A stretch of 64,000 bases of DNA from Promethearchaeota archaeon. GTDB lineage: Archaea; Asgardarchaeota; Lokiarchaeia; Sigyniarchaeales; SOKP01. The translations under genes and the position numbers were made by a program. The stretch is from contig JAUVNS010000017.1 of the NCBI GenBank assembly GCA_030599585.1, forward strand, positions 1 to 64,000, read 5' to 3'. Numbering within the stretch: position 1 is the stretch's first letter; each line of letters opens with the position of its first letter. Under the pieces are notes generated by a model, which searched no databases, was not told the DNA's origin, and saw nothing but the letters and a program-made list of their open reading frames with translations. Below are positions 1-64,000 of this stretch, in pieces.

Positions 1-722
1 GTGTCGTTGTAGAATATCGTGAGATCAAATGTATCGCCAGAATCAAAAATAGCGTTATTAAGAGGATACGTAATAGTTGCTTCAGTCTCCCCATAAATCG
101 TGATTTGAACTGTTTTGCTCTGATTGTAATAAAACTGCTTACTAATATTTACTATGATGTTCTTTATACCAACACCATTGAAATCTATATCGTTACAGTC
201 AATAGTTATATTGTAATATCCACTACCAAGAGGGTTAAGATTACTGGACTTGTAAGAAGCGCCTGAATCAAGTTTATACTCAATCGTAGCACCATCAATT
301 CCTAGATCTTTCACCGTGTCGTTGTAGAATATCGTGAGATCAAATGAATCACCCGAATCAAAAATAGCGTTATTAAGAGGATACGTAATAGTTGCTTCAG
401 TTTCGCCATAAATCGTGATTTGAACTGTTTTACTCTGATTGTAATAATACTGTTTACTAATATTTACTATTATGTTCTTTATACCAACCCCATTGAAATC
501 TATATCGTTACAGTCAATGGTAATATTGTAATATCCACTCCCAAGAGGATTAAGATTACTGGACTTGTAAGATGCGCCTGAATCAAGTTGATACTCAATT
601 GAAGCGCCATCAATTCCGAGATCTTTCACCGTGTCGTTGTAGAATATCGTGAGATCAAATGTATCGCCAGAATCAAAAATAGCGTTATTAAGAGGATACG
701 TAATAGTTGCTTCAGTTTCACC
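1..722 (-). repeat. Intragenic tandem repeat, 315-bp period (units 408-722, 93-407, partial 1-92; diverged unit ~723-1030)
   Basis: gtgtcgttgtagaatatcgtgagatcaaatg recurs at 1, 316 and 631. The unit encodes GETEATITYPLNNAIFDSGDTFDLTIFYNDT...GYYNITIDCND...KTVQITIY. Confidence 0.95.
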
Positions 723-2690
723 ATAAATCGTGATTTGAACTGTTTTGGTTTGGTTGTTGTAATAATGTTTATTTGCACTAAATTCTAAACTCTTTACACC
801 GTAACCGCTAAATTCACTGTCATTACAATCAATTGTAATATTATAATAACCATTTCCAATGTTGTGAATATTATCTGTTCTTATAGGTCCGCCTTCAATG
901 CGATAAGAGAAAGTATCTGCAATTATACCTGTGTCTAATCCCGTATCGTTAAAAAAAACAGTCACATTAAAAGTATTACTCGCATCAAAACTAGTAGCAG
1001 GTAAACTTGGAATTAAATCCGTATCGGCATAAATAGTTAGATAGGACTCCAATAATCCTGCGGCAGTGTCGTTATTCCAAGATAATTCAATCTTAAAAAT
1101 ACCATATTGATTGACATTTAACGAAACATCCCAACTAGATACCAAAAATTCATCACTGGAACTAAAGATAGAAACATCCAGAATTTTTGAATGGTTCAAA
1201 TATTGGGGGCTTGGACTGTAAACGCTTAAATTTAAATCTCCATTTCTTATGACTTCGCTAAATGTAGCGTTAAAGTCTACAATGCTCGAATGATTTACAT
1301 TGGTTAACGCAATCCCGCTTATATAAGTATCAATAGAAGTCAATAAGTTAGTTGAATTTGCCGTTAGAAACCAATTACTTCCATTTCCTGCGTTAAGAAT
1401 TTGAACTTCCCTAAAACCACCACCCAATAACCTTTTAATAATATCTGAAGCTTGAATTTCAGTCGATCCATTAAAAACACTAATAGTATTAGCCAACCAA
1501 TTTGCGGGAATTGTGAAATTAATAGTGTTAAAATCAGGAACATTTGAATCAAAGTAATTTAATCCCCCCGGAATAGAAACATTCCATTGGACTATATCAC
1601 CACTACTTAAAATATTAAAATATGTATTTCCATTCAAATCTGATTTTGTATAATTGATTTGAGTATTAGTTACATTACAGGACACTTCCCACCAATCAGC
1701 TGATATCGCAAAATTTAATTTATCCGAAGCGCTTGCCACTTCTTCCTCCAATATCCAATAACCAATATTTTCCCCACTTAAATCGTCTGAAACCACTGTA
1801 TCATTAACTTTCAAACCAATATCTGTAGGTTTTGGAGTATTATCTGCTAATACTAGACTAACATTAGAGGCAATTTCGTAAGAACGACTAACCCATGACG
1901 CAACTGGCATATATCTTACAAGAGATTCGTATTGACCTACTCCATCACTTTTTGCATTAAACTCGGGAAATGAAGTAGGAACATTAGTATTCCACATTAC
2001 TATAAAAAATGTTGCATTATCCGTATTCTTAGGATCCAATTGAACATTTACACTTATTTTGTGCCATACTTTTGTGTCCGTTGTGTATACTGTTTCTGTG
2101 TGTGAAAGTAATCCTGTATTTTGATCTGGATCAATTACTGAACCTGTCCATGTAGCATTCCATATTTGGAATCCTACACCTCCATTAGCAACTCCAGAAC
2201 TCCCCGTAAGACATACTTGGAATTCTGTTATGTTACATTTGCTTGGAGCATCAAAAGAGAATGCATAAGTAGGGGTTGTATATGAAATTGGGACGTCATC
2301 AATATCTTTCTCTAAATCCAGAGTCTTATTTGGTGCATATATACCATCAATCGTAATGTTTACAAACGAGGTGTTATACCCTGAAAAGTTAGGAAAGGGT
2401 TCTTTAAAACTGTTTGAGTTATCTAAATTTAAAAATTCAATCGTTGAGGTATTCAATAACGATTGATGTAGTGTAATATTTAAATTCTCACCAGCGCCAT
2501 CAAAATTTTGATACTCCGATGTTTTAGGTGTTTCTTTCTGATAATCAAAATCAATCTCTACATTTGTGTTTTCTTCATTGTTAATTTGAAAGTTAAAAGA
2601 TGAAAAATCATAACTAGCAATAATCATTCCGAGAGATAATAAGAGAAGGATGACAAGTTTTTTTTTATAATTAGATTTAATTAATTTCAT
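1..2690 (-). CDS. Large secreted/cell-surface glycoprotein with tandem ~105-aa Ig-like repeats (3' end runs off the window)
   Basis: Hand-translated from ATG at 2690: MKLIKSNYKKKLVILLLLSLGMIIAS (signal-peptide-like). The frame matches the repeat frame at 722. Many N-x-S/T sequons. Absent from the ORF track because there is no stop inside the window. Confidence 0.85.
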   Translation of the reverse strand, partial: MKLIKSNYKKKLVILLLLSLGMIIASYDFSSFNFQINNEENTNVEIDFDYQKETPKTSEYQNFDGAGENLNITLHQSLLNTSTIEFLNLDNSNSFKEPFPNFSGYNTSFVNITIDGIYAPNKTLDLEKDIDDVPISYTTPTYAFSFDAPSKCNITEFQVCLTGSSGVANGGVGFQIWNATWTGSVIDPDQNTGLLSHTETVYTTDTKVWHKISVNVQLDPKNTDNATFFIVMWNTNVPTSFPEFNAKSDGVGQYESLVRYMPVASWVSRSYEIASNVSLVLADNTPKPTDIGLKVNDTVVSDDLSGENIGYWILEEEVASASDKLNFAISADWWEVSCNVTNTQINYTKSDLNGNTYFNILSSGDIVQWNVSIPGGLNYFDSNVPDFNTINFTIPANWLANTISVFNGSTEIQASDIIKRLLGGGFREVQILNAGNGSNWFLTANSTNLLTSIDTYISGIALTNVNHSSIVDFNATFSEVIRNGDLNLSVYSPSPQYLNHSKILDVSIFSSSDEFLVSSWDVSLNVNQYGIFKIELSWNNDTAAGLLESYLTIYADTDLIPSLPATSFDASNTFNVTVFFNDTGLDTGIIADTFSYRIEGGPIRTDNIHNIGNGYYNITIDCNDSEFSGYGVKSLEFSANKHYYNNQTKTVQITIYGETEATITYPLNNAIFDSGDTFDLTIFYNDTVKDLGIDGASIEYQLDSGASYKSSNLNPLGSGYYNITIDCNDIDFNGVGIKNIIVNISKQYYYNQSKTVQITIYGETEATITYPLNNAIFDSGDSFDLTIFYNDTVKDLGIDGATIEYKLDSGASYKSSNLNPLGSGYYNITIDCNDIDFNGVGIKNIIVNISKQFYYNQSKTVQITIYGETEATITYPLNNAIFDSGDTFDLTIFYND

Positions 2691-2883
2691 AATTATCACA
2701 ATATTATTTTTTATTTATTGGTAAGTACTATATATCCATTATATAGATTAATCGCGTAATTTGAATTTAAAATTACTTTTTTTTTACAAATTATCATCGT
2801 TATTTAGCATCAATAAAAATTTTTAAAAGGCAATCACATCATATTAATGAATTTTTTATATTTTTCGTGCTAATATAGTATTA

Positions 2884-3813
2884 ATGGCAAATCAAAATAA
2901 TCCTTCACGTAAAAAGAGTAAAACTAGTTCTTTTGGGGTTTCCAAACGTGAAAGTCATGATGCTTCTCAATTTTATAATTCTAAACTTTACCAAACTTTA
3001 CCAAAGCCGCGAGAAATTGAATATGTTGATAAATCTAGCCTAATATCTGAAGATATTATTGATCACATATTATTAGGAGATAGTAAGAGAATGAATCAAT
3101 TACCAGATAATTCAGTGCATCTTATGATTACTTCTCCTCCCTATAATGTTACCAAAGATTATGATGATGATTTAACTCTCAGAGATTATTTAAAACTTCT
3201 TAAGGCGGTTTTCGAAGAAACATGGCGAGTTCTAGTACCCGGGGGTAGAGCTGCTATTAATATAGCAAACATCGGTAGGAAACCATATATCCCATTACAT
3301 GCGTATGTAATTGATATTATGCATAAAATTGGCTTTCATATGCGAGGCGAGATTATCTGGAATAAAGCTGCTTCTGCAGGAGTGTCTACAGCATGGGGAT
3401 CTTTTGCATCCGCGAGCAATCCATGTCTTAGAGACGTACACGAATACATTCTAATATTTTCAAAAATTACGAATAGATTAGAAAAAGGGGAAAAAAAAAA
3501 TACTATTGAGAAATCAAATTTTGTCGAATGGTCTAAATCAATTTGGAATTTCTCTGCCGTTTCAGCTAAAAAAGTTGGACATCCTGCACCTTTTCCAATT
3601 GAGCTCCCTCGACGATTAATCGAGTTTTATTCTTACGAGAATGACGTAATTTTAGATCCCTTTATAGGTAGCGGCACGACAGCTCTTGCAGCAATTGAAC
3701 TTAATAGACATTATGTTGGTTATGAAATCTCTCAAGAATATGTTAAATTAGCTAAGAAGAAAATCAACGAAATCAAAAACCAGCTAAAATTAGATAAATT
3801 TTTGGATGGTTAA
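2884..3813 (+). CDS. Site-specific DNA methyltransferase (N4C/N6A family, beta-type motif order)
   Basis: Catalytic TSPPY precedes HPAPFP and the SAM-binding DPFIGSGTT. Confidence 0.9.
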   Translation: MANQNNPSRKKSKTSSFGVSKRESHDASQFYNSKLYQTLPKPREIEYVDKSSLISEDIIDHILLGDSKRMNQLPDNSVHLMITSPPYNVTKDYDDDLTLRDYLKLLKAVFEETWRVLVPGGRAAINIANIGRKPYIPLHAYVIDIMHKIGFHMRGEIIWNKAASAGVSTAWGSFASASNPCLRDVHEYILIFSKITNRLEKGEKKNTIEKSNFVEWSKSIWNFSAVSAKKVGHPAPFPIELPRRLIEFYSYENDVILDPFIGSGTTALAAIELNRHYVGYEISQEYVKLAKKKINEIKNQLKLDKFLDG

Positions 3814-3844
3814 TTAAAAAAAAAAGCGAGTGCTTTTTTCGTTC

Positions 3845-4540
3845 TCATTTTGTTTCAGGTTTTTTTAGGATTATCCTTGCATCTACGCATACTAAGCCGT
3901 TTTCGTAAATGAAAACAGGATTTAAGTCCATCTCGTTTATTTCTTCGTGTTTTATTACTAAATCGGATATTTTTAGTAATGTTTTTACGATCGCATCTAA
4001 GTCCGCTTTTGGTTTACCTCGATATCCATCTAATATTGGAAATCCTTTTATCTCGTGTATCTGTTCTCGGGCGTCGTATTCCGTAATTGGAGCAATTCTA
4101 AAGCTTACATCCTCTAGAAGCTCAACTAAAATGCCTCCAATCCCAAACATTAGCGCAGGTCCAAATTGGGCATCAGTGGTCATTCCTATTATTAATTCGG
4201 TTATTGGTTCGTCAGCCATTTTTTGGACGCTAATTGATTTTTCACTTTGGGAGGGAATCTTCATTAATTCATCATAAGCATCAGCAATTTCAACTTCGTT
4301 ATTAATATTTAATTTCACTGCTCCAGTATCAGATTTGTGTACTATATCTTCAGCCATGAGTTTTAATACTACAGGAAAACCTATCTTTTTGGCAACGACA
4401 ATGGTTTCTTCTTTAGTAGTCACTAATTCTTGTTCTGGAATGGGGATTCCAATTTCTTTTAGTAAATTTTTTGACTCAAATTCAGTAAGCACAGTCTGGT
4501 TTGATTCAAGCTTATTTTTAAGTAATTCTGAAATATTCAT
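3845..4540 (-). CDS. ADP-forming acyl-CoA synthetase (acetate-CoA ligase) beta subunit, ATP-grasp
   Basis: GFPVVLK, HKSDTGAV, FGPALMFGIGG and EMDLNPV motifs. Confidence 0.9.
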   Translation of the reverse strand: MNISELLKNKLESNQTVLTEFESKNLLKEIGIPIPEQELVTTKEETIVVAKKIGFPVVLKLMAEDIVHKSDTGAVKLNINNEVEIADAYDELMKIPSQSEKSISVQKMADEPITELIIGMTTDAQFGPALMFGIGGILVELLEDVSFRIAPITEYDAREQIHEIKGFPILDGYRGKPKADLDAIVKTLLKISDLVIKHEEINEMDLNPVFIYENGLVCVDARIILKKPETK

Positions 4541-4707
4541 TAAAATTAACTCGAGTTATATTTTATTAAGGTTTAAGATTAATAGATAGTTAAGTTATAA
4601 AAAAAATTTAAATATAACGAGTTGTATTTTTAAAGAAAAGAAACCCTAATTTCTTAAAAAAAATATCATACTTAGAAATCAATCTTTAATTCGTATTTTA
4701 TCTAATA

Positions 4708-5799
4708 ATGCAATCTAAAACTCCAACAAAGGCGGAAAACCTTCAGTATCTTTTAATTAATTTCGTAGAATCGCTGGATGATGTTATAATAGCTTTTATT
4801 TATTCAAAAGATGGGCTGTTATTGGCAAAATATGGAAAAACAGAAGGTACAATAGCAAAAGAACGGGAAAAAGAGGATGTTTATGGCGCAATTACTGGTA
4901 TCGTTGAAAATCTACTAGATAAAATAAGTTTAGAGTATAAATCTGGTCGTTATGGTAGCGGTTCGTTTGAAACTGACGATAATCGTATAATTTACTTGGA
5001 AGCGGGATTTGACGCAACACTCTTATTGGTCTGTGATTATGAAACAAATTTAAATAAGATTTTTCCAATAGCATATCTTGTTGTCGAGAAGATTGCTCAG
5101 TTACTTGAAGACAGTTTTGATTTTAAATACAATACTTTAGAAATTCCAAATCTAGACATTCACGATTCCTTCTCTTTAGGATTTGAGAAGTTTTCAATTC
5201 AAGATTCAACGCCTATCGTAGATGGAGTAAAGGCAATTCATCAATTTGAGAAAGAAGAACTGATAGAAAGATTATTTAAATTAATTATACTCGGTTCTGC
5301 AGCAGTTGGAAAAACCACTTTAGTGAATCGGTTTTTGAAAAAAGAAAATATCGTTGATTATAGGCCCACATTGGGTATATGTCTTTCCACACAACAATAT
5401 TATGTCCAAGGCTTTAAAGACGACGTTATAAAGTTTTTAATATGCGATTTAGCGGGGCAAAGTTTTTTCAAACGCGTGAGGAGAGAATACTACAAAGGTG
5501 CCAACTGCGCGTTTATAGTTTACGATGTTACTAGAAGAGATACTTTTGAAGAAGCGATAAATGTTTGGTATGAAGATGCCAAAAAAGAATTAGGAAATAT
5601 TCCATTTGTTCTCATTGGAAATAAAATCGATAAGGAAGATGAAAGAGAGGTATCGAAAGAAGAAGGATTAGCAAAAGCAAAAGAAATAAAAAGTTCTTTC
5701 ATAGAAACCTCAGCATTACAAAATATAAATGTTCAAGACACATTTAAAATTATAGGGATAGGATTGTTCTTTAAACATTTTGAAGAGAACCATAATTAA
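4708..5799 (+). CDS. Roadblock-like domain fused to a Rab-like small GTPase
   Basis: C-terminal GSAAVGKT, PTLG, DLAGQ, NKID, ETSA (G1-G5). The N-terminal AFIYSKDGLLLA resembles roadblock/LC7. Confidence 0.85.
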   Translation: MQSKTPTKAENLQYLLINFVESLDDVIIAFIYSKDGLLLAKYGKTEGTIAKEREKEDVYGAITGIVENLLDKISLEYKSGRYGSGSFETDDNRIIYLEAGFDATLLLVCDYETNLNKIFPIAYLVVEKIAQLLEDSFDFKYNTLEIPNLDIHDSFSLGFEKFSIQDSTPIVDGVKAIHQFEKEELIERLFKLIILGSAAVGKTTLVNRFLKKENIVDYRPTLGICLSTQQYYVQGFKDDVIKFLICDLAGQSFFKRVRREYYKGANCAFIVYDVTRRDTFEEAINVWYEDAKKELGNIPFVLIGNKIDKEDEREVSKEEGLAKAKEIKSSFIETSALQNINVQDTFKIIGIGLFFKHFEENHN

Positions 5800-5820
5800 A
5801 TTAAAAGTAAAAACTTATTT

Positions 5821-6834
5821 TTATAGGTGGAATTCTGTTCCAACGATTCCTAAAGTATGTGATGGGTGCCTAGACATAAGCTTATTAAATTTAAACCCTG
5901 TACAATGCATTCCACACGTGATTTCAGGATTTAAAGCTTCAATATATTTAACTTTTTCCTCAATTTTCTCAATTGGATTCCATTCTTCGTGAAATCCCCC
6001 AATAACAGCATATATCTTATCTACGCCTGTTAATTTTTGACCGTGTTTGATCGTGTTCATTATTCCACAATGTCCACACCCCGTTAAGACTACTAATCCT
6101 TTATTCTTTACATTTATATAAATTGAAGTCTCATCTCTAAAATAATGCTGGTCAAATTCTTTCCTACTTTTTTGAATGTAAACCCCTTTCGTTCTTTCAT
6201 TTTTATCAAATAATTCAATTTCGCCGCTTGTTACTACCCCCTTAAATAATCTTTGTGGCTCTTTGGTCTCTATAAGTTTTAACCCATTTTGATCTACAAG
6301 ATTAGTAATCATATTTTTATTCAGTAAAGGTAATTTTTTGTTAATCCTAAGTTTCCCCTCTTTAGCTAATGTCCGTAAAGATTCTCCTAACTCGTCAGCT
6401 GGAATTTCTTCTCCAGATTTCATAATTGCAATATAATTTTGACTAAAACAAACAGGGTTCAAATAAATTTCTGTACCTTTGTTTAATAAAGGGAAGACTT
6501 CTGATATACCACCAAAATGATCAAAATGTCCATGACTTAAAATAAATTTTTCAACTTCGCCTAAATTCACTCCTAATTGTTTACTGTTATTAACAATCGT
6601 CTGCGATAACCCTCCAGAATCTAATAGAAAAATGTGTCTTTTCTCATTATCTACTATGCTAATACTCATAGCTAATCCGTGTTCTCCTCTAACCATATTA
6701 GCAGTAGCTCCTGGCTGAACAACCTTTCCATTAAATTTATCTTCAGTTAATAAAGTAATAGAAGTATCATTCGTTGCTAAAACTTTTACAATAACTTTAC
6801 CACTTTCGATTCCATCTGAGATATTAATTCCCAT
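5821..6834 (-). CDS. Metallo-beta-lactamase-fold hydrolase (DHPS-like subgroup)
   Basis: GEHGL, SHGHFDHFGG, TGCGHCG, GGFH and HCTG motifs. Confidence 0.85.
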   Translation of the reverse strand: MGINISDGIESGKVIVKVLATNDTSITLLTEDKFNGKVVQPGATANMVRGEHGLAMSISIVDNEKRHIFLLDSGGLSQTIVNNSKQLGVNLGEVEKFILSHGHFDHFGGISEVFPLLNKGTEIYLNPVCFSQNYIAIMKSGEEIPADELGESLRTLAKEGKLRINKKLPLLNKNMITNLVDQNGLKLIETKEPQRLFKGVVTSGEIELFDKNERTKGVYIQKSRKEFDQHYFRDETSIYINVKNKGLVVLTGCGHCGIMNTIKHGQKLTGVDKIYAVIGGFHEEWNPIEKIEEKVKYIEALNPEITCGMHCTGFKFNKLMSRHPSHTLGIVGTEFHL

Positions 6835-6984
6835 TCAATATCACTTTAAAAATAAAATTATGAATAATAATTCTTTATCTTATTATTTTTAATTTATCGT
6901 TCGTAATACTTAAAATTTTTCTAATAAAACTAAAAATTTGCCGTTAATAAAAAAAAGAATAATTTGAAAATAAAAAATAGTTAT

Positions 6985-9855
6985 TTAGATTTTAAGTAGG
7001 TAATTAGGATCTTGTCTCATTTTCAGCCTTATTCTATATTTCCTTAGTTCGTCAACTACAGAAACGCTAAATGCGGCAATAAAGAGAGTTACCCAGTGAT
7101 ACCATTGTGTTAAAGGTACTACATGAAATGCTACGCCTAATGGTGTGTAAAGAATTAAAAGTTGTAAGGCAAGTGAAAGTCCTGTAGCCCAGAATAAATG
7201 CTTATTAGGAAATTTGTAGAACGGTTTTATATTGCTTGTACACGTATAAACAAATAATAGCTCACAGATCACTAAATTCGTAAATAGAATTGTCTGAGCA
7301 AGACTTATGGCATATGTTTGGGATACCCCTGGACTTAAATAACCTGCTAAATTTGGATCTATAACGCTCCACGCAGGAATAAGAACTGTCCAAAGAAGAA
7401 TGTAAAGAGTGATGTCGGTAACTGAAGTATATATTCCTAGTAGCAAAGCGGGACCTCTTATTTCTTTTAATAACGTAAATCCTTTTCTTGGGGGTCCTTT
7501 CATAACATCGGGATCTGTTGGTGTCAGCCCTAAAACCATCGCTGGGATGCCATCTGTGGCTATATTTAACCAAAGTATTTGAATTGGCTCGATTGGTGTT
7601 CCGATAAAAACATTAACAAATAGCTTCATGACAATGTACGCAACCAAAATCAGAAAAATTTCGTCAAAATTCGTCGAAAGCATATAACGGAAGAAATTTT
7701 TGGTCGTTTCAAAGATTCCTCTACCTTCTTCTATTGCGTTTACAATAGTTGCGTAATTATCATCGATAAGTATCATATCTGAAGCTTCTTGAGTGACTTC
7801 AGTTCCTTTTAAACCCATTGCTACTCCTACATGAGCACCTTTTACAGCTGGAGCATCGTTAACCCCATCACCGGTCATGGCAATCACTAAATCGAGTTCC
7901 TTCAGTCTCTTTAAAATTCTAAGTTTATGTTCTGAAGTTACCCGTGCGAAAACATCAACGGTTTTAACTTTTTCTCGTAATTCGTCATCGCTCATTTCTT
8001 CCAAATCTTGTCCTGTAATTGTTTCATCTGATTCAGTTAGACCAATTTGTTGTGCGATTGCTAAGGCAGTTACCTTATGATCTCCCGTGATCATGATCGT
8101 ACGGATACCCGCCATTCTAGCTTCTTTGATTGCGTCTTTAACTTCGTCTCTGGCAGGATCAATGATTCCTACTAAACCAATATAAGTATAATCCTTTTCT
8201 ATATTATTGAGATCGTATCCCGTTTCTAACTCTTTATACGCTACTCCAAGAACCCTCAAAGCACCTGTAGCAAATTGGTTATTTTGGTTTAATATTTTAT
8301 CTTTTCCGTTCTCAATTGATTTGCTTTCGCCATCTAATAATACATGAGAAGCATTTCTCATCATTATATCTGGAGCTCCCTTTATGAAAGCAAATAATTT
8401 ACCATCTAATTTACCAATTACGCTCATCATCTTCCGATCAGAATCGAAAGGAATTTCGTCTAATTTCTCAAAAGATTCGTTAAGTTTCGTTTTCAAAGCT
8501 AAGACTTTCATGGAGATTTCAGTAGGATCGCCGACAACACTAACTTCTCCCGTTTTTTGGTCGAGAATATTTACGTTAGAGTTGTTGCAAAACAAGCAAA
8601 CTTCTAGAAACCGCTTAAGATCAGGATTCATGGTAACAGAGTTTCCAGATTCTTTGATATCCCCTATTATATTATATCCTACGCCATCTACATCGAGTAC
8701 TTTATCGTTTAAATACAATTTCACTACAGTCATTTCGTTTTTTGTCAATGTACCTGTCTTATCGCTACAAATAACATCAACACGTCCTAGCGTTTCTACA
8801 GCCGTTAGTTTCCTGACTAAAGCATTTCTTCCAGCCATTTTTTTCATACCTATACTTAAAACCACCGTGATAACAACAACGAGACCTTCAGGCACTGCCG
8901 ATACAGCTAAGCTTATGGCAATTTTAAACGCGTCGATCATATGCTCTATCTCTTCGGGACCGAAAGCTAAACCTTCTGTAAGTAGTATAATAATTATTTC
9001 TGTAATAAATACGCCAGCACAAATCAATAGAATTGTTATTCCTAATAACTTTCCAAATCGATTTACTTCTACTTGAAAAGGACTAGGTTCTACTATCTCT
9101 TGTTGCAAACTTGTAGCTATTTTTCCTATTTCGGTATTCATCCCCGTCCCAATTACTATTCCTTCTCCATTTCCTCTCGTGATTATCGTGTTCATGTATC
9201 CAAGGTTAATTCTATCAGCTAAAATCAGCTTTTCATCTACAATATCTAACTGTTTTTTTACAGGAGCAGATTCTCCGGTTAAAATAGCTTCATCGACATA
9301 AAGTGAAAATTCTTTAATTAACCTTAAATCTGCTGGAAATTTATCCCCGTCTTCAAAAAGGACAATATCTCCTAGTGCTACATCTTCTACAGCAATTTCA
9401 CTGATTTTACCCCCTCTACGAACCTTAGCAAAATGGGGCGCAAGTTTTTTTAAACTTTCCATCGATCTTTCTGCTTGATATTCCTGATAAAACCCCAAAG
9501 CGGCATTGGCAATTAAGATAGCTGCAATCACTATAGCGTCTGTATATTCCGCAGACCACTCTTCAGCACCAGGCTGAGCACCTTCCCAAATTCCAATAAT
9601 AATTGAAATAGCAATTGCAAAAAGGAGTAAGTATACGAGGAAACTTTTAAATTGTCCAAGGAAAATTTGGAGAGCAGTTTTTCCTTTTTCTTTGATTAAT
9701 TCGTTTTTACCATATTTTTCAAGTCTAGATTGTGCTTCAGCTTCAGACAAACCTTTTTCAATTGAAGTACCTAATGCGTCTATAACTTTATCGATATTCT
9801 CCGAGTGTGCGCTAATCTGTTTTATTTCAGTCATTTTTTCTTCAATTTTTTTCAA
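6985..9855 (-). CDS. Cation-transporting P-type ATPase, type IIA (Ca2+-like)
   Basis: TGES, PEGL, DKTGT, KGAP, TGD and GDGVND motifs; about 10 TM segments. Confidence 0.92.
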   Translation of the reverse strand: MKKIEEKMTEIKQISAHSENIDKVIDALGTSIEKGLSEAEAQSRLEKYGKNELIKEKGKTALQIFLGQFKSFLVYLLLFAIAISIIIGIWEGAQPGAEEWSAEYTDAIVIAAILIANAALGFYQEYQAERSMESLKKLAPHFAKVRRGGKISEIAVEDVALGDIVLFEDGDKFPADLRLIKEFSLYVDEAILTGESAPVKKQLDIVDEKLILADRINLGYMNTIITRGNGEGIVIGTGMNTEIGKIATSLQQEIVEPSPFQVEVNRFGKLLGITILLICAGVFITEIIIILLTEGLAFGPEEIEHMIDAFKIAISLAVSAVPEGLVVVITVVLSIGMKKMAGRNALVRKLTAVETLGRVDVICSDKTGTLTKNEMTVVKLYLNDKVLDVDGVGYNIIGDIKESGNSVTMNPDLKRFLEVCLFCNNSNVNILDQKTGEVSVVGDPTEISMKVLALKTKLNESFEKLDEIPFDSDRKMMSVIGKLDGKLFAFIKGAPDIMMRNASHVLLDGESKSIENGKDKILNQNNQFATGALRVLGVAYKELETGYDLNNIEKDYTYIGLVGIIDPARDEVKDAIKEARMAGIRTIMITGDHKVTALAIAQQIGLTESDETITGQDLEEMSDDELREKVKTVDVFARVTSEHKLRILKRLKELDLVIAMTGDGVNDAPAVKGAHVGVAMGLKGTEVTQEASDMILIDDNYATIVNAIEEGRGIFETTKNFFRYMLSTNFDEIFLILVAYIVMKLFVNVFIGTPIEPIQILWLNIATDGIPAMVLGLTPTDPDVMKGPPRKGFTLLKEIRGPALLLGIYTSVTDITLYILLWTVLIPAWSVIDPNLAGYLSPGVSQTYAISLAQTILFTNLVICELLFVYTCTSNIKPFYKFPNKHLFWATGLSLALQLLILYTPLGVAFHVVPLTQWYHWVTLFIAAFSVSVVDELRKYRIRLKMRQDPNYLLKI

Positions 9856-9954
9856 TTTTGTATTAAAATATTAAACTAAGTATTTTAGATAAATAATAGT
9901 TTTATAAATTATATAAATAAATATAAGCTCATAAAAAAATTAAACTGGTGAAAT

Positions 9955-10332
9955 ATGTTTAAAATATCTTTCTCAAAAACAGCATTGGATTATATCATTC
10001 ATGAACAACAAAATATCGAATCAGAACAGTTAGTAGTAGTACTTTTTTACCATTCCGCTGAAACATGAACAATGTCTCTTTGTGGAAATTTTGTCGAGTT
10101 GGTGGAAAAATTTAAACTCTTAGACGATGACGATTTTGTCAAGCTAAAAGATACTGATATAGACAACGAACAATTAAAAACCAAGCATATCGAAGTATAT
10201 ATTGAAAAACTAATCATTCCTGAGTTAGAAGAAAAACCATTAACCATTATAGATGCGGTAGTAGGAGAAGTTAAAGGTAAAAAAGTAGGTTTGTTGTTCA
10301 TAAAAAAAAAATCAAATGTATACGGTTGTTAA
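9955..10332 (+). CDS. Probable selenoprotein, HesB/IscA-like fold, 125 aa, in-frame TGA (Sec38) at 10066-10068
   Basis: ATG 9955 is preceded by GGTGA. Reads MFKISFSKTALDYIIHEQQNIESEQLVVVLFYHSAET-TGA-TMSLCG... continuing in frame into track ORF 10072..10332. The IEVYIE...IIDA...GLLF...GC pattern resembles HesB/IscA. A SECIS-like hairpin follows the stop directly. Confidence 0.75.
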
Positions 10333-10370
10333 ATGAACTTATCTTGAAAATGTTTGAAGATTAAGTGATT
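10333..10370 (+). promoter_or_regulatory. Eukaryote-like SECIS element in the 3' UTR
   Basis: ATGA(10333-36)-ACTTATCTT-GAAAATGTTTG-AAGATTAAGT-GAT. This gives a UGAN/NGAN core with tandem G.A pairs, a paired helix II (CTTA/TAAG, TCTT/AAGA) and an apical A-run. Confidence 0.75.
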
Positions 10371-10495
10371 CACGGTTGTGCCCGTGCCGTATTTAAAGAA
10401 CTCTCTTTTTTGTTAAACTTGACAATACATTTATAAACATGCCCATCTAATTATTGGTAACTTACTAAATCTAATAAAAAAAATATATGTAAAGA

Positions 10496-11050
10496 TTGGT
10501 GATTATGAGACCGTCTCGCGTATTTAGATTAATTGTTAGAGTTTTCTTGTTAGTTTTTACGCTATCGTTATCAGCTGTATCTATTTTAGGAGGTTGGTCT
10601 GCTGTAACGATCTTGAATCCTAGTAGTAACGATATTAATATACCCGATGGAGATATTACCACAAATTTTGACATTGGTAATAGTTCGATAGAAATTATTG
10701 TTCCATTCAATATTTCAAATGGAGGGGTATATGAATTATCGAATATATTTCTAAGATTTCAAGTTAGTATGACTTTTGGAAATAAATCAACACTTAATAA
10801 TGATACAACAACCGTTAAGATTTTTGATAGCCCTCAATCTTATGGATCTATATTACCTGGACAAACTCTTAAAGCAAATTACAATGCTTCTGGATCATTA
10901 CCTCTTTCTGAAGTAGATAGATATAGATCGCCTAATGCATTAGAATTCTACGCAAACCTTACATTTAGTGCTTCTTATTCGCTAAATCTATACACCTTTA
11001 CAGTTAATATAATTAAATATTCAATGGGGAATTTTTCATGGTTTCCATGA
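10496..11050 (+). CDS. Single-TM membrane protein with an extracellular beta-rich (LEA-2/Ig-like) domain
   Basis: N-terminal hydrophobic helix, PFNISNGG motif, many sequons. The start may be ATG 10505. Confidence 0.65.
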   Translation: MVIMRPSRVFRLIVRVFLLVFTLSLSAVSILGGWSAVTILNPSSNDINIPDGDITTNFDIGNSSIEIIVPFNISNGGVYELSNIFLRFQVSMTFGNKSTLNNDTTTVKIFDSPQSYGSILPGQTLKANYNASGSLPLSEVDRYRSPNALEFYANLTFSASYSLNLYTFTVNIIKYSMGNFSWFP

Positions 11051-11061
11051 TGGTGATTTAA

Positions 11062-11577
11062 ATGGGACGAGCTTTCAATATTGTAAAAGGATTAATATTT
11101 ATGAGCGTTTATATAGCAACCACAATGGTTATACCATTTCTCACTTTTACATGGATAAAGGAGGTCCAAATCTTAGGTGTTGGAATTGTATTAACACAAC
11201 ACGATTATGAGAAAATTATTTTTTGGATTTCTGCATTCGGACTACTTATTAGTTCAACAGCATTTTTTAACTATTCATCTCCCAAGCAGTCTATAAGAAA
11301 AGGAACTTTTGCTTTGGTACAAATTATATTAAACTGTCTATATATCTGGTCATATAAATTTAGTGGAGCCACTGAAATCCGTTTCGAAATAGTAATTGAA
11401 ATAGCAAATTTAGGTTTTATTTCTATAAACATTGAAAAAATGGTCATGCTCTATATGGGGGTTTATTTTCTCACCATAATACTTAAAGGATATGATTTCT
11501 TCGACTTTCTTCTCAATCGGAAGAATATTAGAGAGAAAAGATATAAGAAAAAGGAAGGAGGTAACGATTTATCATGA
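11062..11577 (+). CDS. Hypothetical 4-TM membrane protein
   Basis: Four hydrophobic segments and a basic C-terminus. GGTGA upstream; ATGA overlap with the next gene. Confidence 0.75.
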   Translation: MGRAFNIVKGLIFMSVYIATTMVIPFLTFTWIKEVQILGVGIVLTQHDYEKIIFWISAFGLLISSTAFFNYSSPKQSIRKGTFALVQIILNCLYIWSYKFSGATEIRFEIVIEIANLGFISINIEKMVMLYMGVYFLTIILKGYDFFDFLLNRKNIREKRYKKKEGGNDLS

Positions 11578-12386
11578 TATTTGCAACTGTTGATTATATA
11601 CAAATTATTGCAGATATAGTTGCTGCTATTTTAAATTTTTTAAATCCAATTGTAAGTCCGATGGGTGAATTTATGGTATATTGGATGGGATTTGTTTTAG
11701 AATTCTTTCCTGAAGATGAATTAATTGTTTATATTTCAATAGCAATTGTAATAGTTATCCTTGGGCTTATTGTGAACATTGCTTGGCCAGGTAATAAAAG
11801 ACCAGGTTTCCTTAAAAAAGTAGATGAAGTCGAAGAAAAGATAGAGCGAAAAGTAGAAGAGCTAGATGAAAAAATCGAAGCTAAAGTTAAAGAAGTTGAA
11901 GATAAAGTAGAAGAGAAGATCGCAGAGATCGAAACTAAAGTCAAAAAAAAGGCAAAGAAAGCGAAAAAGAAAGCAAAAGACCTTGAGAAAAAAGCGGATG
12001 AATTAGAAGAAAGAGTAGAAGAAATTGATGCAAAAATCAAGAAGAAAAAGAAAAAAAAGGTAAAAACTAAGGAATTGGAAGAGAAACTAGAGGAATTAGA
12101 AGAAAAGGCTGAAAAACTCGAAGATTTAGCTGAAGAATTAGAAAAAGATGCTGAAGAATTAGAAGGAGATGCTGAAGAATTAGAAGAAGATGCAGAAGAA
12201 TTAGAAGAAGAAGTTGAGGAATTAGAAGAAGATACTGAGGAAATAAAAGAAGAAACCGAGGAATTAGAAGGAGATGCTGAGGAATTAGAAAAAGAAGCGG
12301 ATACATTGGAGGAAGAAATAGAGGAACTAGAAGATGATATCGACAACGTTGAAAAAGAATTAGAAAAAGCTACAGATAAGGAGTAG
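11574..12386 (+). CDS. Membrane-anchored coiled-coil protein with acidic heptad repeats
   Basis: N-terminal TM helix, K/E-rich region, then repeated (D/E)AEELE(E/G/K). Confidence 0.75.
   Translation: MIFATVDYIQIIADIVAAILNFLNPIVSPMGEFMVYWMGFVLEFFPEDELIVYISIAIVIVILGLIVNIAWPGNKRPGFLKKVDEVEEKIERKVEELDEKIEAKVKEVEDKVEEKIAEIETKVKKKAKKAKKKAKDLEKKADELEERVEEIDAKIKKKKKKKVKTKELEEKLEELEEKAEKLEDLAEELEKDAEELEGDAEELEEDAEELEEEVEELEEDTEEIKEETEELEGDAEELEKEADTLEEEIEELEDDIDNVEKELEKATDKE
12130..12295 (+). repeat. Imperfect 21-bp tandem repeat encoding heptads (gatgctgaagaattagaagNa)
   Basis: Successive gctgaagaattagaa / gaggaattagaa units at 21-bp spacing. Confidence 0.8.
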
Positions 12387-12559
12387 GTATCAAAGAATTT
12401 TAGCTATAATTTAAAATTAAATTATTTACATTTTATTTTCCTTTTTAGAATCAAACTGTTTTTAGATAACAACATAATTTTTTTACATTAAAACTTAAAT
12501 TATCGGTTAATCATTAATGTAATTATAGGTTTGAGATAAGAATTTCACCGTAATAGATT

Positions 12560-13300
12560 ATGAGTTCAAATCAAAATATTGATAGATACAAGCAGAAAAA
12601 AGAAATCATTGAAGAACTAGATTTTTATAAATCAATAATTTTAAAAAAAATGGATACTGAAGATTTCAACTCTGCTTTAATAAAAATTGAATCTGCTTTA
12701 ACTCTCCTAAATGATTATCAGACAGATTTTGATTTGGAAAAAGAGACTAAGATTTTCACTCAATTACATCAAAAACTCCGGGTTGAATTTGATAATCATC
12801 GTAATCTCTATATAAGGCGATATAACAATCTTCGGAAAGAAACCCTCACTGAAGCTAATTTGGAAAATTTCATAAAACTTTTAGCAATGTTAAAGAATGA
12901 AGTCGATAATAATCTAATTCAATATAACCTTCATGATTTACGCGATGGTATTAATTCTTATTTCACCTATATTAAAAAATTATATACAATCATTAGTTCT
13001 TATAAAGTTCTTAACTATAACGACGCTTCAGGGAAGATTTTAAGCTATATTAAAGAGTCTAAAGATGTTAATTTTCCCAATTTAAAAGTACTAGTTACTA
13101 TTATTTATCAAAAATTAATATTTCTTCAGTTTGAAATAATGTCTGAGATATACGAAAAACTAAGTATCAATGAAATATCTGAAAAATTGTCGATATCCCC
13201 TGGTAAAATTGAAGATCTAATTAATCTTATCGTGGCCAATCCAAAAAGTCCCATAAAAAAATATATACAATATAATCGAGAAGTAATTTTTAATAAGTGA
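12560..13300 (+). CDS. Helical protein with a C-terminal PCI-like winged-helix
   Basis: C-terminal YEKLSINEISEKLSISPGKIEDLINLIV resembles the PCI winged-helix; the N-terminus is all-helical. Confidence 0.55.
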   Translation: MSSNQNIDRYKQKKEIIEELDFYKSIILKKMDTEDFNSALIKIESALTLLNDYQTDFDLEKETKIFTQLHQKLRVEFDNHRNLYIRRYNNLRKETLTEANLENFIKLLAMLKNEVDNNLIQYNLHDLRDGINSYFTYIKKLYTIISSYKVLNYNDASGKILSYIKESKDVNFPNLKVLVTIIYQKLIFLQFEIMSEIYEKLSINEISEKLSISPGKIEDLINLIVANPKSPIKKYIQYNREVIFNK

Positions 13301-13329
13301 AATCAAAAAGATTATCTGAAATTTAAAAT

Positions 13330-14256
13330 CTATAAAGCCCGATAATGCTCAGCTCTTAAAAATTTTTTATTTTTTAAACCAGACTCAATAAGGGTTAATA
13401 TTTTAGATTTATCTCTTTCTAATACACCTCTAAGTGGTAAATAATTAGAGGCATGATTAGACCTAAAGATACAATTTGCAGATTTATTAGTAAAATTTAT
13501 GGTCTCAATAAATAGCTTTAATTCGTTTAAAATCTCATTAGAGCTCATTTCTGTGAAATCACCTTTTGTTTTTCTTTCATACATCTTTGTTCCTGAGGGA
13601 ACCATAAGAGATAAAAACGCAATATACCATATCCTATCGTCGTCAGGACAGATTTTATTTACTAAATCGGCTGATTCAAGAGCATGAGTTTTAGAAATGC
13701 TCTCGTTATATGCCCCTCCAAGACCGTTAATAAATGTCGCAGACAATGTAATGTTTGCTTTCATTAATTTCCTTGAAGCATTAATAAAATCCATTTTGGT
13801 GGCGTTTTTATGTACCGTCTTGAGTAGTTCATCAGAGCCACTTTCAAATCCCACATAAGCAATTTTGAGCCCAGCATCTGATAAAGCTTTCAAATCATCA
13901 TCAGATTTTTTCAATATATCCTTTGCATGAGCATAAACGCCTACTCTTTCTAAATTAGGAAAATTCTTCATAGCATAATTAGTAAGCTCTAATAATTTTT
14001 CTACGGGGGTTACCATTGCATTACCGTCTAAGAAAAATAATTTGCGCACTGATGAACTATATCTGCTTCTTGCTCCGATGTCTAAATCTCTTTTAACTTC
14101 ATCGACTGATCGAATTTTAAAATTTTTTCGAAGATTTGACATACAGAAATCGCAGCGATATGTACAACCCTCAGTTAATTGAATCAATAGAGAATTTCCT
14201 TCTGATGGAGGGCGAAAAACAGGATTACGATAGTAAATTATTTCTTGATTATTCAT
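13330..14256 (-). CDS. Radical SAM protein
   Basis: FRPPSE, CTYRCDFC (CxxxCxxC), GFESGS, SNHASNY. Confidence 0.9.
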   Translation of the reverse strand: MNNQEIIYYRNPVFRPPSEGNSLLIQLTEGCTYRCDFCMSNLRKNFKIRSVDEVKRDLDIGARSRYSSSVRKLFFLDGNAMVTPVEKLLELTNYAMKNFPNLERVGVYAHAKDILKKSDDDLKALSDAGLKIAYVGFESGSDELLKTVHKNATKMDFINASRKLMKANITLSATFINGLGGAYNESISKTHALESADLVNKICPDDDRIWYIAFLSLMVPSGTKMYERKTKGDFTEMSSNEILNELKLFIETINFTNKSANCIFRSNHASNYLPLRGVLERDKSKILTLIESGLKNKKFLRAEHYRAL

Positions 14257-14330
14257 AACTATTTTTTACATTGAATAACATATATTTTGAGATTGAAAAG
14301 AAAAAATCTTTTTCATTGGGGTTTTTTAGC

Positions 14331-14996
14331 TTATTTATCTTTTTCTTTGTCCGCATCGTCAGGTCGTTGTGGACAGGAGGTAATGTGGCGTCCTAATCTG
14401 ACAAATTCCTTTTTACAATAAGGACAAGCTTGTTTTTTTTTAGTTGACTTTCCTGAAGCTGCTGTAGGTTTTTTCTTTTTCTTTTTTGCAGGCATAATAT
14501 CTTTTATACTTGCATCTTCAGGAGCAAATTCGCAATTTGGTAAGTGGGTTCTTAAATCTCCAAATACTTCGCCACAAAACGGACATTCTAACGAAAAATC
14601 ATCAGAATCGTCAAGTTGATCTTTTCCCGCTTTTCTTTTTTCGAATTTTTGAGAAACTTCTTCATCCTCTTCTTCAAATTCATCACTTGATAAATCGAGT
14701 TCGCTATCAACTGCTAGTTCAGCTAATTCAAATGCCTCTAATTCTATTTTTTTCTCCTTAATTTTCTTCTCTGCACCTTTTCTACTCTCTTCATAAACAT
14801 CTGAATTTCGCTGAGTAGTTTGTACGTACAAAGCGCATACTTGGCATGTATAAGCCTTTTTGCCTAGTACTAAATCTCTTTCAGCACAGTAGCAAAGGGG
14901 TTGTAAACTATTGGAAATATCTCCCATTGAAGTGAGATGTTTACAAGCAAATTTGCGTGCAAATGTCATTTTTTGTTTTTTACGTGGAATTGTCAA
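14331..14996 (-). CDS. Zinc-finger protein with two C2HC fingers and acidic/basic linkers
   Basis: CPFCGEVFGDLRTHLPNC and CPYCKKEFVRLGRHITSC, plus an N-terminal Cys cluster. Confidence 0.7.
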   Translation of the reverse strand: MTIPRKKQKMTFARKFACKHLTSMGDISNSLQPLCYCAERDLVLGKKAYTCQVCALYVQTTQRNSDVYEESRKGAEKKIKEKKIELEAFELAELAVDSELDLSSDEFEEEDEEVSQKFEKRKAGKDQLDDSDDFSLECPFCGEVFGDLRTHLPNCEFAPEDASIKDIMPAKKKKKKPTAASGKSTKKKQACPYCKKEFVRLGRHITSCPQRPDDADKEKDK

Positions 14997-15099
14997 CCAA
15001 CCAGAAAAAGTATGTAATAAGAATAATATATCCTAAAATTTAATTTTTTTGATTGTTCTCACCTAAATTAAGAAAAATATTTTTAGTAGTATGTCGAGA

Positions 15100-16635
15100 T
15101 TAGAAGTTGTAACGAATATCTTTCAAGTCTTTAACGACTTTCGTTTTAATTTCTGTATTTTCAATATCTGATAATAAAACATCAACAATATCTCTTAAAT
15201 CTACAATTTTTTCAATTAAAACTTCCGGCTTGCTCCACGGAGTAATTCTTAGAGGATGACTATAAATTAAACCGTTATTAAAATTATCTATGGCTTCACG
15301 ATAGAAAAGGCACGCCTGTCCAATACTCTTAATTTTTTTCTCATAGATCAACCCAATTCTATTAAAAGCCATTCCAGCACCAGCAAAATCTTTAACTTTA
15401 ATGAATTCTACAGCTGCCTCTTCTATTTTTTTTAAACCAAATTCTATGGCATCTAGTTCTTCCTCTTTTACGACAATGTAACCAATGATATAATTGGCAA
15501 TACCTTTATAAAATGTCTGATTGTTATTTTCTGCTACTTTGAATAACTCTTCAGCAAATTCTCGAGCAAGGACCAAATGATTATTTGAAATGCAGAATCT
15601 TGTCACCTTTCTAAGTAAGTCCATAACACGATTCATATCGTTTATTTTTTTATATTTTTCAATACCTTGACGATAATTTTCTATACCTGTGAAAGGATCT
15701 TTATTTTTAAAAGCTTGATTTCCTTGATATATAATCTGTTCAGCTGATTCTTTTATGATGTTCTCATCCATACTTGTCTGATAAGATATATCATTCATAC
15801 TGAATTGCATATCCTCATATAAGGGGATTTCTACAAGGTTTTCTTCATTTAAATCGGAATTTTGATTATCCAATACCTCATCTAAATCTTTATAATTCGA
15901 CTCAAGTTTATGTTGTTCCTTAAAAGCCTCTTGAAGTGGTTTTCCTGCTGAAGCTAATGAAGATAACTCCGCGAGAACGTTTGCAAAAAAGAATTTGTTT
16001 AATCCTTCAACAACATAATCGATTTTATGATAGTTATTTTCAAACTCAACAGAATTTTGATCTATGGTGACATCAGTCAATCTATATATCTCAAATCCCG
16101 TGTCATATTTAGTTAGAATATTGTTTTCAATTTTTTCTTCTCTTTTCTTTCCGAGAATAGTATGATCAAAAACTAGACCACAAAAATCAGGATTGTTTTG
16201 TTGGAACCATAACTGGTTAGAAATATCAATATCTGAAAAGAAAAGCGATAATCCAGGGTGAGAATGAAACCATCCTACCATAAAATGCCCATTTCCCTCT
16301 CCATATAATAGATCTTCTATTTCGGATATAAATACATAGTGTCGTTCATCTAATTGTACATCTGTATCATGACCGAAGGTTAATGGATATGAATTCTTCA
16401 CATATACAAAATCGTCATCAGCATATCCCGTTAAAATACCGTAAATTTCTTTCCAATCTTTTGAAGGAATTGATTGGTTTGCATATCTACTCGCATATAA
16501 AATAATATTCTTATAAGCTTCAGCATTGATTATTACCGGTTTATTGTTTCTTGCTGATTCTTTTTCACTATCTGAAATTTGCTCGAGGGAATTTTCATCT
16601 TCATCAGGATTTTTTTTTTCAAATTCCTCTGTCAT
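15100..16635 (-). CDS. JAB1/MPN+ (JAMM) metalloprotease with C-terminal TPR/SNAP-like helical repeats
   Basis: EIYGILTG...GWFHSHPGLSLFFSDID is an intact JAMM motif, Rpn11/CSN5-like. Confidence 0.85.
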   Translation of the reverse strand: MTEEFEKKNPDEDENSLEQISDSEKESARNNKPVIINAEAYKNIILYASRYANQSIPSKDWKEIYGILTGYADDDFVYVKNSYPLTFGHDTDVQLDERHYVFISEIEDLLYGEGNGHFMVGWFHSHPGLSLFFSDIDISNQLWFQQNNPDFCGLVFDHTILGKKREEKIENNILTKYDTGFEIYRLTDVTIDQNSVEFENNYHKIDYVVEGLNKFFFANVLAELSSLASAGKPLQEAFKEQHKLESNYKDLDEVLDNQNSDLNEENLVEIPLYEDMQFSMNDISYQTSMDENIIKESAEQIIYQGNQAFKNKDPFTGIENYRQGIEKYKKINDMNRVMDLLRKVTRFCISNNHLVLAREFAEELFKVAENNNQTFYKGIANYIIGYIVVKEEELDAIEFGLKKIEEAAVEFIKVKDFAGAGMAFNRIGLIYEKKIKSIGQACLFYREAIDNFNNGLIYSHPLRITPWSKPEVLIEKIVDLRDIVDVLLSDIENTEIKTKVVKDLKDIRYNF

Positions 16636-16740
16636 GTCAATATTATCTTAAGCTCTTTATCTGTATATCGTATAACCTTTAGAATAATATAATAGTGTTC
16701 TTAAATAAAATTATGGATTAATAAAAATGATAATTTAGAA

Positions 16741-17271
16741 TTAGGGTCCAAAATTAGCTTTTTTAGCTTTTTCTGCTAACTCAAGGACCTTTTTTGTAAA
16801 CTTCAAATCAGGAACAATTTCTAAAGCCTTCTTTAGAGATGTTATTGCTTTATCAAATTGCTTTATATTATAGTAGGCAGAGCCTAAATTTGTCCAAACG
16901 CTTTCATCGGTATTGTCAATTTCCAAGGCTTTTTTACTTGTATCTATAGCTTTTTCAAAGTGCCCTGCATCAATATAAATCGAACTTAATTCCCTCCATG
17001 ATATCGCTAATTTAGGATTAATTTTAATAGCTCTATTTAAAGCTAATATAGCTTGATCGTAGTCTTCAATTTCATAATAAATATATCCAAGGTTATGCCA
17101 ATTTATAGCGTCCTTTGGATTCAGTTTCAGTGCTTCTAAATAAGCTTCGATAGCTTTATTATGCTCCATATTTTGAAAGTAGGCGTATCCTAACTTGATC
17201 CAAATCGCAGCATTAGCTTTGTTTTTTTTTAAAATGTTTTTTAAAACTTCGATTTCTGTTGTCATAATCAA
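16741..17271 (-). CDS. Tetratricopeptide repeat protein
   Basis: Four 34-aa W..LG..Y......A...Y..AL...P repeats. Confidence 0.9.
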   Translation of the reverse strand: MIMTTEIEVLKNILKKNKANAAIWIKLGYAYFQNMEHNKAIEAYLEALKLNPKDAINWHNLGYIYYEIEDYDQAILALNRAIKINPKLAISWRELSSIYIDAGHFEKAIDTSKKALEIDNTDESVWTNLGSAYYNIKQFDKAITSLKKALEIVPDLKFTKKVLELAEKAKKANFGP

Positions 17272-17309
17272 ACCATAATGATATTTAGGTTTGTTAAATA
17301 CACAAATGT

Positions 17310-18527
17310 CTATAGAACTCCTCTTTTTTTGAATCCTTTAATTTCTTCCGGTGTATAATTAAGCCATTGAAGAATTTCTTTAGAGTTTTGACCCATTCTT
17401 GGTGCGATATTTCTTATCGATAAGGGTGTTCTCGAATATTTTATTGGAGAATTAATATTATGAATTTTTCCAAATTTGGGGTGTGGTAGTTCCACAACCA
17501 TATTTCTTGCTTTAAGTTGCGGATCTTCACAAGCTTCACTAAAATTTTTTACAGGCATGACGCAAGAGTCAATTTTCGAAAATATTTCCATCCATTCTTC
17601 TCGAGTTTTCTTTAAAAATTCGTTTTGAACTTCCCGGAATACTTCTTCTTTTTCTTCTCCAAGAGCATTCCCTTTCGTTATTAAATCCTCGCGCCCAAGA
17701 CCTTCGCACACTCCGCGCCAGAATTTTAATTCAATTGCACCAACAGATAAGTATTTATTATCTTTAGTTTTATAAATTGAATAGAAGGGGACTTCTCCGT
17801 GCAGTGGATTTCTTGGTTTAGTCATACCATCGTATAGTTCTTTGGAAAACTGAAAAGCTGCTGCCATTGGCATAAAAGAAAAAACGCAATCTGTCATCGA
17901 AATATCTATGTACTGCCCCTCCTTATTGGGATTTTTATCTCTTTCAATTAACGCACCCAGAATCCCGATTATTGATATTAAACCACCCCCTACATCGGCC
18001 GCTTGTACTCCTGGAAGAACTGGCTTTCTATCTTGATTTTTTTCTCCAGTAAGTTCCCTTTCTTTATTTAAGTCTAACATTCCACAAATACCAATATAAT
18101 TTAAATCATGCCCCGCATATTGTTCGTAAGGACCATCTTGACCGTATCCTGTTAATGAACAATAAATTATCGACTTATTAATTTTAGAAAGAGTTTTATA
18201 ATCTACTTTTAATTTCTCTGTTACCTTTGGCCTGAATGTTTCTAGAATTATATCTGCTCTTTCAACTAATTTGTAAAAGATTTCTTGGGCTTCTTCCTTT
18301 TTCAAATTGAGAGTAATAGACTTTTTATTTCTCATTATTACTGAATTAAATGCGCTTTCGCGATACCTACCTATTTGAAAAAATGGAGGTGGACTCCCGT
18401 ATGGATACCTAGGATCCTCAACTCTAATGACCTCTGCACCGAGGTCTGCTAATATCATTGAAGCGTATGGACCAGGTAGCATCCTTGCGAGATCTATAAC
18501 AACAATTCCTTCTAAAGGCAAACTCAT
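17310..18527 (-). CDS. Family III CoA-transferase (CaiB/BaiF; alpha-methylacyl-CoA racemase-like)
   Basis: LPGPYASMILADLGAEVI, RNKKSITLNLK, GHDLNY. Confidence 0.92.
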   Translation of the reverse strand: MSLPLEGIVVIDLARMLPGPYASMILADLGAEVIRVEDPRYPYGSPPPFFQIGRYRESAFNSVIMRNKKSITLNLKKEEAQEIFYKLVERADIILETFRPKVTEKLKVDYKTLSKINKSIIYCSLTGYGQDGPYEQYAGHDLNYIGICGMLDLNKERELTGEKNQDRKPVLPGVQAADVGGGLISIIGILGALIERDKNPNKEGQYIDISMTDCVFSFMPMAAAFQFSKELYDGMTKPRNPLHGEVPFYSIYKTKDNKYLSVGAIELKFWRGVCEGLGREDLITKGNALGEEKEEVFREVQNEFLKKTREEWMEIFSKIDSCVMPVKNFSEACEDPQLKARNMVVELPHPKFGKIHNINSPIKYSRTPLSIRNIAPRMGQNSKEILQWLNYTPEEIKGFKKRGVL

Positions 18528-18590
18528 AATAATATAAATTAAACCTTACTATTATAAAAAAATTAAGAAAATTAAGGAATCACTACGAGA

Positions 18591-19112
18591 TTACAATTCT
18601 ATGATCTCTGCTTCCATAGTTTCAGTGTCAATGATGGCAAATGTAGGTTTATCAGTCAAATATCCGCAAAGTTCACCGGGATTAAGTATCAGAACGCCTT
18701 TATGTTTTCTATTAACCATAATATGCGTATGGCCTGAGAGTATAATGTCAAACATGCCCGAATTCGCCAGAGCATCAATCGTTTCTTTTTTTGGCATATG
18801 AGACGCATAAATTCGTTTTCCACCTAACTCCATTATGTGTTCATTCCCATTTTGAGGAAAATCACAAATTCTTCCCAGAAGTACTGTTAAATATAATCGT
18901 TCTCCATCATTGTTCCCAAAAACGGAAAAAAATTGATTTTTTGTTGAATTGTTTAGCTTATCAAACCATTTTATGACAAATGGGGAAACTAAATCCCCGC
19001 AATGTATAAGAGCTTCAACATTCTTTTCATTTATTATAGAAACAGCTTTCAAAATATTATCACGATGATCGTGAGAATCGGAAATAACCGCAATTAGCAA
19101 TTTAAAATTCAC
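18591..19112 (-). CDS. YfcE/MJ0936-family metallophosphoesterase
   Basis: SDSH, HCGD, GNND, GHTH, NPG. Confidence 0.9.
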   Translation of the reverse strand: MNFKLLIAVISDSHDHRDNILKAVSIINEKNVEALIHCGDLVSPFVIKWFDKLNNSTKNQFFSVFGNNDGERLYLTVLLGRICDFPQNGNEHIMELGGKRIYASHMPKKETIDALANSGMFDIILSGHTHIMVNRKHKGVLILNPGELCGYLTDKPTFAIIDTETMEAEIIEL

Positions 19113-19243
19113 ACTCTTTATATTTTTATTCAGAATTAACTAATAATGTAAAAACAATTATAAAAATCTTATTTTCACAAATAAATATATTGAAATTCAA
19201 TTATTATTAATACGAATTATATAAATAGAAAAGCGAATCAACA

Positions 19244-20317
19244 ATGATAGAAGAATTCCTTAAATCTGAGAAAAAAGCGATAGATAAAGAATTAATAGAT
19301 TACTTCTCCTTTTTAGAAGAAAGCGAAGAGGAGATTTTACTGAAGGATTTTTATGCTCAGCTTCAGGAATTTATTTTAAATAAGAAAGCAAAAAGACTTC
19401 ACCCAATTCTATTGATTGCAGCTTTCGTTGGAATTGTAAATCCTATAAATTTAGAGAGTCAAATAGATCAAATTCGAAAGGTATCTTTAGCAGTTGAGTT
19501 TTTACATAGTGGTCACTTGATTCATGACGATCTTATGGATGGTGATGTTGAAAGAAGGAATAAACCAACATTTCATGTCCAACTTCAAAACGAATTAAAC
19601 AATGTTTATGATAACATAGAAATACCCAATAAGAACGAATTAATCCAGATGTATGGTCGAGACATGTCTATTTTAGGTGGGACGCAAGGCTACTTTCTAG
19701 GTTTAAATGTTATTAAAAACTCAAGGTTTTCTGAAAATTTAAAACTATTAGCTATTAACGAATATACTGCAGCAATGGATAATTTAATGAAAGGACAGAT
19801 TATAGAAGAATACATGAATTACCATAACATAACAATGTCTTTGGAACAATATCTAATAATTGCTGAAATGCAAAGAGCGAGCTTGCTAGAGAAATCGGCA
19901 AGAATCGGAGCCATTTTAGCTAAAGGGAATACCCACTATCAAATAAATCCCCTAAGCAAAGCTATGAACCTGATGGGTCAGGCATTTGCGATTCGCGATG
20001 ATATGATTGATTTAGGCAGCGATATTAAAGCAAGAAAGAAAAAAATAATATACATATTTGCCGTTCAAAATACTGACGAGGAACAATCAAAAACTCTGAA
20101 TGAAATCTATCATTTAAAAGAATTAAGTAAGAATGATGTAAAGACTGTTGAAACAATTTTTACTGAAACTAACGCTGTGATAATAGCAGAACACTTCTCT
20201 AAGAATTTAATAAACCAAGCAAAAGCATCACTTAGCGATATTTATCCCGACCTTAATAAAAACCAGAAAGCATTCTTCAACGAGTTCTCCGATTATATGT
20301 ATATGAGGAGTTTTTGA
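19244..20317 (+). CDS. Trans-isoprenyl diphosphate synthase (GGPP synthase-like)
   Basis: HDDLMD...RRNKPT first Asp-rich motif, GQ, RDDMID second motif. Confidence 0.85.
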   Translation: MIEEFLKSEKKAIDKELIDYFSFLEESEEEILLKDFYAQLQEFILNKKAKRLHPILLIAAFVGIVNPINLESQIDQIRKVSLAVEFLHSGHLIHDDLMDGDVERRNKPTFHVQLQNELNNVYDNIEIPNKNELIQMYGRDMSILGGTQGYFLGLNVIKNSRFSENLKLLAINEYTAAMDNLMKGQIIEEYMNYHNITMSLEQYLIIAEMQRASLLEKSARIGAILAKGNTHYQINPLSKAMNLMGQAFAIRDDMIDLGSDIKARKKKIIYIFAVQNTDEEQSKTLNEIYHLKELSKNDVKTVETIFTETNAVIIAEHFSKNLINQAKASLSDIYPDLNKNQKAFFNEFSDYMYMRSF

Positions 20318-20336
20318 TCTGGTTATGGCACTTCTT

Positions 20337-20942
20337 TCAAACTACAATATAGCCAGTATTTTGATGTTTCAGCATCAAATTATTTAGTTCTTTAAACACA
20401 TTCAAAACGTTGTTATTCTTTAACGCTGATGTCCTAAAAAACCCGTCAAATTGCTTTTCTTTAACAAATCTATCTATAGTAACTTCTGGAACATGGAATT
20501 TCTCTGGTACAGTTTCCAATAAGTCGCTTTTACTTCCTACTAAATATTTAGGAATTTTTAAACAATCTGCATACTCAAGTAATTGATCATACCAAAAATC
20601 TAGTTGGTCAAAAGAGCTGCTATTAGTCAGATCAAAAACTAACAAAACCCCATTTGCTCCACCAAGAAATTTTGGAAGGAGTGCTTTGAAACGTTCTTGA
20701 CCTCCTAGATCAAAAATGCTACAAACATTATGGAATTCTTTAGGATTGTCCGTTTCATCGATATTACGAATTTTTAAATCTATTGAGTGAAAATTTAACC
20801 CAATTGTGAGAGATGTATCAAAATTAAAGGAATTAAAACAAAAGCGGTTAAAAAGACATGTTTTACCAACACTCGGAGGTCCAACTATTACCACTTTGAA
20901 CGAAAAAAGTATGTTTTTTCCTTGAGTGCGCGTTCCTATCAA
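20337..20942 (-). CDS. Rab-like small GTPase
   Basis: GPPSVGKT, TIG, DLGGQERF, SKSD (variant G4), TSA. Confidence 0.88.
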   Translation of the reverse strand: MIGTRTQGKNILFSFKVVIVGPPSVGKTCLFNRFCFNSFNFDTSLTIGLNFHSIDLKIRNIDETDNPKEFHNVCSIFDLGGQERFKALLPKFLGGANGVLLVFDLTNSSSFDQLDFWYDQLLEYADCLKIPKYLVGSKSDLLETVPEKFHVPEVTIDRFVKEKQFDGFFRTSALKNNNVLNVFKELNNLMLKHQNTGYIVV

Positions 20943-21137
20943 TATAAATACCGATTTATTTAATGGGTTATACGGTCCTTTAAGCTAATAACTTCGTAAA
21001 TTAATCCTATAAATAAAATTTTATCAATTTAGCATTAAATTATAATGCTTAAATCTTTATTCTTAAAATGCTTAGAATAACTCAACCCTATTTTAAATAA
21101 CAGTAGATATTCCCATAACAAAAAATTAAGAATTATT

Positions 21138-22046
21138 ATGGTTGTTAAACTCCCTCCAAGCCAGATAGTAATTAGACCACCTGTAGAAGCATACAGTGTG
21201 CTCATTGCTGTCACTGGAGGTTGTAATTGGAATCAGTGTCGCTTCTGTGGAACATATAAAGGAATTTATGGAAGTACTCAAGATTATGCAATACGCCCTC
21301 TAGAAAATATTTTAAAGGATATAGATATCTATGCTGAAAAAAATTATCACGGATATCCCGTCTTTTTAGCCGGGGGCAACCCTACATCAGCCCCAACCGA
21401 GTATCTCGTAAAAATAATCGAATATGTAAGGTTACGAATGAAAAATGTCCCCAGAATCAGTTGCTATGCAAAAGCATTAGATATTTTGAGAAAAACTGAT
21501 GAAGAATTAAAACAACTGGCCGAGGCTGGATTAGACATCGTGTATATGGGATTAGAAAGTGGAAGTAGTAAAATATTGAGAATAATGCATAAAGGAACTA
21601 CCCCCAAGTCAATGATTATAGCGGGAAAAAAGGTACTTAAATCTGGTATTAAGCTAAGCTTGTATGTTATGTTAGGCTTAGGAGGTAAAAAATTATCGGA
21701 AGACCATGTTAAAGGAACAGCGAGAGTGCTCACAGAGATAAATTCAACGATCTTCCGTTTTCGAACTTTAAATATTATGCCTAACACTCCGCTTTGGGGG
21801 GATTGGAAGAGTGGTGATTTTGAATTATTATCCCCTCTAGAATGCTTAATAGAGGAGAGAGATATTATCAAAGGTTTAGGTGAAAATGTAACTTCTCAAG
21901 TCTTTAACGACCACGTAAGTAACTATTGTGGTATTGAATCTTCAAATATTAAAATCGATAGAGCCGCTTTTATAAATACGTTAAATTCCTACATAAACGA
22001 CCCTAAAATAAAGAATTTACCTCGGAAAAATTTGACCCAAATGTAA
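21138..22046 (+). CDS. Radical SAM protein (paralogue family of 13330..14256)
   Basis: RPPVEA, CNWNQCRFC, GLESGS, DHVSNY. Confidence 0.9.
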   Translation: MVVKLPPSQIVIRPPVEAYSVLIAVTGGCNWNQCRFCGTYKGIYGSTQDYAIRPLENILKDIDIYAEKNYHGYPVFLAGGNPTSAPTEYLVKIIEYVRLRMKNVPRISCYAKALDILRKTDEELKQLAEAGLDIVYMGLESGSSKILRIMHKGTTPKSMIIAGKKVLKSGIKLSLYVMLGLGGKKLSEDHVKGTARVLTEINSTIFRFRTLNIMPNTPLWGDWKSGDFELLSPLECLIEERDIIKGLGENVTSQVFNDHVSNYCGIESSNIKIDRAAFINTLNSYINDPKIKNLPRKNLTQM

Positions 22047-22233
22047 AGAATTAAGTTTATTTTTCGCTTATCCTAGTTAACAACATCTATTTAAAGAGGT
22101 GCTATATATTTCCCTCAAACTAAATACCTAAAATTTTAAAATTAAATCTAACTTAATTACTAATATTTACGATTTAAGTAAAAAAAAAATTATATCTACG
22201 ATACTAATAAAACACACTTTACAACCCAAGAAA

Positions 22234-23706
22234 ATGACAAGTAATTATTACAGAAAGAAAGTTCATTATAACGATTTAATTGCTACATTTGACGATGTCC
22301 TCATTCAACCGGGATATACTAATTTTGAACCAAACGATGTTTCTATGTCTTCCCAATTAGGCTCATATACATTCAATTTACCTATTATATCAGCAGCAAT
22401 GGATACAGTAACTGAAGAATTAATGGCGATCAAAATGGCTCTTTTGGGAGGCTTGGGAGTTTTACACCGCAATTGTGCCTATGAGCGGCAATTAGAAATG
22501 GTACGGATAGTGAAAAGAGCAAGGTCCTTCGTTATTGATGATGTTGCTACAATATTACCCAATGAACCAGTATCAAAAGCAAAATACATGATGGAAAACT
22601 ATAATATAAGTGGAATTGTGGTAGTTGATGGGGACAATAAAGTATGCGGGATTTTCACGAAAAGAGATATCCCCTTCACTGAAGATGAAATCAGTAATGG
22701 TAAAGTAAAAAATTTCATGACGAAGGAAGTAATTTCTATTGAACCGGGAGCATCCAGAGAAAAAGCACTTGAAATCCTTTTTGGTTCAAGAAAGGAGAAA
22801 TTACCAGTTATTGACAAAACTGGATTATTAAAGGGTTTAATAACCAAGAAGGATTTAGCACCTGAATTTCCTTTTGCTTCGATGGATAGTGAAGGGCATT
22901 TGATATGTGCGATTGGACTATCCCCTAAATTCCCCGAATCTACACACGCTCAAAAGTTATTAAAAGAAATTGAAAACTATGTGGATATCTTTTTCATAGA
23001 TGTAGCAGATTTTTATAAAACCTCAGATATTAAAGGAACTAAAAAACTCATGGATTTTTTAGATTCTGACTTTGTACTCGGGAATATTGGAACTTACGAA
23101 GCGGCTGAACACTTAATTACCAAAGGTGATTTTGACGAAGATAAATTTATTGGTATAAAAGTAGGGATGGGCTCTGGGTCAATCTGCACGACTTCTATTC
23201 AAACGGGTGTTGGAGCGCCTACACTTTTTGCTACTGCTCAAGTTGCTGATGCTCTAGTGGATTACGACACAAAAATTAGTTTAGTTGCAGACGGTGGTTT
23301 TAAAAATCCTGGAGATTTACCTAAAGCTTTCTCTGCTGGTGCTGACTTAATTATGTCGGGACATTTTTTCGCGGGTTCAACAGAAAGTCCTGGATATGTT
23401 GACACGATTCAAGGGAGAAAAGTTAAAATATATAGAGGAATGGGCTCCAAAGAAGCGAGAACATCCGGATATGTTTCAGATCGATACACAGAAGGCTCAA
23501 AGATGCTTCCTGAAGGAGTAAGTGATTATGTTCCATTTGTCGGAGATATGGATGGCGTTTTGCTTTCCTTGAAAGAGGGCTTATTGAATGGCATGATATA
23601 CGCAGGAGCTAAAAGTATTACAGAAATGAAAAAAGCTAAAATTGGTATAGTATCATTTTCGGGGCAGAGAGAATCAAAACCACACAATTTACTAAGCCGT
23701 TATTAA
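22234..23706 (+). CDS. guaB: Inosine-5'-monophosphate dehydrogenase with a CBS pair
   Basis: TFDDVLI, SAAMDTVTE, GMGSGSICTT, ADGG, YRGMGS, PEGV. Confidence 0.92.
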   Translation: MTSNYYRKKVHYNDLIATFDDVLIQPGYTNFEPNDVSMSSQLGSYTFNLPIISAAMDTVTEELMAIKMALLGGLGVLHRNCAYERQLEMVRIVKRARSFVIDDVATILPNEPVSKAKYMMENYNISGIVVVDGDNKVCGIFTKRDIPFTEDEISNGKVKNFMTKEVISIEPGASREKALEILFGSRKEKLPVIDKTGLLKGLITKKDLAPEFPFASMDSEGHLICAIGLSPKFPESTHAQKLLKEIENYVDIFFIDVADFYKTSDIKGTKKLMDFLDSDFVLGNIGTYEAAEHLITKGDFDEDKFIGIKVGMGSGSICTTSIQTGVGAPTLFATAQVADALVDYDTKISLVADGGFKNPGDLPKAFSAGADLIMSGHFFAGSTESPGYVDTIQGRKVKIYRGMGSKEARTSGYVSDRYTEGSKMLPEGVSDYVPFVGDMDGVLLSLKEGLLNGMIYAGAKSITEMKKAKIGIVSFSGQRESKPHNLLSRY

Positions 23707-23853
23707 ATATCCTTGTTTCGTGTGTATCTTCAATTCCAAAGCATTGTTGTATCTTTTATTAAATACCTATTAATTAACTTAAAACTGAATTTTACTATAA
23801 ATTGATATATCTCTTGTTGATATTAATAATCTAATTAAATTACTTGGTTAAAA

Positions 23854-25452
23854 ATGAAGAAAATTGAACGGGCTATCGTCAGCGTTTTTGATAAAGCGAA
23901 TATTGTTGATTTTGTGAGATCATTAACCACATTCGGTATTAAAATACTTTCCACAGGAGGAACTGGAAAACTTTTACAAGAAAATAAAATAGCGTTTGAA
24001 AGAATCTCCGATTACACTGACTCTCCAGAGATGTTTGATGGAAGAGTAAAAACCCTCCATCCAAAAATCGAGGGAGGTATATTATATCGACGGAATCTTA
24101 AAAAAGATGTTGAGGATGCTGTAACTTATAACATTCCATCTATTGATATGGTAGTATGTAATTTATATCAATTCAAGGAAGCTATTACAAAACCAGATAT
24201 CACTTTAACTGAAGCTTTAGAAATGATTGATATAGGGGGTCCAACGATGATAAGAGCAGCTGCAAAAAATTTTCCGGATGTAGTAGTTGTTGCGAATTCT
24301 AAGCATTACGAAAAAATTCTTACTGAATTAAAGGAAGTAGGGGGAATTAGCGATAAAACTAGAGCAACATTAGCCCAAGAAGTGTTTGCTATAATGGCCG
24401 ATTATAATGCAGCAATTTCTAATTACTTACAAAGTTATTACCACTCCGATCAAGTTATGAAACCCAATATCTTCAATACTTATGAAAAAATACAAGATTG
24501 TCGTTACGGAGAAAACTGGGATCAGGCCGCAGCGTATTACAGAAATCTCTCATGTAATTACGGGCTCCATAATTTAATACAACTTGGAGGAAAGGAGATT
24601 TCGTTCAACAATTACTTAGATATTGATGCTTGTATTCAAATGTTAATGGATTTTGATAAGCATCAGCATGTAACTGCGATTTTAAAGCATACCAGCCCTA
24701 ACGGGATTGCGATCGATAAATCGGATCAATTAATGTCTATTAAGATGGCGTTTAAGACAGATCCCCTTTCAGCCTTCGGAGGTATATGGGGTGTAAGCGC
24801 AGAGTTAACTGCAGATGCAGCAGACTTCATCGTGAATAAAGAAAATATTTTCGTTGAAGTTTTAATGGCTCCTTCTTTCGAAACTGAAGCCTTAGAGATA
24901 TTGAAGCAAAAACAGAACATGAGAATCTTAGAATATGGTGACTTACTAAACAAACGAGATTTAATCTATGAAAACTACGAAATTAGGGGAGTGTTGGGAG
25001 GAATTTTAGTTCAAGAATATGACTCTAAGCCCATTATCAAAGAATGGAATGTTGTGAGTAAAAAACAAGTAACTAAGCAAGAAAAAAAAGCTTTAATCTT
25101 TGCTTATAAGGTTTCTAAATGGACAAAATCTAATTCCGCTTGTTTTGCTCAAATGTACGATAATGGTGTCTATACTATCGGTATAGGTGCTGGTCAGCAA
25201 AGTCGAGTTCATGTAGTAAAATTAGCAGCACAAAAAGCAAAAGAATTCGGCCATGAAGAGGAATTGAAGAATTCTGTTATGGGAACGGATTCATTCTTCC
25301 CTTTTCCTGATGGTTTAGAAGCAGCAGTAAATGTGGGCGCGAATTCTGTAATCAATCCCGGGGGATCTATGAGGGACGCGATGGTTATAAAGCGAGCTGA
25401 CGAATTAAATTGTGCATTAGTTTTTTGTGGTAAGAGGGTTTTTCGCCATTAG
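23854..25452 (+). CDS. purH: Bifunctional AICAR formyltransferase/IMP cyclohydrolase
   Basis: STGGT, GRVKTLHP, IDIGGPTMIRAAAKN, RYGEN, FFPFPD, FRH. Confidence 0.95.
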   Translation: MKKIERAIVSVFDKANIVDFVRSLTTFGIKILSTGGTGKLLQENKIAFERISDYTDSPEMFDGRVKTLHPKIEGGILYRRNLKKDVEDAVTYNIPSIDMVVCNLYQFKEAITKPDITLTEALEMIDIGGPTMIRAAAKNFPDVVVVANSKHYEKILTELKEVGGISDKTRATLAQEVFAIMADYNAAISNYLQSYYHSDQVMKPNIFNTYEKIQDCRYGENWDQAAAYYRNLSCNYGLHNLIQLGGKEISFNNYLDIDACIQMLMDFDKHQHVTAILKHTSPNGIAIDKSDQLMSIKMAFKTDPLSAFGGIWGVSAELTADAADFIVNKENIFVEVLMAPSFETEALEILKQKQNMRILEYGDLLNKRDLIYENYEIRGVLGGILVQEYDSKPIIKEWNVVSKKQVTKQEKKALIFAYKVSKWTKSNSACFAQMYDNGVYTIGIGAGQQSRVHVVKLAAQKAKEFGHEEELKNSVMGTDSFFPFPDGLEAAVNVGANSVINPGGSMRDAMVIKRADELNCALVFCGKRVFRH

Positions 25453-25599
25453 AAAATTTATCAAATTTTATCTAAATTTGTTAAGTTCTCCTAAGGGCAT
25501 AATAAGCGAACCAATCTGAGCGTTTTTATTTCAGTAGAAAAAAACTTTATTAATAAAAAAGTATAAGTTAATACACTAATTAGTAAAATACTTTTTTTA

Positions 25600-25899
25600 A
25601 TGAGCGAGGATTCTATGGATTTTTTTTCAAGAAACTTACGGGAAACTCTAGAGGCAATAAATAAACTAATTGATAATAATGTCAACTTAGTTACTACTAA
25701 AAGTATTAGAAGATGCAACAATATTAAGGCCTCAAACCGCTCAAAAATTAATTTTATCTGGAGATCTCTTAATTATTTGGAAAAAGAAGGAATTTTAGAG
25801 ATGAACGGTAGGTATTCTCCTAAAACTTATAAAATTAAAGCAGACCAGAAAATAGATATTGACGATTTAATCTCTCAAATTGAAGATAATAGGAAATAA
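25600..25899 (+). CDS. Small basic protein, probable winged-helix
   Basis: 99-aa ORF; LNYLEKEGILE..YKI resembles a wHTH wing. Confidence 0.55.
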   Translation: MSEDSMDFFSRNLRETLEAINKLIDNNVNLVTTKSIRRCNNIKASNRSKINFIWRSLNYLEKEGILEMNGRYSPKTYKIKADQKIDIDDLISQIEDNRK

Positions 25900-25920
25900 T
25901 TTTCTCTACTTATTTCATTG

Positions 25921-28653
25921 TTAAACTAGATGTAATTTAGACAATAATGCTTCTAATTTTTTACGATCTTCTTTATTATCCTGATTGAGTATTAATCTTT
26001 TCTGGTAGAAAATGATATTTCCATATTTGATCTCTAATTCGTTGAATAATTTAACCCATCTATCGAAATTTGAGATTAAATCTATAACTTCAGGATCCTC
26101 CTCAAAAAACTTAATATCATCTCTTTTATCGGTTGATATTGAAAGGGATTTATATTTTTTACGCGTAAAACCTTGTTTTTTTAAAAGCGTTGAGCTAGCC
26201 TTTCTCACGAACGCTTCTAAACTACTTCTCCAGCGAACATATTTTTCGTTGATCAAATCTATCCTTTCTTGGATAAGTTTTATCTCTTGAGGGTAGATTA
26301 TCTCTTCTCGTTTTGTTAAAATTATTTTTATTCTTTCAAATTCAGTATTGAATGTTTTATTATTTGCACTTATCATTTTTTCAAACTCAAATAGAACTGT
26401 ATTATAATCTTGGGCAAAAATTACGTCAGAACTTGCAAATGTTAGCGAATCATTATCAAAAGTTCCTTTCAACAGTTTAGTATTCATTAAATTATTAAAT
26501 ACAGATGTTAAAACCTCTATATCCTTATCATCTAAAATTTTCCCGTAAAAAAAATCGCTAAAAGAAAACATAAAACTATTTTCTAGCATCAAATTTTCTA
26601 TTCCTTTTTCAGTGTAAAAGACTAGTTTTCCTTCATGAGTATGGAAGATACCTTTAATTTTTTCATCACTTTGGAGATCTTTTAGCAAATCTTCAACGAT
26701 ACTAGAAGTAACATCTATATCCCCTAAGTAAATCAAATTCTCAGATTTAGATTTGGCAATTAACATCGATTTTATGTCCTTTTTTGATGCTTCGATTTTT
26801 GCTTCGTTAAAAATGAGGAGTTCTCCTTTTTTAAAATATTTTAATCCTAAATCATTGATAAAGGCTATAAAAAGATTATAGGCCATACCCGTTTTCTCAA
26901 TATAATCGTTAATTTTTATTAATTCTTTTCCTTTTATTTCCTCTCCTATTAGTTTTAAATTTTCGTCTAATTTTGTAAGAATATGACTTTTTTCGATGTT
27001 TAACTTTTTTGCCATCAAATTTATCTGTCTTTCTCTCTCTTTTAGATCTGTTATTGCGTTTATTTCTTCGATCTTCTTATTTAGAAATTTCGAATAATAA
27101 AAAATTTCTTTGTTCCTGTCGAATACTCCACTTCTTATATCTATAAAACTCTCTAAAATTTGAACTAACAATACTTTCTTTATCTTTAGCTTTTCAGAAA
27201 TCATTGGAATTGAATAATAACCAATTAATCGAGAATTCTCAACCTCTTTTTTAACTTTTGGTAACCCTACATTAGTCAACCATTGAGTTCCTGCTCTAAA
27301 ATGAGTTAAATAACCTTTTGGTAGGTTTTTTATTAATTTAATAAAATCAATATCTAATAAGCGATCTCTATAAGATTTGAGATCAATTGTAGTATTTTTT
27401 GCCGCTTGTGTGTTAATATGTTGCTGTATTTTTTTCAAAGAGTAGTAGGCAGCGTTATTTTTCCCTATTAGGAAAACTCGTTTAGTAGAATTCGATATCT
27501 CTTTTATAATTCCACTAACAAAATCTGGAGGTAAATGATTGTATTTTTTTAAATTCACCATGCCCTTTTCTTGAAATCTTCCAATCAATTCTGATTTTAT
27601 GTTGTTATAAGAGTAAAAATAACCCAATTTTGAATAAAATCCTTTAGTATGTTCCAACTTAATTAATGTATTTAAAAATAATCTCAATTCCTGGTCAGTG
27701 CTAATAATAGGAGAAAAAATTTTGAGTAATTGTTTCTTCTGCAAGTTCTCCTTTTTTAGAAATAGCTTTGCTAACTTTTCTTTTTCCAGCTCATAAATAT
27801 GAATTTTTTTTTCTTGGTGCTTAACATAAAAATAAATTTTAAACTCTTTTCGGCCTGAATTCTTTAAATTATGTAAGAACTCCTTTGGTTTTCCTTCAAT
27901 TTTAGCAGAATGCGTTAAAAAAATATTTCTTTTCATAAGAAAGGTATTTTGTATTTCTTTAATGAGCTCTTTTTTATCCATTCCTTCTGTTATCAAGTCA
28001 TTTACTGAGGGAAAAACATTTTTTATATACAATAATAATTCAGAGTAAATTTTTGTTTGTTCTCTACTATAAAACCTGTTAATTAGTGGTATGATAAGCG
28101 TTCGTAAATCGTACAAATTCTCAAAACTATAATCGAGACATTTATCTAAGAGTTGAATTAAAGCGACTAAATTTTCTTCGTTCTCTTCAAACCCTAGAGC
28201 ATCTATTAAATTACTATTATAATTACATATTAAATTCGAGTGTTCTGTTGCAACTTCATGCAAAAAGTAATGCACGTTATCTCGAACATCTCTGTCCTTA
28301 TCATTCAGGCTTGCCATAAAATTTGGTAAATAAGTCTTAATACCGTTTTTATCTGTAAGCATAACGAATCCTATGACAATGAGAGCATTCACTTTTATTT
28401 TGGAATTAGTTGAATGAGTTAAATTCTCAAGATTCTTTAGGGTGTTTTTCCCTATTAGTGTGGGATATTGTTCTGCTAAAATGCTTAGAACATAAGTTAT
28501 TTGAATTTCAGATTCTTGTTGTTCTAATAAATCATTAAGTTGTTCAACGACAAGTTTTACTTTTTCAGTCTTATTTTTATCAAGTAGCTTATTGAGGTTC
28601 TCAACTAAGGAATAAAGAACTTGATCTTTTTCAAACTCTTCCAAATTAAACAT
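25921..28653 (-). CDS. Large protein: N-terminal HEAT/ARM repeats followed by tandem winged-helix-like repeats
   Basis: LNDKDRDVRDNV is HEAT-like; recurring (F/Y)(Y/L)(S/T)...helix...G.(I/V).(L/I) units follow. Confidence 0.6.
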   Translation of the reverse strand: MFNLEEFEKDQVLYSLVENLNKLLDKNKTEKVKLVVEQLNDLLEQQESEIQITYVLSILAEQYPTLIGKNTLKNLENLTHSTNSKIKVNALIVIGFVMLTDKNGIKTYLPNFMASLNDKDRDVRDNVHYFLHEVATEHSNLICNYNSNLIDALGFEENEENLVALIQLLDKCLDYSFENLYDLRTLIIPLINRFYSREQTKIYSELLLYIKNVFPSVNDLITEGMDKKELIKEIQNTFLMKRNIFLTHSAKIEGKPKEFLHNLKNSGRKEFKIYFYVKHQEKKIHIYELEKEKLAKLFLKKENLQKKQLLKIFSPIISTDQELRLFLNTLIKLEHTKGFYSKLGYFYSYNNIKSELIGRFQEKGMVNLKKYNHLPPDFVSGIIKEISNSTKRVFLIGKNNAAYYSLKKIQQHINTQAAKNTTIDLKSYRDRLLDIDFIKLIKNLPKGYLTHFRAGTQWLTNVGLPKVKKEVENSRLIGYYSIPMISEKLKIKKVLLVQILESFIDIRSGVFDRNKEIFYYSKFLNKKIEEINAITDLKERERQINLMAKKLNIEKSHILTKLDENLKLIGEEIKGKELIKINDYIEKTGMAYNLFIAFINDLGLKYFKKGELLIFNEAKIEASKKDIKSMLIAKSKSENLIYLGDIDVTSSIVEDLLKDLQSDEKIKGIFHTHEGKLVFYTEKGIENLMLENSFMFSFSDFFYGKILDDKDIEVLTSVFNNLMNTKLLKGTFDNDSLTFASSDVIFAQDYNTVLFEFEKMISANNKTFNTEFERIKIILTKREEIIYPQEIKLIQERIDLINEKYVRWRSSLEAFVRKASSTLLKKQGFTRKKYKSLSISTDKRDDIKFFEEDPEVIDLISNFDRWVKLFNELEIKYGNIIFYQKRLILNQDNKEDRKKLEALLSKLHLV

Positions 28654-28655
28654 TA

Positions 28656-29423
28656 TTAACGATGTGTAATGTTTTCTCGAATAATAATTTTTTTGAAAGG
28701 GTCAATCTCTAATATATCCTCAATATCCCGAAGGATTATTGTTGGATTTGCTTTTTCCAAGCTCAATTTAGTACCATGACCAGAAAGTAATGCAATACTC
28801 TTAACTCCTGCGTTATGAGCACATTCAATATCCGTAGGAAGGTCTCCGATTAGATAAACATTATTTTTTTCAATTGGAGTTCCTAACTCCTTCTTGAGCT
28901 GTTGCAATGCTATAATAATAGGATGACCGTGAGGTTTTCTTGCAGGCGTATCGTCGCGGGAAACATAAACAGAAAAAAACTCGTCTAAGTTTAGCCTATT
29001 TCTAAATATGGCTAGCCGTTCACCGCTCGTATTTGACACAATCCCAAATTTGACACCATTTCTTTGTAAATCGATTAAAATTTCTCTCAGTTTTGGTTTT
29101 AGCGTTTCATACTTCTCATATTTAGGATACATCCTCCTGAACCTTATAAAAAATAAAACTCGTTTCCATCTACTCGGAATGTAATTCTTGAATACTCTGT
29201 AAACATTGATAATAGCCTTAATTTTGTTCTTTGAGTCAGATTCCTCAAAAAGTCTTGCTATATCAATTAATCTTAGAGATTCTGTGTTTCTCCAGCTATA
29301 AAAGTTTTTTTTAAGGTGAACTAGAGCAGCATACTCGAGAGATTTTTGAGTGATTACGCAACCATCGAAATCGAACAATAAAATTGGGGGATGTGCCATA
29401 TGTAATAAGGAGAATATAGCCAA
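28656..29423 (-). CDS. HAD-family hydrolase (phosphoglycolate phosphatase-like)
   Basis: FDFDG, VSN, KP, IGDLPTD. Confidence 0.88.
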   Translation of the reverse strand: MAIFSLLHMAHPPILLFDFDGCVITQKSLEYAALVHLKKNFYSWRNTESLRLIDIARLFEESDSKNKIKAIINVYRVFKNYIPSRWKRVLFFIRFRRMYPKYEKYETLKPKLREILIDLQRNGVKFGIVSNTSGERLAIFRNRLNLDEFFSVYVSRDDTPARKPHGHPIIIALQQLKKELGTPIEKNNVYLIGDLPTDIECAHNAGVKSIALLSGHGTKLSLEKANPTIILRDIEDILEIDPFKKIIIRENITHR

Positions 29424-29519
29424 ATTCTTATAATTTTCTTAAAAATTATAAATAGTAAAAATAAAAAAAAAAATAACGGAGTTATTAGATATTTAATTTG
29501 AATTTTATATTCTGTGGAT

Positions 29520-30188
29520 TTATGCGTCCAATTCGTCTGGCTCTATTGAAACATGGCTCAATAAATAGTCTATCTGCCTTTGTTTCTTGTTGATGTTTAG
29601 TACTGTCGGAAGATTTATCACATCTCCATGGCCAGGCATGAGCGTAATTGAACCTGCTCGTAAGATAAAGAACTCAAACACATCTGGGATCTCCTTCTTG
29701 ATTCTTAGGCTTTTTGTAGGCATTCTCTCAGCAGAAGAAAATATTCCTTTCTTATGATAAATCTCGTTTCTTTCGATTTTCCAGTAATCAAATCTTGAAC
29801 TCAAAACAATGAGTCCTAAAATAAATGCCATTATAATAGTAACTACTAAGTAAAATTCTGCTGTTAAACCTGGATTAAAGCTTCCTCCTGGAAGAATAGT
29901 AAACAATCCCGGAACTAGAAAAACAAGAAGGAGCACAACTACTACAACGACCATAATTAACACGAAAAATTTCGCACTACTAAAATCGAAAGCAACGATA
30001 AACATGTTGACAAAGAATACGACAAGCCATATATTACCAAACACTGGAAGAGGGGTTGGGTAAATCATTTGCAGAAGCCACAGAATAAACGAAACGAGTG
30101 CCATAGGCCAGAAAAAAATAACTTTTGGGTAAGACCTTAAGAAAACTTCGCTTACCGCATCAGTTGATGTATTAGGCATTTTATTCAC
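29520..30188 (-). CDS. 4-TM membrane protein with a C-terminal PH-like domain
   Basis: Hydrophobic helices then YWKIERNEIYHKKGIF...GSITL. Confidence 0.6.
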   Translation of the reverse strand: MNKMPNTSTDAVSEVFLRSYPKVIFFWPMALVSFILWLLQMIYPTPLPVFGNIWLVVFFVNMFIVAFDFSSAKFFVLIMVVVVVVLLLVFLVPGLFTILPGGSFNPGLTAEFYLVVTIIMAFILGLIVLSSRFDYWKIERNEIYHKKGIFSSAERMPTKSLRIKKEIPDVFEFFILRAGSITLMPGHGDVINLPTVLNINKKQRQIDYLLSHVSIEPDELDA

Positions 30189-30352
30189 TAATTTTAATTC
30201 GATTTTTTTTTTAATTTAAAATGAAGTGATTAACTTGAATATAGAAGTTTAGGTTAAAAAATGTTCTTATCAGTTAAATATCAAATGATAATAGAATTAA
30301 GATTCTAAAGAGTATTAAAAGATTAATGTAGAGGTGTAAAGTTAATAAAAGA

Positions 30353-31105
30353 TTAAAAAAAGTTTTTCATTGATTGAACCATCTTATAAGAATAGTCTAC
30401 TTGCTGATTACCGTTATCACTTATGTTCATGTGACCCGGAAGTAGATATTTGACGTCTAACTCATTTACAAACTTAATTGAATTGATTAGAGCATCTAAG
30501 GATCCTCCAGGAAAATCGTACCTTCCAAAACTCCCGCCAGTAAATACTAAATCTCCGGGAATCAAAATTTTTTTAGTTTCCTCATAATAACAAACTGAGC
30601 CATGGGAGTGTCCTGGTGTATGAAAAACTTTAAAGCTAAAATTTGACCCAATTCGAATAGGTTCATCCAATTTCAAATCAACTATGTCTAATGGAATAAT
30701 TTCTAAATTAAACATTTTTGGGCTGATCCCGAGATTTCCGGGAAAAATCCTTGATTCGTCGCCTTCTACTAGTATTTTCACCGTATCGCCATAAGCATAT
30801 AATTTAGGAGGATTGCTTTTTAGAACTTTTATCAACGGGTACAAGCCAAGAACATGATCTACATGCTCATGAGTTAGAAATACTTTAGTTATTTTTCGAT
30901 AATCTAAACCCAAATTATTCATACCTTCAAATAAACCCTTTAATGAGATTCCATTTCCAGAATCAAAAAGCGCTAACTCACCCGTGCTTTTTTCATTGAT
31001 TACAAACTGATTGCAATCTAACATAGGGGACTCCCCGAAATAATAGACATCTTTAAGAACACTTCTACCTAATTTTACCGAACTGTTAGAATCTGGAAAA
31101 AACAT
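30353..31105 (-). CDS. Metallo-beta-lactamase-fold hydrolase (glyoxalase II-like)
   Basis: THEHVDH, HTPGHS, GD, GRYD, PGH. Confidence 0.88.
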   Translation of the reverse strand: MFFPDSNSSVKLGRSVLKDVYYFGESPMLDCNQFVINEKSTGELALFDSGNGISLKGLFEGMNNLGLDYRKITKVFLTHEHVDHVLGLYPLIKVLKSNPPKLYAYGDTVKILVEGDESRIFPGNLGISPKMFNLEIIPLDIVDLKLDEPIRIGSNFSFKVFHTPGHSHGSVCYYEETKKILIPGDLVFTGGSFGRYDFPGGSLDALINSIKFVNELDVKYLLPGHMNISDNGNQQVDYSYKMVQSMKNFF

Positions 31106-31211
31106 AATTAATCAGTGTAAATATTTTACACAAAAAAACACCTCTTACCTTTAATGTTTTTCTCTTTACTCTTATAAAAACAATTAAAATAGAGAAAATC
31201 AATTAAATAAT

Positions 31212-31634
31212 ATGGAAGACCATTCTAGCGAAAATTTGAACGAAGAGCCTAATCTTGAAAATTTAAAAAAGAAAGTTGGATTTGGAGTTAAATTTTGGTT
31301 GGAATTTCAAGATAATCAACGCGAAAATATTCTAGGCTCTGGATGGGCAAATCTTCTTGAAAGTATTTCTACGACAAACAATAACGAGCCCAAGTCTTTA
31401 ACTCAAGCAGCGAAAGAATGTGGATATTCGTACAAGTATGCGTGGAACATCTTAAACAAGATAAAAGAGAGGACGGGGAAATCACCGGTAGAAACCAAAA
31501 GAGGAGGTACTGGAGGCGGAGGGTCAGTCAAACTGAATGAGTGGGGCCTATATTTAATAAAAACATATAAAAATCTCTTAGTAGAATTAAAAGAAGTCGA
31601 AAAGAAACTCGAAAAAACCTTTAAAATTGATTAA
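31212..31634 (+). CDS. ModE-type winged-helix transcription regulator (N-terminal domain only)
   Basis: SLTQAAKECGYSYKYAW...VETKRGGTGGGGSVKL. Confidence 0.85.
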   Translation: MEDHSSENLNEEPNLENLKKKVGFGVKFWLEFQDNQRENILGSGWANLLESISTTNNNEPKSLTQAAKECGYSYKYAWNILNKIKERTGKSPVETKRGGTGGGGSVKLNEWGLYLIKTYKNLLVELKEVEKKLEKTFKID

Positions 31635-31899
31635 GAAGTATAGTTTATCTTTATAATAAGTTTTCACAACACAGTAATTGCTTAATAATTGGTGTTGCTT
31701 GGAGACATCAATCATGGAAGGGCTATTTAAATAACTATTTGATTAAATAAACATCTATTATAATATTCTAATTATCTGTCCTCTTTTGGAAAAATTATTT
31801 AATTAGGGAAAATCATTTTATTATATTATTGTACTAATACTTAAATTTAGAGATTTATATAGAAGAACATATAATCTTAAAAATTACAATTGATTACGT

Positions 31900-33426
31900 A
31901 TGGCAATACCTCTCCCCGGAACACCAATTATAGTAGATATTGGTTCAGCGTATACTAAAATAGGATTCGCTGGAGAACCCAGTCCACGATTTGTATTCCC
32001 AACAATTACGGGTAAAGAAAAATATAAAGCTGTCATGGTCGATGTAACCGCCCGGAACATCTATGTAGGTGCGGACGCGAAAAAAATGCGCGGAGTTCTG
32101 AAGATTAAGCATCCAATAGAAAGGGGTGCCATTATGGATTGGAACGATTATTATGAAATTTTGAATTACATCTTCTATTCACTCCTACGAATTGAAAATA
32201 TTTCTCATTACCCGGTATTATACACCGAACCCCCGTTTTTAAACCAAGAAACTAAAGAATACATTGCTCGCGTTTTGTATGAAACACATAGAGTAAAGAG
32301 CTTAATAATGATTCCAACACCCGTATTATCCCTATTCAGCGTAGGATTAACAACGGGAATTGTGATAGAAAGTGGCGATGGTACCTCATGGGTATGTCCT
32401 ATTATAAGTGGGGAGATTGTAGATCAAGCCGTCCAAAAGTTAACATTAGCAGGAACAGATGTCAATCAGCATCTTAAGAATTTATTAATGCGAGAGGGAA
32501 TCAATATCGAGTCGAGTGCAGTAGATGAGATTATTAAAGAAATTAAAGAAAAAAACTGTTTTTTTGCCTTAGATCCCGAAAACCCTCCTAATTTAGATGA
32601 TACTTTTAGTTTCACTATGCCAGACGGATCAAATATTAATATTCCTAATTACATATTTCATGAAGCTCCCGAAGTATTATTCAAACCAAATTTGTTAGGG
32701 TATAATATTTTAAATATTCCACAAGCGGTAATCAATAGTGTTAAAAGCATTGACAAGTATTACTGGAGCGATTTGTTGTCTCATATAATGCTTTCGGGTG
32801 GAAATCTATCATATTCGGGCTTTGAAGAACGATTACGATCAGAGCTAGCTCAATTAGTCCCTCAATTAGGAAAAATACCTAAACCAAAACCAGTAAAATC
32901 CTCTAGGAACGAAAGGCAAAAAATGAAATCAAAAGAAAGAAGCGTAAAGAAAGAGGATACCTGCCCTCATTGTGGGATTTTAGTAGATTTAACTGACGGT
33001 AAAGAATATTGTCCTTCATGCAACGGTCGAATCGTTCTACCAGAACTTTCAATTGGTAGCACTACATTAGCTAAGAAACCTAAGTTAGATAAAGGTAATT
33101 TAGTCTGTCCTAATTGTAAGAAGTTGATAGGAGATAAGGATTCTATTTTTTGTCCTTATTGTGGGGGAAGTTTTCAATCGAAAATATTACCAGAGGAGCC
33201 CTCTGAAATAATAAAACAATCTCCTCCTGCTACGGAATTTTCTGGATTTTACGAGGCTTCTAATGAGGTGGTAAGGTTTTTTGTACCTGAAAATCTTCAA
33301 TTTGCGATTTTCAATGGTGCGAGTATTCTTGGATCACTCCCCTCGTTTCAAAGTTTATTTGTTAGCTATGAAGAATTTAAAACTAACAGCGCTGCTTTGT
33401 ACAAAAATATAAGTGAAATATTTTAA
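31900..33426 (+). CDS. Actin-family protein with an internal double zinc-ribbon insertion
   Basis: DIGSAYTKIGFAG, HPIERG, TEPP, ESGDG, SGG and GASILGSL match actin. The insert carries CPHC..CPSC and CPNC..FCPYCG. Confidence 0.9.
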   Translation: MAIPLPGTPIIVDIGSAYTKIGFAGEPSPRFVFPTITGKEKYKAVMVDVTARNIYVGADAKKMRGVLKIKHPIERGAIMDWNDYYEILNYIFYSLLRIENISHYPVLYTEPPFLNQETKEYIARVLYETHRVKSLIMIPTPVLSLFSVGLTTGIVIESGDGTSWVCPIISGEIVDQAVQKLTLAGTDVNQHLKNLLMREGINIESSAVDEIIKEIKEKNCFFALDPENPPNLDDTFSFTMPDGSNINIPNYIFHEAPEVLFKPNLLGYNILNIPQAVINSVKSIDKYYWSDLLSHIMLSGGNLSYSGFEERLRSELAQLVPQLGKIPKPKPVKSSRNERQKMKSKERSVKKEDTCPHCGILVDLTDGKEYCPSCNGRIVLPELSIGSTTLAKKPKLDKGNLVCPNCKKLIGDKDSIFCPYCGGSFQSKILPEEPSEIIKQSPPATEFSGFYEASNEVVRFFVPENLQFAIFNGASILGSLPSFQSLFVSYEEFKTNSAALYKNISEIF

Positions 33427-33552
33427 CAATTATTTTTAGCTTTCAAATTTTTAATTTTATCGTAATTTGCATGATAATCCAACTATAAACTCAAAATATC
33501 GTTAATTTTAATTAATTTAAAAAATTAAATTTAGTTAAAACCAGATTGGGGT

Positions 33553-34671
33553 TTGTATTTAATGAAAAACAAACGGAATTTATCACTAGGACTAATACTC
33601 ATTATTACTTTACTTAGTAGTATTACCCCTATAGCCTTAGCAAAGACCCGGCAGAACCACTTAGTTGAATTTATTTACGATAACCAGAAAGGCGACGGTA
33701 CTTTTGGCAGTGCTTATCAAGATACAGCGTATGCTATAGAGATTATAGAGTATTTCAACGCATATTCTGTGGAAGTCTTATTTGAGGCAACTAAAAGCGT
33801 AGATATTGAGGCATTAAAAACAAATCTGATAGATCAGCTACAAACTATGTTTAACGATGAAAATATTGATTTATACAAATTATTACATTATCTAGACACT
33901 CTTAACAGATTGGAGACTTTAGAAACATCCTTAGATTCAAGTCTACACAATAACATTTATCGGTATTTAAATGAAACGACTCAAATTGATGGTGGATTTG
34001 GTTCCACAAATATATCGACGACAGCAGACATGGTTTCAACTTTCTTCGTATATAATATATATACCATACTACAAGAAACAGTTGTAAACCAGACAGCCCA
34101 TAAGACCTGGGTTTTGTCGTGTAATAACACTGATGGTGGTTATGGAGGAGATAAATTAATACCTTCCACAATAGTTACGACTTATTTTGCCGTTTATCTT
34201 GTCGATGCACTAGGAGATGTAAATGATCTGGTAAACAAAACTAAAACTTTAGAATATTTTAAATCCTTTTACATCGATGATCCAGAAAACACAGAAAATT
34301 TTGGTGGCTATTTACCCGATATTCTCGCCGATATTACTTTACTAAGTAGTACTTATTATTGTGTTGGTGGTATTGAGCTAATGGATGAAAGTGAATTGAA
34401 TGGAGACGCTACTGTAAAATGGGTTCTAAATCACCAGAACTTTCTCGACGGTGGCTTTGGTGATTGGGTTGAAGGAAATGATCAAAGAAGATCATCAGTC
34501 AGTGCATCTTATTACGCATTTAATCTCTTAAAGACTTTTGACTCATTAAGCTTGTTAAATGAAGATATCTTCCAAATTGAATTAAACTATTTAATCTTAA
34601 TAATAATTCCTTCAATTATTGCAGTTATTATTGGAATAATCTATTTCTTCATTCGAAGGAGAAGAATATAA
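33553..34671 (+). CDS. Surface-anchored prenyltransferase/squalene-oxidase-repeat protein
   Basis: Repeats QKGDGTFG, QIDGGFG, NTDGGYG, QNFLDGGFG. N-terminal signal peptide; C-terminal TM plus RRRRI. Confidence 0.8.
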   Translation: MYLMKNKRNLSLGLILIITLLSSITPIALAKTRQNHLVEFIYDNQKGDGTFGSAYQDTAYAIEIIEYFNAYSVEVLFEATKSVDIEALKTNLIDQLQTMFNDENIDLYKLLHYLDTLNRLETLETSLDSSLHNNIYRYLNETTQIDGGFGSTNISTTADMVSTFFVYNIYTILQETVVNQTAHKTWVLSCNNTDGGYGGDKLIPSTIVTTYFAVYLVDALGDVNDLVNKTKTLEYFKSFYIDDPENTENFGGYLPDILADITLLSSTYYCVGGIELMDESELNGDATVKWVLNHQNFLDGGFGDWVEGNDQRRSSVSASYYAFNLLKTFDSLSLLNEDIFQIELNYLILIIIPSIIAVIIGIIYFFIRRRRI

Positions 34672-34786
34672 ACCTTCTCTTACGTTTTAATAAGCTTATA
34701 ATAATAGCTATTTATTTGTTTGAATGTCTAAATTAAATTATTGTTAATCTAATTTATCTTTTAATCATTCATATTTCAATTATCTT

Positions 34787-35644
34787 ATGGGAAAAATTTT
34801 AAACGGGAAAGAACTAGCGGCAAGACTGAATTCAGAATTAAAAAACAAAATTAATTTAGATTATCAAAGAACGGGTGTTAAGCCAAAATTAGCTGCAATA
34901 TTAGTTGGAGACGATCCCGCATCAAAATTATATATTAGAATTAAAAGAAAAACTTGTGCTGAAATCGGGATCGATTCGATTTTAATTAATTTAAACGGGG
35001 AAGTTTCAAATGCCGAACTATTCACAAAAATCAGTGAGTTAAACAATGATATTACAGTCCACGGTATAATTGTGCAATTACCCTTGCCTGTAAAGTTTAA
35101 ACCCTTTACTCTTGAATTTATTGAACAAATCGATCCACTTAAAGATGTGGATGGTTTACACCCAATCAATAAAGGAAAATTATTCGATTACAACGAGGAA
35201 TTCGTACCCGCCACTCCTAAAGGCATAATTACGCTTCTTGAGTTTTATAACATAGAATTAAAAGGAAAGCATGTCGTTATTATTAACCGATCAAATTTAG
35301 TAGGAAAACCTCTGATCTTTATGTTTTTAAAGAGGAACGCAACAGTAACAATATGTCACACTTCGACATCAAACTTAGAGAACCATATAAAAAAAGCAGA
35401 TATTTTAGTAGTAGCTATTGGTCAACCTGATTTCATAACTAAAGACAAAATCAAGGAAGGCGCTGTAATTATTGATGTAGGCACAAGTAGAGTAAATGGA
35501 AAGACTCGAGGAGACGTAAAGTTCGATGATGTTTTTGATAAATGTTCGTGGATAACTCCAAATCCAGGCGGGATAGGCCCAATGACAGTTAGTTTTTTAC
35601 TTCAAAACACATATAACGCCTATAAACGCAAAATTAGTGAATAA
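34787..35644 (+). CDS. folD: Methylenetetrahydrofolate dehydrogenase/cyclohydrolase
   Basis: VGDDPAS, VQLPLP, KDVDG, RSNLVGKP, TPNPGGIGPMT. Confidence 0.95.
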   Translation: MGKILNGKELAARLNSELKNKINLDYQRTGVKPKLAAILVGDDPASKLYIRIKRKTCAEIGIDSILINLNGEVSNAELFTKISELNNDITVHGIIVQLPLPVKFKPFTLEFIEQIDPLKDVDGLHPINKGKLFDYNEEFVPATPKGIITLLEFYNIELKGKHVVIINRSNLVGKPLIFMFLKRNATVTICHTSTSNLENHIKKADILVVAIGQPDFITKDKIKEGAVIIDVGTSRVNGKTRGDVKFDDVFDKCSWITPNPGGIGPMTVSFLLQNTYNAYKRKISE

Positions 35645-35792
35645 TATTTGCTAACAAATCATGTCGAATTTTGAGAAGAAGTTAAAGCAAAAACGATTTC
35701 AAATTATCGATTCGTTTTATAAAGTTAAACTTATATATATACTTACAACCTAATAAGGTTAGGATAAATACATAGAATAATATCGCTTTAAA

Positions 35793-36248
35793 ATGGCTAT
35801 TCTGGAGCTTGGTATAAATTTAGGCGTAAGGAACATAGTAAACAAAAAATACTACGATTCCGATACGGGAGTAGGATTAGATCCCGAATTAAGAGCTGGA
35901 TTCCTCTCTGCACTCGAAAGCTTCACCTCTGAAGTTTTTGGAGATGACATAAATGTGATTTCATTAGCCTCTTTCAAACTGGTTTGTTATTGCGATTTAA
36001 TAGCTTTACCAAACGATGAAAACAATAAGCAACCATTAATATCTTTTGCCATAACTGAGAAAGAAACAGAATCAGAAGTAGTTAAAAAGCATTTAGAAGA
36101 AGTAAATTTCCATTTTCTTAATAGATATTCTCTTAATGATATTTTTATAAAAAAGGCAAAGTTCTTTAAGAAATTTGAAGGAAGAATAGACGATATCATA
36201 GGAGATTTGAAGTTAAAAACGGAAGATCGTTTTAGGTCTATCTTTTGA
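35793..36248 (+). CDS. Longin-like domain protein
   Basis: DPELRAGFLSALESFTSEVFG helix typical of Asgard longin-like proteins. Confidence 0.65.
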   Translation: MAILELGINLGVRNIVNKKYYDSDTGVGLDPELRAGFLSALESFTSEVFGDDINVISLASFKLVCYCDLIALPNDENNKQPLISFAITEKETESEVVKKHLEEVNFHFLNRYSLNDIFIKKAKFFKKFEGRIDDIIGDLKLKTEDRFRSIF

Positions 36249-36278
36249 AAGTTTCAACTGTTAAAACTACTTATCATT

Positions 36279-37481
36279 ATGAGTTCTAATATAGGAGCTG
36301 AAGCTCAAGCGGCATACAATAAGTACCTAGATGCCACTTCTATAGACGAGAAAATAAAGCGTTTAGAGGAATTTATTTCTTTAGTCCCTAAACATAAAGC
36401 TACAGAAAAAATTGTTGCTTTAAATAAATCTCGATTAGCTAAGCTTAGAAGAGAACAAGAAGCAGAAAAAATCCGAATTAAAACAACTGGTAAAAAAGCT
36501 AGTCCCTTTTCAATAAAAAAAGAAGGAATTCAACTGATTCTAATAAGTGATTATCATTCTCCAGGTGTTGGTAAAACTTCTCTATTAAATTTATTAACGG
36601 GAGCAGCAAAAGATAAAATAGGAAAATTTACTCCCATACCTGAAATTGGTATCTATGAGCAAAATAAAGTTCGCTATCAAATAGTTGACATGCCATCAAT
36701 TATGGATGGTGCTTCAAGCGGAATAGGAAACGGTAGAGAAATAATCTCTCAATTAAGGGCTTGTGATCTTATTTGTTTTTGCGTAGATTTATCGCGTGAT
36801 TATAAAGAGCAAATTGAATTACTCTTGAATGAACTAAACAAATCACATGTGAGAGTAAATGTTCCACCTCCCCCCATTACAATTGAGAAAACTGGCTCGA
36901 ATAAAATTCAGGTATTTTATTTAACTAATGAAGCTAGAGAGCTGAATGATGTTGAAGAATTAACTGAAAAAATTAAAGAAATCACTCATGCAGGAGGCAT
37001 ACGGAATGGTATAGTCAAAGTATTCGGGAAGATCGAACTCGATCATGTTGTCGACGCTTTAAATCCATCCGTAGTATATAAAAAATCTATTATTTTTGGG
37101 ACAAAAGGGGACTTAGCGCTAACTGAGATTAAATTCAACGAATTAGAGAAATTTTATTCAAGTATCTTTCCTTTGATTATCGGAACGAGCGTGAAAATGA
37201 GAAAAATTCCTGGTGATTTTGGAAAAATTGTGTTAACTTACTTACACAAAATAAAAGTCTACACAATGAATAAAGGAATAGTCGCTGAAAAACCTCTCCT
37301 CATCAATTCCACCCCCAATAAACCAACAATACGAGATGTAGCAATAAAAATCCATCGTAGTTTTTATGAATCGTTCGATCATGCAATAGTCATTCGGAAA
37401 GATGCTAGACAAGAAAAGAAAAAAGTGGGTTTAGAATACGAATTAGAAGAGAATGACATCATCGAGTTACACACCAAATAG
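36279..37481 (+). CDS. DRG/OBG-family GTPase with TGS domain, divergent G motifs
   Basis: PKHKATE...LAKLRRE DRG N-terminus, GVGKTS, GNGRE, and C-terminal TGS (IH...VG..Y.LE..DIIE). Confidence 0.85.
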   Translation: MSSNIGAEAQAAYNKYLDATSIDEKIKRLEEFISLVPKHKATEKIVALNKSRLAKLRREQEAEKIRIKTTGKKASPFSIKKEGIQLILISDYHSPGVGKTSLLNLLTGAAKDKIGKFTPIPEIGIYEQNKVRYQIVDMPSIMDGASSGIGNGREIISQLRACDLICFCVDLSRDYKEQIELLLNELNKSHVRVNVPPPPITIEKTGSNKIQVFYLTNEARELNDVEELTEKIKEITHAGGIRNGIVKVFGKIELDHVVDALNPSVVYKKSIIFGTKGDLALTEIKFNELEKFYSSIFPLIIGTSVKMRKIPGDFGKIVLTYLHKIKVYTMNKGIVAEKPLLINSTPNKPTIRDVAIKIHRSFYESFDHAIVIRKDARQEKKKVGLEYELEENDIIELHTK

Positions 37482-37506
37482 TCATAAAAAAGAAGCATTT
37501 TATCGC

Positions 37507-38466
37507 TCAGTTTAAATAATGGTCGACATTAAAACTCATTTTTAACACATTTTGGATGATTTCAGATAATTCGTGTTCAGTTAAAGCTTCTTTATCTATC
37601 AAACTCCTAGCCATATCGCGGTATATTTTCCAATCGTTTTCATTCATTAGTTTCAACTTAGTACTAAAAGAGTAGAGATTGAGATAAGCGTTTTTAAAAT
37701 CTCCAGAATGGATAGGATTATTACCTAAGTTGGCAACTGCTTCATTTAATGATACTCTTATCCCCTCAAGATAATAATTTAGCTTAAACTTCGCATCTTT
37801 GATTTCACGATTAAATCGTTTTAGTTCATTCTGATATTTTAGATAAGTAATCTCGTCTTTGAGTTTTTCAGATAGGGCTATAACAGATTTTGACATAGCT
37901 GCTTTTCTGGGGAGATTCACTGCTTTCTCGATTTTGTATATCAAAAGATCGCGTTCTTGAATCAGATTATCAATCGTTTCTCTTGTTAACTGTTTCCTAT
38001 GAGCCCAAATTGACTTCAGTATCTGATCTGGTTGTTTGAGTAAAGACTTTCGAACCACCTTTACATTTGCTAATACTAATTCAGTTAAAGGGTGATCTAA
38101 TATGTCAAATTCTTCTCTATCTCCATCCCAACTAAGAAATAATTGCTCGTATTTATTTAAGAATTTAACTAATTTTGGAATTAATTTGTTCACAGATTTA
38201 TTATCTTCCTTATCAGTAATAATGACCATATCGACCTTAATTGTAGGAAGTGAAGTTAATATAATTATGTAATCACTTAGTTCTATGTTTGTTAACTCAG
38301 TTGATCGATCAAGAGAGTCATCAATGACGATTTCTGATACGAATGTTTTCATGGCTGAAATAAAAGAACTGAACATTTCTGTATTTCTAGCATCTGTATC
38401 TTGAAAATTTTTTTCGTAAATCAATAATCCCGTGTGACTCTGATAAAGAAAGATTGTATAAATCAT
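37507..38466 (-). CDS. Longin-like N-terminal domain plus helical C-terminus
   Basis: IFLYQSHTGLLIYEKNF...MFSSFISAMKTFVSE. Confidence 0.65.
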   Translation of the reverse strand: MIYTIFLYQSHTGLLIYEKNFQDTDARNTEMFSSFISAMKTFVSEIVIDDSLDRSTELTNIELSDYIIILTSLPTIKVDMVIITDKEDNKSVNKLIPKLVKFLNKYEQLFLSWDGDREEFDILDHPLTELVLANVKVVRKSLLKQPDQILKSIWAHRKQLTRETIDNLIQERDLLIYKIEKAVNLPRKAAMSKSVIALSEKLKDEITYLKYQNELKRFNREIKDAKFKLNYYLEGIRVSLNEAVANLGNNPIHSGDFKNAYLNLYSFSTKLKLMNENDWKIYRDMARSLIDKEALTEHELSEIIQNVLKMSFNVDHYLN

Positions 38467-38602
38467 ATCTACAGGTTTTTTTTTAAATTTTTATATGAGA
38501 CTGAGTTTTATAAGAGTAATTATTTAATTATCGAATAATATTTCCTTTATTATATTTTTATCATTAGTGACTTTAAATTCTCTTAACATCTAATGAAAAT
38601 AT

Positions 38603-41284
38603 TCATTTTCTAATCCTTTCTATAATATTTGGAATATCCGAAATCTCCTCGTTATATATGGGATCTAAATTAGGTACTCCTTTAGAAATGTTTAATACGC
38701 TCTCAAAAGAGTAAATTAAATTTTCTAAATAATCAGTAATGTCACCCTTGTAAATCATAATTTCCAATTCATTTTCAAGATATTCAGCAATTTCTTTTAT
38801 TGAAAAATTATCCTCAATTCTTAAATTCAAGATTATCCTTTCTAAATTCAGCCTACCACATTCACAATAAGGGTTATCTTTACAATCGCAGTTAAAGATT
38901 TCTGTTGTCCATTTTACAACATATCTTATAAAATCATCCGAAAATGATCGTCTTTTCTTCACATAATTAGCATCCATTAAAGATAAATTGCTTGCGCTGA
39001 AGAAATTATTTGAGGAGTACTTTGCTGGTCTATGTTTCGATAAATCTGCGACGACTCTTTTAGTGAGATAAACATTTCTTAAGCTTTTTAACTCTAGGAC
39101 TATTTCGATAATCTTTTTTTCTTTCTTCTTTAGTTCTTCAATAATGCCTAGACTTTTCTCAATAGTTAAAAATGATTTCGCAACAGATTGACCCAAAAAA
39201 GTAGCTTTGTACAGATTTCCGTTATTTAATCGAATGAGGCGATAACTTATTAATTTATTTATAAACCCTTGTATATCATAATTGGCATTAATTATATCGT
39301 CATTAAATTTATAAATGATTTCCTTTTCAACGCCTTCATTAAACATTGATATAAAAGCTAGAAGTTCTGTTAAGGATCTGTCTTCGTCGGGGTGTAGCTC
39401 AAAATCTTTGATTTTCCCATTAAGTAAGGTAATCGCTATGTTTTCTTCAGTAGTTTTATCTCTTGACGAATAGCTTTTCCCTGGTTCAATAAGGAGATAG
39501 GCTCTGCCCAAGTCGTGTTTTTTCAATCTACCAGCTCGACCTAACATTTGTTCAAAATCTGCTACTGTCAGAACATTTATCCCCATCAAAAGCGATTCAA
39601 AAATAACTTGTTTTGCAGGCAAGTCTACACCTGCTGCTAACGCTGCCGTGGCAACAACGGCTGCTATAGATTGTTTTTGAAATTGTTTTTCAATTATCAT
39701 TCGTTCCTCATTAGTTAATCCTGAATGATATGATTTTGTTCTTATATCTTTATTTTGCAGATAAGCAGCAAGTGACTCGCACTTTTTTCTTGAATTCGTA
39801 AATATAATTGATTGCCCCTTGAATCCGTAACTAGATTTCTCAAAAAATGCTGCTCGTACTAATCTCGTTATATTTCTCAACTTTATTGATTCGTTGAGAC
39901 ATAGGATCAAGTGTCTTTCGATTGGAACTGGACGATTATTATAATTAATCAATAGACAGTTTAATTTTTTGGCTAACGCATCTGGTTCGCCGATCGTAGC
40001 GCTTAAATATAAATATTGAGCATCGTTATATACCGATTTAAGTCTAGCAATTAAACCATCTAGGATAAAACCACGTTCTTGATCACTTAAAGTCTGAATT
40101 TCATCAATAATTATTGTTCCGAGGGAGCCTAAAAAAGCCTTATTGCCGCTTCTTAAAATATGATCTATCGCTTCGTAGGTAGCAATTATTACATCTGCTT
40201 TCTCTAGTGAATCTAAATCTTCCGGTTCCCTCTTATCTAATAAAGATTCTCCAATCTTCTTTATAACTGTTAAATTAAGGGATTTATACTTGGATTCAAA
40301 TTCTACAGTTCTTAAACTTGCTAACGCTCTGATTGGAACTAAATAAAGCATTTTTCTTTTATCACTAAGTATTCTCGAAATTCCTGCCAATTCACCTACT
40401 AAAGTTTTACCTGCTGAGGTGGGTGCCATAATTAATTGATTTGAGCGTTCTTTTATTAGTCCTCTTTCAATTGAAATTGCTTGTATTGGTAAAAGGGTTA
40501 AAATTTTCTGAGATTTTAGCAAATCTTTATATTTCTTCTGAATTTCGAGATCATCAACCCTATAATTTAAATATTTCTTACTTACTTGTGGATTCCTTTC
40601 AACATCGTACAACGTCATCTCTTTGTTTTTGACTGGATTAAAATCGACTTTAAAAGAATCCAAAACCCTTTTCGCATCTCTAAATTTCGTGATAAGATGA
40701 TTAAAGAAGTTCTTAAGTTTAGGGTTCAGTTTTTTAGATGAAACAAGTCCTGCAGCGCTTGCTTGTTTAATTATTAAGTCTAATGCGCAATTTGAGCAAA
40801 GGTATTGGTTTTGTAATGATTTTATCTTAGTTGTTTCGCTTAATAGGGTAAATTTCTTACTTTCTAAACATTTTTTGCAGAATGTAAGGTTTAAAATTTT
40901 ATCTTCTCCAAATTCTTTTCTTACAATAAAATTTTTTATAGGTTTAAATTCATCTGGTTGCGTTTGATCTGAAAAAGCAACAAATTTATTTTTAGCATCA
41001 AGTAAGAATTTTTTAAACAGTCTTGGGTTAATAGGTTCAAGGGTTCCATCTTTTTGGAGCTTAGAAAAGCTCACAGGTTGAAATTTATCTTGATAATCTG
41101 CTTCGAGGAGTACAGTCCCTCTGAAAAAGGGATCAGTGATATAAGAAAACGATTTGCTTTTTTTCTTAAATGATTTTAGATAAAAAAAATTAAGATTGAA
41201 TGACAGTTGCTTTTTGTTCTCCCAATTTCTATCAAAAACAATAAAGAAATCTTTAGTAAAGAGAGTTGTCAAAAGAAATTTCAC
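38603..41284 (-). CDS. Archaeal Ski2-like DEAD/DEAH helicase with N- and C-terminal Cys clusters
   Basis: APTSAGKT, DEIQ, SAT, YHSGL, QMLGRAGR; CKKC/CSNC and CDC...YCECG. Confidence 0.88.
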   Translation of the reverse strand: MKFLLTTLFTKDFFIVFDRNWENKKQLSFNLNFFYLKSFKKKSKSFSYITDPFFRGTVLLEADYQDKFQPVSFSKLQKDGTLEPINPRLFKKFLLDAKNKFVAFSDQTQPDEFKPIKNFIVRKEFGEDKILNLTFCKKCLESKKFTLLSETTKIKSLQNQYLCSNCALDLIIKQASAAGLVSSKKLNPKLKNFFNHLITKFRDAKRVLDSFKVDFNPVKNKEMTLYDVERNPQVSKKYLNYRVDDLEIQKKYKDLLKSQKILTLLPIQAISIERGLIKERSNQLIMAPTSAGKTLVGELAGISRILSDKRKMLYLVPIRALASLRTVEFESKYKSLNLTVIKKIGESLLDKREPEDLDSLEKADVIIATYEAIDHILRSGNKAFLGSLGTIIIDEIQTLSDQERGFILDGLIARLKSVYNDAQYLYLSATIGEPDALAKKLNCLLINYNNRPVPIERHLILCLNESIKLRNITRLVRAAFFEKSSYGFKGQSIIFTNSRKKCESLAAYLQNKDIRTKSYHSGLTNEERMIIEKQFQKQSIAAVVATAALAAGVDLPAKQVIFESLLMGINVLTVADFEQMLGRAGRLKKHDLGRAYLLIEPGKSYSSRDKTTEENIAITLLNGKIKDFELHPDEDRSLTELLAFISMFNEGVEKEIIYKFNDDIINANYDIQGFINKLISYRLIRLNNGNLYKATFLGQSVAKSFLTIEKSLGIIEELKKKEKKIIEIVLELKSLRNVYLTKRVVADLSKHRPAKYSSNNFFSASNLSLMDANYVKKRRSFSDDFIRYVVKWTTEIFNCDCKDNPYCECGRLNLERIILNLRIEDNFSIKEIAEYLENELEIMIYKGDITDYLENLIYSFESVLNISKGVPNLDPIYNEEISDIPNIIERIRK

Positions 41285-41336
41285 TAATTTTATATAGTAG
41301 TCTTACTAATATTGTTCAAACAAAAAAAATCAGAAT

Positions 41337-41504
41337 CTAAAATCCAAAAACGGCTTTTATTTTATCGTAAACTTGTTTAATTTGCCTTAACTTAGCCTCA
41401 TCGCCCTGATTTATAAAATGCTCAATCCACTGGGCTAAGCCACCTCCACTAGGTGACATCCATTCTTTAAAATACTCAACTGCTTGACGTTCTTCTGCTG
41501 ACAT
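41337..41504 (-). CDS. Small hypothetical protein, 55 aa (below the ORF-track cutoff)
   Basis: Hand-translated MSAEERQAVEYFKEWMSPSGGGLAQWIEHFINQGDEAKLRQIKQVYDKIKAVFGF*; fills the intergenic gap. Confidence 0.7.
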   Translation of the reverse strand: MSAEERQAVEYFKEWMSPSGGGLAQWIEHFINQGDEAKLRQIKQVYDKIKAVFGF

Positions 41505-41602
41505 TGTTGTTAGTAATTTTTATTATAATTTCTGCTATATAAAATTATTAAATTAGTCTATTTTATATCTTTATAATTTTAAATAATAGTTAAAATTTAT
41601 TA

Positions 41603-42574
41603 GTGGATATTAAAATGACAGATGTTCGAATTAAAAGTCCGAATTTAGACGAAATCTTTGAAAAGTGGAAGCAACGTGCTGTGAGAAGCGATAAAAAAAA
41701 GATGGAAAAACAGTTTGGTACCAAAGGGGCTATTTTTTCATTAGATGCCATAAGCGCGGCAGAATACGTCAAAGACATAAAAAAGGAAATTGCGATTTAT
41801 TTTGCGATTAAAAAAACAGTAGGGGAAGTAAAAACAAAAACGGAAGAAAAATCCGTTCTACCGCCTAAAGTAGCTAGAGAAACCTTTTATTCGTTTAAGG
41901 GTAAAGCAAAGATCAATAAAGACGACTGGAAGGGCGATGATATGGTACCCTTGTATGAAACACTCAAAACAATTCCATGCAAAAATTGTAATGGGAAGGG
42001 TTATGTTGAAAACAAGTGTAAGACATGTAAGGGCACAGGAAAGATCGAAGAACAGTTGCAAGTTTTAACTGGTGAGGAGCAAAAAAAGGAAGTTAAACCA
42101 TTTTCCTATTCGTGTGGTGTGTGCTTTGGTACAGGTTCACATAAGGAACAATGCAGAGATTGTGGTGGATATAAAAACTTGTATAAGTACCAAATTTTAC
42201 CAGTTCCTTTTAAAACTGTTGTGACCGGCATTCCAGTGCTACACAGCAGCGCACAAACTAAATATGAAAAAGAAATTGAACGGGACCTTCATCAAATGAT
42301 TGAAGAAGTCGAAGGTATCCGGTTTAATGATTTTAAAGAACTTGAATCGAAGAGCGAAGCTTCATTAGGGTATTGGAACAAGAACATTAAGAAGACGATA
42401 AGCACTGCAGGAAGTGATTATAAAAGTTATTCAAAAGATAAAGAAGCTCAAATCACTACGCAAATCTATCTATTTCCTATGATTCAAATGTTCTGTGAAA
42501 CAAAAAAAGGAGCTAAGTTCGAAATATACAGTTTAGGTTCAGCAAATAAATTTATGATATATTCTAATTTTTAA
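41603..42574 (+). CDS. Protein with a DnaJ-type CxxCxGxG zinc finger but no J-domain
   Basis: CKNCNGKG, CKTCKGTG, CGVCFGTG, CRDCGG; no HPD. Confidence 0.75.
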   Translation: MDIKMTDVRIKSPNLDEIFEKWKQRAVRSDKKKMEKQFGTKGAIFSLDAISAAEYVKDIKKEIAIYFAIKKTVGEVKTKTEEKSVLPPKVARETFYSFKGKAKINKDDWKGDDMVPLYETLKTIPCKNCNGKGYVENKCKTCKGTGKIEEQLQVLTGEEQKKEVKPFSYSCGVCFGTGSHKEQCRDCGGYKNLYKYQILPVPFKTVVTGIPVLHSSAQTKYEKEIERDLHQMIEEVEGIRFNDFKELESKSEASLGYWNKNIKKTISTAGSDYKSYSKDKEAQITTQIYLFPMIQMFCETKKGAKFEIYSLGSANKFMIYSNF

Positions 42575-42644
42575 AATATTTTTTTAATTTTTTTTTTATA
42601 CCTTTTTTACATTTTATTTTTTTATGAGAGCAGGTTGTAGGGAC

Positions 42645-45242
42645 TTATTCAAGTATATCGTATCGATTAAATAATTTCATAACTAATTTTAAAACCCAAT
42701 AAAACTTTCTTGGAATTCGACCTATTAAAGCGTTAAAACTAGTCATCATATCCGACTGTAATGAGTGTCTATTAAGTTCAAAATTGGGGTAACATAACCC
42801 CCCCGTAACTTTAGGCGGTGAGCCAAAACTCTTAACTTTCCTCCACTGTCCGTTAAATTCTCTAGTTCCAAACCAACTCTTATCAGTATAAATTTTAATT
42901 ATACGATCTGATTTTAATTTAATTTCACCATAAATATTCACTGATCCTACTCCACCAGCGTATTGCATAGTTTCTATTAGAATTATATTTTCACCTTTCC
43001 TGATGTAGTCTTTTAAATCAAAAATTTGGATGTTATTTTTTAACACAACATAGTTTAACGATTGTCTGGTAATTACATGTCCCACGAGTTTGTTATTTAA
43101 GCTCAATTTAGCAAAGTTCCATCCAATTACTTGCACGTAAGCACTTTTAATTTCTTCTTGGATTTTAAAAGTTTTTTTAAAAAATACAGTATCAACTTGG
43201 TGTTTTTTCTTAGAATCAAGATATATAGTTTCACTGGGGAGGTTAGGATTTATCCATTCTCTCCTACTATTAATTTCTTCGATTTTTTCACGATAGAACT
43301 CTATTAACCAGAGATATTTGATTTTAATTGCTTCAAAACCATCTTTCTTAGCGGTGCTCATCCAAATCGATTCGTATTCATCAAGGAGAGACGTTAAATC
43401 CTGTATTAGGTTTTTGATTTCTTCTATTATTTGCGTTTTTAAGCTTATTTTTAGTCTTTTTGGATTATAAGCAACTAATTTCTTTGAGTTAATTCTTTTT
43501 TTACAGTAAAATTTAATGTGTTTTGCAATAAAGGCAAAAACCTGCAGATTTTCTTCATTCATTAACACATCCAATTCCAATTCTTTACAAGTTGTAATAA
43601 TATCATCCATATCTTTAATTACAGCATCAAATTTTGAGGTTTTAAGATTTTTTCTATGGATTTTGCTTTTCTTATTGTAAGGATGGGAGAAGAAGTGATT
43701 ATAGTAAAATGTCTGTCGAGTATGTAAACGATTGCTGGCTTCCACAGTTCTCAATATTTTTATTACTTTCAATAATCGTGAATCATCAATCCCAAAAAAA
43801 TGAAATAAAACGCTCTTCCAGAATATAAGGAAATTCATTTCCCTAACAGGATCCCAACCTATTTGAGCTGAATAAATAAATCCGTATATTCTATTCTCTC
43901 TGATTTCTTTATTATTAAAGTCTCCCCAGCTTGAAGTAATTTCTCCAATTGCCCCATTTTCATAACCGTATTTAATTAAGTTTGTTATATTTTTTTCTGA
44001 ACGCAAAAAGGAAGGAAAAATTCGATTATAATCAATTATAGATGGGCTAACAACTAGCGGTAATTTAAATTCTTTAATTTTATCAACAATTGGATGTTTA
44101 TCTTTGGTATTATATTTCCAATACATGATAATTATGTCCTCCGGTAACCCCTCAAGTACTTCCTTATGTTTATAAAGAATGTCGTGATAGATAATGATTT
44201 TGGTGTATCCATGTTTTTTTACAATTTCGTGCACTTTTTTGTAATGTTTTAGATATGCCTGGCTGATTCCTACTTTTTCGACATAAGCTTTGGATGCACC
44301 CTTCCCTACATCCCAGCTTTCGTCTGCACCTATGTGGAAATACTCTGATTTAAACACTTCATGTAATTCCCCTATCATGTTATCTAAAAGAGTGTATATC
44401 TGCTCATTTGCTATATTTAAACTATTCGAGCCGGGAAATTCTCCGTAATCCCAGAAATTTTCATCATGAAGGATATTTTCCCAGTGCCCAATCGTTTGAA
44501 AAATAGGTATTAATTCTACAAAATGTCTTTTTGCATAATCAAATAAATCTTTTATTTCTGCTTTAGAATAAGCTCCTCTGCCTTTACCAATATCAGGATA
44601 ATTTTCAAATTTAAACATATCTTGCATATAAACTAAATAATAATGGTTAATTTTGAAATGACTCAGCGTTTTAATGAATTTCTTTAAGTTTTCAACGGTT
44701 GCTGCTTGACCTCTTGATATATCGTCAGACACGCCTCTTATCTTTAATCTAGGATAATCGACAATAGCCACCTGTCTGAGTAAGTTTTTTGAGTTGGTAG
44801 AATTTAGAAGCTGAATTATAGTTTGGATACCATAATAAATGCCTTGAAGAGAATCTGCTTTTAAATACATTGTCGAGGCTTCAGAAAAAAGAAAGTATCC
44901 TTGTTCAATTGCGTTTTGGTTTCTTTTAACACTATTTAAATCTAGTTGTGGGAAATTTTTTTCGCACAAACTCAATATCACTTTATCGTTCTCTGCTGTA
45001 TTCAGAGAATTCTTTTCGTACCGTACCTTCAATTCAAATTCTTTTTCATAAAGTTGTAGATGTTCTATAAGCTGTTCTAAAACAAACCAATCTTCTTTAG
45101 GTATATCAGTTAAAATTAAAGAATTTCCACTGAATTGCAATAATTGAGTATCCGTTAGCTTATAATAAAGAGGTAACGGAAGTAACGAAATTTCTTTTGA
45201 ATCTATTTCAGTTTTAATTAAGCTACTTATGCAAATTAACAT
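42645..45242 (-). CDS. Glycoside hydrolase family 20 (beta-N-acetylhexosaminidase)
   Basis: [23 protein letters not shown] catalytic motif. Confidence 0.88.
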
Positions 45243-45458
45243 AATTATAAATTATACAAATCGATTAATTTTAATATTTATTATTTAAAGAAACGAGAGA
45301 TTTCGACTTTTCTGTAATTGGCAAACTCGATCTCAATTAATTCGCTTGAATTTTTTAGGTATTCCTCAAATTTCATCAAGCTCATGCTTAAAATGAGAGA
45401 AAAATTATAAATATGAATTCTTCATATACTAAATTGGAAAAACATTGAACTCTTATGT

Positions 45459-46073
45459 GTGTCTAATGTTATTATGAATAATCAAAAATTAGCAAGAAAA
45501 CCGAATTTTTTAGGCTATCTACTCCCCTTTAATTCACTATCATTATCTATGATTGGCATTTTTGGAGCATTTACTTGTGTGGTTACTATGGTGATAGCAT
45601 TCCCCATCCCAGCCACTAACGGCTTTATAAATATCGGAGATGCTGTTGTTATGATAACTGGATTAATGTTTGGGCCAATAATTGGAGGTATTGCAGGTGG
45701 CATTGGGTCTTCTTTAGCTGATTTATTCTTAGGTTATGCAATTTATGCCCCTGCCACACTCGTCATAAAAGGCTTAGAAGGTTTTTTTGTAGGATTAATA
45801 GCAAATCCAAAAAAGAATCATAAATGGAATTACAGAGATTTTATAGCTGTAATAGTAGGTGGATTTATAATGATAATTGGATATTTTCTTTACGAAACTA
45901 TGATATTTGGATTACCTAGTGCTCTGTATGAATTTATTTTAAACAGTATAATCCAATTTGGTTTGGGTTCAGTAATTGCCTTAATATTCATTTTCGCAGC
46001 AAGAAAGAATATTAAAACAAGTTTGCCACAAGTGTTCGATAAAATATACATCTCTCCTGAATTAACTGAGTAA
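45459..46073 (+). CDS. ECF transporter S component
   Basis: IPATNGFINIGD, GSSLADL, APATLVIKGLEG. Confidence 0.85.
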   Translation: MSNVIMNNQKLARKPNFLGYLLPFNSLSLSMIGIFGAFTCVVTMVIAFPIPATNGFINIGDAVVMITGLMFGPIIGGIAGGIGSSLADLFLGYAIYAPATLVIKGLEGFFVGLIANPKKNHKWNYRDFIAVIVGGFIMIIGYFLYETMIFGLPSALYEFILNSIIQFGLGSVIALIFIFAARKNIKTSLPQVFDKIYISPELTE

Positions 46074-46147
46074 ATAAATTTACGATCGATCGTAAAATTT
46101 ATATTTTTTAAATCATCAATTATCTAAGAATAGGTAATAATGGTGTA

Positions 46148-46909
46148 ATTATCATTCTTGAATGGATAATTTTATTTAGTATTTTAGGTAGTATTGGAGC
46201 GATTTCAGCAGCCGCTCTTTTTGTACTATTAACAGAAAGAGTTCAAAAATCGCTCATTTCAATGTTGATCTCATTTGCGACTGGAACTTTGCTCACAGCA
46301 GCGTTATTTGGATTAATTCCTGAAGCGATAGAGAGTGCGGGGGGGGAACCCCATACTGTAATGCCATTTGTTTTAGGTGGCATTCTTTTCTTCTTTTTCT
46401 TGGAAAAAATAATTATATGGCGAAATTGCGCCGACGAGGACTGCGATGTTCACGCAGCAGCTGGGCCTATTATCTTGATTGGTGATGCATTTCATAATTT
46501 TATAGATGGAATTGTCATTGCTGCGAGCTTTCTTACAAGTTTTACAGTTGGAATAAGCGTAAGTCTTGCTATAATTGCTCATGAAGTTCCACAAGAGACA
46601 GGGGATTTTGGAATCCTTTTACATGGTGGTTTTTCAAAAAAGAAAGCTTTTTTTCTTAACACACTATCAAGTGTAACAACAATTCCAGCAGCAATAGTCA
46701 GTTATTTCGTTTTAGCAGAAATATCCTTTATCGTACCCTACGCCTTAGCAATTTCAGCAGCAAGTTTTCTTTACATTGCTTTATCAGATTTAACACCTGA
46801 GTTACATAAGAAGTGGGGGCTCAAGCACACAATACAACAATTAATTTTAATCTTATTAGGGGTTACAGTAATGATCTTAACCATGAGTGTCATGGGTCAC
46901 AATCATTAA
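46148..46909 (+). CDS. ZIP-family zinc/metal transporter (N-terminus extends upstream of track start 46262; exact start uncertain)
   Basis: GDAFHNFIDG, AHEVPQETGDF. The open upstream frame encodes the expected TM1 (IILEWIILFSILGSIGAISAAALFVLL). Confidence 0.85.
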   Translation: MIILEWIILFSILGSIGAISAAALFVLLTERVQKSLISMLISFATGTLLTAALFGLIPEAIESAGGEPHTVMPFVLGGILFFFFLEKIIIWRNCADEDCDVHAAAGPIILIGDAFHNFIDGIVIAASFLTSFTVGISVSLAIIAHEVPQETGDFGILLHGGFSKKKAFFLNTLSSVTTIPAAIVSYFVLAEISFIVPYALAISAASFLYIALSDLTPELHKKWGLKHTIQQLILILLGVTVMILTMSVMGHNH

Positions 46910-46938
46910 TTTATCAAAATCAAGTAATAAATCGAGCT

Positions 46939-47361
46939 ATGCAAGATTTAGAGTATACTGTTATTAAGTTTTTATTTCAGAAGAGTATTCCTTTAAAAGT
47001 TGGAAAAATTGCTAAAGAACTCAATATACCTCACTCTACATTGGGGAGTTGCATTACGAGATTAAAAACAAAGGGATTTGTAGAATATGAAGCTTATCGT
47101 GAAGTCGAATTAACTTCTAAGGGTAAGGATTTAGCAATTGAATTAATCAGGCACGCAAGACTCTTAGAAATTTTTCTCCATAACGAATTAGGCGTAAAAC
47201 CAGAACTTGCTCATAGCGAAAGTGAAAATTTAAATCTGCTTTTCTCGTGTGAAACCATAAATAAGATTTGTAAGAAATATGAGCATCCAAAAAAATGTCC
47301 TTGTGGTGAAGTGATCTTAAGTTCTAGTCACTGTGGATGTGAAACAGAAGTAAAAAAATAG
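46939..47361 (+). CDS. DtxR/MntR-family metal-dependent repressor
   Basis: IAKELNI...LTSKG...RHARLLEIFL...HPKKCPCG. ATG 46939 is preferred over track start 46813, which overlaps the ZIP gene. Confidence 0.88.
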   Translation: MQDLEYTVIKFLFQKSIPLKVGKIAKELNIPHSTLGSCITRLKTKGFVEYEAYREVELTSKGKDLAIELIRHARLLEIFLHNELGVKPELAHSESENLNLLFSCETINKICKKYEHPKKCPCGEVILSSSHCGCETEVKK

Positions 47362-47405
47362 AGAATAAGAATATAAATACTAAATAATATCGTTAGAGGA
47401 GTAGG

Positions 47406-47645
47406 TTAGGCTTTAAAAGGTTTATCGTGAATAACTTTATCAATTGCGTCCATACAAGCATCTTCCCAGTCATCATTCGGATCAATTTCTTCGGAACAGT
47501 CAGAACACCAATCGTCAGAATATCCGTCATCGAAATCATCACTTTCTAAATCGCCATTTAAAGTCCCACCGCAATAAAAGCATTCATTATCGTCGTATCT
47601 ATCTAAAATTTCTGCTATTAACTTGATTTTTTTCTTATTGTTAAT
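47406..47645 (-). CDS. Small acidic zinc-finger protein, ~79 aa, apparent ATT start
   Basis: Hand-translated INNKKKIKLIAEILDRYDDNECFYCGG...WCSDCSEEIDPNDDWEDACMDAIDKVIHDKPFKA*. AGGTG lies just upstream. Confidence 0.65.
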   Translation of the reverse strand: MNNKKKIKLIAEILDRYDDNECFYCGGTLNGDLESDDFDDGYSDDWCSDCSEEIDPNDDWEDACMDAIDKVIHDKPFKA

Positions 47646-47740
47646 TTTTCACACCTATTTCTCGATATATAAATCTTTATTATAATATGGGTCTTAATAT
47701 AAAAAAAGTATAGGCAAAAATTTTTAGTAAGAAAAGTGAA

Positions 47741-48775
47741 TCAGATTACCATCTTTGAAGCTTTGATTAAAGATTTTTCAGCGGTTGCTACAATGTTATC
47801 CATTATATCTTTAACGCTTTCAATAGATTTAATAACTCCAATACTTTGACCCAATAATACTGCACCATCATCGACATTTCCCTCATAAGTCATTTCATAG
47901 TGTTTTTGGTCTTCTAAAGCCTTTTGTGGAGTAAGTTGAGCTTCAAGAGCCATCTTTTCTTCTTTGCTAGTTACTACTCCATGGTCAAGTGAGTATTTAT
48001 TCCTCCAAAGTCTAATAGGACCTAATACACCAGTAACCCACATTGTATCATTTGCTCCAGCAGCTGGTACGATATTTTTATAATTTTCATGAAACTCACT
48101 TTCTTTTGAGGCTATAAATCTAGAACCCATCGCAATCCCTCCTGCTCCAAGCGATAAAGCTGCAGCCATTCCTTCTCCTGTAGCTATCCCCCCGCATGCT
48201 ATTAATGGGAGGTCAGGGTGTTTCAATTTAACTTGCTGGAGAAGAACTAAAGAGCTTACTCTTTCATAGGATTGGTGGCCTCCACCTTCCCATCCCGTTA
48301 CTACTACACCATCGCATCCAGCAGTCACGCATTTGTCTGCCAACCATAGGGCAGGTGCTACATGAAAATGTTTTATCTCTGATCCACCATCTCTTAGTTT
48401 TTGAAATGCTTTGTTATAGATCATCTTTGGAGTACCAGCGCTCGTGATTATATAACGACATTGTTCTTTGATCTTGGGGTTGTTGTTAATGAACCGAGGA
48501 ATTGCCCGACATAAGCCAGGTGCATCCATTTGCATTCTTGAAGTTCTAATGTTAAAGCCAAAAGGTTTATCTGTATGTTCAACAACATACTCCATATTTT
48601 TCTTCATTTCAGTCAAACTACTTTTACCAAATAAATTAGTATGACTTAATACTCCAAGACCTCCAGCTTCAGAAACCGCAATAGTTAAATCTGTGGTATA
48701 AAATGGACCCATTGGAGCAGCTAAAATAGGATATTTAATCCCAAACATTTCAGTGATGTTAGTTTTTAAACCCAA
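47741..48775 (-). CDS. Nitronate monooxygenase / FabK-like flavoprotein
   Basis: PILAAPMG, GGLG, EGGGH, GGIA, MGSRF. Confidence 0.88.
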   Translation of the reverse strand: MGLKTNITEMFGIKYPILAAPMGPFYTTDLTIAVSEAGGLGVLSHTNLFGKSSLTEMKKNMEYVVEHTDKPFGFNIRTSRMQMDAPGLCRAIPRFINNNPKIKEQCRYIITSAGTPKMIYNKAFQKLRDGGSEIKHFHVAPALWLADKCVTAGCDGVVVTGWEGGGHQSYERVSSLVLLQQVKLKHPDLPLIACGGIATGEGMAAALSLGAGGIAMGSRFIASKESEFHENYKNIVPAAGANDTMWVTGVLGPIRLWRNKYSLDHGVVTSKEEKMALEAQLTPQKALEDQKHYEMTYEGNVDDGAVLLGQSIGVIKSIESVKDIMDNIVATAEKSLIKASKMVI

Positions 48776-48929
48776 TCTCTTTCCCTATTATAATGTTTTA
48801 ATTGTTATTAAGAAAATAATATGAAATGTATTAAATAATCTTTTTGACCTTTTAAATACGAAAAAATGCTTTTAGTTAAGGAAATATTTCTGTTCTTTCA
48901 AAAAAAACTTATACAAAAAAAATTAAATT

Positions 48930-49184
48930 TTACAGAAAGAATCCGAAGATACTATTGAAATAAAGAATGATAATTATAGCTACCACCACAAAAACAATCG
49001 CTAGTAGATAAGACTTCTTTTTAACCTTCCGATTCATTTTCACTTTACAACTAGGGCAATCTATCGTTGGTGCATTAGTTCTTAAAGAAACTCCATGCTC
49101 GATATGTTCGCTACAAAGTGGAACTCCACATTTTGAGCAATTAGCAACAGATGGTTTTCCACATATACTGCATTTTGATTCCAT
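48930..49184 (-). CDS. Small zinc-finger protein with a C-terminal TM anchor
   Basis: CSIC, CSKC..LCSEH, CPSC, then a hydrophobic tail. Confidence 0.7.
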   Translation of the reverse strand: MESKCSICGKPSVANCSKCGVPLCSEHIEHGVSLRTNAPTIDCPSCKVKMNRKVKKKSYLLAIVFVVVAIIIILYFNSIFGFFL

Positions 49185-49310
49185 AGATCAAACCTTGATA
49201 ATTAGAGGGACTATGTAATTAATTAAGATATATTTTATTTTAAAAACTTGTTTTATATAAAATAAAGGCTACAATTTTATATCCTACTGAAAATTTGTGA
49301 TTTAGATGCA

Positions 49311-51065
49311 TTGATGCATATAACCATAATATCATATAAAAAATTATCACTGTTGCTCATTGTTGTGGGGATAGTTTTATCAGCAGTATCTATCCTCTCT
49401 GCCGTATCATTGGGGATCACCAGATTGGAATTTTTCAACGAGGAAAATATTGTTTACGAAAAGTTCTCTGTAAAAATGAGTGATGGCGCGTCAATTAAGG
49501 GTGTGCTGTATGTTGATAAGACTCTTTATTCATTTAATAACAACTCCGTTCCTATGATATTAATGTTAAATGGTATAAATGCACGAAAAGAGGATAACAT
49601 AAATAAAGCATATCAGCTTGTTAAAAGAGGTTTTAGTGTTTTTTCTGTGGAACAAAGAGGTCACGGAGAATCAACAGGACCGAGTGGTTTTTTAGGTAAG
49701 GAACCATACGATATGGTGGAGGTTTTAGACTATATTGGGAATCAATACAATTTTCCTAACATTTCTCACACTGCTTTATTTGCATTTTCTTATGGAGGTG
49801 GTATAGGTGCTATTCTTCAAGCCATTGATAGTAGGATCTTTACTACTGTTCTATACCATCCATTAACTTCTCTGAATTTATTTCTTGATATTTTTCCGTT
49901 CCAAAATTTAATTGGAACAACAACTACCATAAACAGGTTAGAAGAGATTCAAGACGCGTTTGATATCGCAAATGAAACTAATACTGAGAATTTATTGCTT
50001 ATTCACGGAACTGGTGATACTTTAATATATCCTAATTCAAGTATAGATTTTTACTCTCTGTTAAATGGCGATAATAGAACCGATATTGAGTTAAAATTGA
50101 GACCTGGATTAAGTCACTCTGCAAATGAATACGATCAAACATCATTAAAATTCTCGCTTGCTTGGTTTCAGTATTATTACTTTAACTCCTCGATTGATAT
50201 TTCTAATTTAGAGTCCGAAATTACACATATATATTTATTTCCTTTAGCGTATCCTAAAAGTGATATATCAGAAAATTCAATTATTATTGCTTCAGTTTTA
50301 TTTTTTATAGCTATAAGTATTCTTGCAATCAAATTTAAAATCCAGCCCGTTTGGGAGAAGATACCTGGAGAAAAATCCCCATTCGATGAAAAAATTGCAA
50401 ATGAGAAATATAAAAAAATGATTATCTATCGTTCTAGTGCTTATCTCCTTACAGCTCTCATAACAGGCATTTTTTGCTCAATTTTTAACGTTTCATTAAT
50501 GTTTGGTTATTTCATCCTCTATCCAATAGTAACTCTAATCATTCTCCTTTTTATACCAAGTGAACTGCATTCAAATTGGAAGAATGAATGGAGAAGTTGG
50601 ATTAAGCACGACTTTTTACTATTTTTCTATACATTTTTAACAATTCTTATTCCTATGGTTCTATTTTTGATTATTTACAATTTAAACGCTACAATTATGC
50701 TAAAATCGTTCATTCCCATTATAAATACATCGCTGTTCATATCATTAGCGATAGGACTAGGGTCAGGAATTATGGATTATATGTATTTAAGAGAATTTAA
50801 TCCAAAACACACTTATATTTTAATGGTAATACGGTTAGCCTCGTTGTTGATTTTTATCATATTTGTCCCTATTCCGCCCTACCCTTTGCTTGGAGGCGTA
50901 ATTTCACTTATTGGGTTCTTTGCTTTATTTGGAGTATTCACCTTTTACATTAGACAATTGGTTATGTATTTATCAAAGTTTTATAAAAGCAGTTTGGCGC
51001 TTTACTGCTTAGTAATGTGTCCGCTTATTATTTTTTATGTCAAGATTTTTTTTAGAATTGTGTAA
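49311..51065 (+). CDS. Alpha/beta hydrolase fused to a multi-pass membrane domain
   Basis: RGHGES, FSYGG nucleophile elbow, HGTGD, His; about 8 C-terminal TM helices. Confidence 0.8.
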   Translation: MMHITIISYKKLSLLLIVVGIVLSAVSILSAVSLGITRLEFFNEENIVYEKFSVKMSDGASIKGVLYVDKTLYSFNNNSVPMILMLNGINARKEDNINKAYQLVKRGFSVFSVEQRGHGESTGPSGFLGKEPYDMVEVLDYIGNQYNFPNISHTALFAFSYGGGIGAILQAIDSRIFTTVLYHPLTSLNLFLDIFPFQNLIGTTTTINRLEEIQDAFDIANETNTENLLLIHGTGDTLIYPNSSIDFYSLLNGDNRTDIELKLRPGLSHSANEYDQTSLKFSLAWFQYYYFNSSIDISNLESEITHIYLFPLAYPKSDISENSIIIASVLFFIAISILAIKFKIQPVWEKIPGEKSPFDEKIANEKYKKMIIYRSSAYLLTALITGIFCSIFNVSLMFGYFILYPIVTLIILLFIPSELHSNWKNEWRSWIKHDFLLFFYTFLTILIPMVLFLIIYNLNATIMLKSFIPIINTSLFISLAIGLGSGIMDYMYLREFNPKHTYILMVIRLASLLIFIIFVPIPPYPLLGGVISLIGFFALFGVFTFYIRQLVMYLSKFYKSSLALYCLVMCPLIIFYVKIFFRIV

Positions 51066-51156
51066 AAAAACTCGAGTTTAGAATTTATTATAATTTAATT
51101 TAAATTTTCTAAACAGCAATTTAACTTATTAAAATAACAACTTAGTTGCATCAAAG

Positions 51157-52371
51157 TTGACACGATATCTTAAATCAAAATTTGCGATTTTAATTACAAT
51201 TTCAGTTTCGTTACTGTTTTCTCTTACGGTATGGTTCAGTGTAAACGCTATTGTAGATCAACTGATAAATTTATGGGCGCTAAATGAATATGACATAGCT
51301 ATACTAAGTATGATACTTATATTTGGATTTGTTACAGGGGGTGTTTTTTCAGCGCTTTTAAATTTGTCAGATACAATAAAAACAAAAAACTTCTATAGCC
51401 TTTTTGCAGGATTGAGTGCTTTAACTAATTTTTTAGTGATTTTTTCTCCTAATTTTTTATGGTTATTATTATTCCGTTTTTTCACGGGTTTTTTTCTCGC
51501 TGGTGTTTATCCCACAGCTATGAAGCTTATGGCATCTTGGTTTCAAAAACATCGAGGTTTAGCGGTTGGGATATTACTTGGTGCCTTAACTGCAGGGTCT
51601 GGACTTCCCTACGTATTTAATATCATAGGTTCGCCTGAATGGCGACTATTATTAAGTATATCATCTCTCCTGGCTTTAATAGGTTCAGTTTTGATATATC
51701 TATTTATTACTGAAGGTCCTTATGTATCCCATGGTGCGAAATTTAAACTCTCAAATTTGAAGGTAATTTGGGCAAAAAATTCAGTTAAGTACGCAAATTT
51801 AGCCTATTTTGGCCATATGTGGGAACTTTATGCTTTTTGGGTTTGGATTCCTGTTTTTCTTAAAGAATCTTATAATTTGTCTTATCCAAGTGGAGATGCT
51901 ACATTATTTTTTTCGATTGGAACGTTTATAGTCTTTATTAGTGGTGCTTTAGGTAACGCCTTTGGAGGATTGCTCGCCGATCGAATCGGAAGAACAAAAT
52001 TTAACATTATAATGCTGATCATAAGTGGATCTAGTTCGTTAATAATTGGATTTTTTTTTAATAATACAATATTGGCTTTAATAATTGCTGTAATCTGGGG
52101 TATTACTGTTGTTCCAGACTCACCTCAATATTCCGTTATGATAACCGAATTGAGTGATCCGGATTACATTGGCACTTCTTTAACAGTTCAAACCTCTGTG
52201 GGTTTTGGAATTACTTTAATCTCCATAAGGTTGTTGCCTTCCTTTGTACACACGGTAAGTTGGTCATTTGGATTTACGCTATTAGCTTTAGGTCCTTTAA
52301 TAGGAATTTTATCTTTGATCCTACTTCGCAAAGAACCTGATTCTACAAAAATAGGTCAAGGTAAAAAATAA
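51157..52371 (+). CDS. MFS transporter
   Basis: RFFTGFFLAGVYP, GHMWELYAFW, GLLADRIGR. Confidence 0.9.
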   Translation: MTRYLKSKFAILITISVSLLFSLTVWFSVNAIVDQLINLWALNEYDIAILSMILIFGFVTGGVFSALLNLSDTIKTKNFYSLFAGLSALTNFLVIFSPNFLWLLLFRFFTGFFLAGVYPTAMKLMASWFQKHRGLAVGILLGALTAGSGLPYVFNIIGSPEWRLLLSISSLLALIGSVLIYLFITEGPYVSHGAKFKLSNLKVIWAKNSVKYANLAYFGHMWELYAFWVWIPVFLKESYNLSYPSGDATLFFSIGTFIVFISGALGNAFGGLLADRIGRTKFNIIMLIISGSSSLIIGFFFNNTILALIIAVIWGITVVPDSPQYSVMITELSDPDYIGTSLTVQTSVGFGITLISIRLLPSFVHTVSWSFGFTLLALGPLIGILSLILLRKEPDSTKIGQGKK

Positions 52372-52445
52372 GTTATAGCTTATAAAATATTAAATTCTAT
52401 TACATACTCTGTTAAATTAACGTATTTTAATGATTTAAATAGAAA

Positions 52446-53417
52446 TTGATGAAAATGAAGCCTATTATAATTAGTTTAGGAGAATTATTAGTCGAGATAA
52501 TGCGTACGGAAGTTGATGTGCCACACGGGAGAATCGGTTCTTATTATAAAGGTCCATTTCCAAGTGGAGCTCCTGCCATATTTATAAACACGGCCACTCG
52601 GATGTCTAAATCATTTAATTTAACTACAGGTTTTATTGGAGTTGTTGGAAACGATGAATTTGGAGAAGAAGTTCGTAAAAAATTAAAATCTGATGGTGTT
52701 GATATTTCTAAAATACGGATTGATAATTTAAGAACTACTGGAATAGCTTTTAATCAATATAATTCAGATGGCACTCGAAAATTTATTTTTGCTGTTGGAG
52801 CGGCAGGACAAACTTCTCCTGACGATATTAATGAGGAATACTTTTCGAACGTACAAGTTCTTCACATTATGGGGAGTTCTCTTTCAATAAGTGAAAGTTC
52901 CCGGAAATCATGCTATAAGGCAATTGAGATTGCAAAATCTTTAAATCCACAAACTATTATTTCATTTGATCCAAATTTACGACCAGAAATGTTAGATATT
53001 AAGACGATTATCGAAATTTCTAAACCAGTATTAGACAAGACTACCATATTATTCCCAAGTGGGGAAGAAGCAGAAATGCTAGCTGGTATTAAAGGTGCTG
53101 AAAAAGCTTGTAAAAAATTGCTGGAAATGGGACCCAAAATAGTAGTCTTAAAACAAGGAAAAGATGGTTGCACCATATATTCTTCAGAAGATACTAATGG
53201 AATTAAAATTAAAGGGTTTGAAGTAGAAGAAATTGACCCTACTGGCGCAGGAGACTCGTTTGATGGTGCCTTTATAGTTGGATATTTAGCGGGGTGGGAT
53301 TTAAAAAGAATTGGAATGTTTGCAAATGCCACTGGAGCTTTGAAAGTTCAGTTTTTTGGACCTATGGCTAATGATACATATGAAGATGTATTGAAATTAA
53401 TGGATAAGAAGATTTAG
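52446..53417 (+). CDS. PfkB-family sugar kinase
   Basis: SGAPA, VGNDEFG, FDPNLR, DPTGAGDSF. Confidence 0.92.
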   Translation: MMKMKPIIISLGELLVEIMRTEVDVPHGRIGSYYKGPFPSGAPAIFINTATRMSKSFNLTTGFIGVVGNDEFGEEVRKKLKSDGVDISKIRIDNLRTTGIAFNQYNSDGTRKFIFAVGAAGQTSPDDINEEYFSNVQVLHIMGSSLSISESSRKSCYKAIEIAKSLNPQTIISFDPNLRPEMLDIKTIIEISKPVLDKTTILFPSGEEAEMLAGIKGAEKACKKLLEMGPKIVVLKQGKDGCTIYSSEDTNGIKIKGFEVEEIDPTGAGDSFDGAFIVGYLAGWDLKRIGMFANATGALKVQFFGPMANDTYEDVLKLMDKKI

Positions 53418-53433
53418 TTTTTCTTAATTAGGC

Positions 53434-55416
53434 TTACTTTAAATGTAGAGAAAATACTTTAGCAGCTATTATTTGATCATTTTTAATCGTATAGTATCTA
53501 AATCCGGGGGGTTTAAATTTGAATTTAGCAGAAAGGGGACCAACTGCTTGCGTTTGAAATACAAAGGGCTTATTAACATCGAACCATATCTTTAAATCGA
53601 GTAGGTTTTTGAATTCTTTAAATTTATCCCGATATCGTGAGGTGTAAATTTCACATGGTACCTCAATGTAAATAGGAAAAAACCAAAAACCAAAATTAAT
53701 CCTATCTGTTTTTTTAGCTTCTCTTAACCTGTACTCTTTTAAGGTGTGAGTATGCCCACACACTACAAGATCTACTTTTCTTCTAATGACTTTATCTGAA
53801 CCGGTAAAAATTCTCAAAATTGTTGACCAGTTATACATAATTGTTTGATATTTGAGGTTTAATATCGTATCCAATCTTCCAGTTTCATTATAGCTTCTTA
53901 AATTACTCTCGTAGAAGTCTGACCATTTTAATGGTCTATTCTTGATGTTCAATTTTTTTTTATATTTTCTCCTCTTGTATCGACTAAGGTTTGGGGAAAC
54001 CGGAGGAGTATGCATAACTACTATAATTTTTTCATTATGAGCTATTTGAATAAAGGCACGTAATAAATCTACTTGGTATTCTTTAATTCCTTTCGTACTT
54101 GGCCCGCCTTTTAATAAGTCATGCATATCTGCAATTGAATCTTGACCTGTATCAAGGAATATAAAATTGTAATGTTTTCCTATCTTAAGATTAAAGTTGA
54201 GATTTGGATTGATATATCTAAAATAGTCTTTCAAATATTTGTCATGAGATCTAAGAGCGGTGAAGTAGTTAAAGAATTTAGTATCGTAATAGCCTTTTAC
54301 ATCTTTATGAGTCATGCCAAATATTCTATGAATTTGACCAAAACGCATTCCATAGTGGTTTGACCTATAGTCATGATTACCAATTGTTGTAAAAATAGGT
54401 ACCATAATTTCTTGGGAATTAACATACTCATCATCAGAACCTAAAAACGGTGGTTTATCCAATCCTTTATTTCTTCCGAGTAAAATATCTAAAAAGACAA
54501 TGTAATTGTTCTTATATTGATAGTTTCCTCTCGCTATGGTTAAATAATCTATTAAATCCCCAGTCATAAGCATGAAATCCAAGTTCTTCTGCGAGGATTT
54601 TGTGTTTGCAAAACTAATTAACTTTCTCAGATTGGAATTGAAGTTAAATTTAGCTTTTCGTAAATCTTCCCATCGATCTTCTTGAAACTCTTCTTTAAAT
54701 TCAAAATCTCTTGTGAGAACAAATGTATCTACTTTTTTTTTTTTTTCATTAGTTTTACATCGCTCGATCTTAATCCTTGCCTTATCTTTTAGATAATGTA
54801 AGATGAAGTCATTTCTTCGAGCAATATGGAAGTCAGTAGCGTGAATGAAACTGAAATCATTCCAATCTTTATTAAAAATAGCGATGCTGTGGTAATTAAC
54901 CTTGTTCTCGGTTAAATTAGGGATATCGTGTACGATGTCAAATAAAAGAAAATCTCTAGTATTAGTTTTTAGCATTTTCTCAATGCTCAAGATGTCCCGA
55001 ATTTCTACTTTAATTCTATAGAGTTCTTTCCTTTTTCCAAATACATCGTCAAATTGAAATACACTATTGTTGATATCCCATACAATACAATTCTCTTCTT
55101 CTAAAACGGGTTGATCTCTGAAATCTAATTTTTCAATTTTTTCGATTTGAACTAAATGTAGGTCAATTAAGGTTCCTCTTCTCTTTTCAAAATCGCCACT
55201 CGCTTTTAAAATTGGTTGAATAAATAAATTTTGGTGAAAATGTTCCAAAATATTTTGAGTTGAATGGGATTTAGATGCAATAACGAGGGCTTCGAACGAT
55301 AAATTCTTAATTGGAAACTGAGCGGGCTCTTGATAATCCCTTAAATTTAGTAATATTGGTTTGCCTATATTTGGTGATATAATTATGGGATATAATCCTA
55401 ATTTTAGGTCAATCAT
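53434..55416 (-). CDS. Calcineurin-like metallophosphoesterase with a long N-terminal extension
   Basis: TDFH, TGDLID, GNHD, HTP, GHTH. Confidence 0.8.
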   Translation of the reverse strand: MIDLKLGLYPIIISPNIGKPILLNLRDYQEPAQFPIKNLSFEALVIASKSHSTQNILEHFHQNLFIQPILKASGDFEKRRGTLIDLHLVQIEKIEKLDFRDQPVLEEENCIVWDINNSVFQFDDVFGKRKELYRIKVEIRDILSIEKMLKTNTRDFLLFDIVHDIPNLTENKVNYHSIAIFNKDWNDFSFIHATDFHIARRNDFILHYLKDKARIKIERCKTNEKKKKVDTFVLTRDFEFKEEFQEDRWEDLRKAKFNFNSNLRKLISFANTKSSQKNLDFMLMTGDLIDYLTIARGNYQYKNNYIVFLDILLGRNKGLDKPPFLGSDDEYVNSQEIMVPIFTTIGNHDYRSNHYGMRFGQIHRIFGMTHKDVKGYYDTKFFNYFTALRSHDKYLKDYFRYINPNLNFNLKIGKHYNFIFLDTGQDSIADMHDLLKGGPSTKGIKEYQVDLLRAFIQIAHNEKIIVVMHTPPVSPNLSRYKRRKYKKKLNIKNRPLKWSDFYESNLRSYNETGRLDTILNLKYQTIMYNWSTILRIFTGSDKVIRRKVDLVVCGHTHTLKEYRLREAKKTDRINFGFWFFPIYIEVPCEIYTSRYRDKFKEFKNLLDLKIWFDVNKPFVFQTQAVGPLSAKFKFKPPGFRYYTIKNDQIIAAKVFSLHLK

Positions 55417-55533
55417 ATGTAACTCGATAAAAATTAGAAGAAATTAACTTAATAATTATTATTTGATTTCTTACATTAAAATAATTTAGTTACAATAATT
55501 TTCACATAAGAATTTCTTGAAAAGTGTTTTTAC

Positions 55534-57003
55534 ATGGAAAGATTATACCAGCCAGATTTTAGTTCTATTTTTGGGGCAAAATATGCAAATGCGTTTACCT
55601 ATGGACAAATTGATTCTTTAATATGGCCAATTTTTAACGATATCGAAGGATCCAAAGCTTTAATAAAACTTTTAGAACTAAAAAATCACGACGGGAGAAG
55701 TTACTTTTATAATAGAAAAATAAGTATTGAAGATGAGAAAGTAGAGTTGTTTTCCTCAAATGTTAAAAACGGATTTGTTCAAGCAATGGATTTAAATAAA
55801 TCTTATGGGATTACCAATGACGATGTTTTATCTGTCGTAGGAAGTGACCCTGAGATCTTTAAAGGAATTTTATCTTTTAATCTTGAGAACAGTGCTATCG
55901 CAGATTTAGAATCAAAAGCAAATCAAATTCCTGTTGTTGGAGTTGTTCTTTATCCCTCTTTTTGCAAAATTGATATAACTGATGTTAATAACCAGAATTT
56001 ACTTGAATTACTTAACTATTGTAAAAAAAAGGAATACTTCGTGAAAATTGATGTAGGAAATATGAATCTACCAGAAAATTACGCTGAATATACGACATAT
56101 GATAAAGTTAAGTCGTTTTTATCAAGAAATCCAGAAATTATCTTCGTTTTAAGTGGATTGGATATTTCAGGAGATTTTAATCTGTATTACCAGCTATTAA
56201 AATTGTACAATAACTTATGGATTGAGATGGATCCGCGAAATTTTGGAGGAATGACACCAACTGATTGTTTTACGGAACTTTTCTCAATAAAAGGATTTAT
56301 TCAAAATGCTTGGCACAGGATAATAATAGGAAGTGCGACACCCACCTTGGAAATATCTCAGATGAAGAGAGGATTCTTGGAAGCAACAGAAATTTTAAAT
56401 TTTCCACAGAGAAATTTGTTGAAAAGTTGGGCTTTTAGAAACGCTAATAGGTTATGTCTTGCTATATTTGAGCCTATAATCGATCCAAACTTGTTTGGAG
56501 CCGTTAAAGAAATAAAAAAAATTAAACAAATTGAAAATGATAACGATGTAATTATTTCATATAATGTAAAGTTGAGAAGTTTTGCTATTACTCAATTATT
56601 ATTTATCACAGACCTAATAAAAAATCTCTATAAATCTTGTTTAGAAAAAAACCCTCATTTTACTGATGGGGAAATATTTATCAGATCCTACCATACAACT
56701 GTTAGTTTAATTATCAACGAGCATGAATTCGGTAATTATCTTGATATGCATTATAAGTTTGCAGAAATTTCTTCAAGGGATAGCTCTCAATTTCTACATA
56801 CCGTAAGGGCCCTAGAGAACCGCCCTGATTTCAACCACTTTGATCATGATATGGCAAATGAATATAGCAATCGACAATTAATTTTACCCGTTCTTGATGG
56901 TGAAATTAAAATTGGCGGGCGGGAAAATTTTTATGCTTTAGTAACTTTTGGTCCTAGAACATTTAACATTCACATCAAGATTAAGCTAACTAAAGGTAAA
57001 TAA
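55534..57003 (+). CDS. Amidohydrolase-like domain fused to a YjbQ/UPF0047 domain
   Basis: The C-terminal HTTVSLIINE matches YjbQ. The N-terminal part has NLWIE, RIIIGS and NANRL, resembling amidohydrolase barrels. Confidence 0.6.
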   Translation: MERLYQPDFSSIFGAKYANAFTYGQIDSLIWPIFNDIEGSKALIKLLELKNHDGRSYFYNRKISIEDEKVELFSSNVKNGFVQAMDLNKSYGITNDDVLSVVGSDPEIFKGILSFNLENSAIADLESKANQIPVVGVVLYPSFCKIDITDVNNQNLLELLNYCKKKEYFVKIDVGNMNLPENYAEYTTYDKVKSFLSRNPEIIFVLSGLDISGDFNLYYQLLKLYNNLWIEMDPRNFGGMTPTDCFTELFSIKGFIQNAWHRIIIGSATPTLEISQMKRGFLEATEILNFPQRNLLKSWAFRNANRLCLAIFEPIIDPNLFGAVKEIKKIKQIENDNDVIISYNVKLRSFAITQLLFITDLIKNLYKSCLEKNPHFTDGEIFIRSYHTTVSLIINEHEFGNYLDMHYKFAEISSRDSSQFLHTVRALENRPDFNHFDHDMANEYSNRQLILPVLDGEIKIGGRENFYALVTFGPRTFNIHIKIKLTKGK

Positions 57004-57441
57004 CCCTATAAAATTTATCCAATCTATTGTTATAATGCAATTATCAAGCACAATAGATTAAAAATCCATTGAACATTCTAAGTTCACAAATATCTTCTAA
57101 ATTTATCAAGAATATTCTAATTGGGCTACATACTATTAAATTCTACTATTAAACGGTGGTATCAATTTTTTATCTTTCTATAGATACTCCTATATAAATT
57201 TATTGCTTGAAATAGAGACGAAATACCCCCAAAAGAAAATAAACTCAAAAGTTTAAATATTTGTAATAAGTATATTTTATAAAGAAGTAAGTGAGTTGGA
57301 GAAAATGAATTCTGATTTGTGTCAACATTTAGTTGAACAAAAAAAAGCCAATTTTTTACTTTATAATAAATATTAAATTATAGAATCCCAATTCTCCTTT
57401 TATTGAATGAAATTCAAAAAATCCTAAAATAAAACTATAAT

Positions 57442-58890
57442 ATGACTGACGAGATCAAAGAGACGGAAAAAGCAGAAGAGAAGTCTGAAAAAGACATTGA
57501 TAAAATAGACAAAGAATACTTATCAAAAGCTAAAAATTCCAGAGATCTCATTGATAAGAAACTTAGAACCTTTGAAGATAGCATTGAAAACATCTCTGAC
57601 ACTATAAAAAATGGTGATACTGAACCGGAGAAAAAGGAGAGGAAACCTGAGAAAATAAGCGAAGAAGTTCGAGAAGCCCAAATAAAGTTAGATTCAATTC
57701 AAGCTAAAATTGATGATAAGGAAGAATACTTAACTGCGATTGAGGAGACCATTAAAACGCTTGAAGAGAGATATAACCACAAAAATGAAGATATGCAAAA
57801 TTTAGAAGAACGTTTTGAAATTGTTACGGAAAGTAAAGATACTCTAGAAGAGGAGTATAAAGAACTCTTAAGGAATAACGAGCAATTAGTTCATACTTTT
57901 GAAACTAGACAAGTTGATTTAATTGTACTTACAGATAGTGTTAAAGAAAAGGTTTCTAATCAAGAAGAATTCCGCTCTAAACTTGTCAAATTAAATCAAG
58001 AAATTCAAGAGAAAGAGTCTTTACTTGAGAGACAAGGAGAAAATGCGGAAGCTTTAGAGAAAAAAATCAAGAGTCTAACGGCTGAAAACGAGACTCTAAA
58101 AGTTTCAATCGTTAAAAATAAGTTTGAATTAGATCACACAAACAACGAAATTGAAGTTAAAGAAGAAGAGAAGAAGCTTTTATCCGAGCAAATTGAAAAA
58201 AACGAAACTCGCATTAAAATTATAGAAAGAAACATTGAGGATTATAAAGATGGTTTTCCTGAAATGGAAAAACAAAGAGAAACGTACGAAGAACTAATCG
58301 CAAAATATAAAATTCAACTCTCTGAAAAACAGGAGTTATTAATTGATGTTGAATCTAAAATTCAACAGCATAATGACGTAATAAACTCTATTGATGAACA
58401 GATTTTAAGTAAAGAAAATCTAGTAAAAGCTAATGAGATAAGATTAGAAGATTTAAAAAAAGATATTGAGGTTACTAGTCTAGAGTATGCTGAGAGAGAG
58501 GAAAGAATGGCTTCTCTCGATGAAAAATTAAGTTATATGAATGTAGAGCATGAAAAACTTGTAAAATCTAAGGAAGTAATAGACCTCAGTACAAATGATG
58601 CTAAACTCCTTCTTCAAAAGCTAAAACTTGAGCTCGATACGCAAGAGGAGGAAATTCGAGATAAAGAAAGTAGAATTCATCGGTTAGAATTCCTCTCATT
58701 AGTTTACAGATTATCAAAATTTTTTGGTGGGATTCTTATTGGTGTAGGAATTCTTATAATAATTGTAGTACTTTTTGGCCTTACGGGAATATTAAATTTC
58801 GCTGATATTGAAATATTGCTTTTTATCATACTTATAATAGCTGGAATCTTCTCAGTTGTTAGTGGAATCTTTCATTTGGAGAAATCATAA
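57442..58890 (+). CDS. Long coiled-coil protein with two C-terminal TM helices
   Basis: About 400 aa of E/K heptad-rich sequence, then a hydrophobic hairpin. Confidence 0.8.
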   Translation: MTDEIKETEKAEEKSEKDIDKIDKEYLSKAKNSRDLIDKKLRTFEDSIENISDTIKNGDTEPEKKERKPEKISEEVREAQIKLDSIQAKIDDKEEYLTAIEETIKTLEERYNHKNEDMQNLEERFEIVTESKDTLEEEYKELLRNNEQLVHTFETRQVDLIVLTDSVKEKVSNQEEFRSKLVKLNQEIQEKESLLERQGENAEALEKKIKSLTAENETLKVSIVKNKFELDHTNNEIEVKEEEKKLLSEQIEKNETRIKIIERNIEDYKDGFPEMEKQRETYEELIAKYKIQLSEKQELLIDVESKIQQHNDVINSIDEQILSKENLVKANEIRLEDLKKDIEVTSLEYAEREERMASLDEKLSYMNVEHEKLVKSKEVIDLSTNDAKLLLQKLKLELDTQEEEIRDKESRIHRLEFLSLVYRLSKFFGGILIGVGILIIIVVLFGLTGILNFADIEILLFIILIIAGIFSVVSGIFHLEKS

Positions 58891-58951
58891 TTGGATGCTT
58901 TTTTAATAATAAGATCCTTTAATTATAAAATAATAAATTCCAAAAAGAAAA

Positions 58952-60823
58952 TTGAACGAAACCAAACCTAAGGAAGTTCTACCCAAAAGAACTCTAAAAT
59001 TGTCCCACGCGGTAGTATATGGTATAGGATGTGGAATTGGTGGTTCCATTTTCGTACTGTTAGGATTGGGGATTGAAATTGCTGGATCAGGTTTACTTTT
59101 AAGCTTGTTATTAGGTGGAATTTTAATATTCTTCACTGGGTTGAATTATGCTGAACTCTCAACAAGCTTACCTATGGCGGGTGGTGCGTATAACTTTGGA
59201 AAAGAAGGAATAGGGGGGTTCTTAGCTTTTATAATTGGCTTCTTCTTATGGATTGCAAATGTTGCTATGTGTGCATTTTCGGCTCAAATTTTTGCTCTCG
59301 TGTTTAATGAAGTTTTTGCTAAATTTAATATAGCAATTCCAGTCACTGTTCTAACCTTAATATCAATTTTACCAGTACTACTAACAAGCTTAATTATTTT
59401 TAGAACACAGAAAATAGCAATTAGAACCTTATTACTATTCACATTTATTCTAATCGCGTTGTTCGCATTCTTTATTGTTTCAGGATTATTTATTGCCCCA
59501 ATTACTAATCCAACTTTTACATTGCCCCAAATTAAATTTGAGGGGATTCTACCTGCTTTTTTATTATTATTTATATTATTTACTTCAATTACTTCAAATT
59601 TAGCGTATCTCAATCCAGAATTAAAAAACCCTTCAAAGAATATTCCTAAAACTATTATGTATGCTATTTTAATAACACTTGTTTTATACATCTCAATTAC
59701 ATTTGTCGTGCTAATAGATCTTGGAGAAAATCCTACAGGTCTAAGTGGAAATCCTGTGTTGTTAGCGGACATATTGGAGGGCGTGATTGGACCGTTTGGG
59801 TTTTTAATTATGGTTATAGCGGCTATTATTTCAACGTTAATAGCTATTAATTCGTCATTAGGATCTGCTGTTAGTGTTATATCAGCTTTAGCAAGAGATC
59901 GATTTTTTCCAGAAAAAATAAGAAAAACCAAAACAAAATCTGATATGCCCGTTTTTGGATTAATGATATCCGTGATTTTGACTCTCCTTTTCACAATTTT
60001 TGCAGGTATTGGATTTACTGCCGAAATTACTAATTTCATCTATTTCTTTGCACTTGCATTTGTAAATTATGCTGCTGTAAAACTACGACGTAAAAGAAAG
60101 GAATTAGATCGTCCATTTAAAGCTCCATTCTATCCCGTATTACCAATTTTTCTTTTTATATGCTTCATAGTTTTTGCAGTTGTACTAGGTATAATAATCT
60201 CTTTGGAAGCGTTAATTCTTGGCTTAATTATCTTAATAATAGGTTTTACTTACGAATTATTAGTGATTAGTGACAAAGCATCAATTAATTTTACGCTGTC
60301 AGGGATAAAATTTTTCTTTTCAATCATTATAGGCCTTTTTATATGGGTTATTAACAATTTTTCGGTTGTTTTTCCAGAGATAATATTAATTAATAGAATC
60401 TTAATCATTTTGTGTGTATTCACACTCATTACAGTTATTTTTGATTTATTGCCTTTAAGAGAATTGGCTTATTATTACGTTAAATTTGTAGATAAGGAAA
60501 AAGTCGCAATTAATATTGGCAAAGCTCAGATCATAGATTTAGGCAAAAAGAGATCTCAAACTATTCACTACATAAATTTACTGATAGCATTTTTGCAATT
60601 TAGCGCTGGTGGTGTTATACTAATAATTGTTTTTATGTTAGTAAACCAAAGCGTTGCTGTCCAAGATATTATTTTTACTCTAGGGGTTAACGTTTCTATT
60701 ATTCCTAGTTTGGCGGGATCAACGCTTTTAACAATCATATTATTTATTTTTGGTTTGACTCTTCTCATATGCGGTATGCTATCATGGTACCGGAATAAAG
60801 AAATAAAATCGCTTGGAATTTAA
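58952..60823 (+). CDS. APC-family amino acid permease with extra C-terminal TM helices
   Basis: GIGGSIF, YAELST..P..GG.Y, ELKNPSKNIP, RPFKAP. Confidence 0.88.
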   Translation: MNETKPKEVLPKRTLKLSHAVVYGIGCGIGGSIFVLLGLGIEIAGSGLLLSLLLGGILIFFTGLNYAELSTSLPMAGGAYNFGKEGIGGFLAFIIGFFLWIANVAMCAFSAQIFALVFNEVFAKFNIAIPVTVLTLISILPVLLTSLIIFRTQKIAIRTLLLFTFILIALFAFFIVSGLFIAPITNPTFTLPQIKFEGILPAFLLLFILFTSITSNLAYLNPELKNPSKNIPKTIMYAILITLVLYISITFVVLIDLGENPTGLSGNPVLLADILEGVIGPFGFLIMVIAAIISTLIAINSSLGSAVSVISALARDRFFPEKIRKTKTKSDMPVFGLMISVILTLLFTIFAGIGFTAEITNFIYFFALAFVNYAAVKLRRKRKELDRPFKAPFYPVLPIFLFICFIVFAVVLGIIISLEALILGLIILIIGFTYELLVISDKASINFTLSGIKFFFSIIIGLFIWVINNFSVVFPEIILINRILIILCVFTLITVIFDLLPLRELAYYYVKFVDKEKVAINIGKAQIIDLGKKRSQTIHYINLLIAFLQFSAGGVILIIVFMLVNQSVAVQDIIFTLGVNVSIIPSLAGSTLLTIILFIFGLTLLICGMLSWYRNKEIKSLGI

Positions 60824-60873
60824 TCTCTGAGAATTAACAATTTTATAATACGGTATGATATTATTTTAAGAAC

Positions 60874-61608
60874 ATGGAACTACCTAAGTTAAATTTACAT
60901 ATTCATTCTAAATTCTCTGATGGAAGAAATTCAATATCTCAAATAGTTTCAACTGCCCTTGATATGGGTTTAGATTATATATGCATCACGGATCACTTTA
61001 CGAATTCTTGGAAAGCTGATGTAATTCCTAATCTTAACAGTCTCGCTAAAATTGAAATGTATTTAGATGAAATAGATCAATTTCAAAAATATCTTCTTGA
61101 TGAAGAAAGGCAAATGGCTCTGTTTAAAGGAATAGAAATAGACTTAAGTAGTACAGAAAAGTTCATTGTTAACAATATCCTACCTACTCGATTTGATATC
61201 TTATTATTTGAATATCTTGAAAGCATTGAAGGCATATTCTTTATTAAAAAAATCTTAAACCATTGGAAAGGAAACACTAAAAACTCCACGGATTTTCCGT
61301 TAATAGGTCTCGCACATTTTGATCCCTCCTTTTTCGCCATTAATGGTATGAACATTCTTATTGATTTTTTAACAGAGTATAAAATCTTCTTTGAATTTAA
61401 TTCAAGTTATCCACAATTTTACTCTCAGAAATATCGCTCTTTTTTTGATCAATTGAAAGAAAGAAACGTATTAGTTTCAATTGGTTGTGATTCTCATCAT
61501 ATATCAACTCTAAAAGACATAGAAGAAGCTTACGATAGGATAAAATTTTACGAGTTGGAAAGCAACCTCATTGACTTAGTTCAAATTCTAGATAAAAAGA
61601 GGATTTGA
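60874..61608 (+). CDS. PHP-domain phosphoesterase
   Basis: LHIHSKFSDG, ITDH, GIE, AH, GCDSHH. Confidence 0.88.
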   Translation: MELPKLNLHIHSKFSDGRNSISQIVSTALDMGLDYICITDHFTNSWKADVIPNLNSLAKIEMYLDEIDQFQKYLLDEERQMALFKGIEIDLSSTEKFIVNNILPTRFDILLFEYLESIEGIFFIKKILNHWKGNTKNSTDFPLIGLAHFDPSFFAINGMNILIDFLTEYKIFFEFNSSYPQFYSQKYRSFFDQLKERNVLVSIGCDSHHISTLKDIEEAYDRIKFYELESNLIDLVQILDKKRI

Positions 61609-61627
61609 AAAATTTTAAAGTAAGGTA

Positions 61628-62020
61628 TTATTTCTGCGTTCTATGAAGGTGTTCGAGATAATACTTAAATGCCCTTTCAAAGGCAATATCGAGAAGTAAT
61701 TCACTTTCCTCTTTTGGATATGATAGCATTTCTTTTAAATGAACTTTACCTATATTGAATATCTCTTTAAATGTAGTTAACTTTTCTGTTATTTCCATAT
61801 TGGCAATTTCTGATATTGGTTTATCTTTCATTTTCTGCCAATCAGTTATAGCATACCAGGTTATACAGCGCATTGCTAATTCGGGAATTTCTATTTGTTC
61901 GCAAACGAGGTTCGAGATTATTTTAATTAACTTTTGTTGTTCAGGTTTAAAATTAACTTTTGCATAATCAATTTGTCTAGATGAAATTTCTTCTTTATTA
62001 AAATTTAACGCGTATGTCAT
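61628..62020 (-). CDS. Hypothetical protein
   Basis: 130-aa ORF filling the gap between PHP and sirtuin genes. Confidence 0.6.
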   Translation of the reverse strand: MTYALNFNKEEISSRQIDYAKVNFKPEQQKLIKIISNLVCEQIEIPELAMRCITWYAITDWQKMKDKPISEIANMEITEKLTTFKEIFNIGKVHLKEMLSYPKEESELLLDIAFERAFKYYLEHLHRTQK

Positions 62021-62217
62021 AATATATCCAACCTAATTTATCCTAATAATATTTCAACTTAAAAGAATATAAAGATCTACAAAAATCCTATACCTAAAAA
62101 GAAATTAGAATTTACACTTATAAAGTAACTGGTAATTTTAGAAGTTCGTGTCAATATTTTAACTGACCGAGTAAACACGATAATAATATCAAATGAAATA
62201 TATTTTTATTTTCAAAA

Positions 62218-62988
62218 ATGCTTCCTCTTAATATGGAATTGGATGAAAAAATTGACTTAGCCGCAAAGTGGATTTATGATTCTAACAATCTTGTCATATT
62301 CACTGGGGCAGGAATTTCTACTGAAAGTGGACTACCCGATTTTAGAGGTCCAGATGGAGTATGGACTCGTCGTGATAAGGGTTTACCACCCCCTAAATCT
62401 CCACCATGGGATCAAGTCAAGCCTAATCAAGGTCATCATGCAATAGTTGATTTATTGAAGATGAAAAAATTAAATTATGTTATTTCTCAAAATGTTGATG
62501 GACTTCACGCAAAATCTGGTATTCCCTTCGATAAACTAGCAGAATTGCATGGAAATATGTACTTCATGAAATGTTTGAATTGCGGAAAAAAGTTAACTTT
62601 TGAGGAAGCAGGTTGGGATAAGAAAAAATGGGGACAGGGGTATAGAACTGGTATAACTCGTAAAAATCAACCAAAATGTCCTGATTGTGGAGGAAAAATC
62701 ATCTCAAGTATTGTTAATTTTGGCGATCCATTACCAATAGACGAACTTGAAGAATCTATGAGGGCATCTCAAAGTGCCGATGTATTCTTTGTAGTCGGGT
62801 CTTCTTTAGTTGTGAGCCCCGCTGCAGATATGCCTGGAATTGCTTTGAGAAATGGTGCCAAATTAATAATTCTTAACAAGGGCGAAACTCCATATGATAG
62901 TGAAGCTGATTTAAGGTTCTTTGATCAAATTGGAGATGTTCTTCCCAAAATTGTTATAAAAGTAAAAGAAATGATGAATGTCGATTAA
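62218..62988 (+). CDS. NAD-dependent sirtuin deacylase, SIRT6/class IV-like N-terminal half
   Basis: GAGISTESGLPDFRGPDGVWT, SQNVDGLH, ELHGN, two CxxC, GSSL. Confidence 0.92.
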   Translation: MLPLNMELDEKIDLAAKWIYDSNNLVIFTGAGISTESGLPDFRGPDGVWTRRDKGLPPPKSPPWDQVKPNQGHHAIVDLLKMKKLNYVISQNVDGLHAKSGIPFDKLAELHGNMYFMKCLNCGKKLTFEEAGWDKKKWGQGYRTGITRKNQPKCPDCGGKIISSIVNFGDPLPIDELEESMRASQSADVFFVVGSSLVVSPAADMPGIALRNGAKLIILNKGETPYDSEADLRFFDQIGDVLPKIVIKVKEMMNVD

Positions 62989-63020
62989 ACTGTTAGTATC
63001 AATAAAAGTGGGTGAAGAAG

Positions 63021-64000
63021 ATGTCAACAGAAGGGAATGACAGTAGATTTCCTAATTTAGATAAATATAAGCAGAAGCATGTTGACGTAGAGCAAGCAAT
63101 TAAACGATACATCAAACCTGGAGATCGGATTTTTATCGATTCTGGATGTTCTGAACCCATAGACCTTACGTCAAAACTCATTGAACTCGGTCCTCAGCTT
63201 TCTGATGTAGAGATGATTCATTTTATCAGCCTGTCCGATCTCGATTATTATAAAACTGCGGGAGGTAATGAAGATTTATTTCGACACAATGTTTTTTTTA
63301 TTAGTGAAAATCTTCGAGACGCTGTAAAAAGAGGATTTGCAGATTACACTCCAATGTTACTTTCAGACATTCCAGGATTCTTTGAAAGGGGACAAATGCA
63401 TGTAAAAACTGCCCTTATTCAAGTTAGCCCTCCTGACCAATTCGGATTTTGTAGTTATGGTATTAATGTAGATATTGCAAAACCTATAGCAGAGGTAGCT
63501 GAATTTGTAGTAGCAGAAATTAATCCTAAGATGCCACGTACACTTGGTGATTCCTTCATTCATATGAACGACATAAACGCCTACATTTTATCCGATCACG
63601 ATATTATTGAGTTTAAATATGATCCCCCCGATGAGTCCATCAAAAAAATTGCACAATATGTCGCATCTCTTATTGAAGATGAATCTACGATTCAAATGGG
63701 AATTGGAAAAATTCCAAACGCGTTAGCGATCGAATTAGAAGATAAGAAAGATTTAGGAGTGCATAGTGAGGTTTTTTCAGATGGAATTGTTGATCTCGTT
63801 GAAAAAGGGGTAATCACGTGTAAAAAAAAGACACTTCATAAAGGAAAAATAATTTGTTCTTTTGTCATGGGTTCCCGACGGCTCTACGATTTTGTAGATA
63901 ACAATCCCTTTGTAGAATTTCATCCCGTTAATTATTGCAACGATCCTTTCATTATTAGCCGAAATAAAAAACAAGTGGCCGTAAACGCGGCCCTAACAAT
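63021..64000 (+). CDS. Acetyl-CoA hydrolase/transferase (4-hydroxybutyrate CoA-transferase family), partial
   Basis: Hand-translated from ATG 63021: ...IKPGDRIFIDSGCSEP...QVSPPDQFGFCSYG...IQMGIGKIPNA...LGVHSE. Runs off the window end. Confidence 0.88.
   Translation, partial: MSTEGNDSRFPNLDKYKQKHVDVEQAIKRYIKPGDRIFIDSGCSEPIDLTSKLIELGPQLSDVEMIHFISLSDLDYYKTAGGNEDLFRHNVFFISENLRDAVKRGFADYTPMLLSDIPGFFERGQMHVKTALIQVSPPDQFGFCSYGINVDIAKPIAEVAEFVVAEINPKMPRTLGDSFIHMNDINAYILSDHDIIEFKYDPPDESIKKIAQYVASLIEDESTIQMGIGKIPNALAIELEDKKDLGVHSEVFSDGIVDLVEKGVITCKKKTLHKGKIICSFVMGSRRLYDFVDNNPFVEFHPVNYCNDPFIISRNKKQVAVNAALT

Follow-up and report, generated by a model that had tools for sequence, protein, structure and literature searches.

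Positions 9955-10332 on the forward strand of the window, the whole stretch of 64,000 nucleotides analysed here, almost certainly form a single selenoprotein gene, in which, as judged from sequence comparisons, the codon UGA38 would be decoded as selenocysteine (Sec) by the Asgard machinery under the control of a SECIS element. The product is predicted by modelling to be a soluble protein of 125 aa with the IscA/HesB fold. Asgard archaea are credited with five to seven selenoprotein families in the main texts of the published surveys and of a 2026 review, none of them HesB-like, and the family is absent from those surveys, as the suggestion of a new Asgard family made in an earlier, sequence-only reading of this DNA implied. 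The features of the locus are the following:

6985..9855, - strand: P2A-type (PMR1/SERCA-like) P-type ATPase, divergent neighbour at a distance of 99 nt, given as context only
9947..9951, + strand: GGTGA, Shine-Dalgarno-like, 3 nt ahead of the ATG, with a nearly equal spacing in homologues
9955..10332, + strand: full coding sequence of the predicted 125-aa IscA/HesB-fold selenoprotein, based on the frame, homologue conservation, the model and fold matches
10066..10068, + strand: in-frame UGA, putative Sec38, opposite E. coli IscA Cys35 in the alignment; 91/91 family members have Sec or Cys here
10081..10083, + strand: Cys43, second half of the U-x4-C motif, Cys in 72/91 members
10327..10329, + strand: terminal Cys125, unconserved, present in 1/91 members
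10333..10368, + strand: lokiSECIS, made up of AUGA, a 9-bp stem bulged at one 3' base, an A-rich 11-nt loop whose last base is G, and GA
10371..10386, + strand: second short G+C-rich hairpin directly 3' of the SECIS, with compensatory changes in homologues

To begin with, translation of the + strand gave an ATG at 9955 behind GGTGA, 37 codons, TGA at 10066-10068 (codon 38) and a frame that stayed open up to TAA at 10330-10332, exactly as the sequence-only reading had described. That reading had also taken the annotated 86-aa frame for the C-terminal part of a gene truncated by standard callers, and a table-11 gene caller indeed returned 10072-10332 (86 aa) only, against the 125 codons of the frame at 9955-10332. 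On the other hand, if UGA38 were a genuine stop, encoded Trp or resulted from an error, the locus would be a pseudogene, or would encode a 37-aa peptide and an 86-aa protein starting at the Met at 10072. This alternative draws on the databases, which mostly hold 85-86-aa products and a few Trp read-throughs, and on the Met or Leu found two codons past the UGA in many genus members; nevertheless, it is very improbable. In particular, the opening strand-helix-strand of the modelled fold is missing from the 86-aa piece, the starts at the 10072 Met seen among homologues were truncated gene calls only, and the Trp at position 38 of some database proteins was a TGA called under code 4, while the neighbouring genes were normally readable under table 11.

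The conservation of the codon argues for Sec. Near-full-length homologues were present in 24 of 61 related genomes, and all 24, at 41-99% identity, had a single in-frame TGA, which fell in the same alignment column. In the wider-family alignment, column 38 was Sec or Cys in 91/91 proteins; among the 83 rows backed by DNA, TGA was found in 78 and TGT/TGC in five, and another eight Cys homologues came from databases. Both sets showed the conservation on either side of codon 38, with TGA or Cys there, that had been expected of a Sec codon, and no Trp, Arg or Gly. Moreover, of the 73 TGA genes whose available 3' DNA was 60 nt or longer, 67 gave a SECIS element and the five Cys genes gave none, and the tandem Sec/Cys/Sec paralogue arrays (L112, L102 and L075) had a SECIS of their own in the Sec copies only. 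The presence of true homologues with Cys at this column and the association of the SECIS with UGA genes both speak against a stop, a Trp codon or an error. Furthermore, a protein-coding codon-position pattern is present on both sides of the UGA, with differences at codon positions 1, 2 and 3 of 0.31, 0.18 and 0.41 before it and of 0.31, 0.16 and 0.51 after it.

The 5' end of the gene was more variable. Behind the fixed GGTGA (window 9947-9957; L006-L024), the start codon was degenerate among homologues (ATG, GTG, TTG, CTG, ATA, GTA or ATT), which may reflect weak initiation or later starts, and three homologues had an in-frame TAA just ahead of codon 1. Several homologues showed no canonical start at codon 1, their N-termini being uncertain. 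RNA-library contigs from two studies spanned the UGA region, although such contigs can show neither transcription nor strand, and a sigma-70 promoter and terminator scan, whose model is unsuited to archaea, stayed at chance levels.

The eukaryote-like SECIS in the 3' UTR, proposed as a hairpin with an AUGA/GA core on the base after the stop, was borne out in position and architecture. The AUGA begins at 10333, the first base past the stop codon, the stem pairs 10337-10345 with 10357-10366 leaving one bulged base, the 11-nt loop (10346-10356) is A-rich with G as its last base, and GA follows at 10367-10368. These features agree with the description of the lokiSECIS (PMC4989117), namely AUGA before and GA after a 9-bp stem, an 11-nt loop A-rich at its start with a final G, and a location near the stop, the stem having here nine positions and one bulged 3' base. 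Eight of its pairs are standard, with a register dependent on the bulge, and the stem is unbulged in many homologues. Because of this 1-nt bulge, which is frequent in the SECIS elements of the genus, a strict 9-bp/11-nt pattern misses the element.

Compensatory changes were observed across 30 homologues in 9/9 pairs of the SECIS stem and in 5/5 pairs of the second hairpin. In the SECIS stem, 94% of the cells were paired, 0/500 shuffles equalled the score and slid controls fell to 38-50% paired, and the second hairpin likewise lay above every shuffle and slid control. These figures carry no probability, as the sequences are related and both alignment and structure were built from them, so that the controls lean in favour. 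The significance of the element comes from this conservation and not from its folding energy, which was not significant by itself (z from -0.6 to -1.7), or from Rfam, in which no SECIS model or other relevant model matched. A single, looser pattern scan of the genome recovered this SECIS together with those of the VhuU, HdrA, VhuD and PrxL-like genes; it gave 28 matches compared to 11-13 in shuffled sequences, a high background that makes it a generator of leads only.

A G+C-rich hairpin, often with GC/GU in the loop, was also seen 0-6 nt past the lokiSECIS of several unrelated selenoprotein genes of the genome, and no description of such a second hairpin was found in the main texts of PMC4989117 and PMC11227280. 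In addition, an 8-nt direct repeat lies on either side of the SECIS (10321-10329 and 10371-10379). Its first copy lies in the conserved coding end V-Y-G, which is missing in several homologues, so that an alternative pairing of a lower stem is not required.

All the Sec machinery looked for was found in the genome. There were two Sec-type SelD genes, each with a TGA, and matches to SepSecS (E 1e-112), a PSTK-like protein (E 5e-45) and an EFSec-like protein (E 2e-68), the latter two under their curated cut-offs. The two Sec-containing selD genes lie ~3 kb apart (G000:C34:187468-191178). A G+C scan with a local cmscan located the tRNA-Sec just upstream of SepSecS (C28:16776-16922, + strand; L139:277-423), with a score below the curated cut-off. 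The tRNA has two introns, in the anticodon loop and in the T loop, because of which it was missed by ARAGORN and by a whole-genome RF01852 search; the T-loop intron alone was described for tRNA-Sec in PMC4989117.

The fold anticipated from the sequence, HesB/IscA with Sec in the loop after the second strand, was recovered by modelling. The AlphaFold2 model built with the 24 homologues (pLDDT 77, pTM 0.71) consists of a strand-helix-strand unit, a low-confidence loop (residues 34-43) in which both U38 and C43 lie, and a C-terminal half rich in beta structure. The confidence of the Sec loop is low (pLDDT ~61), and the predicted geometry of U38 and C43 belongs to this part of the model. Foldseek placed IscA and SufA at the top (E 2e-3, probability 1.0), with proteins of the IscA/SufA/DsrR type in nine of the 11 top rows. 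An independent all-against-all structure alignment gave Z values of 8.4 for IscA, 7.7 for SufA and 6.1 for DsrR, compared to 2.4 for the next unrelated protein. Two Lactobacillus HesB-like proteins and HI1723 were also in the top structure list, and the IscA/SufA/DsrR type made up the top seven VIA rows. The best match, IscA 1r94 (Z 8.4), had an rmsd of 3.5 over 97 aligned residues with 12% identity; although a Z near 8 is middling taken alone, the entire top of the list belongs to one family.

Searches of Pfam, NCBIfam and PDB sequences with the protein or the alignment gave nothing meaningful, and hhalign against the single E. coli IscA returned a probability of 0.6%, the likeness in sequence to IscA being not significant by itself. 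In a multiple alignment through intermediates, U38 fell on E. coli IscA Cys35, and the C-terminal C-x-C of IscA had no counterpart; the equivalence of U38 and Cys35, which this alignment suggests, is best taken as probable. Moreover, the Cys homologues weakly matched TIGR01911 (E 1.8e-4), NF041239, NF038090 and PF01521, and an ESM Atlas query with the natural Cys homologue P0092 gave scores below 0.9 towards PF01521 and PF28096, which serve only as leads.

Comparison with known systems placed the protein close to, and outside, several of them. It shares with the HesB-like family TIGR01911, of Methanococcus maripaludis and anaerobic bacteria, a small size, a relation to IscA, a single Sec and an IscA/HesB fold whose second strand is followed by the Sec-bearing loop, and the match of TIGR01911 cited above was that of P0092. 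However, HesB-like selenoproteins are listed with the motif U-x-G-P (PMC13188914), compared to U-x4-C-G-N here, so that the U-TMSL-C arrangement does differ from the Gly-rich HesB loop, as proposed. Furthermore, the window protein did not match TIGR01911 and its best relative reached 22.1 bits (cut-off 66.35), the model has 92 positions against ~125 aa, and a lokiSECIS is used here. For distant Asgard members that have U and C side by side, the best family match was the CC/Se motif family NF041239 (PF28096), at up to 38.6 bits against a cut-off of 40; this family also had weak matches in 2/24 close homologues, but its cut-off was passed in 0/400 Asgard genomes, and the U-x4-C protein has no vicinal pair and no match. 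As for the A-type carriers IscA/SufA/ErpA (PF01521) and DsrR, the fold and the alignment of U38 with Cys35 are shared; these carriers have three conserved Cys, whereas here Sec takes the Cys35 site, the C-terminal C-x-C is absent, the gene lies outside any isc or suf operon and PF01521 had no match in the genome. Thus, the protein looks like a HesB-like selenoprotein, yet it fails the HMM and motif tests of TIGR01911, NF041239 and the A-type carriers.

The known lokiSECIS genes (SelD, HdrA, VhuD, VhuU and PrxL; PMC4989117, PMC11227280) resemble this one in SECIS architecture and in its position at the stop, and the family is in neither main-text list, of five families in 2016 and of seven in 2024. 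In the latter survey, AhpF-N and DsbA-like proteins were added from homology searches of >400 genomes with the known families (PMC11227280), with HesB unmentioned in its main text. Four of the known Asgard families are listed in PMC11291895, and the 2026 review (PMC13188914) does not name HesB-like proteins among the Asgard families.

The family is widespread in Asgard archaea, as seen by sequence searches. Homologues appeared in 60/400 Asgard genomes with a broader profile and in 89/400 with a still broader one, the 89 genomes covering nearly every other family of the class, plus three or four from outside the class. The distribution was patchy within the family (53/134 genomes), with 4/54 in one genus. 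The conserved motif is U-x4-C (U-x4-C-G-N), in which only position 38 is invariant: Cys43 is missing from Cys-only paralogues, which have a single conserved Cys, and from most distant members. Two clades had a second thiol at +5, distant U-C members had it at +1, and other members had none. The terminal Cys125, considered as a ligand or part of the motif, was rejected for being private to the genome studied, and this element of the initial proposal was therefore dropped. The tree from the 91-protein alignment, which has few columns, a midpoint root and long branches among distant rows, showed two supported clades, U-x4-C-G-N (55 rows, including the gene studied) and Cys-only (13 rows), besides an unresolved U-S-x3-C paralogue set and the distant forms U-C, U-G-G and U-S-G. 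The paralogue arrays (L112:3083-4405, L102:511-1869, L128 and L075) lie between the P-type ATPase and conserved membrane genes.

Regarding function, a redox or sulfur/selenium-transfer role with Sec38 as nucleophile is given about an even chance and is favoured over an Fe-S carrier, because Sec/Cys38 alone is invariant, the second thiol moves or vanishes, and the other two ligands of IscA are gone. A fixed cluster site would suit this pattern less well than a catalytic nucleophile for which a resolving Cys is optional. Rings closed by a C-x4-C disulfide are known from flavoprotein disulfide reductases. In the proposed mechanism, EFSec and Sec-tRNA would be recruited by the 3' SECIS and UGA38 read as Sec; Sec38, in a flexible loop between strands 2 and 3 at the position of IscA Cys35, would be the reactive nucleophile, and Cys43 the resolving thiol closing a U-x4-C selenenylsulfide ring. 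On this view, an A-type-carrier scaffold would underlie a small protein for thiol/selenol redox chemistry or for the transfer of sulfur or selenium; instead of bearing an entire cluster itself, it would probably protect or service Fe-S enzymes. The genes nearby include none for a redox partner.

A role as a non-canonical A-type Fe-S carrier or as a repair factor is possible, with a lower probability. Here U38 and C43 of two subunits, or of paralogue heterodimers, would hold a cluster received from IscU and delivered to clients such as aconitase. The IscA fold and the Sec at the Cys35 position are consistent with it. IscU/NifU-type scaffolds are present in the genome, where Pfam models turned up no SufBD and no canonical A-type carrier, so that the protein studied is the only IscA-fold protein detected. 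The conserved Cys of the Fe-S proteins HdrA and VhuD serve in cluster ligation. In the same organisms, the Sec of HdrA and VhuD falls at conserved Cys positions in alignments (PMC4989117). Moreover, in 14 examined loci the gene has an aconitase gene as its convergent neighbour; however, this link is lost in the genus and lies within a generally syntenic block of related genomes. The missing C-terminal C-x-C, the single conserved Cys of the Cys-only paralogues, the variable spacing of the second thiol and the patchy distribution also count against a carrier, as does a Methanococcus HesB-like mutant unimpaired in nitrogen fixation (PMC11097638, quoted there as unpublished). In its more specific form, the family would be an A-type Fe-S carrier of Lokiarchaeia in which a Sec ligand replaces the three-Cys set and the Sec/Cys/Sec paralogues cooperate, which is doubtful; if true, the Asgard selenoproteome, with the other unlisted SECIS genes, would be far larger than published and would reach into Fe-S biogenesis.

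It is unlikely that the protein is a redox regulator or metal-binding accessory of the divergent ATPase, loosely analogous to animal SELENON/SERCA: the ATPase scores best with PMR1/SERCA models, clusters with the gene in 50 of ~66 loci examined (usually divergent, some loci being the same genome twice) and flanks one paralogue on both sides (L126), but inheritance may account for the synteny of these related loci, no ATPase lies near the distant Asgard homologues or near several paralogues, and the ATPase falls outside the heavy-metal P1B type. Roles other than these are more unlikely still. Copies of the family with TGA were found in closed single-contig genomes, among them G044 (three copies, e.g. 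C1:1470511-1470807), G055 and G050; this and the U-x4-C variant make the question of HesB-like function testable, the M. maripaludis HesB-like protein having been labelled with 75Se and being without known function (PMC11097638). Elsewhere in the neighbourhood, window positions 4708-5799 encode, as judged by eye, a Rab-like small GTPase with a Roadblock/longin-like part joined to its N-terminus, kept beside the gene in 14 loci.

Finally, further SECIS-bearing candidates were noted in the genome. An aconitase-like match with two TGA on C24 was discarded, its alignment merely running beyond the stop. At G000:C26:252454 (+ strand; L136), a good SECIS-like element with a second hairpin follows a short Cys-rich frame ending in TGA-TAA; it may indicate a C-terminal Sec of this frame or belong to no gene yet. 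Two small frames have one in-frame UGA each: a two-helix membrane-like one (G000:C21:176537-176740, + strand; L135:2538-2744), with a SECIS 13 nt past the stop and one distant homologue also with TGA, and a hydrophobic one with G-G-G-U-P-S-T-C (G000:C34:226574-226777, + strand; L138:2575-2778), whose SECIS overlaps the stop and which has one TGA in each of four genus homologues. The remaining candidate selenoprotein, of 156 aa (G000:C40:116834-117301, + strand; L137:1835-2302), has a half resembling MoaD/ubiquitin by eye ahead of an adjacent UGA-UGA (D-U-U-A-D) and a lokiSECIS overlapping the stop, and was present in 45/50 family genomes, nearly all with 2-3 TGA.
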